A stretch of DNA of 64,000 nucleotides, from contig OZ024740.1 of assembly GCA_964016885.1 (NCBI GenBank), positions 41,106,001-41,170,000 of the forward strand, written 5' to 3'. Positions within the stretch are counted from its first letter, which is position 1, and every line of letters starts with the position of its first letter. This DNA is from Eledone cirrhosa. Its lineage: Eukaryota. Position numbers and translations under genes: made by a program. Under the pieces are notes generated by a model. The model was not told where the DNA came from and did no database searches. It worked only from the letters and a program-made list of their open reading frames with translations. Below, one piece after another: positions 1 to 64,000 of the stretch.

Positions 1-168
1 AAACTGATAAACGAAGGAGCACTATAACAGCTATAACAACATTCATTAACATCAACAACAAAAACAAGAAATAATGAAATATAAACTCCTGTTGTATGTT
101 ATATAAACATTGTTATTCTGTTTTTTTAAAAGTAAATTCTATCTCTATGTTTACTCAATCCATCCATG

Positions 169-206
<38 letters not shown>

Positions 207-330
207 ATGTATGTATATATGTTTGTATATCAAAGAGAATTTGTGAAATAGAATATTTTAGATTTTGTCATTGGAACAATTTCTTAAGTAACAATATATA
301 TATATATATATATATATAAAGAAGAGAGAC

Positions 331-403
331 GGTTTTAAATGTACATCCTCTGTTTGTTATATAATCCTGTTATATAACAAACAGAGGATGTACATTTAAA
401 ACC
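331..403. repeat. Perfect hairpin, 34-bp arms, 5-nt loop
   Basis: 331-364 GGTTTTAAATGTACATCCTCTGTTTGTTATATAA is the exact reverse complement of 370-403. Confidence 0.95.
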
Positions 404-752
404 ATATCTCTTTATAGTATCGACACATGTGTATGTATGTGTATATATATATATATATGTATAGGTGTATGTATGTATGTATGTATGTATGTATGTATGT
501 ATCTATAGGTGTATGTATGTATAGGTATATGTATGAATGTATGTGTGTGTGTGTATATATATATATATATACATGTATATACATATATATATATATGTAT
601 ATGTTTAAATGTTTGTGTATGTATATATATATATGTGTGTGTACATATGTGTGTATATGTGTGTATGTGTGTGTGTATATGTGTGTGTATGTGTGTGTGT
701 ATATATATGTGTATGGATATGTTTGTATGTATGTAGGTATATATATATATAT

Positions 753-1202
753 AAACAATGAGTTATTTGGTTTGTTGATTATTCAACAAAGTTAATTTTA
801 CAACAGATTAGAAGCACTCAACAACATTTTATCTGGAGTATCATTAATATCAATAATATTAATAAATGTAAAATATCTATATAAAATCATATTTATTTTA
901 TTATACGTATTTCAAGGGTACTAATATTTAAGTACGCTTTCGTCAGATAAAATATAATAATTGGTGTAAAGATAGTGACATATCTTCATGTGAACTTCAT
1001 GTTATAAGTTCATTGAGGATAGTTATATAGTTATATACTTATACCATTAAGTTCACATGAAGATATGTCACTATCTTTACACCAATTATTATATTTTATT
1101 TGACGAAAGCGTACTTAAATATTAGTACCCCTTCAAATACGTATAATAAAATAAATATGGTTTTATAAAGATATTTTCCATTTATTAATATTATTGATAT
1201 TA
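753..1202 (-). mobile_element. Penelope-like pLTR fragment with inverted partial copy
   Basis: Inverted arms 845-997/1049-1202; 753-990 is the reverse complement of the family at 22770-22990 that follows a PLE RT remnant; contains an HHR. Confidence 0.8.
894..954 (-). ncRNA. Minimal type I hammerhead ribozyme
   Basis: Minus strand: TATTTTAT-CTGACGA-aagcgtac..gtaccctt-GAAA-TACGTA-TA^-ATAAAATA; 8-bp stem I, palindromic stem III. Mirror copy 1092-1153 (+) has core mutations. Confidence 0.85.
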
Positions 1203-1354
1203 TATATATATATATATATGTGTATGGATATGTTTGTATATATGTATATATATATACATATATATGTACATGTGTATGGATATGTTTGTATATATGTATA
1301 TATATATATATATACATATATATGTACATGTGTATAGATATGTTTGTATGTATG

Positions 1355-1403
<49 letters not shown>

Positions 1404-2150
1404 ATATGCTTGTATATAAGCTGAGAAATATGTGATGAAAAAATTGATGGTCAATAAGAATCGGGTGCTGAAATATTTTTGTTTTGGAGGTGAATATTAC
1501 ACCAGTTTCGCTTCATGGGTGAATATTACGCCGGTTTCATTTTTAATGTGTAATTTGTATTTTCTATTGTTTTTGATATATTTTGAATGAATATAGTCTT
1601 GGAAATTGGTAAAAAATCATTATGTAATGGATTTGTGAATCAAAACCGTACACTAAACGACATTTTAAACATTTTAAATATCAAAATATTAAAACTTCAT
1701 AAATATATTCTCCACTCATGAGAATTTCAAAACTGCACCATATAAAGATAATGTCTTGATTAGCTGCCTTGGTTTATAAACAGGCTTTGGATTTTTGCCT
1801 ATTTCTCAGACATAAAATAGGGGGTTGGCTTATATTTGAGTATATATGGTATAAGTGAAACTCTTTTGTATTAGTACTCTACCTGAAGGAGACTTTGCAT
1901 AAGTTATTCTATGTTTAGATCTCTGATTTAGATATTCTTTAGCTATCCTTTCCTTAAATGTTCAGTATATTAGTGACAAATAACCTTCTGTGTGATATTT
2001 ACTACTCCTTAATTGTTGATTTGCTATAGACAGGTCTATGGGTGCTATTTCTAGCATCATTGTGAACCCATCATATTCTTCTTGATATGCAGATAGTCAT
2101 GTAGTTGGTCTAACTACGCATATATGTAATTTATACATCACACAGGTTTC

Positions 2151-2670
2151 TTAACCCTTTAGCATTTAAACCGGCCACATCCGGCCAGAATTCTCTCACC
2201 TCTTTCTGTTCAAACCAGCTGTAACCGGCAACTAATACCGACATTAAGGTATTGTTCTCAAAATAAATAATATCAAAATAATATAAAAATCTCATAACTT
2301 CGATATTATGGGAAATAATTATGAGGTAAAGCCTTTACGATGAAAATACAGTAGTAAATATAGAGTAATATAAATGTTATATGAGATATTATATAAGGTA
2401 AAACCATGAAAATACAGTAGTAAATATAGAGCAATATAAATGTTATATGAGATATTATGTGAGGTAAAGCCTTTACCATGAAAATACAGTAGTAAATATA
2501 GAGTATTGTAAATGTTATATGAGATATTATGTGAGGTAAAGCCTTTACCATGAAAATACAGTAGTAAATATAGAGTAATATAAATATTATATAAGATATT
2601 ATGTGAGGTAAAGCCTTTACCATGAAAATACAATAGTAAATATAGAGTAATGTAAATGGTAAAGGGTTAA
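2151..2670. mobile_element. piggyBac-like MITE containing ~72-bp tandem repeats
   Basis: TTAA|CCCTTTAGCATTTA ... TAAATGGTAAAGGG|TTAA; internal units recur at ~2323, 2393, 2461, 2533, 2605. Confidence 0.75.
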
Positions 2671-2723
2671 TGATAAACTCTGTTTACTAACAGGTGAATA
2701 TTATTTTTTTAAACTTCCAAAGA

Positions 2724-2820
2724 AATCCCCTGATGAAGGAATCTTCTTCCAATATTGCTTATCTTAATTTATCAAGATGGTCAATATTGTTTCTTGATTC
2801 CAGAAACTGCAGTTAGAGAC
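2724..2820 (+). ncRNA. Hammerhead ribozyme motif, long stem II, decayed stem I
   Basis: CTGATGA 2730-2736; nested GGAATC/GATTCC, CAATATTG/CAATATTG, ATCTT/AAGAT; GAAA-CTGCAG-TT. Confidence 0.6.
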
Positions 2821-3120
2821 AAGATGTAGGCTATCTTGTATTACTGGGCTCTACTAGTACTCTACCCATTGGAGACTTTGCATTAGTTATTCTATATTTA
2901 TATGCTTCTCTGATTTAGATATTGTTTTAGCTATCTTTTCATTGAGATGTTCAGTATATTAATGATAAATAACCTGTAATGTATATATATATATATATAT
3001 ATGTTTATTTTATTAAGGCTAAATAGTGAGTCTTGTTACTCTGGGGCCTTAATAAAATGAATATTAAAACTCTACTTTGGTACTGAGTACTCTTTTCTCT
3101 CAGCTGTCAACCACATATAG

Positions 3121-3153
<33 letters not shown>

Positions 3154-3802
3154 CACACACACATTGGTTTATACCTCTCTCTATACCCACTCTGCATCTT
3201 CTCATGCATTGAGTACCCCCACAATTTGTGGTCTCCCCGGTCTCAGCACCACACACACACACACTCTCCCCCTCTCGCTCTCTCTCTCTCTATATATATA
3301 TATAAATATATATGAAGGAAATAAAAAAAAACATTTGTTTATTCCACAAAGCCCCTAAAACAAACAACAAAATACAATAAAAGGGAACCCATGAAATATT
3401 AATTCTTCTTGTAGTTAGTGTTTAATGAAGCTGTTCTAATGAGACCAACACTGTTTTTCTGTTGTTTTATTATGACTTTCATTTAAATGAGTTAGTCTTA
3501 ATAATTTCTTTTTATCTGATATAATTTCCTCTTAACACAAATTGAGGTATTAACACACACACACACACACAAATAATAAATATACATATTTTTACTGTTA
3601 CTACAAATGAAAAAAATTATGGATAAATTTAATTGTGTAGCTGTTTCTGCTGCTGTGTACTTTTGAGTACTATCTCAAGTATATATTTATGTAAATAAGA
3701 TACATGGTTAATACCTTCTATGTGATACATTTTAGCTGACAAATCTTTTTTTTATTGTTTTTTTATGGATGACATATTCATCCAGCAATTGGGTTTTGAG
3801 AT

Positions 3803-4060
3803 AAATCCAGTGTACTCCTCCATAATCCACTATATATTTTACAGATCAATCCAGTGGACTGGTCCATAATCCACTGTATGTCTTACGGATCATTTCAGTG
3901 GACTGATCCATAATCCACTATCTCTCTGATTGATCAATCCAGTGGACAGGTCCATAATTCACTGTATATCTCTCACAGATCAATCCAGTGGACTGGTCCA
4001 TAATTTACCTTATCTCTCTAATTGATCAATCCAGTAGACTGATCCATAATTCACTTTGAT
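3803..4060. repeat. ~43-bp minisatellite, about 6 copies
   Basis: Recurring GATCAATCCAGTGGACTGGTCCATAATCCACT. Confidence 0.9.
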
Positions 4061-4754
4061 TGATCTATATCTCTCTGATAGATAAATCAATTCACAAGAA
4101 ATGTTAATGTCTCATAGATGTTTTAATCCAATTGTCAGAGGTTATCTAAAACTTGAGCGCCTGAGAAAACTTTCCAGATTCTGGTGCCTAAAATGGTGTA
4201 AATCTGCAGTGGAATCAAACTTGAACCAGAGGAATTTAGTCATAAATATTTCCTGACAACTGCAGAAACTTTGTTCAATGTATGTGCTGGCTTTAGTTTT
4301 AAAAAGGATATAACATTTTTCATTTCCAACTTTGCATATCAACATATATTATGGTTGTTAAACAAATGGTTGTGCATATATAGAGAATGCATTGTGTGTG
4401 TGTATGTGTGCATGCATGTGTGTGTGTGCATGTATGAAATAAAGAGATGATGTAATACATGTATTTAAAGTAGTAAAAGCTAACTTATAATGCACTAATT
4501 ATTTTGGTAAACCGCAAAAGAATCATACATTTTCATGAATTCTTCCTCCATCGTTCAGGTTTTATACCCATATATAATAAATTTTATGTAATCTATATTT
4601 TCTCTTTTTTTCCCTTTTAACAAAATGAAACCCTATTTCCTAACAGGTGACAACTGCCACATAGCAAGAAATAAACTTTCTATGAACTAAATTCATAATT
4701 TTATTTAAATTTACTTCCATTGTTAATGCACTTTGGAAAGTCATAAATATTCAT

Positions 4755-5445
4755 TATCATCATTATTTAATGTCCAATTTCTCTGTTAGCTAGGGTTGGA
4801 GGGGTCTGAACAGACCGAGTCAGTACTGAAGTGGCTTTACTGACATTCCAGACTGACCAGGAGTCCACATCTTGCTTACATACGTTCCTACGCTCTACTA
4901 AGTGCATATTATTGTGGCACCAGCACTAGGGAAGTCATGTTTTGACACAACTGAAGGGTACAATCTAACACTTTTCTTTGTCAAGTTTTCTATGACTGGA
5001 TGCTCTTCCTATTACCAACCACTTTACAGCATGTAGTGGGTGTATTTATCATGTAGATCTCCAACACTAGGGATGTTGTCATGTGGGTGGGAGAGGGAGA
5101 AGAAAAGGGAGGTAAGCATGAAGTTATGGATGTATGATGTGTAATTTGACAGTGATGAGTTCAGTTTAGTAAGAAAGAAACCAATTCTTTCTGATCTGAT
5201 TAAAGGAAAGCTGAACTATAACGATTGCTATTCCAGATTTCATTGTTTTCATGGCTATTTTTGTTATGGATATATATTGTTTATATGGGCATGTGTATCT
5301 AGTTTAGAATAGGTACACAATGTCTCTGCATGTCATAAGAAGTGACTAAAAAGATTGGTGTTAGGAAGGGCTATAAAACATTGTCTCAAAAATTCTCATA
5401 ACCCATGCCAGCATGGAAGAGTTGATGTAAAAACGATGATGATGG
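4755..5445. mobile_element. Decayed RTE-type 3' UTR fragments (4755-5070 minus, ~5320-5445 plus)
   Basis: TTAGGAAGGGC / ACCCATGCCAGCATGGA motifs and (GAT)n tails resembling the RTE 3' ends at 10.4 kb and 17.5 kb. Confidence 0.55.
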
Positions 5446-5479
5446 GCAGAATATAATAAAATAGGAGGAAATGTCTCCT

Positions 5480-5960
5480 GAGTACAATTTCCAAACAATT
5501 TTATCCAAAATTTCCCCAGTTTGATTATAAGTAAGTTTGATAACATCTGATATTGAATATCATCTTATTTATTGTTTCTGTCTACAACAAAGTATGAAAT
5601 GTCATCAACATATTTCCTCCATTTAGCCTTGTGTGTTGTCATTACATTCAGTTTTATCTATGATTGATATTACGACCATTTTAAGACCTGGTCTCTCCAT
5701 CTACAATTGGGGTATCCTTATTTTCTTTTTCCATTTATCATACCCTCCAGACAAGATTTTAGTGAGACCACAAGTTGTGTGTTTGATGTGGTCAAATAGT
5801 TCGAGAGAGTTTCTATTAATTTTATTAAAATTATTAAAATGTGTTTGTTGTGTCATTTCTCATAGATGTAATACTTTAACTGTATCAGTAGTTAGGTGTT
5901 TACAAGTAATAAATCTCATGACATGGTTCTGAAATACTTTAATTTTTTTGAAGTTGTTTT
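5480..5960 (-). pseudogene. Decayed retroelement fragments (PLE-like KWRKYVDD at ~5600-5625; RTE-like C-terminus 5680-5960)
   Basis: Manual translation of the minus strand; many stops and frameshifts. Confidence 0.4.
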
Positions 5961-5989
5961 TGCAAACCAGATCACACAGTCAATACATA

Positions 5990-6530
5990 TATAAATACAG
6001 GACAATGTTAAAATATATGACCTCATCATCCTGGCAGGTGACTGCAATGGACATGTGGGGCAGTTCCAGGACGGATTCATGGAGTTCACAGTGACTATGG
6101 TTATGGCTCAAGAAATGAAGAGGGATTGAGACTCTTGGAATTATGTGATGCAAAAGACCTAACCATTTGCAACACATAATTCAGGAAACCATCTAGCCAC
6201 CTGATCTCATCTGAATCAAGCAAACACAAAGGCCAAATTGACTACTTACTTGTTAGACAACAAGAAAAACAGACTGCAATAAATACTAAGGCCTTCCCTG
6301 GGGAGGAATGCACTGCTCAACACAAGTTAGTTATTGGTGACATTAAAATAAGCACAAGACAACAGGACATGCAGAAAAATATAGAGATGGAGGGTCTGGG
6401 AGCTAAAAGACCTCTTGATTAAATATAAGTTTAGAAAGGTTCTACAGGATGCATTTGATGAGAGAAGTGACAAGCTAGTACCTGTGATGTGGAAGACCAC
6501 TGGAAATTCTTACATGACATCCTTTTGTAC
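5990..6530 (+). pseudogene. RTE LINE AP-endonuclease fragment
   Basis: IILAGDCNGHVG, QIDYLLV and ECTAQHKLVIGD motifs homologous to ORF 14253-15131. Confidence 0.85.
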
Positions 6531-7378
6531 ACAGGGAGAAACAACTTCTTTCATCCTATCCTTATTCTAGCTATTATGCTCTCAGAGAATTTTTCTCTGC
6601 TGTTAATTAGGTTTCCTAGATAGCAGGTGCTATCAACCACTTCTATGGCCCCTTCTGACTCGAAGAGGTTTATATCAATGACGCTCTTCCCCTCAATTAC
6701 TCCTTTGCATCTACATACAAAGTCTTCCTCTCCTGATAGTCTATTCGTTATCACACTAGATCTCTTGGGTACCCAAGATTTGTATTGTGTACATTGTATG
6801 GAGTTTATGCCTATTCCTTTTCTGCATATTGAGCAGAGCCACTTCCCTGAGGGATCAGGGTTCTACTTTCCTACTCATTAGCACTTTAGTTTTGACTAAG
6901 TTTACTCTCAGGCCTTTTGATTCCAAATTCTGTTTCCATAGTCGGAACTTATTCTCTAGTTCTTTTATGGATTCAACTCTAAGGACCAAATCATCTGCAT
7001 AAAGAAGTTTCCATGGACAGCCATGTGTATATGGTTTGCACTGCTCTCACAAGCCATTCTTCTACACCTAATTTGTTTAAGAACCACAGATAATAGATTG
7101 AGGTACTCTGTCAAAGGCCTTTTCTAGATCAACAAAAGCTAAATATAATGGCTTATTCTTGGCTAGGAACTTCTCTTGTAGTTGCTTCACTAAAGAGAGG
7201 GTATCTGTAGTTCTTTTTTCAGGTATAAAACCAAACCGCATCTCATCTAATTTGACTTTCTCTAATTAGTTGCACTATAACTTTTAATCACGTTCATAAC
7301 TTGGTCCATTAGTTTTATTCCTCTATAGTTGCTCCTTTCTAGAGCATCACCTTTGCCCTTGTAGCAATTTACGATTAT
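6530..7378 (-). pseudogene. RTE LINE reverse transcriptase fragment
   Basis: Minus-strand motifs homologous to 11323-12963 (AFVDLEKAFDRVP, PWKLLYADD, CYLG). Confidence 0.9.
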
Positions 7379-8770
7379 ATAATGAAATTATTGTGTATAG
7401 TGCTCAGGTGCACTACAACTCATCAAAGGTGCATGTATAGTTATAGATAATGTGCAAATGTCAGGAAAATGAATAGTGTACGAGTCATGAAATACATGTG
7501 TGCGTGTGTATGGAGGGGGGGGGGGGAATCAGGTGTAGTGTTGGCGAATCTCAGGAAGCATGGAGGTTTTAAAGGATGCAGTGTCTCGACAGCTAATAAC
7601 TGATGCAGTTTGTTCTGTGCTTCAGCAACTCTGAGCCTGAAAAAATGTTTTCAAAAGTCATGGGAGCTGTGCTGTTTTCTGACTTTGTAGGCATGCCCAT
7701 GTGTGTTAGACACATGGAAATCAAAAAGGTACTCAGGGTTGTTGATGGCAAGATGGTTAATAATTTTGTGGGTGTTTACCAAGTCAGTTGCCAGACGTCG
7801 GAGCTTCAATGTATCCAGCCCAGGGAAGCAAGGCGTTCAGAGTATGGTAGATGCCTGATGGAGGGTATTTGCTTGGTTGCATGTCCCTGAACAGTTTCCA
7901 GGCAGTCAATGTTCTGAACAAGATAGGGGTTTCAGACTGATGATGCAAATTCTAAGTGTGGCTGCACCATAGCTGTATACAGCTTTAAATAGATAGCTGG
8001 AGAGCGGCTGACAAAAGTCTTGCTGAGTGATGCTAAGACACCCTCGGCCTTCTTGACAATTTTAGAGACGTGCTTCATCCAACGCAAATCGCTGCTAACA
8101 GTAATGCCCAGGTCACGGTCACAAGTAGACTTCTTGATATTAGTGTTGTGGAGGGAGTATGTGGACGCTGGGTTTTTCCTCCCAAAATGCATGGTGGTGG
8201 TACACTTGTCCACAGCCAGCTAGAGTTGCCAGTCCATAATCCATTGTTGCATTGTGTCCAGGTCAGATTGCAGGAAAGATCTATAGTGTTAAGGATCTGT
8301 CCTTTTTATCTCAAGGTACAGCTTGATGTCATCTGCATATTTCAGTACTGTGGCATTCTTTAAGTTGGCATCTATGTCATTAATATATGCCACAAACAAA
8401 AGGGGGCCAAGAACAGATCGCTGTGGTACACCAGATGACATCTCATATGGTGAGGAATGCTGTCCTAGAACCGTGACTACCTCTCTTCGACAGACATCCT
8501 GGTGATGTCTTCAAGGAACTCGATAAATTGATCACAGCAGCTGGAGTTAGGGATAAGTCCAAATTGCGAGGGCCGGATGAGACTGTGAGAGTTTCAGAAG
8601 TTTGAGAGTGTTTCTCTGACACAGGATTCCATCAGTTTGGCAATACAGCTAGTAAGACTGACTGGACGATAGTTGACAGGAAATGTGTGGTCACCTTTTT
8701 GAACAGAGGAATGACACTGACAGTTTTCCACTGCTTTGGAGTAGCACCGTTGTTCAGACAGAATTGAAAG
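7378..8770 (-). mobile_element. CR1-group LINE, 5'-truncated and internally deleted
   Basis: NYRPVSLTS, YADD, RDLGITVSSDLRW, LYTAMVQPHLEFASSV; 3' UTR matches 47561-47815. Confidence 0.85.
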
Positions 8771-9124
8771 AAGCATAAACACACATATATATATATATTT
8801 TTTTATTTAGAAAGTGAACAACACAAAATATAACTACTCCATTACCAAAGGTTTCTGGATCACAGACAATAATAATCTGTCTGGATTGGTCGTCAGACAG
8901 AGATGTTCTGGATAAAAAATATGAAATGAGATTTAAAATCTGTTAAAAATTGGAAGTGAGGCTGGAAATATAACGGGAAATATACATAAGAAAAGAAGGG
9001 TAAGAAAAATAATATATAAAAGTATATAGCAATATAGAAAAAGACGTGTGTGCATACATATATACACACATTCAGATAAAAATTAAATATATATATATGT
9101 ATGTAAAAATTAAATATATATATA

Positions 9125-9222
9125 TCATCATCATCATCATCTTATGTCCGCTTTTCCCTGCTTGCAAGGGTGGGACGGGTCTTATTCAGCACAACACCTC
9201 TCCACTTGTCATGGTCCTTCGT
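9125..9222 (-). mobile_element. Short 3' end of RTE subfamily B
   Basis: Reverse complement of 12885-12978 with (GAT)n tail. Confidence 0.85.
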
Positions 9223-9266
9223 ATGTATTAAATATATATATGTGTATGTCCGTTTACATGTATGTT

Positions 9267-9323
<57 letters not shown>

Positions 9324-9438
9324 ATATATATATGTATATATACATACATGTATATATATATACACAAACATACATGGACATACACATATACACACATATA
9401 TACACAGACACACACACATAAATACATATACATAGACA

Positions 9439-10550
9439 CAAAGTGTGGGTGCATAAAAGATGTAGTGGGATCACAGGTAAACTAACCAAGAACATAGATT
9501 TTATATGTGGCCGGTGCTCAGGTGCAATAAGTAGCAGCAAGTGCCCACAGAATACTAGCTCCTTCCATTGCCCAGATGGTTCTATAGAAATAGTAGACAC
9601 CTTCCGTAACCTAGGTGACAAAATCAGCAGTGGGGGAGGGTGCTCTGAAAGTACAGTAGCTAGAGTCAGAATGGGATGGAAAAAGTTCAGAGAGCTTATA
9701 CCACTATTGGCCGCTAAAGGGTTCTCCCTAAAAATGAAAGGCAGACTGTATGATGCCTGCATACGAACAGCAATGTTACATGGCAGTGAGACCTGGGCAT
9801 TGTGTGCAGAGGATATACGCAGACTGGAGAGGAATGAAGCTTGCATGCTCCGCTGGATGTGTAATAGTAATATACGTGAACGGCAAAGCATAAACGAACT
9901 AAGTGAGAAATTAGGAATAAGAGGGATCAGATGCTGTTTACTCGAGAGAAGACTACGTTGGTATGGTCACGTGATGTGTATGAAAGACGACAGGTGTATA
10001 AAAAAGTGCAGGCCGATCAAAATAGATGGAAGCTACGGAGTAGGCAGACCCAGAAAAACCTGGGACGATTTGATAAATTCTGACCTCACACACTTACACC
10101 TCTCCAAGACAATGTCACTGGACCGAGATCTTTGGCGCTACGCAATAATACAGAAGACCCGCCTTGCCTAAGTACAAAGCGAAACCTACAGTCAGTAGGC
10201 TCCTCCTAACCAAAAATACACCCCACCGGACTACCCTTACCCCCACCCCATCTACACCTAAAGTTATGTCTGTGCCACAACATCCAGTCCTAAATAAATG
10301 AGGTCATGTAGGTGTCACAACAAAAAAACACACAGTCCACGCTGTAATGTGGCCGTGTAGGTAACACAGTAAAAACCTCCCAGTCCACACTGTAAATGTG
10401 TTTGGTGTTAGGAAGGGCATCCAACCATAGAAAACCCGCCAGACAATCCTATAGTAGCAAGACAACCAATCTTGCGTCACGTGGGACAACTCCCGTCTAA
10501 ACCCATGCTAGCGTGGAAGATAGACGTTTAACGACGATGATGATGATGAT
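9439..10550 (+). mobile_element. RTE LINE 3' fragment (subfamily A), ORF 9443-10171
   Basis: Closely similar to 16550-17650; RRLRWYGHV and GRPRKTW motifs; 3' UTR ending in (GAT)n. Confidence 0.92.
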
Positions 10551-10587
10551 TCAGGACCCCCGACAGCTAAATCCGAACTGAATCTTT

Positions 10588-10855
10588 GTATTACATTGTC
10601 CTGTATTACTTGTTTGACTCCTACTTCCGATGCTTTCAGCATCTCAGCAGTTATCTCTGACAGATCTGCAGATTTACCATTCTTCTTTGACCCTGTAACT
10701 CTCAACTTCAATAGCTGATCCCTCTGTTGGGAAGTTGGGGTAGTTTCTCTTCCCACCATTCATTCTCTACATTCATCAATCTCTCACAGTAACATATCCA
10801 GGCATCTTTCTTTTCGAATATATAAATATTCCCTGTCTTTACAGTGCAGACACTC
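10588..10855 (-). pseudogene. RTE fragment (pre-RT region)
   Basis: YCERLMNVENEW and KNGKSADLSEITAEMLKAS motifs. Confidence 0.8.
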
Positions 10856-10871
10856 CATATATAATATATAT

Positions 10872-10942
<71 letters not shown>

Positions 10943-11087
10943 TCAGATAGGGCGTGGTAAAAAACCAGGTGGACCATAACACACCAGAGTACTTGATACT
11001 TAGGTAGTAGAGTGGGTAATATGAAAAGATTCAGTTCGGATTTAGCTGTCGAAACGGCCGGAGCTCAGCCATCGGGGTCCTGAATCT

Positions 11088-11165
<78 letters not shown>

Positions 11166-11169
11166 CACG

Positions 11170-12978
11170 AATGATCAGAAATAGGAGGCCTGGAAATGTC
11201 ATTATGAGAGACTGATGAATGTGGAGAACGAATAGGAGAGAGAGAAATTACCCTTAGTAGATCCGACAGCGGGACCAGCTATTGAGATTGACGAATATAG
11301 GGTCCAAGAGGCGATTAGAGAAATGAAAAATGGTAAGGCTGCTGGACCATCGGGAATAGTTGCTGAGATGCTGAAGGCATCAGGGGACGTAGGCACTAAA
11401 CTGGTTGCATGCATCATCAATCAGGCTATATATGGTGGTGTCATACCCAAAGACTGGTGCAGCAGTATTCTCATAAATTGCTACAAAGGTAAAAGGGATG
11501 CTCTGGAGAGGAGCAACTATAGGGGTATAAAACTGATGGATCAGGTTATGAAAGTGGCAGAAAGGATATTAGCACAACTAATTAGAGAAAGGGTCAAACT
11601 AGATGAGATGCAGTTTGGTTTTGTGCCTGGGAAGAGTACAACAGATGCCCTCTTCTTGGTGAGACAATTGCAAGAGAGGTTCTTAGAGAAAAATAAGCCA
11701 CTATACTTAGCCTTTGTTGACCCAGAGAAGGCCTTTGATAGGGTACCCCAATCTGTCATCTGGTGGTCCCTAAGAAAGCTAGGTGTTGAGGAATGGCTTG
11801 TGAGGACAGTGCAAACTTTGTACATAGGTACTCTCAGTAAAGTCAGGGTAGGAATGGAGTTTAGTGAGGAATTCCAGATACAAGTAGGAGTACATCAAGG
11901 TTCGGTCCTCAGCCCGCTCTTGTTCATTATAGTCCTCCAAGCCATAACAGAGGAGTTTAAGACTGGCTGTCCATGGGAACTTCTCTATGCTGACGATCTG
12001 GTTCTTTTAGCAGAATCAGTAGAGGAGCTAGAGAATAAATTCTGGCTATGGAAACAGCAGTTGGAAGCAAGAGGACTGAGAGTGAACCTAGCTAAGACAA
12101 AAGTGTTGATGAGTAGAAAAGAGGACAACACCCTGATTCCGTCAGGGAAATGGCCATGTTCGATATGCAGAAAAGGAACTGGCATAAATTCTATAAAATG
12201 CACACAATGCAGATCCTGGGTACACAAGAGATGTAGTGGGATAGCAGGCAAACTAACAGGTAGGGAGAAATATGTATGCAGTAGATGTACAGGGAAATTA
12301 GACAGTAGAAGTCGCATTGATAGACACATTTTTCAGATGCAGGAGGGCGCTATAGAAGTGGCGGATAGCTTCCGGTACCTAGGAGATCAGATTAGCATGG
12401 GAGGAGGGTGTTCCGAGGCCATCGTATCTAGAATAAGGACGGGTTGGAAGAAGTTTAGGGAGCTGCTTCCTCTGTTGACGAAGAAGGGTTTCTCCCTGCG
12501 TACGAAAGGCCGGTTGTATGATGCCTGTGTGAGGAGCACGATGCTGCATGGAAGTGAGACATGGGCAGCAACTGCAGAGGATATGCGACGGCTGGAGAGA
12601 AATGAGGCAAGCATGCTCCGTTGGATGTGCAGTGTAAATGTGCGTGAACGACCCAGCATAAATGTGTTGAGAGAGAAACTGTGTCTGAGAGGGATAGAAT
12701 GTAGTGTACGGGAGAGGAGACTGAGGTGGTATGGACATGTGATGCGCATGGAGGATGACCGATGGGTGAAGAAGTGCCAGGAAATGCCAGTTGAAGGAAG
12801 ATGTGGTAGAGGTAGACGACGAAAAACATGGGCGGAGGTGGTGAGAACAGACCTCAGATCATTGAAGCTCACGGTGGAGATGACGAAGGACCGTGACGAG
12901 TGGAGAGATGCTGTGCTGAATAAGACCCGTCCCACCCTTGCAAGCAGGAAAAAGCGGACGTAAAATGATGATGATGAT
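11170..12978 (+). mobile_element. RTE LINE subfamily B, 5'-truncated
   Basis: RT ORF followed directly by a (GAT)n tail; flanked by (TA)n. Confidence 0.93.
11323..12963 (+). CDS. RTE ORF, RT domain plus PHD-like finger plus C-terminus (546 aa open, N-terminally truncated)
   Basis: NYRGIKL, QFGF, KAFDRV, GVHQGSVLSP, YADD, FRYLG, RRLRWYGHV. Confidence 0.9.
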   Translation: MKNGKAAGPSGIVAEMLKASGDVGTKLVACIINQAIYGGVIPKDWCSSILINCYKGKRDALERSNYRGIKLMDQVMKVAERILAQLIRERVKLDEMQFGFVPGKSTTDALFLVRQLQERFLEKNKPLYLAFVDPEKAFDRVPQSVIWWSLRKLGVEEWLVRTVQTLYIGTLSKVRVGMEFSEEFQIQVGVHQGSVLSPLLFIIVLQAITEEFKTGCPWELLYADDLVLLAESVEELENKFWLWKQQLEARGLRVNLAKTKVLMSRKEDNTLIPSGKWPCSICRKGTGINSIKCTQCRSWVHKRCSGIAGKLTGREKYVCSRCTGKLDSRSRIDRHIFQMQEGAIEVADSFRYLGDQISMGGGCSEAIVSRIRTGWKKFRELLPLLTKKGFSLRTKGRLYDACVRSTMLHGSETWAATAEDMRRLERNEASMLRWMCSVNVRERPSINVLREKLCLRGIECSVRERRLRWYGHVMRMEDDRWVKKCQEMPVEGRCGRGRRRKTWAEVVRTDLRSLKLTVEMTKDRDEWRDAVLNKTRPTLASRKKRT

Positions 12979-13319
12979 ATATATGAAATGATGATATATA
13001 TATATATATAGAGTTATAAACTCGAAATAATCTTTTACAATTAAATAGCTCAAAGAAGGGAATATTTCCGAGCCGTGTAATACAAATGAATATATGAGAG
13101 GGATGAACACTGATACAACTATACATGTGTTCCAATTGTAAATGACCAAGTTAACTAGGTTGAAAAATACTAATTTAAAATAATTGTTGCGAAACAAATC
13201 TATAATTTGTCCGGGTATCATGGCCATTGCCAATATAGGTTTGTTATTTTTATTGATTTATTATTTTAAATCGAGACAGGCAAACCATATTATTTTAAAT
13301 TATATATATATATATATAT

Positions 13320-13757
13320 AGTGTAGGTGTCTCGACAAAACACACACAGTCCACGCTGTAATGTGGTTGTGTAGGTAACATGGTAAAAAGTTCCCAGTCC
13401 ACACTGTAAATGTGGTTGGTGTTAGGAAGGGCATCCAGCCGTAGAAAACCTGCCAGATAGTCCTATTCGAGCGAGACACAGTCACCTGACCAACCTTGCC
13501 TCAAATTGGGACAACTCCCATCTAACCCATGCTAGCGTGGAAGATGATGTTAAACGATGATGATGATATATATGAAAAGATTTAGTAGAAGAAAATGCAG
13601 TAGAGGAAGACCATGAAAAACATGGGCGGAGGTGATGAGAGCAGACCTCAGATCGCTGATGACGAAGGACCGTGACAAGTGGAGAAATGCTGTGCTGAAT
13701 AGGACCCGTCCCACCCTTGCAAGTTGGGAAAAGTGGACGTAAAATGATGATGATGAT
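13320..13757 (+). mobile_element. Two short RTE 3' ends (subfamily A 13320-13567, subfamily B ~13585-13757)
   Basis: Match to 17420-17660 and 12800-12978; (GAT)n tails. Confidence 0.85.
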
Positions 13758-13799
13758 ATATATATATATATATATACGAAATGTAATCTATAAATAACA

Positions 13800-16700
13800 T
13801 TTTCTTCTTGTCTCCCCACCCTCCGGTTCATTCATCCATATATCTATAATCGCCCAGAATCCAAATCCTACTTCATAATTGCTATTCTATAATTCTGTCT
13901 CACTGTTCTAAATAATCTTCTCCTTGCTAACTACCACATACCCCTCCCGTCCGCTCCCACTCTCCACCTTTATTATTTGGACCAATCACAAATCAACGGC
14001 TTATGCTATCACTTCTGGTTGCTTTTCGATATGATGGATGGACTAAGGAATTTCTGGAGAGTCTGAAGAATCTGGACACTCGAAGACAATGCCAAAGATA
14101 ACGACAAATTCACCTTATGCTGCCGGACGAAAGGGCAAGGCCCCCTCCTCTTTGTTGCGGCCGCGGATGGCCAACATAACCCCAACCCCACCCCCTCACT
14201 CCTCCCTGCGCCCCACCCACCAAACGCAATCCAAAAGTTCAGAGTTGGTACCATGAATGTAGGCACCTTAAAAGGCCGCTCTAACGAGGTTGTAGAAATG
14301 CTTGAACGTAAGGAGGTTGATGTTTGCTGTATCCAAGAGACCAGGTGGAGGGGCGGGTCTGCTAGATTCATTGTGGGTAAAAAACGATGCTATAAGCTTT
14401 CCTGGGTGGGAAATGACAATGGGCTGAGTGGGGTAGGAATCATGTTAGCAGAAAAATGGATGGATAAGATAATAGACGTAAATAGAGTGAATGACAGAAT
14501 AATTAAAATAAGACTTGTTCTAAATAGAACTACTGTGACAGTAATATCTGCGTACGCGCCCCAATCCGGACTGCCTGGCGCTATAAAAGACAGATTCTAT
14601 GAGACACTGATGCTCACTACCTCCCAAATAACCGACAGTGACTATATAATTATTGCTGGCGACCTAAATGGTCACGTTGGACAACATTGTGACGGCTATG
14701 ACGGAATCCATGGAGGCTATGGGTTTGGTACTAGAAATGAGGAAGGCGCCAGAATCCTGGAATTCTGTGACGCAAATAACCTAACTATCTGTAACACTAA
14801 CTTCAAAAAACGAGACAATCACTTGATCACCTACAGATCAGGGGAACATACTAGCCAGGTAGATTATATCCTTACCAGAAGACGTGACAGAGTGTCTGTT
14901 GTAAACACTAAATCCCTCCCCCATGAAGAATGCACCTCCCAACATAGACTGATAATTAGTGACCTCATAGTCAGGACGAGACGTACTCGACAGCAGAAGA
15001 GGACTATCCTCAGGAGAAAAATATGGAAGCTAAAGGACCCCACAGCCAGAAATAAATTTAAAAGCATATTACTTGATGCTTTCGACAGTAAGGAAGAGCA
15101 TTTAGAGTCGTACAATATAGAGGAACAGTGAGAATTCCTGAAAGCAAACCTGCTGATGGCGGCAGACGAAGTCTGTGGCTGGAGCAGGCCTATAGGCAGG
15201 AGGAGAGTAACATGGTGGTGGAAGAGTAAGGTGGAGGAGTCAATTAAGGCCAAAAAGCAAGCTTGGAAAGTATGGCGGGATGGGGGAAGTAGAGAAGACT
15301 ATCAAGGGAAGCTAGGAGACAAGTGTACTTCGCAAGATAGGAAGCAGAGGAAAGAAAGTTTAAGCATGTTCTACAACGCGAGGACAAAAATGTGAGGTGT
15401 TCAGGATTGCTAAGCAATGTGTCAAGGAAAACCGTGATATTGTCGGGGAGAAGTGTGTACTTAATGATGATGGTGTACTTGCCCTCACTGACGCTGATAA
15501 GAAGGTAGCTTGGAAGTGTCACTACGAAAGGCTACTAAATGAGGAGAATAAATGGGAGAAAGACAGTCTCCCCCACATCGACCCAATAGAGGGACCAGCA
15601 GTGTTAGTCGAAGGTAGTATAATAAGTAAGGTAATCAAATATATGAAGACGGGTAAGGCGGTTGGGCCTTCGGAAATAGTTGCTGAAATGCTGAAAGCTT
15701 CTGGAACGGTGGGACACACCATGGTCACCCGGATAGTAAACCAAGTCATACAGAATGGGGTTGTTCCGAAGGACTGGCGTAGCAGCATCATCATTAACTG
15801 CTACAAGGGTAAAGGAGATGCCCTAGATAGGAGTAACTATAGAGGCATTAAATTAATCGACCAGGTCATGAAGGTCACAGAAAAAGTAATAGCGCAACTA
15901 ATCAGAGAGAGAATTGATCTAGATGAAATGCAGTTCGGGTTTATGTCAGGAAAAAGTACCACAGACGCTCTTTTCATTGTACGACAACTACAGGAGAAGT
16001 ACCTAGCTAAAAGTAAACCCTTATACTTAGCTTTTGTCGACTTGGAGAAAGCCTTTGACAGAGTCCCCCGTTCCATTATCTGGTGGGCTCTTAGAAAACT
16101 AGGAGTTGATGAATGGCTTGTGAGAGCTATACAAGCCATGTATAAAGAAACAGTCAGCAAGGTTAGAATTAACAACGAATATAGTGAAGAGTTTAGCGTA
16201 AAAGTTGGTGTTCATCAGGGCTCCGTTCTTAGCTTCCTACTATTTATTATTGTCCTTCAGGCTATAACAGTGGAGTTCAAGACCGGCTGCCCATGGGAAC
16301 TCCTATACGCAGATGATCTAATGCTGATAGATGATCTAATGCTCATAGCTGAATCAATGGCCGAACTAGAGAAGAAATTCCAAACATGGAAGCATGGCCT
16401 AGAATCAAAAGGCCTTATAATTAACCTCTCTAAGACTAAAGTTCTAGTTTGTAGGAAGGAAAATAGGGCGCCGGTCCCATCCGAGAAATGGCCATGCTCA
16501 GTGTGTAGGAAAGGAGTAGGTAGAAACTCCATTTTATGTCCCAAATGTAAAGTATGGGTGCATAAAAGATGTAGTGGGATACAGGTAAGCTAACTAAGAA
16601 CATAGATTTTATATGTGGCCGGTGCTCTGGTGCAATAAGTAGCAGCAAGTGACCACAGAATACTAGCTCATTCCATTGCACAGATGGTTCTATAGAAATA

Positions 16701-17649
16701 GTGGACAGCTTCTGTTACCTGGGTGACAAAATCAGCAGTGGGGGAGGGTGCTCTGAAAGTACAGTAGCTAGAGTCAGAACTGGATGGAAAAAGTTCAGAG
16801 AGCTTATACCACTATTAGCCGCTAAAGGGTTCTCCCTAAAAATGAAAGACAGGCTGTATGATGCCTGCATACGAACAGCAATGTTGCATGGCAGTGAGAC
16901 CTGGGCATTGTGTGCAGAGGATATACGCAGACTGGAGAGGGACGAAGCTTGCATGCTCCGCTGGATGTGTAATAGTAATACACGTGAACGGCAAAGCATA
17001 AACGAACTAAGGAAAAAATTAGAAATAACAGGGATCAGATGTTGTTTACTCGAGAGAAGACTACGTTGGTATGGTCACGTGATGCGCATGAAAGACGACA
17101 GCTGTATAAAAAAGTGCAGGGAAATAAAAATAGATGGTAGCCACGGAGTAGGCAAACCCAGAAAAACCTGGGAGAACTTGATAAATTCCGACCTCACACA
17201 CTTACACCTCTCCAAGACAATGTCACTGGACCGAGATCTTTGGCGTTACACAGTAATAGAGAAGACCCGCCTTACCTAAGTACAAAGTGAAACCTACTAC
17301 AGTTAGTAGGCACCTCTAACAGAATACACCCCCGTCCCACTACCACACCCCATCCACACCACCCCTTTCAATGTAAAGTTATGTTGGTACCACAACATCC
17401 AGCCCGAAACAAATGAGGTCGTGTAGGTGTCACGACAAAAAACACACAGTCCACGCTGTAATGTGGCCGTGTAGGTAACACGGTAAAAACCTCCCAGTTC
17501 CACACTGTAAATGTTGTTGATGTTAGGAAGGGCATCCAGCCGTAGAAAACCCGCCAGACAGTCCTATGCGAGCAAGACAACCACTCTTGCTTCAAGTGGG
17601 AAAACTCCCGTCCAAACCCATGCAAGCGTGGAATATGGACGTTAAACGG

Positions 17650-17680
<31 letters not shown>
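13800..17680 (+). mobile_element. Near full-length RTE LINE (APE + RT), disabled
   Basis: APE 14253-15131 (GTMNVGTL, IQETRW, SAYAPQ, GDLNGH, QVDYIL); RT 15397-16593; C-terminus 16701-17279; stop at 15129, frameshifts near 15300 and 16580; (GAT)n tail 17650-17680; 5' end approximate. Confidence 0.93.
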
Positions 17681-17834
17681 ACGTATGTGTTTACATGTTA
17701 TATATGGAGTGTCTATGCCACGAGGACACAGAAGACTACAAATCAGAGTAGTACTCAATGTATGGGGAGATACAGAGTGGATCTATTAGTGAAGTAAAGG
17801 TCCGATTGCTAGCTCAGGTGGTTATATATATATA

Positions 17835-18260
17835 TCATCATCATCACCGTTTTACGTCCGTTCTTTCACGCTAGCATGGGTTAGACGGGTTGTCCTGTTG
17901 TGGGCAGTGTCTGGTTGGCTGACCTTGTCTTGCTCATACGGGAACCGATTCTGGCTTGATTTCTACAGCTGGATGCCCTTCCTAACACCAACCTCATTTA
18001 CAGTGTGGACTGGATGCTTTTTTGCCATGGCACCTCCACGACCACTTTGCAGTGGGAGGGGGTGGGGGCATATTGTCTATATGCTTCAGCTTTGGCTTGT
18101 ACCCGTGGGAAGTCAGGGCTTCTGTATTACTGCTTGACACCAGAGGTCACGGTCCTGTGTCATCGCCTTTGAGAGGTGCAATTGGGTAAAGTCGGCTTTT
18201 ATCACCTCATCCCAGGTCTTCTTGGATCTCCCCACTCCGTGGCTTCCATCGACTTCTATA
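17835..18260 (-). mobile_element. RTE 3' fragment
   Basis: GSHGVGRSKKTWDEVIK motif, shared 3' UTR core, (GAT)n tail. Confidence 0.85.
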
Positions 18261-18443
18261 TATATAAACACACACACATGTGTATCTTTGTCATTTATTG
18301 ATATTTGATTAGATTTCAAGAAATCTCTCATACCAATACAATTCTCTGGTTGACCACAACTTTGATATTTTTTGATGTTGTCAGTTTATGTCCCAAATAA
18401 ACAAATTCTACTTCTTGTTATATATAAGAAATATTATCATTCA

Positions 18444-19453
18444 GCGGATTGGTAGAGCGTCAGACACTATGCTTTGCGGTATAGAGTTATGGCTCGTTAC
18501 GTTCTGAGTTAAAGTCTCGCCGAGGTTAGCTTTGCCCTTCATTCTTACGAGGTTGATAAAATAAAGCACCAGTAACGTACTAGGGTCGATTTAATCGACT
18601 CAGCCCTCCCTTCAAATTGCTGGCCATTTAAAAATATCGTGAACACTAACGGAAGTTGACATTTGAAAGTTTTAACAGAAGTGAATCTTGAAATAAGCAA
18701 TACATTTATATATAAAATTATTTATGTTTAATCAAGACCTAAGAAATTTAGTAGATAAATTATGATTTATACAAAGTAATCCAACTTATTTTAATAACGT
18801 GATGTAAAATAAGTGCTTCTACTTTTGGCACACGGCCAGCAATTATCCAGTGCATTACTGGTATCGACCCCGTAAGGATGAAAGGCAAAGTTAAGGTCGG
18901 CGGGATTTGAACTCAGAATGGCAAGGGCCGTAACTCTATTCGTTCGACCCTCTACCGATGATACTGCCAATCCACGAACACAGTCTTACACTTCTCCAAC
19001 CATTATATATAAGATTTATTGAAGAAATAACTATCAATTAAAAAAAAAAGAAATAATATTAATAATGGTTTCTGATTTAGACACAAGGCCAACAATTTTG
19101 GGGGAGGGGAAAGTCGATTAAATCGACCCCAGTGCCTGACTGGTATTTTATTTATAGATCCCATAAGGATAAAGTACCAGTCATGCACTGGTGTAGATTT
19201 AATCGACTTTCCCCTACCTCCAAATTGTTGACCTTTTGCCAAAATCAGAAACCATTAATGTCAGTAGAATGTCGGATAATATACTTTGCGACAGAGAGTT
19301 ATAGCCCCTTACCTACTGAGTTGAAATCCTATTGAGGTTAGATGTGCCTTTCATCCTTACAGGGTCGATAAAATAATGCTCCAGTAATGCACTGGGGTCG
19401 ATTTAATTGACCCCCCTCAATTGTTGGCCTTGTGCTTAAATCAGAAACCATTA
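18444..19453. mobile_element. Cluster of tRNA-derived SINE copies (18444-18625 +, 18817-18975 -, 19061-19258 inverted pair, 19261-19453 +)
   Basis: Shared GCCTTTCATCCTTACGGGGTCGATAAAATAAAGTACCAGT core and B-box-like GAGTTCAAATCC. Confidence 0.88.
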
Positions 19454-20167
19454 TAATTATTATTATTTAAGTCGATAATTATAGATGTTGTTCATTGAAC
19501 ATGGTGAGATTTTATTAACTTCACATAATAGAGATTTCTTAAGAGGAAATCTTTGGGATATATTTAGAAATCATCTGTTGTCCTTATTGTAGAAGCAAGG
19601 TTTCTGAATGGAAAGGTATTGATCTGTCAAATGTGACTATATTGGATTTTTTGCAGACATTTCATTATTTTTAGGCAGATATTTAATCCTTTCATTAACA
19701 CATCTCTTATGAAATACACTGAATGGGAATTAATAACTAAAATATTTGGAGAGAATTTCTAATGTTATCTAATTAAAATGGTATTTGTAACTTAACAAAA
19801 TATTTTTTTATGTAAAGCAGCATGGAGGTTATTTTTAGATAGGAATAATTTGAAATGGCTGGCTTTATTTCAGAAAACCTGAGGTGTTTTTTGGTGGGTT
19901 AGTATCAATAGGGTTAGTCCAAGCCTCCTTAATTTACATTGGTAATGTGATTACGTATATGTAGAAAATATTAGTACTACACCTGGCAAAATACGAATGC
20001 GACATCTGGTGAAACACTAATACTGCATCTGGTGAAAAATTAATACAACTATTAGTGAAATACTAATATTACATCTGGTGAAATACTAATACTATATTTG
20101 GTGTAATATTAAAATACATCTAGTGAAATACTAATACTACATCTGGTGATATATTAATACTACATTT

Positions 20168-20356
20168 AATTGTTTCTACTTTTGGCACAAGGCCAGCAAT
20201 TAATCAGTGCATTACTGGTACTTTATTTTATCGACCCCGTAAGGATGAAAGGCAAAGTTAACCTTGGCGGAATTTGAACTCAGAATGGCAAGGGCCGTAA
20301 CTCTATGCGTCAAAGCATGGCGTCCGACCCTCTACTGATACTGCCAATCCACCGCC
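20168..20356 (-). mobile_element. tRNA-derived SINE, full length, ~20-bp TSD
   Basis: Head GGCGGTGGATTGGCAGTATC (A box), GAGTTCAAATTCC (B box); ATAYTAATACTACATTTAAT on both sides. Confidence 0.9.
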
Positions 20357-20384
20357 AATACTAATACTACATTTAATGATATAC

Positions 20385-20593
20385 TACGAGGGTAAGTTAA
20401 AACTTATCCACACTTTCACCATAACATATTAGGTTTGTCACACTGCCTTCTGTTCATGCGTGCTTATAGTTGGTACTAATGTGACCACTTTAGTACCAAC
20501 TATAAGCACGCATGAACAGAAAGCAGAACAGTGTTAAAAAACCTAAAGATATGTTATGGCGAAAGTGTGGATAAGTTTTAACTTACCCTTGTA
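20385..20593. mobile_element. mariner-like MITE or foldback core
   Basis: TA|CGAGGGTAAGTTAAAACTTATCCACACTT ... AAGTGTGGATAAGTTTTAACTTACCCTTG|TA. Confidence 0.7.
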
Positions 20594-21199
20594 ATATATC
20601 ATTAAATGTAGTATTAGTATATCACCAGATGTAGTATTAGTATTTCACTAGATGTATTTTAGTATTACACCAAATATAGTATTAGTATTTCACCAGATGT
20701 AATATTAGTATTTTGCCAGGTGTAGTACTAGTATTTTCTACATATACGTAATCACATTACCAATGTAAATTAAGGAAGCTGGTGTAATTCTAATACTTCA
20801 GCTGATGTTATACTAATATTACATGTTGTGATATAATAATACTACATTTAGTGATATACTAATGTTACATCTGGTGAAATACTAATACTACATTTAGTGA
20901 AATACTAATACTATACTAATACTACATCTGGTGATATACTAATACTAGATCTAGTGTAATACATCTGGTGAAATACTAATACTATATCTGGTGAAATACT
21001 AATATTTCATCCATGGAAAGACTTATCTCTCATCTATTTAATGCTACAGAAACTAATCTTAGTAGTATTGGAAATTTTAGAAATGTTTGGTTTTTGAAAA
21101 AATATATTTAAAAATAAAATTTTTATTCTTTAACTTAAGTTGTGATTCTCAGCATTTTGGTTTTGCTGAATCAGAAGATATCAAACTGGAGTTATTTAA

Positions 21200-22989
21200 G
21201 AGGATTAACAAAATCTTTTAGAGTAATAAGATTTGTTGTTGTTGTCAAGCTTTATAAAATCAACTGTATTAAATAACATTTGAACATAATTATAAACTAG
21301 CAAATTTCTTAGATGTTACCCTCGACCTCAACTCTAATCTGTTTGAGCCTTACCATAAAAATAATGAAAATTTGACTTATATTAGCTGATACTCCAATCA
21401 CCCTAGATCCATAATAAACTCCATCGCCAAGGGTGTATCACTTTCAATCTCCAGAAGTACATTTAATGCACATGTGGACTACTACAATACAGAACTTCAG
21501 AAAATTGGTTATGAGGAAGGAATAGAATATATTCCTAATACAACAGTTGATCAAAGATATCATCAACTTCCGAAATCCCCAATAACTGGGATGAAAACAT
21601 TACATCCATCGTAGTAAATCAAGTGGAAATATTAACCCCACGAACATAAATTCAAGACTTATGCTGGTTGAAACAATTAATAACTCTAGAACAAAATCTC
21701 TAGCTAGAAAAATACCAGAGAGATTTTCAATGAGGCTGCGCCTTACTACGACCAAGCTCTCTTAGATAATGGTTTTAAGGACAAAATTAAGTACACGCCC
21801 AATCATTCCCAACACAACCATACTAAAAATACTGCTTCAGTAAAATATGAAAACGGACAAAACAATGCAACTTGGCTAAAATCAATAAGTGTTGAAGTAT
21901 TTTTTTTTAGCATTTTTTTTTAGGAATAGCATTAAAAAAACACCATATAGTGCAACCCCTAAATATATTCGTATATTTTTGTATTTTCGCCAGTGTATCT
22001 TTTATGTAAAAGTAAGTGACATAGTCTTCTAAATGTTTTTAATTAAACATACGGTATATTGCCAAATATACTATACATACATTCATGTATACATCGCTAT
22101 TTCAGAGCACCAATACTAATACCTATATATATTATATATATAAAAAATATTATATATATAAAAAATATTTAAATTATCTATCTATTAATAAAAACAACAT
22201 ATATTCTCACCAAAATTATTTATATAAATAACCTGCTGTAATATAATAAAATGAAATATACTTACAACCCTAATTCTTCATAAAATATACTTATAAATAT
22301 CTCTATAATATTAAAACTCACTATCAGAATAGACCCAATAGTAGTATCTCTCACTTTTAAAAATTATTATTCTACCACTTTAACACATTTATAATTCTCA
22401 TATTATATTATAGATACTCCCAAAATATATAATTATATAATCAAATAAATAAATATAATTATTTCACTCTCTTTACACCATCACTAATACGATACATACA
22501 ATTATATATTAATAATAATAGTCTATTTCTAACTCTAATATACCTTTTTCTTATATTCTTTCCTTACATTTTCTTCCACGCTAATATTAATATCAACCTC
22601 TTTCTCTTCCCTTAAAAAATAATCCTAATAATTATTTAAATTTACCTAGCGTCTAAAGATAACTATCTTTTTCAATGTTACGTTATCCTCATTAACATAT
22701 TCATCCTAAGATTTGAATTTCTTTTTCACTATTCAAACAGAACTTAAAACGATAAGCTCTTGTTTTTGGATATGTCACTATCTGTAAAATAACTTTTGTA
22801 TTTTATCTGATGAGTGCGTGCCAAAATTTTGGTACCCGTGAAATATATATAATAAAATAAATATGGTTTTATAAAGATAGTTCCCATTTATTAATATTAT
22901 TGATATTATACTCCAGAAGAATTCTGTAGAGTGTTTCGAATCTGTTATAAATAAATTTGTTGAATAACCAACAAATTAAATAACTCTTT

Positions 22990-22990
<1 letters not shown>
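21200..22990 (+). mobile_element. Penelope-like element 3' remnant (RT C-terminus, AT-rich spacer, HHR-bearing pLTR)
   Basis: ~21290-21450 translates ANFLDVTLDLNSNLFEPYHKNNENLTYIS*YSNHPRSIINSI, a typical PLE RT thumb. Confidence 0.8.
22799..22859 (+). ncRNA. Minimal type I hammerhead ribozyme
   Basis: TATTTTAT-CTGATGA-..gtgccaaaattttggtac..-GAAA-TATATA-TA^-ATAAAATA. Confidence 0.85.
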
Positions 22991-23025
<35 letters not shown>

Positions 23026-23030
<5 letters not shown>

Positions 23031-23140
23031 AACCAGTAAGACCCCGACAGCTGAGCTCAAGCCGTTTCGACGGCTAATTCTCTGAGAATTAGCCGTCGAA
23101 ACGGCTTGAGCTCAGCTGTCGGGGTCTTACTGGTTCCTAT
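23026..23140. repeat. Perfect palindrome, 57-bp arms, 1-nt centre
   Basis: 23026-23082 is the exact reverse complement of 23084-23140. Confidence 0.97.
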
Positions 23141-23216
23141 TACCCACTCTACTACCTCAAGTATTGAGTACTTTGGTGCGTTATGGTCCACCTGGTTCCT
23201 TACCACATTTCCTTCG

Positions 23217-23287
<71 letters not shown>

Positions 23288-23577
23288 CATACATATATAT
23301 AGATATATAATTGGAAATTTAGTAAAATCGAATCTCTGGCGGTTTGCAAGCAAATTCGGCCTACTTATATGAAATGATGAGTTAGCAAAGCACTCGATAA
23401 GGTAGGTCCTTAGAGTAATAATATACGTTTAAATAGCTTGACAAATCGAACATTGTGGTAGGCAAAATCTAACACACAATAATATACCAAAGTAACGATA
23501 GAACTAACAGGTTGAGAAAAATACACCTGGACAAATCAAACGATTATACGTTTATAGTGTTTCTTTGAATCCGAAAT

Positions 23578-23623
<46 letters not shown>

Positions 23624-23628
<5 letters not shown>

Positions 23629-24594
23629 GGAAAAAATGAAACGAAATTTCATTTCCCACTCTTAGTACGGTTGTTACTTAAATATAAGTATGTACACGTA
23701 CATACATATATGTATACAGACGTACAGTAGTATGTATATATATATACATACATGCACACATATATATATGTACGTATGGATTCACTGAACGTTTATTATA
23801 ATGCTCGGTGTGTTTGTAAACAAACATCCCGTAAAAGCCGTAGTGTCTAGCAACCATCGTTGCTCGTTTGTTCAACACTGACAAAGGAACGCTGTACTAG
23901 TTTCAAGCTTATTAGCTATCGTCAGCAACGTATACCTTCCTGCCAGATGATTGAACGTCTGAAAGTATATACTTTCCTTATGCATATTAACGGCTGAGCA
24001 GCCTAATTTGCATATCGAGTCAGTTAATCGGCCGGGTGCACCGAAAACGATAAACGGAAAAAATTGTTTACAAACACACCGAGCATTATAATAAATGTTC
24101 GGTGAATCCATACGTACATATATATATATGTGTGCATGTATGTATATATATATATATATATACATACTACTGTACGTCTGTACGCATATATACTTATATT
24201 TAAGTAACAGCCGTACTAAGAGTGGGAAATGAAATTTTGTTTCATTTTTTCCGTTTATCGTTTTCGGTGCACCCGGCCGATTAACCCACTCAATATGCAA
24301 ATTAGGCTGCTCAGCCGTTAATATGCATAAGGTAAGTATATACGTTCAACAATCTGGCAGGAAGGTATACGTTGCTGACGATAGATAATAAGCTTGAATC
24401 TAGTACAGCGTTCCTTTGTCAGTGTTGAACAAACGAGCAATGATGGTTGCTAGACACTACGGCTTAATACGGGATGTTTGTTTACAAACACACCGAGCAT
24501 TATAATAAATGTTCGGTGAATCCATACGTACATATATATATGTGTGCATGTATGTATATATATATGTATACATATATGTATGTACGTGTACATA

Positions 24595-24600
<6 letters not shown>
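23624..24600. mobile_element. Non-coding HHR element, ~415-430-nt monomer, tandem plus inverted copies
   Basis: TAAACGGAAAAAA at 23624 and 24051; 24065-24600 is an inverted ~1.3 monomers; (TA)n on both sides. Confidence 0.85.
23889..23931 (-). ncRNA. Minimal type I hammerhead ribozyme
   Basis: ACGTTG-CTGACGA-tAGCTaataAGCTt-GAAA-CTAG-TA^-CAGCGT; mutated mirror copy at 24369-24411 (+). Confidence 0.88.
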
Positions 24601-24663
<63 letters not shown>

Positions 24664-25105
24664 TGAAAATGTTTGAAGCGATGAGTGTATATGAATATTC
24701 GTAAAATGAGAGTATTCTCAGCGCAAAGATGGCCGTAACAGCTGAATACTATTTGCATAGTAAACATTTTTTGTGGGAGCGGTTTAAGATATAACGATTC
24801 AGATAACGCTAAGTTCCTTTTTCTTGTTAGCCTATTCTCTCAATTTTTCTCTCCATCTCTTTGTCTTTCTCCACAAGTCCTGCTCCAACGTTTTCCTCCC
24901 CATTTTCTCCTCCTCTTACCTTCTCTGTCTCTATAACCCTCTCATGACTCATCTCATACTTTGACTCTCTTTCTCCCTCTCTCCCCCACTCTCCGTTCGA
25001 TTTGTGGTTACATCTTAACCCCCCTCACTCCAAATTCTTTTACTATGCAAATAGTATCCAGCTGTTACGGCTACCTTTCGCGCTGAGAATACTCCAAATT
25101 TACGC

Positions 25106-25155
<50 letters not shown>

Positions 25156-25162
<7 letters not shown>

Positions 25163-26160
25163 AATAGGGAGAAAAAGACGATTATTAGGAAGAAAAATAT
25201 ATTTTTTTCCTTTTACTTTTTTCTCTTTTTTTCTGGGTTAGAAAATGTTTAAAATAAAATATTTTACTTTGTGTGAAGTGTTAAGGTATTAGTTATTTTT
25301 TTTTTTTTATTAATTAACAATGGCATTTATTTATTTATATATTTATTTATTTATATATTTATTTATTTATATATTGTCTATTACCGGTTTCAGCATTTTG
25401 TGCATTATCAAAGGGGGGAATTTGTATTGGTATAACATGTTGGAGAGAAGATAAGGTGGTGTTGAACATGTTAAGGAAATGGGAAAGAAAGAATAATATT
25501 ATTTACAGGCATAGTTCTTGAGGATAAGCCGTTTAAAAAGTGTTATTATGGCAAGAGCGCTTGGTTGGTCCATGATGGTGGCAAATGGTAGTCTGGGGTT
25601 GGTTATGTTTTCCCTTTTTAGAGAGTTAATATGCAGGGGGAGGTAATTCAGGGTGGTTGGGTAGGGGAGAGAGAGATGAGAGGGGATAATTCATTTATAT
25701 AAGTAAAAAGATTAGGTAGGGTGTAAGGGAGGTAACTCTTTAGAGAACATAGGAATTTGGGGCTTTGGTTCATTGTTCGTTCCAGTTTTAGTTTAGTCCG
25801 AAGTTTAGTCCATTAAATAGAGGTTGGAATTTGTTAATGTAGTACGTTTCCTTATTGGTACGATGGATGAAAGAAGCGTTGTCTATGAATTTATAAATGG
25901 GGAACATTTTAAAGTTTGGATGTTGGTTAGGTACACAGTTGGCGATATGTTCACTAAAAACAATCTTTCTGTATTCCTGTATTTTGATTTGTGATCTAAG
26001 CCATTGTTAATAAATAAATAAATTAACTAATATCTTAACACTTCACACAAAGTAAAATATTTTGTTTTAAACATTTTCTAACCCAGAAAAAAGAGAAAAA
26101 AATAAAGGGGAAAAAAAATTTGTCTTCCTAATAATCTTCTTTTTCTCCCTATTTCCATAT
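25156..26160 (-). mobile_element. 5'-truncated Penelope-like element (GIY-YIG C-terminus, HHR, inverted terminal copy)
   Basis: Minus ~25810-25990 translates QIKIQEYRKIVFSEHIANCVPNQHPNFKMFPIYKF..KETYYINKFQPLFN; inverted arms 25156-25324/26000-26160. Confidence 0.8.
25376..25417 (-). ncRNA. Hammerhead motif with U3-A8 core, decayed stem I
   Basis: TTGATAA-tGCAcaaaaTGCt-GAAA-CCGG-TA. Confidence 0.6.
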
Positions 26161-26244
26161 ATATATATATATTCCAACTTGTGTGCTCCTTCTCCACATT
26201 TTATAATTATATATATATATCTCCCTTCTTTCTCCCTTCTCTCT

Positions 26245-26623
26245 AACACCAACAACTACAGGGGATCTCACTGACGTCACTTGTGGCAAAGACCCTCAAC
26301 AGGATCCAGTCTGAGATGGAGAAGAAGCTCAGGGACAACCAGAACGGCTTCAGAAAGGGAAGATCAACCACGAGTCACATCCTGATGCTGAGGAGGATAT
26401 TAGAGGGAGCTAGAGCAAAGTGCCTTCCCGCGGTCATGGTTTTCATTGACTTTAGGAAGGCCTTTGATTCTGTGGACCGTCACTGCCTGATGAAGATCTT
26501 ACAGGCTTATGGAATCCCCAAGAAGATAGTGGACCTGATATCACTGCTCTACACCAACACCAAAGCCCAAGTCATTACACCTGATGGCATGACAGAGTTC
26601 TTTGAGATACTGGCTGGAGTGCT

Positions 26624-26625
<2 letters not shown>
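26245..26625 (+). pseudogene. Non-LTR (RTE-like) RT fragment
   Basis: NYRGISLTS, QNGFRKGRST, FIDFRKAFDSV; ends at (TA)n. Confidence 0.88.
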
Positions 26626-26667
<42 letters not shown>

Positions 26668-26746
26668 TATCCAGGAAGCTTCAACCGTTAAGGTTGTCTT
26701 TTTTTCCGGGTATGTCAATATTTATTTATAAAACAAAACAAATGTG

Positions 26747-26812
26747 TATTTTATCTGATGGAAGCGCACCATAATTTGCCTTGGTTGCCCTTGAAATATG
26801 TATAATAAAATA
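26747..26812 (+). ncRNA. Hammerhead motif (family of 22799), A9 variant
   Basis: TATTTTAT-CTGATGG..-GAAA-TATGTA-TA-ATAAAATA. Confidence 0.7.
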
Positions 26813-26851
26813 AATATGGTTTTATAAATATAGTTTCCATTTATTAATATA

Positions 26852-27260
<409 letters not shown>

Positions 27261-27654
27261 TAAATAAATATTTTCCATTTTGACGTTATAGTCACTTATA
27301 TATTATGAAATACTGTTGACTTCTTGCTCACATTAATTTTTCTATTTTCATTTATATTTATACTCGAAATTTTTCCTAGAGTGCTTAAAATTATTTGTGA
27401 CTAATCCCGGTCTTTAAAAAAAAAAAAACTGCGATAATATTGCTATATGCTGAACTCCATCTATTTTTGTACAGTTTTTTTCGGAATGTTTTGACTGCTG
27501 TTTCTTGTAAACAGTCATTCGTCTCATTCTGACGTCACCAGCCATGTTTCTCCATGTGTGTTTATTTTCATAATTCCGCACGAGGTGAACTAGCCTGCTT
27601 TTAAATTCCCTTTCTGGCATATTTTGGAAGTGGGTTTTTGGTTATCGCGTTGAA

Positions 27655-27733
27655 CTCTACTGATGAACGACTCCAACCGTGACTAATCCCACTGAAAAGT
27701 TTCGTGAAATAGTCTTTTTAAGACTATATAGAG
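27655..27733 (+). ncRNA. Canonical type I hammerhead ribozyme
   Basis: CTCTA-CTGATGA-ACGA..TCGT-GAAA-TAGTCTT-ttt-AAGACTA-TA^-TAGAG; all three stems pair. Confidence 0.9.
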
Positions 27734-28007
27734 CATTTGTAGTTTTTCCAAATTGAAGGATGAGTATTTAAACTTTATTTTATTCTGAGTTAAGACTCTA
27801 TTGGTTTTTTCCCTGGATTTCACAAAATCTGTGGATAAAATCTCTGTCTTGATTTTTTTTGAATTGCGTTTGAATTATTTTCCCATATCTTACGTTAAAT
27901 ATTTTCCATTTTGACGTTATAGTCACTTATAAATTATGAAACACTGTTGGCTTCTTGCTCACATTAATTTCTCTATTTTCATTTATATATTATATATATA
28001 TATATAT

Positions 28008-28076
<69 letters not shown>

Positions 28077-28501
28077 TTAAATAAAAAAACAACAACATAT
28101 ATATTTAGAATATATATATATATATATTTAAAAAAAAGTCCGTATGGGTAAATCTTTAGAGTATTATTTCAAAACAGGGGCGCGCATATGACAAAGGCAA
28201 TGAAAAAAAACAAAAACAACAACGGAAAAACGAACAGTCCCACCTCTTCTGTCAACCTCTGAAAATCACTACAATTTGGGTCATTTAAGGTTGATACTAT
28301 TCATTCCAGTGTACATTAGGACGTAACAAAACAGTTTGAAACAAAGGCAGGACAATTTATGTCTTTTGGCGAATTACATAAATAAAGACGAAAATGTACC
28401 CAAGTGCGTCAACTGACAAAGAAGGGAGAGAACGGTGGGCGAGGGCTTAGCTAAAGGAGACAAAATATAGAAAGGTGTGAGAAATAGCAAAATAGATAAG
28501 A

Positions 28502-28611
28502 ATAATTGTTTCTACTTTTGGCACAAGGCCAGCAATTTCCCCAGTATATTACTGATACTTTATTTTATCGACCCCGTAAGGATGAAAGGCAAAGTTAACC
28601 TCGGCGGGATT
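28502..28611 (-). mobile_element. 5'-truncated SINE
   Basis: SINE core; AGAATAAT on both sides. Confidence 0.85.
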
Positions 28612-28910
28612 AGAATAATATGGACTGTAGTCCAACGTGCAGACCAAGAAGAACGACACTGAGGCGTAGAAAAGGTAAGAAAGGAGAATAGAGGAAGACA
28701 GACCGTGCGGTGTGATGTCTATTATATGACATATGGCTAAGCCTTTAGAATATACATTCAAAACAGGGGTGTGGGGCAAAGGACAATAGAAGAAAACAAC
28801 GGAAAAACGGACAGTCCCATCACCTCACACACACACACATATATATATATATACATGTATATACTTTCACATTCACACACACCCACGTACATATGTATAT
28901 ACTTTCCCAG

Positions 28911-28986
<76 letters not shown>

Positions 28987-29419
28987 ACATATATACTCTC
29001 ACATTCACACACACACACATCAGTTGTTTTTATCCTCCAAATATTTTGTATTCAGTTTGTTCTGATCATTCTTAACATTTAAACATTTTTTAATTCAACA
29101 AAAATAAACTAGAATAATTTATAACACCACAATACATGGTACTATAAAATGTACATGTAATTGGTCAGATTTTATCATGGAACGAAAACCGTAAAATAGA
29201 GTCAGATTTTACCATGTAACGAAAACCGTAAAAGAGAATTTAAGTTTGTTCTGTTATTATAATTGAATATAGCTGTTAAAAAATTAAAGTCTTTATACAC
29301 CAAAGTCGCACTGGTACAAGGGAAATAACTCTTTTCAACATCAACTAACAGTTACAGTAAAGTTTATGTCTGATAAGATTGTGACAGTTGCAGTTCTCTG
29401 AGTAAAAAGTTGTGAACAT

Positions 29420-29755
29420 ATTAATGACTTCAGATTAGTGACCTCAAATTAGTGACCTTAGATTAGTAACCTGAGATTAGCGACCTCATATTAATGACCT
29501 CAGATTAGTGACCCGAGATTAATGACCTGAGATATGTGTCCTCCCATTAGAGACCTGAGATTAATGACCTTAGGTTAATAACGTCAGATTAGAGATTCGG
29601 GATTAATAACCTCAGATTAATGACCTGATATTAATGACCCGGCATTAATGACCTGGCATTAATGACCTGGCAATAATGACCTCAGATTTGTGACCTTAGA
29701 TTAATGACCTCAGATTACCGACTTTAGATTAATTACCTAAGATTAGTGATCTTAA
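29420..29755. repeat. 14-bp minisatellite (TAATGACCTCAGAT), more than 20 copies
   Basis: Direct reading. Confidence 0.92.
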
Positions 29756-29839
29756 ATTGATATATTTAGTGCCACATTTTAAATGAAAGATCGTTCATAT
29801 CGATTGACTAACCGTGAACAACAATAGCAATGATAATTA

Positions 29840-30068
29840 TTGTTTGTTTTACACATAGGAACGAGATTAGATATTTTATGAAAGGGGGGGGGGTGACAGT
29901 CGATTATATCAAACTCAGAAGTTAACTGGTACTTTATTTTATCGGCTCCGTAAGGATAAAAAACAAAGTTGACTTCAGCAGGATTTGACATCAGAACGTA
30001 AAGGGCAATAATTAAAATTGTAAACCATTTTGTCAGACGCTTTACAGATTCTGTTAATTTACCGCCTT
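29840..30068 (-). mobile_element. Diverged SINE copy
   Basis: SINE core and head motifs. Confidence 0.75.
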
Positions 30069-30254
30069 AATAATTGAAATGATGCTTTCTTGATTAAATT
30101 TTAGATAAAGGAGATTGAAACCCTACCTCCAATTTATATATACTTAATTGATGCATAGATACAACACAACTACCCACACGGCCACCTACAGACCGACTTT
30201 TAGAAGAAGTTATTTTGTAGATGTTCACCAATTTAGAACGTGTATTTTGGTTGT

Positions 30255-31222
30255 TAATGATATCTTTCTTTATTTGCCACAGGGGCGTACAAAAATGGGA
30301 CATTACAAGACGTGACGGCGGCGGTTTTACATGAAAATAACATGAATAAATAACAATAAACTATATATGATAAAATTACAATTGAAATCCCCAATAGGGG
30401 GGAACGTTACTGCAGGGTTGTTTTACACCCCGTGGATAGAACAACCCTCAACACCAGGAACACGTTTTGTAGGTGTTCCTGTCTTCCATCTGTTTATCTT
30501 CCTCAACCTACAGGTTTATATACAGAGAAGGCCCATTCACTCGGGCCATTTTCGCCACATTCACCCACCTTTCAGCGAATTTACTGGGGTGTAGAACCTC
30601 TCTCTCCACTCTCACATTCCTTCTGAAATGATATTTAAAGAAGGGGATAAGTTGTTGTCCGGAGAGAAAGGTGTTTGCCCTCAGTCCTTTTAACCTTGTT
30701 CACCATATTACCTCTTTCGCCATAGCCACCAGACAGAGGAAAACCGCCGCTCCTTCGTTCTTAAATGAAGGCGGCGGAGTGATCCTCACGATGGACTCGG
30801 CTGACAACTGGATGCGTCCCACACGTGACAGCAGCTGTTCGACATAATTCCACAGGTCGGTCACCCCTGGGCACTGAACAATTGCGTGCAGAACGGTTTC
30901 GATGTCCTGCTCGCATCTTGGACAGGTACTTTTGGCAGGATCTCTGCCAGGGCGTCCGTGCCTGTAGATTTTGTCTCGAACTGGTAGAGCTCCTCGCTAA
31001 CACTGCTAGGCCAGAGACCTCTGGTAGTTATCCCTAGGCCCTGGACGGAAAGTCCTCCCGAATAGACTGGTCAGTTCGTCCTCCTCGATGCCTAGAGTTT
31101 CCCAGAGAACGTCGTCGCGCTTATCCTCCACTAATCCCCTATGGAATGTCGAAGTGGAGTCTCCACTAATTGCCGTTTCCGCTTGGTAGAGGCTGTGAGC
31201 GCCTGTAGGCACTCCAGGTGCC
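30255..31222 (-). mobile_element. L1/Tx1-clade LINE 3' end
   Basis: Minus: GALPVRDKIYRHG..TCPRCEQDIETVLHAIVQCPGVTDLWNYV (CCHC zf-RVT), AKEVIW; AATAAA near the 3' end. Confidence 0.85.
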
Positions 31223-31717
31223 ATGTTAATGATAGTTAATAGGAGAGGTAGATATATAGATATATGTTGTGTTATGAATGTTAATATTTGTTTGTGTATT
31301 GTATCACAAAGAGTAACCGAAGAAGTCCAAAGGAATGTTGTGGCAAATATCATCATAAGGCATTACGACGTTTTTTCATATATAATTTATTTACAAAGAC
31401 GAGAAGTTGAGTTAGCTGTGAAGACATGTCATAAGAAATGAAACAAAACAAATTAAGATGCTGTAAAAGAATACGCAGACCGGTGACTGAAATTAGAAGC
31501 CACGGCGCGGTAATTGTTTGATAGCTACATTTTGGAAAGTTTGTTGAGCAAAATCAAGAGATGTTTACCTTGGCGGTGTCGAGCTGCAAGAGAGAGATTT
31601 TCGAAGCGAAGCGGGAATTTTTCCCTTTCGGCGGAAGTTGAAATACATCTCCCTACGCTGGTAGCGATTGGCTGAACTTAGCCAAACAATGGCCTACAGA
31701 TCGACTAATAATTGAAA

Positions 31718-31885
31718 TAATTGTTTTTAATTTAGATACAAGGCCAGCGAATTGAAGGGAGGGGAAAGTCGATTAAATCGACACCAGTGCGTTACTGGTG
31801 CTTTATTTTTATCGACCTCGAAAGGATGAAAGACAAAGTTGACCTTGGTGGGATTTGAACTCAGAACGTAGAGGGTCGAAACAAA
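31718..31885 (-). mobile_element. SINE copy
   Basis: SINE core plus B box. Confidence 0.85.
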
Positions 31886-32233
31886 ATGTAACAAAGCTTA
31901 TATACAGACACAGATATACATATCCATACATACACATACATACACACATATACATATATGGGCCTTCACTCACTCAAATATATGTTCGTATACATGCATA
32001 TAGATACATTCATAAAAACACACACATATATACACACACACACACATATATATACGAGTGTGTGCGTATGTGTATAGTGTATGTGTGTGTATATATTATA
32101 TATATATGGTTATGTATGCATACGCGTATACGTATGCATGTGTACCTGTATGCATACATGTATGTCTGTGTGTATGTATGTATATATATATTTTGTATAT
32201 ATATATATATATATAATATATATATATATATAT

Positions 32234-32365
<132 letters not shown>

Positions 32366-32374
32366 TATATATAT

Positions 32375-32419
<45 letters not shown>

Positions 32420-32492
32420 TATTGAAGTTTCCGTTGGAATTGAAAAAGTCATAGGAGTGAAGAGTGCTCTATGTAAGTACCAGAGCAAAATT

Positions 32493-33293
32493 TAATGTAT
32501 AATAAACAATACAATATAATTACCTCATTACCAGAGGTTTCCCGAAATAGACGAATACGAAAGAAACGTCCTCATTCGTTCGTCGGATTATCAACAAAAA
32601 ATCACCTAGAGAACATCAAAATTGCTCCTGTAGAGTCAAAAGTGAATGCCCATTACAAGGTAAATGCAACACCAAATGAAATCACATTTGCTTTCCAGCT
32701 CATATAAACTTAACACACTTTCAGATACTTATCCTCCATAAGCTCTTATTCTTCACTTAAATTATTTCCTTTAAAGACTACTCTTTCTGATTTACTTTCA
32801 TTTTTAACCTTATTATTAATTTTAATTTTATTTTTATTTTTATTTTTATTTTTACTTCACATACACTAGTACCCCCCCCCTTTTTATCCTTCGATTCACT
32901 TTCCACTTTTTACTTCCCTATTTTCTTTACTACCTGATTACACAGGTCACTTGCGTTTTCCACTCCAGATATTTTCTGTTATTTCGCAGCCATTTTTATA
33001 TTTTTATATTTGTACTCAATTATTCTTAAGGCTGCTTTACACCCTGTATCTATGTGTCTGAGCGTCTTTATGTGTGTATACGTTCTGTATATGAACACGA
33101 ACGCCTCCGTATGCGCGTGTGCGTGCGTGTATATATATGTGTATGTATGTGTGTTTTTATATCTGTGTTTTTATATCTATGTTTTTTTACATTCTTATTT
33201 TTATGTGTGTGCGTGTAAGCGGGTCAATGTACGTGAATATGTTTGTGCGTATGTGTGTATATATGTATTGTATGTATGGATGTGCATGTGTGC

Positions 33294-33335
<42 letters not shown>

Positions 33336-34075
33336 TCGCGTGCGTACGTGTGATTAGATATACATGGGATGATATGTATGTATATGTATACGTGCATCCT
33401 GTGTAAGTATGTACGCATGCATACGCTTTTGTCTGTACGTATTGCGTGTATATATATATTTTCTTATAGATTTATGTTTTTATAGAAATATGTGTATGTA
33501 CGCGTGTATCTTCTTTTCTTCTCTTTTCTTTTCTCTAGTGTTAATTGACTACTTTCTCTTTCATTTTTTCTTTCTCACATATTGTTTAATTTTTATACAT
33601 ATATCGAGAATGACACTTTCTTTTAACTATTACACTCCCTTCCCCCTTTATCTTCCGCATATAAGTATCTAAGACCTGCGTCTGGATTCGTGTCAACTAG
33701 ATTATATCCGTATTTGTGGTTACATATACACAAATATACTTGCCCCCATATATGTACTTACGCACACATTTTCACCATACACATGCATTTGTACATACAT
33801 ACATATGTACATTTGTGAGTGTATATACATACATATACACACACCTAACTATATTTCCTTATATTTTTTTTATATATTTTATATGTCTATTGCATTACCT
33901 TTATTTATATTTATATATATATATATATTTTTGCATTTCTTGAGGAGACTTTCCAAATATTTCACGATGTTTTATATTGCCTTGTCCGACGAACGAATGA
34001 GGACGTTTCTTTCGTATTCGTCTTATTCGGGAAACCTCTGGTAATGAGGTAATTATATTGTATTGTTTATTATAC

Positions 34076-34079
<4 letters not shown>
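32493..34079 (+). mobile_element. 5'-truncated Penelope-like element with inverted pLTR end
   Basis: Inverted arms 32493-32587/33985-34079; GIY-YIG-like KNHLENIK..VNAHY..FAFQLI at ~32595-32705. Confidence 0.7.
33977..34052 (+). ncRNA. Type I hammerhead motif, U4C variant
   Basis: TTGCCTTGT-CCGACGA-aCGAATGAGGACG..CGTCTTATTCGg-GAAA-CCtctGG-TA^-ATGAGGTAA. Confidence 0.8.
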
Positions 34080-34146
<67 letters not shown>

Positions 34147-34324
34147 ATACTTGGGGAGGGTCATATTGTAATAATATTGCCAGAAATAATAACAGAACAC
34201 GCTCACTGTTTGGTTGGTTTTCGCTTCTGTATCTTTTATATCTCCACAGTTAATTAATTCGGTCCTCAATGTTTACCATTGACTGACCAACGGTCAAAAA
34301 TACAGATATAATATAGATATAAAC

Positions 34325-34437
<113 letters not shown>

Positions 34438-34558
34438 AACAAAGTTCTTTCGTTGACATCTGCAACATCATCAGTGGTACTATTATGTTCCTCCTGTTGT
34501 ATTGTTTCTACACCATTTTTATTTTATTTTATTTTATCTGTTTATTTATTTTCCTTCA

Positions 34559-34662
<104 letters not shown>

Positions 34663-34703
34663 ATACGTGTGTATAATGGTAGCTATGGTGCTTCCATAGG
34701 CGG

Positions 34704-34943
34704 TATGCCAAAATTAGCACTCAATATTCTTACAGAGCATAGTGTGAAAAAAACAAAAATCAGTGATGCATCTGGACTCAGTTTATTGCGTGTTACAATT
34801 GATTCGCCGGCAAGTAGCTCGGTCTCGAGCTACTTGCCGGCGAAACAATTGTAACACGCAAGAAACTGAGTCCAGATGCATCACTGATTTTTGTTTTTTT
34901 CACACTATGCTCTGTAAGAATATTGAGTGCTAATTTTGGCATA
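34704..34943. repeat. Near-perfect palindrome, 118-bp arms, 4-nt loop
   Basis: 34704-34821 vs 34826-34943, two mismatches seen. Confidence 0.97.
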
Positions 34944-35570
34944 TACATTTTCACCTTTAATGAGACATCGTGCCATAACATGTACACAGAATTTTATGTG
35001 ACAACGATATCTTACTTTTTTCTTCTTGCCTTTTTCCCTTCGTTTTTCTTTTTTCTTTCTTTCTAATCTTTTGTTTCAGTCTCATGAGACTTTCGTTGCT
35101 ATAAAAAGTACAACACCTTCTCCTGGTCGTCACATAAAATTCTATGTCTACATGTTATGGCTTAATTCCTATAAGTTACTAGCAGAAAAACTAGCATGTG
35201 TAGTGGTGTATATTGATATTATACATAAGTATATATACATGTAGATATGATACATCAAATAAAATCGTAAATGACAATATACACAGAAATTGAACGAAGA
35301 CTGCGTTACACTGTCTTATGTAATCAGTAACGTAATCCATGATATATTAAAAAAAGACGATATTATATATAAACTGCATTAGGAGAAAATTAGTGACGGG
35401 AATATATGAATGTTTATTTAAGCGATCGCTAACCGGAAGTGTTGACATTTGAAAATTTTAAAGAAGTGAATCTTAAAATAAACAATAAAATTATTTATAT
35501 TTAATCAAGAATAACGAAATTTAGTAGATAAATTATGTAATATTCATTCATTATTTATTCAAAGTATTCA

Positions 35571-35756
35571 GGGCGGTGGATTGGCAGTATCGGTAGAGGG
35601 TCGGTCGCCATGCTTTCCAGCATAGTTACGTCCCTTTATGATCTGAGTTCAAATCCCGCCGAGGTTGACTTTGCCTTTCATCCTTACGGGGTCGATAAAA
35701 TAAAGTACCAGTAATACACTGGGTAATTGCTGGCCTTGTGCCTAAAGTAGAAACAA
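35571..35756 (+). mobile_element. tRNA-derived SINE, full length, with TSD
   Basis: TGGCAGTATCGG A box, GAGTTCAAATCC B box; ATTATTTATTCAAAGTA at 35550-35566 and 35756-35772. Confidence 0.92.
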
Positions 35757-36343
35757 TTATTTATTCAAAGTAATCCAACTTATTTTACAAAAGGGATAAA
35801 AAAATATTCTGAACGCAGTCCCGCACTCCTTACTTTATTATAGTTTAGATTTTGTCTCGTCTCTTTCTCTACGGACAGCGCTTTGGTTTGTGTTAGACAG
35901 TGTGATCCTGGGTAGACCAGCAGTACCGTCGGTAGGGGCCGAAACTGCCAGAAGTCCATCTCGCCGGCTGAAGACCTTGGAGCTTCGTTTCTTATTTTTA
36001 TTTTCAAATCTGGCCTTGTTTTCGTTCGTTGTCCTCTCTGTGTTAATTTTCCTATGTTTTTCACTTCCACGTTGTTTTTTGTTTACTGTTTCAACTATAA
36101 CATATATATATCTAGGCATTGTTAGATTAAGAGAAACTTAAAAATAAGGAGTGGCACCTCATTCTGAACTTGTTTATAGAATTCTTTCTGCCTTTGTTAC
36201 TCTAAATATAAACTATAGCTTTGAAGAATTAGCTTTTAATGAATCCCCTTTTCTATCAACCAATGACCTCTACCCATACCACTCCCTACCCTCTCTTACC
36301 ACCTGAAGAGACCTATAAATACCATATTTATTTTTTGATACCC

Positions 36344-36394
36344 AGATTCCTGATGATTTCTAAAGAATGAAACAGTTCTAGTCCTGTAGAATCT
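36344..36394 (+). ncRNA. Type I hammerhead ribozyme
   Basis: AGATTC-CTGATGA-tTTCtaaaGAAt-GAAA-CAGttctagtcCTG-TA^-GAATCT. Confidence 0.88.
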
Positions 36395-36406
36395 CATCTA
36401 TATTAA

Positions 36407-36537
<131 letters not shown>

Positions 36538-36582
36538 ATGTAGAAAGGACCAGAACTCCTTTCATTCTGGAGAAATCATCAC

Positions 36583-36629
36583 CTTCCTGATGATTTCTCC
36601 GGAATGAAACTGTTCTCGTCCTGTAGAAG
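36583..36629 (+). ncRNA. Type I hammerhead ribozyme, paralogue of 36344
   Basis: CTTC-CTGATGA-tTTCtccgGAAt-GAAA-ctg..ctg-TA^-GAAG; partial inverted copy at 36545-36581. Confidence 0.75.
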
Positions 36630-38369
36630 CCTTTCTGCATCAAATATTTATACTCTGCTTTGTATTGAGTACTTTACTTACTGTGGTTACCCCCGATTGA
36701 ACTCGGGATAAACTTATATATATATATGTATGTGTGTGCGTGTGTGAGTATTCGGCAAGCGGATGTCTAGAGATAGCCAATTTCTCGTTCGAACTATCAT
36801 TAATCAATAATTATCATCAATCATTTAATCATGCCTTAGTATGAGGCCTTTATCAATACACGTAAACCCATCAATACACGTAATTCCATCGTAGTACGAC
36901 TAAATATGTTTTCATACACACAATTTGCTGATTCATATACTGTATGGCGCTTATGATAATTTTGGTTAAGATAATTAGTAAACATGTACACTTCCCTGCT
37001 AATCATTTTCTATGCCAGAACTAAGAATTTTGATAATTAAATCATACATATATTTTTAAAGAAAACAAAAGAAAAAAAAAACGAAAAAAAAACAAAAACG
37101 AAACAAAATAAAAAACAACAACAACGTTTTCTAAATTTGGCTCAATGTATTTTCAAGTAGGAAGTAAATAAATAAATATATTAATGGAATGAGATGAAGA
37201 AGAAAATGTAGTTACATAAACAACGACTATTGATAGCTGATACTTAAGGAAACCGGAATTCGATAATTTTGTCGATGGAAAGTAATTCTTATTATAAGTT
37301 AAGAGAGAATGAAGACGAATTTAATTAATTTAAATGTAATTGCAATCAGGTTTTATTGCAATAGAAAACATAAATAGTATTATTAAAGTAATTAAAAACT
37401 ACTGATATAATTATGTTTCGCAGAAAAAGTAAACTAAACAAACTGCAGTATTTTACATAAAAGTGGGTCTAATAACAGAGAAACAAATGAGACGACCATC
37501 TTGTTCGATCTGTTGTATATTATATAGCCTTTTCTAGTTCGATCTGTCTGATATCATACAGTATTTTCTAGTTCGATCTCTGTGATATCATAGATCCATC
37601 TCTAGTTGTTACTTGAAATACTACCACTACCACCGCTACTACCATTATCTCCCACCACCACCACCCCTATCCTCAACACTTTCCACCCCATTATCCCCTA
37701 CCACTATCGCTACCCCCCCACTATCACCATTATATCCACAACCCACCACTATCACCATTATCTCCACCACCTACAACTATCACCGCCCCCACCAAACTCA
37801 TTACACAACAAATATTCTTTCGGAGAAGAGAGATTTCCATTAGATCCAAATCATTCTGTCCATGATTGGGTAGAATTACAACACTGGCAAGACATCTTAT
37901 AGAGGATCTCGAAGAAAGAATGTTTAAAGCTGTCCTATACACCAATAACTTTTCATCTACTTCCAATACGTTTAATGTTAAGAACTAAACATAATCATTT
38001 GAGGTGATTGAGGAGTGAATTGCTGTTTAACGGCTGTCATTCAATTCCAGACGCTACCCGATCAACTTCAACAATTGTAAGTGCAATCAACGACAACACC
38101 ATGGGATATAAATCAATTCAGTCTGTAATATATAAATATTTGTAAACTTTACTACAGTCTATTAATGTTAGTTTGTTGTTATGTTCTTCCTGACATTTTG
38201 TTAACAACGTATCTACAGAAATGTTGTCAATGTATTTATTTCTCTCCATCACCGAAACGACATGAATCCCAGACAACACACACACATGTACACATAGACA
38301 CACACACACACAGACACACACATGTACACATAGACACACACACACACAGACACACACAGACACACACAT

Positions 38370-38401
<32 letters not shown>

Positions 38402-38409
38402 GCGCGCGC

Positions 38410-38452
<43 letters not shown>

Positions 38453-38869
38453 CAGAGGCACTCCTTCCATACACACAGAAACATAAAATCACAGAAACAA
38501 AAGATTTCTGTTAAAAGTTGATTTCCTAAGTTTTTGAAGCGGAAATCAACAGACGCATTAAAGAGAGAAAGAAAAAAAAGTTACAAATTTTCCTGGTGAC
38601 TATAAGTAATTTCTAAAACGATTTAGTTTATTTTGCTATATACTTCCCCTTTAGAATAGCCACAAGATCGATTTTTGCAGAAGAGAGCATAATGGATAAG
38701 TTCGATTTGATATATTTCTGTTTCTGTTAGGGCAGAATTCTGATTGGCAGAATCGTTAAAGCGTGGGCAACAATGACTTTACCTATTTAATTATGGCGCT
38801 TTACGTTGTAACTAGTAAACAAACATTTAAAAAGGGGAGAATTTTGAGAAAACAATAATATATAAATAA

Positions 38870-39415
38870 GATGACTGATAAAATGACAAGTCAGTCAATC
38901 ATATTGATGGCCTCACCACAGCCCCGGCAGACAGAATGGAGAAGGCGTTTCCCCGTAGGATGTTAAGGGAGATGCGCTGGAAGAGCCATTCCATCTCGCG
39001 AGGCTCACACCTACGGCTGGCCAGCTCAGCACCTATGGTGGTGAGTAGGGAGGTAGCCCTAGCGCCGAGGACACCAGAAGTCTCCACTGCCAAGGGTACG
39101 ACCGCAAACCTGTCGGAAAGCGACCGGTATTTGGAGAGTTTGGCCTCCTCAGCCCGACGTGCAGCAGAACCTGGGTTAGTCGCAGACTGCACCAGGTTGC
39201 GGCTGGAGAAAGTGTCGCTGCATGTGGCATCCCAGACGAGGGGTTTGCCACCGCGGAACGGGAAGATGGTCACGCCATCTGCCCTTTTTGCCGTTCCCTC
39301 GGTCCAGCCCCACCGGCTCGAGCTGGGAAGGAAAGCCTGCAGCGTCCAAGCCATGCTTTATGACCTCGTTGAGGGCAGCATGGTGTGGAAGGTGGCCGGC
39401 ACTGTGCGACAAATT
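38870..39415 (-). mobile_element. CRE-like non-LTR retrotransposon 3' end (restriction-like endonuclease)
   Basis: KRADGVTIFPFRGGKPLVWDATCSDT..AEEAKLSKY..VPLAVETSG..LFQRISLNILRGNA. Confidence 0.85.
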
Positions 39416-39424
39416 CCACCGAAG

Positions 39425-39650
39425 TCAAGTTTGTCCTTCATCCTGCCGTGATGGATAAAATGAAGTACCAGTTAAGTGCTGGGGTCGATTTAATCGACTT
39501 TACTTCTTTTCTAGAATTTCTGGTCATGTGTTATTAGTTCTTATTTCATCGATGTTGTCACGATAAAAGGCGAAGTTGATCTCGGCGGATTCCAACACAA
39601 ATGAAAAACTTTAAAGAATTTTGTTCAGCGCTTTATAGTTTCAGTCAATT
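39425..39650. mobile_element. Two diverged SINE fragments in opposite orientation
   Basis: SINE core motifs. Confidence 0.7.
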
Positions 39651-39656
39651 TTTTTG

Positions 39657-42100
39657 CTAAACCGAGTAATAAGGATTATGATTTTCTCTTTCCGATTTTC
39701 TCTCTCTTGCTCTCCCTTCTTTCTCCCCCCCTTGCACTCTCTCTTTTTCTCCATCGATATAAACAGTAGGGTCTCGGAAGATCGACTTTCCCTCGAGATT
39801 CAGGTCTTTCCTAGACAGCACTACCACCTTACCTCCCATTCCCGGCCGACTTAGAGATGCAAAGATCTGATAGTCGTCGAAAATGGGGGCGATCACATCC
39901 ATATCTAGTGACCTGAGGTCGTTCAGCAGGTGACCTTGTTTCCAGGATGACTCCAGGCCACGAACATTTAAGCATCCTACTCTTAGGATGGCCATGCTAG
40001 CAGGCTAAAAGAAAGACGAAAGGGTTACTAACCTCCTGGGGGCTTGTGAAGGTCGAGTGGTTCGACCTCCATGATTGGTGGGGCTTCCATTAGAAACCCC
40101 TTTAAAAGCCTACTCGAGGCTTTCACATTAGGGGTTCCCACGTCGTCGGGAAAGCTCTCCCTAATGTTTTTGTAAGTGTTTATTGGCATCTGCGCCAACA
40201 GTAGTGTTTGGGGCACTTTGAAGATGCAGGGGCCAAATATCTCTCCCTCTTTCTTAATGTCTTGACTTCATGTTGCAAGGGCCATAAGTTTTTTGTTGGT
40301 CCTTGTTAGTAACACGAAGTTGGATGTGTCTGTGGTTGTAGGTGTCTGCGTGTATTTTCTTTTGTGGGGCAGTTGTGTCAGTGTTGTTGATAGTGGTTCT
40401 GTTTTTGTTGACGGTTGTGGTGTTGGTGTTATTGTGGGTGTGTTTTGTGTGCTTGTTGGTGTGTGTGGAGATGAATTTTTCGTTTTCTCTTTTGCTTTTT
40501 TGGTTTTTGGGGTTCCTCTCATCTTCACTTGGAGATGTGGAGGATCTGGTGTTCGGGGACTCTATGTCAGAGGGAAATGGGAGTGTATTTGAAAGAGAAG
40601 GAGAGGGAGAGCTTGTTTGGGGGATTCCCTGGGTGGTTTTAATGGTCCTTGTTGTTGCTGGTGTTGTTGTTTCCTTTGCTGTTGTTGCTGCTTGTGCTGG
40701 TGTTGACTTTTGTCCCGGCATCGAACTTAGCAACAACGGAGATTTGTGCCCCCCTGCAGTTTTCAGCTGGGGGCAAAAGGTTCGCAGATGTGTGGCCTCA
40801 CCACAAACGAAACAGTGCGACCGTTTGACCTCCGTGACTACCTGGATTTCGTACCAGTCCGGTAGTTTACTGTGGTCTGGGATATATTTTATGCCTTCGG
40901 GTCTGATTTGGAGAAGAATCTCCAAATCAGTCTCGGACCACCTCTCCCTTTTTGTAAACTTGACGTCAAGGAAGATGTCAGGGCCCTCTGCCACCATAAG
41001 TCCAGTCCCGATGGAATCCTGGGAACACGGGCCCTTACTGTCCCCCTCCCTATGTAGGACGTGTACATAATTACTTGGTTCGTTTTGCACGGGACCACAG
41101 AATATTTGATAGCGAGGGCCTCAGATTTGATGAGCATCAAGATGTTCTCAAATTGTTTGGCCCTTGCTATATGCTCTGTTTCATTATTGTTTATACATTT
41201 CAGTGCCGCCTCAATCTGTCTTCGCACCGGTCGCCGTCGATACCTCAGGCGTACTCTGACCCCGTACTGCCGAGCTCCTCTGCAAGATCGGAGCGTCGGC
41301 GGCCCGTCTGAGGAGGGAGCCCCGCGAGGTTGGGTGGCTGTTGTAGTGTGTCACTGGCCATCGTCCGGGGGAATGCTTTTGCCGTCTTGTCAGCGAGGCG
41401 CAGCACTTTTTCCCCCTTGCCCTAGGCCCAAAGCCCAATCACTCTTCCCCTTCACCCATCCCCTCTTTTCTGCGACATCAGAGCTCTTGCCATCCCTCCC
41501 CTTCCCGTTCTTTTTCTTCTTTCTTTCTTTCTTTCTTTTCTTTTGTTTCCCCCTTTGAAAAATTTTTTTTCTTACTAAATCTTATCTTAAAAATAAACAT
41601 CTGTCTTTTGGAGGCTGTCTCGGCTTTTCGAGATTTCACTGAAATGTATCGATATTTCAATGTTCTCCTCTCCTTTGCTGCCATTACCTTTGTCGGGACG
41701 TTTAACTTGGCCCAGGTCTTTTCTATCGTTATAATTTTTTCCGCCTGAGTCAAGCATTCATTTTTGTTGTTGTTAAGTCGTAATTGTAAACGCGTTTGAT
41801 TCTGCGAAAGCACTCCTGTTTTTCCATTCTTTTTGGCACCTTTTTTTTGCTGCTTTTCATTGTTGCTGATAGTGTTGTCGTTATTCATGTTGTTGTTGGT
41901 GATGTCGTTGTTGGTGTTGTTGTTGTTGTTGTTGCTATTGTTGTTGCTGTTGTTGGTGTTGTCATTCTCGTTCACATTTGTGTTTTCACTGTAGTTAGTG
42001 CTGCTGTTGGCGATACTACCTAATGTGCTGTTGGTGTTCATAATTGGTGGTGGGAGGGGCAGCGTTATTTATCTCAACGTTCGAGCCACTGTCACGTGAC
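39657..42100 (-). mobile_element. L1/Tx1-like LINE 5' part (ORF1 with CCHC knuckle, start of APE), 3'-truncated
   Basis: CFVCGEATHLRTFCP in ORF 40254-41090; MAILRVGCLNVRGL at 39995; purine-rich leader shared with 51190-51370; 5' boundary uncertain. Confidence 0.78.
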
Positions 42101-42114
42101 AGCTAGTTGAACGT

Positions 42115-42145
<31 letters not shown>

Positions 42146-42812
42146 CGTGCTCCGTCCATGTTTTTTTTTCTTAGAAAAATATTTTTCAAGAAAAAAAGTT
42201 TAAAATATTTGGGTCCAAGGCCCAAATATTATGGGGTCGCATTAACAACAACAACAACAACAACAACAACAATAATTGTTATTTGTAGCTATAATCTATT
42301 TAATGGTTTAGTTATCGATATTGACATATTTCCCTACCCGAACACCAACACCAATCTTTGATGCCTTTTACGGATTTTCTAATAATTGTTTCTACTTTAG
42401 GCACAAGGCCAGCAATTACCCAGTGTTGACCAAAAAACTGACTTAATAATTATTTTCCAACATTCCTTCTTCACTCTGTCAATATAGATCTTTTCTTTGG
42501 ATGACTTAATTCAGAAATAATCACCTCGTTAAGAAATCTTTGATTTTATAGTAACGACTATCTCTCCACACTTGTAAACTGCCATCTTAATTCTTTATTT
42601 TATTCAATTTTTTTTCGTCAATTGTTTTTTGTCAGACGTAATGTATTTACGGGATGTATTTGAATTCTAAAATAATTCTTCCATTCAGACTGTTTTGTTA
42701 GGGTTAAAAATGGCTAACTGAACACACACGTGCTTTTTCTCTTCAAAAATATTTTTTTCGTTCCTTCCTCTTCTCACTCTCTATCTTTCTATTTCATTTC
42801 CCCCTTCATTCT

Positions 42813-42850
42813 ATCTTTTGATGAAGGACTAGTGTTCGAAACGTCATGAC
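42813..42850 (+). ncRNA. Degenerate minimal hammerhead motif
   Basis: TTGATGA-aGGACtagtGTTC-GAAA-CG-TC^-ATGAC; C3U uncompensated. Confidence 0.55.
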
Positions 42851-43074
42851 TATTTTCCTACTATATCAAACGTTAAACTAACATATTTCTTCGTTGTACT
42901 GTATTGTTTGTTTTGTTGTTTCCATTTACTTTTCGCATACATATCTAAGTATACGGTTTGCAACGATTTATAATTATTCAATCACAACTACTATTTAACA
43001 AAAGAGGGGTTTCTCCAACTAGTTTTGGAATATAAGTGATGATATCAACCACAGTACATTACTGGTACTCATTA

Positions 43075-43290
43075 GGTCCCGTGTCCGATCCTACTGCGTA
43101 GCATCTTATGCAAGTATCAATTTCCATAGTCTCTGATCGACCAATGCCATGGCAGTGAAATCAGGTAGACGGAAGCTATATGGAAGCCTATCAGATGTAC
43201 TCTACCTATAATACAAAGGGTCAGCCATGTTATACACCGTGGAATGTTCGATTACTTGAGTAGGGTCTTCTGCTGATCGAACAACAGTTA
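43075..43290 (+). mobile_element. Decayed second SINE family
   Basis: B-box-like GTGTCCGATCCTACTGCG followed by a CORE-like ATCTTATGCAAGT; recognition from memory only. Confidence 0.45.
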
Positions 43291-43330
43291 TTGGACATAA
43301 TGATTGTGAACCGAGCGTCTTACCCATTCC

Positions 43331-46300
43331 ACGACGACGACGACGACCACCACTACTAACACCACCACTACCACCACTACTAACACCACCACCACCACCA
43401 CCACCACTACTAACACCACCACCACCACCACCACCACCACCACCACCACCACCACCACCACCACTACTAACACCACCACCACCATCACCACTAGTAACAC
43501 TACTACTAACACCACCACTACCACCACCACTACTAACACCACCACCACCATTACTAACACTACCACTACCACCACTACTAACACCACCACTACCACCACT
43601 ACTAACACCACCACCACCACCACCACCACCACCACCACCACCACCACCACCACTACTAACACCACCACTACCACCACTACTAACACCACCACCACCACCA
43701 CCACCACCACCACCACCACCACTACCACCACTACTAACACCACCACCACCACCACCACTACTAACACCACCACTACCACCACTACTAACACCACCACTAC
43801 CACCACTACTAACACCACCACCACCACCACCACCACCACCACCACCACCACTACCACCACTACTAACACCACCACTACCACCACTACTAACACCACCACC
43901 ACCACCACCACCACCACCACCACCACCACTACCACCACTACTAACACCACCACCACCACCACCACTACTAACACCACCACTACCACCACTACTAACACCA
44001 CCACTACCACCACTACTAACACCACCACTACCACCACTACTAACACCACCACCACCACCACCACCACCACCACCACCACCACCACCACCACCACCACTAC
44101 TAATACTACAACTACCACCACTACTAACACCACCACTACCACCACTACTAACACCACCACCACCACCACCACCACCACCACCACCACCACTACTAACACC
44201 ACCACTACCACCACTACTAACACCACCACCACCACCACCACTACTAACACCACCACTACCACCACTACTAACACCACCACTACCACCACTACTAACACCA
44301 CCACTACCACCACTACTAACACCACCACCACCACCACCACCACCACCACCACCACCACCACCACCACCACCACCACCACTACTAATACTACAACTACCAC
44401 CACTACTAACACCACCACCACCACCACTACTAATACCACAACTACCACCACTACTAACACCACAACCACAACCACCACCACCACCACTACTAATACCACA
44501 ACTACCACCACTACTAACACCACAACCACAACCACCACCACCACCACTACTAATACCACAACTACCACCACTACTAACACCACAACCACAACCACCACCA
44601 CCACCACCACTACTAATACTACAACTACCACCACTACTAACACCACCACCACCACCACTACTAATACCACAACTACCACCACTACTAACACCACCACAAC
44701 CACCACCACCACCACCACCATCACAACGACGACCACCACTAACACCACCACTACCACCACTACCACCACTACTAATACCACAACTACCACCACTACTAAC
44801 ACCACCACCACCACCACCACCACCACCACCACCACCACCACTAACACCACCATTACCACCACTACTAATACCACAATTACCACCACTACTAACACCACCA
44901 CCACCACCACCACCACCGCCGCCACCACCACCACCACCACTACTAACACCACAACTACCACCACTACTAACACCACCACAACCACCATCACCACCACTAC
45001 CACCACTACTAACACCACCACTACCACCACTACTAACACCACCACCACCACCACCACCACCACCACCACCACCACTACCACCACTACTAACACCACCACC
45101 ACCACCACCACTACTAACACCACCACTACCACCACTACTAACACCACCACTACCACCACTACTAACACCACCACTACCACCACTACTAACACCACCACCA
45201 CCACCACCACCACCACCACCACCACCACCACCACCACCACCACCACTACTAATACTACAACTACCACCACTACTAACACCACCACTACCACCACTACTAA
45301 CACCACCACCACCACCACCACCACCACCACCACCACCACTACTAACACCACCACTACCACCACTACTAACACCACCACCACCACCACCACTACTAACACC
45401 ACCACTACCACCACTACTAACACCACCACTACCACCACTACTAACACCACCACTACCACCACTACTAACACCACCACCACCACCACCACCACCACCACCA
45501 CCACCACCACCACCACCACCACCACTACTAATACTACAACTACCACCACTACTAACACCACCACCACCACCACTACTAATACCACAACTACCACCACTAC
45601 TAACACCACAACCACAACCACCACCACCACCACTACTAATACCACAACTACCACCACTACTAACACCACAACCACAACCACCACCACCACCACTACTAAT
45701 ACTACAACTACCACCACTACTAACACCACCACCACCACCACTACTAATACCACAACTACCACCACTACTAACACCACAACCACAACCACCACCACCACCA
45801 CTACTAATACCACAACTACCACCACTACTAACACCACAACCACAACCACCACCACCACCACTACTAATACCACAACTACCACCACTACTAACACCACAAC
45901 CACAACCACCACCACCACCACCACTACTAATACTACAACTACCACCACTACTAACACCACCACCACCACCACTACTAATACCACAACTACCACCACTACT
46001 AACACCACCACAACCACCACCACCACCACCACCATCACAACGACGACCACCACTAACACCACCACTACCACCACTACCACCACTACTAATACCACAACTA
46101 CCACCACTACTAACACCACCACCACCACCACCACCACCACCACCACCACCACCACTAACACCACCATTACCACCACTACTAATACCACAATTACCACCAC
46201 TACTAACACCACCACCACCACCACCACCACCGCCGCCACCACCACCACCACCACTACTAACACCACAACTACCACCACTACTAACACCACCACAACCACC

Positions 46301-47165
46301 ATCACCACCACTACTAACACCACAACCACAACCACCACCACTACTAACACCACCACCACCACCACCACCACCACCACTACTAACACCACCACAACCACCA
46401 TCACCACCACTACTAACACCACAACCACAACCACCACCACTACTAACACCACCACCACCACCACCACCACCACCACTATTAACACCACAACCACAACCAC
46501 CATCACCACCACCACCACCACCACCACTACTAACACCACAACCACAACCACCATCACCACCACTACCATCACTACTAACACCACAACCACCATCACCACC
46601 ATCACAATTACCACCACTACTAACACCACAACCACAACCACAACCACAACCACAATCACAACCACAACCACCACCACTACCACCACTACTAACACCACAA
46701 CCACAACCACCACCACTACCACCACTACTAACACCACAACCACAACCACCATCACCACCACTACTAACACCACAACCACAATCTCCATTATCACCACTAC
46801 CATTACCACCACTACTAACACCACAGCCACAACCACCACCATCACCACTACCACTAACAACACCACAACTACCATCACCACCACCTCCACCACAACCATT
46901 ACCTCCACCATCACCATTACCACCATAGCCCCCACCAACACCACAGTTGCCACCAAAGACGCCCCCCCACCACTACCTCCACCTCAACCATAGCTCCCCC
47001 ACACAACTATCTCGATAGCCCCCCCATTATCACCACTAACACCACCACTACCGCCACCACAACCATAGCTTCCCCACACCACTACCACGACAGCGCTCTC
47101 TATCATCACCACTAACACCACCACGACTACAACTACTACTACAACCACTACTACTACCACACCAG
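43331..47165. repeat. 3.8-kb (ACC/ACT/AAC/ACA) triplet satellite with 24-bp and 1314-bp higher-order periods
   Basis: ACCACCACTACCACCACTACTAAC unit; rare markers recur at 44721/46035 and 44918/46232. Confidence 0.95.
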
Positions 47166-47417
47166 TCACTCTCCGACAGGTTTGCGGTTGCACTCTTGGC
47201 AGTGGAGACTTCTGGTGTCCACGACCCAAGGGTTACCTCCCTACTCACCACCATAGGCGCTGAGCTGGCCAGCCGCAGGTGTGAGCCCCGTGAGCTGGAA
47301 TGGCTTTTCCAGCGCCTCTCCCTTGCCGTCCTCCGGGGAAACGCCTTCTCCATTCTGTCCGCCGGGGCTGTGGGGAGGCTACGGATATGATTGACTGACT
47401 TGTCATTTTATCAGTCA
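47166..47417 (+). mobile_element. CRE-like 3' fragment, second copy
   Basis: LAVETSGV..WLFQRLSLAVLRGNAFSILS; same tail TGATTGACTGACTTGTCATTTTATCAGTCA. Confidence 0.85.
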
Positions 47418-47560
47418 GATGTTCTAATGATTCTATATGTAAAGCGATAGCCTACCTAAGAACTACCACAACTACCGTAAAATATGTTATCCAGTGTTTC
47501 ACTGTTTTTGCCACTCAGTCCTCATATATGTAAATTAGCTTGTACCGACATTTTTGATTT

Positions 47561-47815
47561 AATAATAATAATAATAATAATGAAATTATTGTGTACAGTG
47601 CTCAGGTGCACTACAACTCATCAAAGGTGCATGTATAGTACATAGAATAATATACAAATATCAGGGAAGTGAATAGTGTATGAGTCATGATATACATGTG
47701 TGCGTGTGTATGGATGGGGAATATTAGGAATCTCGGGAAGCATGGAGGTTTTAAAGGATGCAGTGCCTCAACAGCTAATAACTGATGCAGGGAGTTTGTT
47801 CCATGCTTCAGCAAC
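47561..47815 (-). mobile_element. CR1 3' end with (TTA)n tail
   Basis: Matches 7380-7630. Confidence 0.88.
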
Positions 47816-47819
47816 TACC

Positions 47820-48235
47820 AGCACAAGGCCAGCAAATTTTTAGGGAACGCAAAGGGAATTAAATCGACTTTATTTTATCGACCCCGGAAGGATGAAAAGC
47901 AAAGTTGACCTCGGTGGGATTTGAACCCAAAACGTAAAGAATCGGAAACTATATCACAAAACAATTTATCCGATGCTCTAACGATTCTGCCAAACCCCCA
48001 TCTTCCCCCACCTATATATTGGTTTCTTATATAGGCACAAGGCCAGCAATTTTGGGGGAGGGGAAAGTCGATTAAATCGACCCAGTACATTACTGGTACT
48101 TTATTTTATCGACCCCGTAAGGATGAAAGGCAAAGTTAACCTCGGCGGGATTTGAATTTAGATCATAAAGGGCCGTAACTCTTTGTTGCAAAGCATGGCG
48201 TCCGACCTTCTACTGATACTGGCAATCCACCGCCC
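47820..48235 (-). mobile_element. Two SINE copies (47820-47995; 48020-48235 with TSD CCCACCTATATATTG)
   Basis: SINE head and core; TSD read directly. Confidence 0.9.
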
Positions 48236-49167
48236 TTTTCCCACCTATATATTGAAATATAAATATTCCAATACCACAACACCTAAATAGTTTTGGGGTT
48301 AATACACGCCATGGGCACGTCAGCCTGCAGGGTATTCCTCACTTCAGTATTCTCTCTCTCTCCCTTAATCACACACATGCACACTTTCTCTCACGCACTC
48401 ACAAACACACACACATTTCTGTTTCTCACACACACCTTCAAGTTCAAACGCACACATACACATATGTAATATATGACAGATGTAATTAGCCTCATAATAC
48501 ACCTTTCTCTCTCTCTCCCTCTCTCTTTCCTTTTTTTCTTTATCATCCATCCCCAACACACATACACAAAAGGCAGACTCGCACACACACATGTGCACGC
48601 ACACGCACACGCACATGTGGTACACAAACTTGTGCGCACACATACATGCTCAGGCACACTCATACACTTAGTTTAAACACGATTTCTTCCATTTCTTTGA
48701 CACACACACACTCTCTCTCTCACTCCCTTTCTTGTTTTATCTTCTGTCACATTTTCACACACACACACACACACACACTGATACTTGTAGGCATGCATAT
48801 ATTCATGAATTTTGAAATGTAGATACATATTCACACATACTAACATACATGCTTTCGTAACTACACACACATTCATTAACACACACACACACACACACAC
48901 ACACATTGGTGCATGAGTTGATACACATCTCAATATGTGTTTAGTTCTTTACTTTCAACACATCCGTTTTGCCACCCTCATTTATATCAGGCTGCCTACA
49001 TCTAAGTGTGAACTATCATATTCCGTGCAGTGAGGCAAAATAATCTTTAATTCATTAAAATTAGACCAGCAGTTAAGGAGAAAAAAGAAAAGCCCCCCAA
49101 AACCTCATTAGATTTAATGATCAATTCTTGTCAAGAACAGCAAGGGAGACAACTCTAAAATCCAAAT

Positions 49168-49318
49168 TACCGTATTTCCCGGCGCCGAAGACGCTTCGTC
49201 CTCGAGGATGCACCCTAATTTTGACAACCAAAAATTAAAAAAAAAATAATAAACAACCTTCGGCCTCCAGGAAGCATGGTAGATTTTTGAGATTTTTGAA
49301 AATACGGGAAATACGGTA
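49168..49318. mobile_element. Tc2/pogo-like MITE
   Basis: TA|CCGTATTTCCCG ... CGGGAAATACGG|TA. Confidence 0.75.
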
Positions 49319-49416
49319 ATTAAAAATTGAACGAAGGAATGTTGTTTGCAAGGGAGTCTTATCCTTGGAAATTTGGGTGACAACTGAGACGTTTCAGTAT
49401 TATTATTACTGAGTAA

Positions 49417-49625
49417 AGGCAGTATCGGTAGAGAATCGGACGCCATGCTTTGTCAGCATAGAGTTACGGCTCTTTATGATCTGAGTTCAAATCCCGCCGA
49501 GATTAACTTTGCTTTTCATCCTTACGGGATCGATAAAATAAAGTACCAGTCACGCACTGGGGTCGATTTAATCGACTTTTCCCTCCCTCAAATTGCTGGC
49601 CTTGTGCCTATAGTAGAAACCATTA
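49417..49625 (+). mobile_element. tRNA-derived SINE
   Basis: Head, B box, core and tail. Confidence 0.9.
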
Positions 49626-49629
49626 TTCT

Positions 49630-51110
49630 TTGGCACATTTCATAATCTAACCAGTATTTAGCTGGAGGTTTGTTTAACTTGTTGGTTGGGATCATAGTTT
49701 GATGTCATTGAATTTTTTCGGGTTTCTGTTCGTTAAGCAGGATGTTGATCCCTGAGAAGGTTGGAATTAGGTTAAAGGAGAATTGCAAGGATTCAGTTTA
49801 ATTGGTTCTCATTTATATTGTTAAGCCCGTGTTTTATTCTAATGAACGTCTCTGTATCAGTTTGTATATGTTGGTAATGTAGGGGCAGTAGTTCTTTTGA
49901 ATCTCTTTTAGCCACACTGCATCATGGTTGAATTTCTTCTCTTCACCCCATATTTTTCTCCGGTGACATTTACTAATTTGCCATTCATATCTCTATAGAT
50001 GTTTGGTTTCGGCTGAATATTTTATTAATTATTTTTCTTTCAGCCACTCTCTTCTCGTATCGAAGTTTTTCGCTGACAGCTCTCAATTCTTGTTTGGGGT
50101 GATCAACTTGTATTGAAGAGTTCTGGTTGTACTGTCTCCAAACATCGTTTCTATTTTATTTTTCCTTATTTGTTGGTGAGTAGTGTAGCTTTTTGTTTTT
50201 GTTTGTATATGGAGAGCATTATCACATATCCTATAGTTTCCCGTAGGTCAATCTTTTTTTCTATTTAATATATGATGGTATTTTTGGTGGTGTTTTGGTG
50301 GTGTTAACATCGCTGTTATTACCAAGATAATGTTTCACTTTCATTGCTATGGCATATAAACAGACATTGATTCCCAAAATGTAGGGCTTCAATTCGTCGT
50401 AAATATTCACCTCCAATTTCATCAATAGCACGTAGGATTTCATTATTTGGTTTCTTTTTGTTTAATATCGTTGTTTTATATCATTCCGCGAGAGTAATGT
50501 TTATACATGAATTAATTTCTCTCTGGAAAGTTGCGCTGAGGGTATATTTCAATTGATTTTCCCAGCTAATGGCAGACGTATTATTGAGTGTTTTGATGTT
50601 GATCAACTTGGCTGCGAGAGCCGAAAGCAGTCGAGGTAAAGTCAGTTGATACACGTGGTGTCAAATTTCTTACTGGCATGATTGTTTCAAGTGACTGTTT
50701 GCGTAATGTTGTTGTTTTTTGATGGCCAGCCTGGCTGCTAGAAAGTCGAGTAACATGGCAGCCTGTAGCATGCATTGTTGATTGCATGTTCGATCTGGAG
50801 GATTTACAATGATTAATATTTATATTTTTACGTTCAACAAACGTTGCTTGTTGGCATAATTGTTTGGCTGTGAAGTGATTTAGTTCCGGATGTATTTCGT
50901 TCCAGTATAGCTTCATTCTGTTCATATTGACAACAGAGGGGTCTTTTTTTTGTCATTTTATCACAATTAACTAAATCGTTAAGTTGGTAACTCCAAGAAA
51001 AATGCGATTTATAATTTCGGTTCCTTCTGAAGCTAAAACTAAAAAAATAATTGTTTACCTTTCTCATGTTGTTGATGTTGTATTCATCACACTGTTTGTA
51101 GCAAATCATT
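49630..51110 (-). pseudogene. Decayed N-terminal region of an R4/Dong-like element
   Basis: MNRMKLYWNEIHPELNHFTAKQLCQQATFV and INVCLYAIA resemble R4/Dong pre-RT regions. Confidence 0.55.
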
Positions 51111-51674
51111 GTAAAATGAATTTAGTACTTAGTCGGATATCTCTACGAATTCGAATAAATGGTGTCTCCGGTGAGTATAAAGCCCAATCGCCCTCTCCCT
51201 CTCTTCTGCGGCACCAGAGCTCTTGCCATCCCCTCCATGTTCCGCTCATTTTCTTCTTTCTTTCTCTCCTTCTCTTTATTTTTCTATATTTTTTTCCCTA
51301 TATGTCTCTATCCTTTCTTTCCTTTTATTTCCCCTTCTTTTTTATTATTTCTATATTGAAAATAAGCATGTATATTTGGTTTAAAAGAAACATTAGAAGA
51401 ATATCCAGTTATTCAACACGGCTGTAGTTGTGGCATAACTGTCGGAGATAGTATTCATCTTAAATTTAATGAATAGTCTCCTACATCAAATATGCGACTG
51501 ATCGCGTTGACTGATGTATGTATGTATGTATGTATGTATGTATGTATGTATGTATGTATGTATGTATGTATGTATGTATGTATGTATGTATGTATGTATG
51601 TATGTATGTATGTACGTATGTATGTGCGTGCGTGTGTGAATGTATGTTTGTATGGATGTATGTATGGATGGATG

Positions 51675-51708
<34 letters not shown>

Positions 51709-51769
51709 TGTATGTATGTATGTATGTATGTATGTATGTATGTATATATGTATGTAACATGTAACATGT

Positions 51770-53086
51770 AACTGGTAACATGTATCCCAGTACAAGCTGT
51801 CTCATGGTCGGGTCGTTGGCGACTAAACTGGCAACCCCACTAAGGTTTCTTGGTGAGGAGGGTGACTTTGGACATCCTGCAGGACTAAAAACAAAACCTG
51901 TCAAAGGGCAAAGGAGCTCTTAAGAGTCAATGGCCATCCAAAATCACTGGGAGAGATGACATCTTAGCCTTTGTCAAGGCAGAATTCTAGGAGAATGAAA
52001 ACTCTGATATAACACCTGCAACCCTGATGGTATCCAATGATGTTGACTTGTTCTTCTTTTTGGTAAATATCATCTTGGTTAAGGGAGTGGGACTGGCTTT
52101 GTGCAGTGCCTTTGCTCACTATAAAAGCTTCACGGCACAGGCATTGCTTTATATCTGGAGATCTTTCTGCACTTGTCGTTACATGGTACCATGGGCCCAG
52201 CACTATGTGTCAATAATTGTCACAGGTGTAGTGTTTGTACCGGGGTTTTCAAGTCGCTGGCTGGACTAGAAAGTCATATTCGTTCAGCGTATCGGTGGGG
52301 GTTCTCCTAGATGGATATAAAGTATTGGCTGTACTCGAAAACGAGTTGGCAGCCACCATGTATGTATATGTATGTATGTATATATATGTGTATATGTGTA
52401 TATGTATATATGTATATGTATATATATGTGTATAAGTATGTATGTGTGTATGTATGTGTGTATGTATGTATATGTGTATGTATATATATATATGTGGGAC
52501 AGGTTGTACTGGAATACATGTTACCAGTAGCACCATGGTCGGGTCGTTGGCGACTAAACTGGCAACCCCACCACGGTTTCTTGGTGAGGAGGGTGACTTT
52601 GGACATCCTGCAGGACTAAAAACAAAACCTGTCAAAGGGCAAAGGAGCTCTTAAGAGTCAATGGCCATCCAAAATCACCGGGAGAGATGACCCCTTAGCC
52701 TTTGTCAAGGCAGAATTCTAGGAGAAGGAAAACTCTGATACAACACCACCCTGATGGTAACCAATGATGTTGACTTGTTCTTCTTTTTGGTAAATATCAT
52801 CTTGGTTAAGAGAGTGGGACTGGCTTTGTGCAGTGCCTTTGCTCACTATAAAAGCTTCACGGCACAGGCATTGCTTTATATCTGGAAATCTCTCTGCACT
52901 TGTCGTCACATGGTACCATGGGCCCAGCACTATGTGTCAATAATTGTCACAAGTGTAGTGTTTGTACCAGAGTTTTCAAGTCGCTGGCTGGACTAAAAAG
53001 TCACACTCGTTCAGCGCATCGGTAGGGGTTCTCCTACATGGATATAAAGTAGTGGCCATACTCGAAAACGAGTTGGCAGCCACCAT
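51770..53086 (+). mobile_element. Two head-to-tail copies of a ~590-bp non-coding element with (GTAT)n tails
   Basis: 51803-52359 aligns with 52534-53086; 3' part encodes a decayed C2H2-like C..FKSLAGL..HIR typical of RTE ends. Confidence 0.85.
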
Positions 53087-53504
53087 ATATGTATGTATGT
53101 ATATATGTATGTGTGTATGTGTGTATGTATGTATGTATGTATGTATGTATGTATGTATGTATGTATGTATGTATGTATGTATGTATGTACGTATGTATGT
53201 ATGTGTGTGTGTGTGCGTGTGAATGTATGTCTGTATGTATGTATGGATGGATGTATATACGTATGTATGTATGTATATATGTATGTATGTATGTGTGAGA
53301 GAGAGTGCGTGTGTATATACTTGCTTATATATATATCTATATATATATATACTCTCCTATATACACCTAAGTATATTGAAACAAACATACCACCCGTTTT
53401 TCTTTTCCTATCTGTCTATTGGCTTCGTTTTTTTCAACACCCGGAACTTTTTAATGAAGATTTACGCTTAAGTGGTTTTAACTGTTATAAAGTGCGTTAT
53501 CTTA

Positions 53505-53583
<79 letters not shown>

Positions 53584-53736
53584 TAAGATGTATGGTAGGT
53601 CGTATGTGAATCGCGATGATCACGTCTGACCTACCAAATATGTGACGGTAGCTAGTTAAGCTCTATGCGTATACGCAGAGCTGAAATATTAGTGAAAAAG
53701 AACAAAGGAACTATTATGACATTATAACAAGTTTAT

Positions 53737-53783
53737 TGCCGACAGCCGTTTCGTCCGACCACATGGTGGGACTTTTCAAAGCA
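53737..53783 (-). ncRNA. Minimal hammerhead, U3-A8 core
   Basis: TGCT-TTGAAAA-GTCC..GGAC-GAAA-CGGCTG-TC^-GGCA. Confidence 0.78.
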
Positions 53784-54488
53784 TATAACATGTGATTGTA
53801 AGATCATTATTTACATCAACGTATCACTCAAGGCTAGCAGTTTGAAATTGTGGTATACATCAGCCACTCCGCTTGTATAGTTGGGGTCTATATTCTAAGG
53901 GGGCTCTTTTATATTAGTTGTCGGGGTCAGGGATTGAAGTTTAAAAATTAGATAATATATAATTTACGCATTAACAGTAAACTAAAAGACTTGGGGTCCC
54001 GTAGAAGCACCTTAGAAAATCCCTCAATAAGTGCATAAAGATTACAGGCTCCAATAAACCTACTAGACTAGAAGAAATTAAGAGGCTAATAAAATAAAAA
54101 ATAAAAATATAAAGTTTCCCTAAAAAATATATAAAGTTTCCTATGAAATTCCTTCTAGAGAAAAAATTTTTTTTCCGAAAGAAAATAACCTTCTTCCCCC
54201 GAGATCACGTTTACAAATTTCAGAATACTTACGAAGTTTTGATATTCCCTACTAAGTTGAAAGAAACTAATCAATTAAAGGTTAATTCAAAGAGCCTTCT
54301 ATAATTCTCTCAGAAAAGGCCCCTTTAATATTTTTAATAGGAACTTCTTCCGAGAGACCCTTCGAAGAATTAAAATTTTAGAGAGCCTTTAAGGATATAT
54401 ATAAAAACGAATTTCATCTCTTTTTCTTTATACTTTCACTCGTGTAGGACACCTCGGTTATTTTTCATTTTGTAAAAAAAAACCTCAC

Positions 54489-54575
<87 letters not shown>

Positions 54576-54596
54576 ATATATATATATGTATATATA

Positions 54597-54701
<105 letters not shown>

Positions 54702-54729
54702 ATATATATACACATATACATATGTATAT

Positions 54730-54819
<90 letters not shown>

Positions 54820-54965
54820 ATATATATATATATATTATATAAATATATATATCTGTGTGTGTGGTATATATCTATGTATGTATGTAATTAATTATACTTA
54901 ACTCGTCCGATGGACTGAGTGCTCTAGCCCTTGGATATTTATACAAAATTTGTACTTCTATATAC

Positions 54966-55000
<35 letters not shown>

Positions 55001-55098
55001 AATATAGACATAGAATATTCGAAAATATTCTGTATGTTTATAATAAACATTTTGAAGACCTAATCGCTATAGAATAGAATACGTCACGTTTTATTCCA

Positions 55099-55129
<31 letters not shown>

Positions 55130-55142
55130 ATAATATACATAA

Positions 55143-55298
<156 letters not shown>

Positions 55299-55304
55299 CA
55301 TAAG

Positions 55305-55336
<32 letters not shown>

Positions 55337-56599
55337 ATTATATATATATATATACATATATATATACATATATACATTCACACCAAATCAACTCGAATAT
55401 TGAGGTTTTGAAACGCGAGTGTATTAAAATTCGTAGGAAAATGGAAAAATTAGGCGTAAGGATGCTCTTAAAACAGCAAAATGCTGTGGAAGCAGCGTTG
55501 GGAAAACATTACCTCGAAGGATAGAAATTAGGGGCTGGATGTGAGTTGATCCGAAGAGATGATAGGAAGGAAGAAATACAATGGATGAGAATAGATCACA
55601 GACATTAAAATACGTTTATCAGATTTCAGACATCTTGCAGTTTCAACGATTTACCTGAAATTACTGCGAAGATAGGTGGCTGTTAGCAACAGAGAAATAA
55701 ATATCTTCGTTGATATAATGTTTTCCTACGAATATATATATATACAGAGAGAGAGAGAGGGGGGGGGGCATATAACAAGTTACACTAAAGAGTGTGTACG
55801 AAGAAAACTCATGGGTTTAATTGAGAATTTTATTGCTCTGGTTATCACAAGGAGTTAGCTAACAAATAAAAAAGTCAAATCACTAGATACAAAAATGAAT
55901 GTGCTTGTGTGAGAGGTATTTTTCCTCTACGCCTCAAGCTTTCCTGGATTATTCCTGTTTTATCAACAACTAACGAAAACCTTTATAATGTAGTTGAAGA
56001 TCTTTTAAACAATGACCAACATTGATAGAAATAATTATGTTGGGATATAGACAGAAGGAGCAAATAATATTAAGGAACAACATAATTTGCCATCTCAATT
56101 ATGACTGATTAGTTGGTCAGAGGAAAATGTCTTTAGATAATCCTGTAGCCGTGAAAAGATCTCAAGACAGATTATGTCAATTGTTGAAATGGAATAAAAT
56201 TACATGATACATACTCTACATAGTATATCTTCATAAGATGAAACCAATAAACTTTATCTTTATTTTGCTATTGTTTTGCTATAATTTCGAGATTGTAGCT
56301 GCCACTTTTCAAGCTTCCAATCTTTACACTAGAAAAGTGTATGGAGATCTCCGACAGAGAAAATATCCAAGCTACATAATTAGGGGAGAACTTTAAAGAC
56401 ATCTTTCATCTGGGATAAGAGTTGATTCTATATTAGAAGCAAGAATCCCAACTGAAGTAGTGAAACGGCTCAGAAGTTTGAACATATTCTGGAAAAGTGT
56501 ACAGGAAAATATGAAAATAAATAAATGAATAAATAAATAACTAAATAAATAATTAAACAATGGATAATTGATGGAATAACCAAACCTGTTATCTAAGGA

Positions 56600-56870
56600 T
56601 ATTATAAATTTAAGCAAATCAGTTGCTGATAGATTTGATCTGGTTGCTGATAGATTTGAGATCCTACGACTAATGTTAGAAACTAAGTTTTTAAAGCTAG
56701 CAGTGGGGTGACATGAGGTTTTATTAATATATTTCAATTTTTTTCGTTAGGCTTATCGTATGGTTTATACGAAACTGTTGTTTGGTTTACGTTCACATGT
56801 AGGAAATTTGCATTAGTAAGCCTCACATGAAGGAAACTTGCATTAGTAAGCTTTGTATCAACCGTAATTT
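56600..56870 (-). pseudogene. Penelope-like RT C-terminal fragment
   Basis: ANFLHVNV..YKPYDKPNE / KYINKTSCHPTASFKNLVSNISRRISNLS. Confidence 0.78.
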
Positions 56871-56934
56871 TAAGTCCTAGAGTACTAAATGTGTAAATTA
56901 AATTTTTACGGAATCTGCCCAGAGTCTGTCCGTT

Positions 56935-57228
56935 ACATCATCATCATCATCATCGTCGTCATCATCATCATTTTACGTCCGCTTTTACCTGCTTGCAAGG
57001 GTTGGACGGGTCCTATTCAGCACAGCATCTCTCCATTTGTCACGGTCCTTCGTCATCTCCTCCGTGAGCTTCAGAAATCTGAGGTCTGTTCTCATCACCC
57101 CCGCCCATGTTTTTCGTGGTCTTCCTCTTCTGCGTCTTCCTTCTACAGGCATTTCTTGGCACTTCTTTACCCAGTGGTCATCCTCCATGCGCATCACATG
57201 TCCATACCATCGCAGTCTTCTCTCCCGC
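56935..57228 (-). mobile_element. RTE subfamily B 3' end
   Basis: [26 protein letters not shown]; (GAT)n tail. Confidence 0.92.
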
Positions 57229-57389
57229 AATTTTGTGAAAACGAAAGACCGTCGTCCCAGTATAGACCAAAGGAGTGGTTGAGGAAGACTTTAGCGTATA
57301 ACCTGATAAGATTACAAACATCAGCACTGTTATATGACACCCTGGGGACATTCAAAGAATCATCAGGTTCAGATTTTCTTTACCCAAAT

Positions 57390-57491
57390 AATTGTTTCTA
57401 CTTTTGGCACAAAACAAGCAATTACCCAGTGCATTACTGGTACTTTATTTTATCAACCCCGTAAGGATGAAAGGCAAAGTTAACCTCGGCG
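57390..57491 (-). mobile_element. 5'-truncated SINE with TSD TCTTTACCCAAATAAT
   Basis: Read directly. Confidence 0.88.
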
Positions 57492-57499
57492 TGTCTTTA

Positions 57500-58088
57500 C
57501 CCAAATAATATGGTTACTTAATAGGAGGGTTATACGGGCGTGGAATATAAGGTCATATTCCATGTCGCTGCCATGGAATTCTGAGAAATAGTATGAGCAT
57601 AAGCCAGAGTCAGTGATAAAAAACGATCGAGTGAAGGTGCTGTGAGATTTCAGGATACAAACGGACAAATAATTAGAGCACAATAGGCGTGACCTGGTGG
57701 TTTTTGACAAGGAAAATATGGTTTGATTATAGATATAGCTTGCCGGTTTGACACAACAATGCAGGAAAAGGAGGAGAAAATTAACCGTTATCAGGATTTA
57801 AAGTGGGAACTGCAAAAATGATTTGGAACTCTCACGAGATCAAGGTCGTTCCCATCGTCATAGGGGCACTAGGTACTATCTCAAAGAACTTCTAAGGCTG
57901 GCTAAAGAACATTAGCCTAGCCCCCTTTTTTGGAATACTCCAGGAGGCACGCCTATTGGGAACAGCAAGGACCCTCCGATAAGTCCTGAATATCTGAAGC
58001 TGCAGGTAGCGCCTTGATGTTCTTTAGGGCAACTTTTTCGGTCAAACAACATCAATGACTGAGATATCAAAGTAATAACAATAATAAT
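57500..58088 (+). mobile_element. R4/Dong-like element 3' end (RLE), ending in (TAA)n
   Basis: EHKPESVIKNDRVKVL*DFRIQTD, RRDLVVFD, IIDIAC, RYQDLKWEL, VVPIVIGALG, LLGTARTLR. Confidence 0.85.
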
Positions 58089-58089
58089 A

Positions 58090-58137
58090 GTGATGATGAT
58101 GATGATGTTGACGACGACGGCGACGACGACGACGATG

Positions 58138-58169
<32 letters not shown>

Positions 58170-59410
58170 GATGCTGATGACGACGACGACGATGATGATG
58201 ATGATGATGATGATGGTGATGGTGATGCTGATGATGATGGTGATGATGAAGATGATGGTGGTGGTGGTGGTGGTGATGATGGTGATGTTGGTGATGATGA
58301 TGATGGTGATGATGGTGATGGTGATGATGGTGATGGTGATGGTGATGATGGTGGTGGTGATGATGGTGGTGGTGATGATGGTGGTGATGATGATGGTGGT
58401 GATGGTGATGGTGATGATGGTGATGGTGATGGTGATGATGGTGGTGGTGATGATGGTGGTGATGGTGATGGTGATGATGGTGATGGTGATGATGATGGTG
58501 ATGATGATGATGATGGTGATGATGATGGTGGTGATGGTGCTGATGGTGATGATGAGGATGATGATGATGGTGGTGATGGTGATGATGGTGATGGTGGTGA
58601 TGGTGGTGATGGTGGTGATGGTGATGGTGGTGATGGTGGTGATGGTGATGGTGGTGATGGCGGTGATGGTGATGGTGGTGATGGCGGTGATGGTGATGGT
58701 GATGGTGATGGTGATGATGATGATGGTGATGGTGGTGATGGTGATGGTGGTGATGGTGGTGATGCTGATGATGGTGATGATGATGATGGTGATGGTGGTG
58801 ATGATGGTGATGGTGATGATGGTGATGGTGGTGATGATGGTGATGCTGATGGTGGTGATGATGGTGATGGTGATGGTGGTGATGATGGTGATGGTGGTGA
58901 TGATGGTGATGATGGTGATGCTGATGGTGGTGATGATGGTGATGGTGATGGTGGTGATGATGGTGATGATGGTGGTGATGATGATGGTGGTGATGGTGAT
59001 GATGGTGGTGATGGTGATGGTGATGATGGTGGTGATGGTGGTGATGGTGATGATGATGATGGTGGTGATGGTGATGGCGGTGATGATGGTGATGCTGATG
59101 GTGGTGATGATGATGATGGTGGTGATGGTGATGATGGTGATGGTGGTGATGGTGATGATGGTGATGGTGGTGATGATGGTGATGGTGATGATGGTGGTGA
59201 TGGTGGTGATGGTGATGATGGTGGTGATGGTGGTGATGGTGATGATGGTGATGGTGGTGATGGTGGTGATGGTGATGATGGTGGTGATGGTGGTGATGGT
59301 GATGATGGTGATGGTGGTGATGGTGGTGATGGTGATGATGGTGGTGATGGTGGTGATGGTGATGATGGTGGTGATGGTGGTGATGGTGATGGTGATGGTG
59401 GTGATGATGC
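58090..59410. repeat. 1.3-kb (GAT/GGT) triplet array
   Basis: Direct reading; 60-bp periodicity at 59160-59400. Confidence 0.96.
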
Positions 59411-59544
59411 TGGTTGTAATGGCGTTTAGAATAATAAACGGCAGAAAAGAAAGTAAAAAAGAAACACACTAAGAAACTAATTAAATTTTCACCTTAATTT
59501 ATAGTACAGAAACTAGAGAGCAAACAAGGTATGGCAGGTACTAT

Positions 59545-59597
<53 letters not shown>

Positions 59598-59935
59598 TAA
59601 TAGACACAATAACAACAATAACAACAATTACAACAACAACAATAATAACAACGACGACAACAAAAAACAACAACAACTGCAATAACAACAACAATTACAA
59701 TAACAATAATAACAACGACAACAACAAAAACAACAACAGCAGAAATAACAACAACATAAACAACAATAATAACAATGAACCAAAACAATAACAGTGACAA
59801 CAATAACAACAACAATAATAAGAACAAGACAAACATTGAGAACAGATATCAGATTCTGAAATCAATAAATAAATCTAATCGAAAGACAATACAAACAACA
59901 ACAACAACAATAACAATAATAATAATAACACAAAT
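59545..59935. repeat. (AAC/AAT)n low-complexity tract
   Basis: Direct reading. Confidence 0.9.
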
Positions 59936-60014
59936 AACGGGCAACAAGATAAACGTGATTTGATTGGATGGAAAAAACTCTTCAACTTAATAAAAAAATA
60001 TACGTGTATATATG

Positions 60015-60209
<195 letters not shown>

Positions 60210-60453
60210 ATGTATATTTTTTTTTCTGAAGACAGCATATATATGTGAAGGTATGTATAGTTCCTCTGATAGTTTGTAATATTTTTACATAGATCTATAT
60301 GATATACATACCAACACATATATATCCTAGAAACGATCGTAAAATGATGAATTTTTAATATAAGGAACTTGTTCTTTGTTTTTATTCATTGTTTTTATTA
60401 ATCTTATATATATATATATACAGAAAAACCACAGATCCTCCATCTCAACTCTA

Positions 60454-60490
60454 CTTTTGAAAAGCAGAAGAACTGCGAAACCGGTAAAGG
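60454..60490 (+). ncRNA. Minimal hammerhead, U3-A8 core
   Basis: CTT-TTGAAAA-GCAGaagaaCTGC-GAAA-CCGG-TA^-AAG. Confidence 0.78.
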
Positions 60491-60687
60491 AACCAAATAA
60501 ATATATATATTTAAAAAAAAAATAAGACTCCAGTTGCATTTTCGATTTCATCTTTTTTTCTCTATACTTTCACTCTTGTAGGACACCTCGGTTATTTTTC
60601 ATTTTGTAAAAAATATATATATATGGAAAACGAAGAATCAACCGGCATACCGCCTATGGACGCATCCTAGCAACCATACTATATATA

Positions 60688-60774
<87 letters not shown>

Positions 60775-60889
60775 GGAAAAAATGAAATTTCATTTCTCAC
60801 TCTTAGTACGGCTGATACTTAAATATAAGTATGTATACATACATACATATATGTATACAGACGTACAGTAGTATGTATATACATACATG

Positions 60890-60928
<39 letters not shown>

Positions 60929-60931
<3 letters not shown>

Positions 60932-61875
60932 CGTTATTCCGGGTTGAATCGGAGGTAACCACAGTAAGTAAGGTACTCAATACATTGCAGAGTATAAAAG
61001 TTTTAATATAGATGAGATTCTACAGGACTAGAACTGTTTCATTCTTTAGAAATCATCAGGAATCTGGGTATCAAAAAATAAGTATGGTATTTATACAAGT
61101 GGTAGAAGAGGGTGGGGAGTGGGATGGGTGTAGGTCATTGGTTGATAGAAAAGGGATTTCATTAAAAGCTAATTCTACAAAGCTATAGTTTATTTTTATT
61201 TTTATTTTTATTTATTTTTGTTTTTAAAGTAACAAAGGCAGACAGAATTCTATAAACAGGTTCAGGAGGCATGCCATTCCTTATTATTAAGTTTCTCTTA
61301 AGCTAACAGGTGTCTATAAGATCAGTGGGGGGTCAATCATGGTAGATAGATTTAAAGGAAAGGGAGATTCTTTAAAAGCTAAAATCATTAAGGTTCTACT
61401 AAGTGACAAAGGTTTAGAGAATTCTGTAGACAAATTCAGAATATTGAGTGCATATCTTACAATTATCCTCAAATTACTCTTAAACTATTCAACTATATGC
61501 CAAAAAACAACAGACACATTCACAAGACACACTCACTCACACACTCGCGCGCACCCATAAACACACATACACAGACACACATATATACACAGACACACAT
61601 ATAAATATATTTATATATAAATAAATAAACATACACATACATACACATACATACACACACATACATACACACATATATACACACACATATATATATATAT
61701 ATACATATACATACATATACATATATATATATACACATGCACACACACATATATATATACATACATATATGTTCTAGTCCTGTAGAATCTCATCTATATT
61801 AAAACTTTTATACTCTGCAATGTATTGAGTACCTTACTTACTGTGGTTACCTCCGATTCAACCCGGAATAACGTA
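60929..61875 (-). mobile_element. HHR-bearing pLTR-like element with inverted terminal copy (family of 36120-36710)
   Basis: 60929-61035 is inverted at 61771-61875; HHR 61015-61065 (-) is identical to 36344-36394. Confidence 0.85.
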
Positions 61876-61887
61876 CATACATATATA

Positions 61888-61921
<34 letters not shown>

Positions 61922-61947
61922 CATATACATATATAAAAAAAATATAA

Positions 61948-61996
<49 letters not shown>

Positions 61997-62064
61997 CACA
62001 CATATATATACATACATACATATATACACATACATATATATATATATATATATAATATACACAT

Positions 62065-62111
<47 letters not shown>

Positions 62112-62262
62112 CACATACATATACATATATACACACACACACATACATACATATACATATATATACACACATACACACACATACCCATATACACATGTGC
62201 ACACACACACATACAAACACATACATATACATACACATACATATACACACATACACACACAC

Positions 62263-62315
<53 letters not shown>

Positions 62316-62403
62316 CACACATATATATACATACATACATATATACACATACATATATATATATATATATACACATACACACACATATATATATATATAT
62401 ATA

Positions 62404-63666
62404 TACATTATGAAGAGAGAAGAAACATTTAGATATAATTAGTAATAAAATGTATCATACCTAAACTGTTCCTAAATTCCTCGACTACGTAGTTTCGTGG
62501 CATAAACAAAAACAATATATCAAAGATATAGAGTCCTTGCGAGGTCTGCCGACTTATCAAGAGGATACCTCATTTTACTAGTCTCAAGAACGCGTCTACA
62601 CGACGTGAGAAAGAATCCCAAAAGGCGGAGGGGGAGATAGTCACGCGATATAACGGTCGAGAAACAGAGCTAAGCCTCTTATAACCACGAAGAAAATACC
62701 ACGGAGGCGGAGGGGGTATTCATATCGAGGCCGTAGAAGAGGTAGTGAAGAAGGCGAGAAGTATGAGTAATGGAAGCTTTCCAGTTGTCCCCACACCTCA
62801 AAGATTGCTCGACCAGAGGGAGTTATTAATATATTTAGAAACACACAGATACATGCGGACACACACATATATACATGAATGCATCCGCACCCAACTGTGA
62901 GTTAAGGGTGCCAACTTCACCGATGTTGCTCAATGAATGACTGGGACAGACCAATTCAGTTTGAACCAGACTGAACCAGTATCAGAGTTAAAAATACATT
63001 ATGAAGAGAGAAGAAACATTTAGATATAATTAGTAATAAAATGTATCATACCTAAACTGTTCCTAAATTCCTCGACTACGTAGTTTCGTGGCATAAACAA
63101 AAACAATATATCAAAGATATAGAGTCCTTGCGAGGTCTGCCGACTTATCAACTTCTCGCCTTCTTCACTACCTCTTCTACGGCCTCGATATGAATACCCC
63201 CTCCGCCTCCGTGGTATTTTCTTCGTGGTTATAAGAGGCTTAGCTCTGTTTCTCGACCGTTATATCGCGTGACTATCTCCCCCTCCGCCTTTTGGGATTC
63301 TTTCTCACGTCGTGTAGACGCGTTCTTGAGACTAGTAAAATGAGGTATCCTCTTGATAAGTCGGCAGACCTCGCAAGGACTCTATATCTTTGATATATTG
63401 TTTTTGTTTATGCCACGAAACTACGTAGTCGAGGAATTTAGGAACAGTTTAGGTATGATACATTTTATTACTAATTATATCTAAATGTTTCTTCTCTCTT
63501 CATAATGTATTTTTAACTCTGATACTGGTTCAGTCTGGTTCAAACTGAATTGGTCTGTCCCAGTCATTCATTGAGCAACATCGGTGAAGTTGGCACCCTT
63601 AACTCACAGTTGGGTGCGGATGCATTCATGTATATATGTGTGTGTCCGCATGTATCTGCGTGTTTC

Positions 63667-63672
<6 letters not shown>
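62404..63672. mobile_element. Non-coding HHR element, 591-nt monomer, tandem plus inverted copies
   Basis: TACATTATGAAGAG at 62404 and 62995; flip at ~63151; the inverted copy runs across the monomer junction. Confidence 0.9.
63348..63435 (+). ncRNA. Type I hammerhead, U3-A8 core (copies at 62478-62565 minus and truncated 63069-63151 minus)
   Basis: TCCTC-TTGATAA-GTcGGCA..TGCCAC-GAAA-CTACGTAG-TC^-GAGGA. Confidence 0.85.
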
Positions 63673-63720
<48 letters not shown>

Positions 63721-64000
63721 CACATACATATACATATATACACACACACATACATACACATACATATATATACACACATACACACACATACCCATATACA
63801 CATGTGCACACACACACATACAAACACATACATATACATACACATACATATACACACATACACACACACACACAAATATATACACATACAAATAAATATG
63901 TACTCAATAAATATACGCATATACGCAGGCACATAAAAACACCTCTACAAGCAGAAAATGTAGATAGGTAAGAGGTACTCACATAACCATAGTGGCCGTA

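Follow-up and report, generated by a model that had tools for sequence, protein, structure and literature searches.

A young non-coding 591-nt hammerhead element of Eledone cirrhosa inserts at (TA)n with two fixed ends, often as head-to-head twins

The window analyzed here is a stretch of 64,000 nucleotides of the Eledone cirrhosa genome (G000:C1:41106001-41170000), and genome-wide searches were run against the 3.0-Gb assembly. Near the right end of the window lies a repeated element of two arms joined head to head, whose 591-nt unit is numbered so that m1 is the first base 3' of a predicted GUC cut site. The left arm (62403-63151, ribozyme-sense on the minus strand) is 749 nt or 1.27 units long and runs from m514 to m80; the right arm (63151-63675, ribozyme-sense on the plus strand) is 525 nt or 0.89 unit long and runs from m312 to m245. 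They meet 5' to 5' at position 63151, where they overlap by 1 nt, and each terminates in a (TA)n run, the left one (62385-62405) sharing a few bases of microhomology with the arm end and the right one lying at 63670-63714. Self-comparison of the window showed that 62403-62560 and 62994-63151 are identical at 158/158 positions, giving a period of 591, and that the right arm matches the left-arm copies at 360/360 positions of 62403-62762 and 322/323 of 62829-63151. An earlier note on this DNA had described a 591-nt tandem of about 1.25 near-identical units, with an inverted copy that begins mid-monomer and spans the monomer junction. This description holds: the period is exact, the right arm starts at m312 and crosses the cleavage junction, and the copies differ by one substitution over 158 + 360 + 323 aligned bases. 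The note also saw no credible ORF, and indeed the longest stop-free frame of the unit is 86 aa and the longest ATG-started frame 75 aa; the 86-aa frame carries a 31-nt indel in an older relative by by-eye comparison.

Every unit holds a predicted type I hammerhead, with cleavage deduced from the DNA. The copy in the right arm is complete (63349-63434, plus strand; stem I 63349-63352/63431-63434; predicted cut after 63430) and has a U3-A8 core at 63353-63359, a long stem II and a palindromic loop III. A second complete copy lies in the left arm (62479-62564, minus strand; predicted cut after 62483), and a partial one (63070-63151, minus strand) is truncated at the core by the flip and is left without the 5' strand of stem I. 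Nothing in the window reached the Rfam gathering score; the hammerhead call is based on the motif together with covariation among 20 copies (20 of the 21 chosen as less than 95% alike among 91 distinct ones). Across this set 91.9% of cells pair, compared with 33-49% in slid controls, two-sided changes occur at 9/31 pairs (reached by 0/500 shuffles), and the loop III palindrome is maintained through paired changes; these controls are lenient because the copies are related and the structure was derived from one of them. Folding predictions gave -58.9 kcal/mol for the dimer versus 2 x -22.6 for the monomers, and z -4.9 for the 591-nt circle against 40 shuffles. By these substitution patterns, compensatory selection acts on the ribozyme fold across the subfamilies. 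The window has four more hammerhead-like motifs, which belong to other families, at 946, 22807, 27660 and 53779, the last on the minus strand and with a U3-A8 core. The window also holds long degenerate trinucleotide arrays at 43346-46944 (~3.6 kb) and 58091-59409 (~1.3 kb).

The element sits inside a coding PLE, here called PLE-A, in its inverted 3' arm. This arm comprises 3' UTR and pLTR, occupies 60933-64000 on the minus strand and extends beyond the window to L031:5690. PLE-A is itself a head-to-head insertion, with an ORF at L031:5701-7978 that has a stop near 6790 and continues in another frame; its 3' UTR is rich in microsatellites, and it has two 3' ends 69 nt apart. A solo piece of host-pLTR tail (~105 bp, window 61771-61875) lies in a TA run of the host's own left arm, and the sister arm of the host is without it. 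Around the element, a compound microsatellite of the host forms a tandem duplication with a first copy of ~320 bp (61948-62266) and a second copy (62267-63873) that the element interrupts (62267-62402 and 63676-63873). The exact core of the repeat measures 115 bp (62153-62267/63760-63874), and the repeat ends ~135 bp before the left junction. The earlier note had implied that this flanking duplication belongs to the insertion. The microsatellite is indeed repeated, but the duplication runs through the insertion site and the microsatellite is present just once in the host's sister arm (L031:5690-9412), so the duplication is not a TSD, and the reading of it as a long TSD was rejected. The element is thus nested in the 3' UTR of another PLE, and the duplication is an event of the host, which may have preceded the insertion or come about by unequal exchange afterwards. 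The equality of the ~165-bp length once given for this duplication and the distance between the two end sites of the element was put down to coincidence.

A search of the assembly with the unit yielded 336 candidates, of which 40 were scored. Set 1 consists of 37 loci with 62 arms, biased to long arms and close identity (one segmental duplicate excluded). Set 2 was not selected for length and comes from the first 62 m80 junctions on C1, of which 61 were taken (the window locus being excluded) in 60 stretches; after exclusion of two rearranged loci of the 60 it holds 91 arms, with L172 scored as single despite a visible, very short inverted m245-type arm. Together the sets give 153 arms. Genome-wide, the exact end-junction patterns occur 1,871 times for m80 plus TA and 974 times for m245 plus TA, the latter pattern being more subfamily-specific, with 0 hits for the reversed controls. 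These counts and the arm maps describe a dispersed, multi-copy unit without LTRs. Head-to-head twins were found at 25/37 loci of set 1 and 33/58 of set 2, and the longest arms reach 4.9 and 5.9 units. An older subfamily (~72% alike, 1,794 candidates) has the same two end positions and twins too, and a second, more distant subfamily (1,592 candidates) has the first end in common and is non-coding in 30 loci. In the distant subfamily an internal 81-bp repeat, present up to ~8 times, lies upstream of the ribozyme (L055:965-2040, minus strand; L234; L239). Some loci show rearrangements of their own. Entire insertions have been tandemly duplicated along with their flanks at L039 and L178, the unique flanks of the insertion at L054:4300-6850 are an inverted duplication of one another, and at L209 (G000:C1:67614056-67622055) an arm stands head to head with an arm of a different element that bears a hammerhead-like motif and a (TA)n end, so that two templates may have given rise to a mixed twin.

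Two sites account for the ends of all 153 arms. They are separated by 165 nt, and a long predicted hairpin stands a short way 5' of each; in set 1 the terminus of 62/62 arms from the 37 loci falls at m76-81 or m238-247. The two arms of a twin end discordantly, one at m80 and one at m245, in 57/58 twins (24/25 in set 1, binomial p 8e-7; 33/33 in set 2, which is length-unbiased and in chromosome order), the exception being L037 with two m245 ends. A one-sided tail of 165 nt results. The 5' ends are scattered round the unit (KS p 0.44, set 1), and arms overlap by 0-3 nt at 18/25 twin junctions of set 1. The term 'circularly permuted' used in the earlier note thus applies to the 5' ends alone, whereas the 3' ends are fixed at two sites. 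Likewise, the minus-strand core begins exactly at the flip at 63151 as the note had said, but a tie between flip position and ribozyme core was ruled out, since 1/153 arms starts exactly at the core and 4 start within 10 nt against 5.4 expected; the coincidence at the window locus is chance. Arm starts in set 1 were not enriched at the cleavage site (7/62 within 20 nt versus 4.3 expected, p 0.14). A best-repeat scan of the set 1 flanks gave no evident unique TSD, the matches being TA or compound microsatellite; any TSD, one of more than 4 bp included, would lie hidden in the (TA)n flanks, as at the window locus.

The predicted hairpins lie 8 nt upstream of the fixed ends. Hairpin 1 (m1-72; 62411-62482, minus strand; z -3.8) precedes m80, and hairpin 2 (m171-237; 63601-63667, plus strand; z -4.7) precedes m245. 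Their pairing is kept in the older family, with two-sided changes at 1/17 and 0/21 pairs. A modest excess of stops was observed 61-75 nt upstream of the arm's own end, modulo 591 (19/153, in a stop window chosen post hoc; 33/3000 jittered sets reach 19 in a scan test), and it coincides with the 5' feet of the two hairpins. Arm-specific stops on later laps, a prediction of copying from one shared circle, numbered 10/115 versus 4/65 passes, a difference that is not significant (Fisher p 0.77).

We then compared the units within each insertion at positions covered at least twice per locus. Results showed 48 fixed, 5 partial and 49 single-unit variants in set 1 and 179, 4 and 105 in set 2, where many 'fixed' variants rest on two units only; 9 and 27 of the fixed ones, respectively, are private to their locus. 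The two arms of an insertion agreed at 23/23 informative variants in set 1 (against a mean of 4 in shuffles; 0/5000 reach 23) and at 76/84 in set 2 (differing fraction 0.10 versus 0.83 shuffled). The cleavage site is crossed by 54/62 arms of set 1 and 79/91 of set 2, up to six times, and set 1 variants included no indel at the m591/m1 junction in the 54 crossing arms. In 15/57 twins both arms exceed one unit, and in 18/57, the window locus included, neither arm fits inside its partner in register. At L039 one variant occurs in alternate units (u-4 and u-2), as a dimer circle could produce. The simplest reading of these patterns, a bottleneck of one monomer followed by copying of more than one unit, suggests a circular template. 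Runs X1 and X6 each contain one self-closing contig, of 621 and 620 nt, which we did not count as evidence for circles because tandem DNA gives the same.

A single homogeneous source locus active per cell would also give shared haplotypes. The template might then be an uncleaved linear multimer from such a locus, copied by the same PLE enzyme, with the ribozyme as a passenger or acting later. This explanation is rather unlikely in our estimate, but it is the best placed of the alternatives. It fits the unenriched arm starts at the cut site, the scarcity of unit-specific variants in young sources (0.83 per kb, set 1) and the alternating variant at L039. It also fits in vitro work on an anole PLE, which inserts normally with cleavage-dead ribozyme mutants and so has no need for cleavage, unprocessed RNA being its main substrate (PMC11167929). 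Against it, 36 variants private to one locus occur in every unit that covers the position, while partial variants number only 9, and m418 and m473, the unit-specific variants of set 1 that are common to two loci, sit on different haplotypes. Moreover, 5' truncation can only shorten arrays, yet there are arms of 4.9 and 5.9 units, and the ribozyme fold shows compensatory selection.

Alternatively, the RT could hop repeatedly from the 5' end to the 3' end of a cleaved linear monomer. One haplotype per insertion is explained equally well by such jumping, and arms ending at m80 stop in excess at m5-30 (13 versus 5.2 expected). However, arms ending at m245 stop there 0 times versus 3.0 expected and show a matching pile-up at m168-182 instead, so the stops follow the hairpins and not the cut; the junction free of indels in the 54 crossing arms is a further argument against jumping, which we regard as improbable. 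Even less probable is an origin of the second arm or the extra units at the DNA level, by fold-back of the cDNA or by local duplication with gene conversion. The haplotypes common to both arms and the occasional tandem duplication of whole insertions (L039, L178) are in its favor, but single-unit variants remain unhomogenized (49 and 105) and both outer ends are fixed and adjoin (TA)n. The lack of containment in 18/57 twins excludes fold-back self-copying in those, and the arm containment test has largely refuted such a DNA-level origin.

Four young coding PLE families were sampled as possible partners of the element: A, the host; B, with a protein of 1217 aa and 41,173 first-look candidates (L129); C, 775 aa and 18,442 candidates (L163); and D, ~900 aa and 21,270 candidates (L278). 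We take them to be PLEs from their RT and GIY-YIG-like motifs, and clade names are likewise motif-based; a Pfam search of 12 PLE-type proteins gave no family above the cut-off. All four terminate in (TA)n, and each does so at fixed sites, two or three in number, that lie close together: the spacing is 69 nt for A, 43-58 for B and 40 for D, and C has two sites. Twins of PLE-B end discordantly in 5/5 cases, and in PLE-C one of two pairs has like ends, that pair possibly not being a true one. PLE-C has a U3-A8 ribozyme and a first end ~78 nt after the cut, a resemblance to m80 that serves as a lead only. The 1217-aa protein of PLE-B contains a long insert rich in Asn, and the PLE-B pLTR showed no clear hammerhead. 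By blastn the unit has no DNA homology to the four sampled families. Local alignments of its end regions with the pLTRs of A and B were near or at shuffle level, confounded by low complexity, and folding of PLE-A, B and C revealed no such hairpins before their ends. PLE machinery is linked to the element by the mechanics of insertion and not by homology.

No contiguous PLE ORF was found in the 37 + 60 young, 30 older and 30 distant loci, with L218 as the sole exception; there is thus no ORF with RT and GIY-YIG, as an autonomous PLE would have, in or contiguous with the unit apart from that mid-ORF junction. At L218 (G000:C1:70685412-70693411, minus strand) an m80-ended arm that starts at m172 runs directly, with no TA run in between, into the middle of a PLE-D ORF, in a frameshifted copy 94.7% like the young D family over the junction stretch; this junction is a deletion or a template switch. 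The idea that the unit is nothing more than a coding PLE's pLTR, or that misassembly made the structure, draws on this direct junction and on the finding that no contig among those listed for four public runs (X2-X5) bridges the 63151 flip, but it is hardly credible, given the mid-ORF position of the junction in a frameshifted copy, a PLE-D pLTR without homology to the unit, and 58 twins of other lengths that obey the same rules amid unique flanks. The refuting alternative named in the earlier note, that the unit is a coding element's fixed pLTR, does not hold.

These results indicate a real, young non-LTR retrozyme, a class membership well supported at the DNA level, and the full PLE signature appears in how it inserts. 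The proposal of the earlier note, a young, (TA)n-associated, non-coding hammerhead retroelement probably mobilized by a PLE, gains support from the arm maps, flanks, junction counts and covariation. We consider it likely, at a probability of roughly 0.68, that the 591-nt family is a non-LTR retrozyme which borrows a PLE enzyme and is copied by it round a circle of monomer RNA, with (TA)n targets, two fixed ends and frequent twins. We infer ribozyme cleavage, circles and a partner enzyme from sequence. In this scheme a multi-unit locus would be transcribed, adjacent hammerheads would pair via the palindromic loop III, hammerhead dimers would release 591-nt monomers and a host ligase would circularize them. 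A PLE protein, probably a dimer, would then bind the circle and nick both strands of a (TA)n run. One nick would prime at m80 and the other at m245, the two ends that are fixed in the genomic copies, each priming site closely following a 65-70-nt hairpin on its 3' side and having TA microhomology of a few bases. Each cDNA would roll 0.1 to 5.9 turns to a variable stop, somewhat more commonly at a hairpin 5' foot, in keeping with the arm lengths and haplotypes. Finally, microhomology of 0-3 nt would join the two cDNA ends into a head-to-head twin, and survival of one arm would leave a plain tandem. More tentatively, and somewhat short of an even chance in our view, a twin may be the footprint of one PLE dimer on one RNA circle at two hairpin-marked sites, its subunits priming opposite strands and rolling round the same circle. 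Points against the circle and PLE model are the missing homologous partner in the four PLE families, the ends of PLE-A, B and C that are not preceded by such hairpins, the dispensability of cleavage for the anole PLE in vitro (PMC11167929), arm starts unenriched at the cut, the scarcity of two-sided changes in the hairpins, the non-significant result for later-lap stops, the like-ended twin L037 and the like-ended PLE-C pair.

In L1 twin priming, two target-primed cDNAs are joined 5' to 5' by short microhomology, the first cDNA stops at the site of the second primer, and that second site is variable. The twins described here resemble L1 in the two target-primed cDNAs and their microhomology join, which is our reading of the junctions. 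They differ in that both sites are fixed, the 5' end lies within 20 nt of the partner's site in just 8/25 set 1 twins, and both arms can exceed one unit (the 15/57 twins noted above).

Animal non-LTR retrozymes are described as tandem units that are non-coding, bear a single type I hammerhead apiece and occur dispersed as monomers and multimers, for which a circular template and PLE mobilization have been proposed (PMC7229834; bioRxiv 10.64898/2026.07.22.740005), and the present family agrees with them in these respects. Its 591 nt exceed the 170-400 nt of the expressed circles, which have been put forward as RT templates (PMC7229834), and lie within the retrozyme consensus range of 51-972 bp (bioRxiv 10.64898/2026.07.22.740005). 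Unlike retrozymes as described in the accessible parts of those two reports, it has two fixed 3' ends, head-to-head twins and (TA)n targets; no long TSD was evident here either, and no homology to a coding pLTR was found. That retrozyme circles serve as the RT template has been proposed (PMC7229834, PMC4209133). The element shares with EN+ PLEs the partial tandem, the inverted 5'-truncated copy, the tail at one end and the microsatellite target (PMC8557442; PMC11167929), and with anole Poseidon in vitro an internal RT start at two sites downstream of the hammerhead; in the Poseidon reaction both strands are extended (PMC11167929). It departs from EN+ PLEs in having no ORF, in a tail of 165 nt versus the published 30-40, and in start sites that follow long hairpins and carry TA microhomology (PMC8557442; PMC11167929). 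Its arms almost always use different sites, whereas in the anole PLE both strands use the same sites in vitro (PMC11167929). A U3-A8 core and dimer logic have been reported for PLE ribozymes, and the present hammerhead resembles PLE hammerhead dimers in this core, a short stem I, a base that bulges out close to where stem II begins and a palindromic loop III, but its stem II is much longer and two-part (57 nt from the core to GAAA) and its carrier is non-coding (PMC4209133). Earlier work already reports or proposes tandem hammerhead units, circles, PLE mobilization, inverted copies, one-sided tails and two RT starts. Searches of the accessible literature turned up no account of a retrozyme whose ends are fixed and paired, whose tail measures 165 nt or whose haplotypes were analyzed insertion by insertion; how new these features are may also depend on the model figure in PMC7229834 and on the genome maps in PMC11167929.

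The origin of tandem and inverted PLE insertions with a one-sided tail has been called open (PMC8557442). If true, the model of a single dimer on a single circle accounts for these tandem, inverted and one-sided-tail features by one mechanism. In a short, non-coding, young family of about two thousand copies, each insertion logs its start, its stop and its template haplotype on both strands, and the insertion pattern makes the copying step, with the circle as template, testable. For in vitro work on candidate PLE proteins from the same genome, the 591-nt unit also offers a minimal substrate that contains two defined start modules. If the reading is correct, these insertions would be the first genome-scale evidence for rolling-circle target-primed reverse transcription in an animal.
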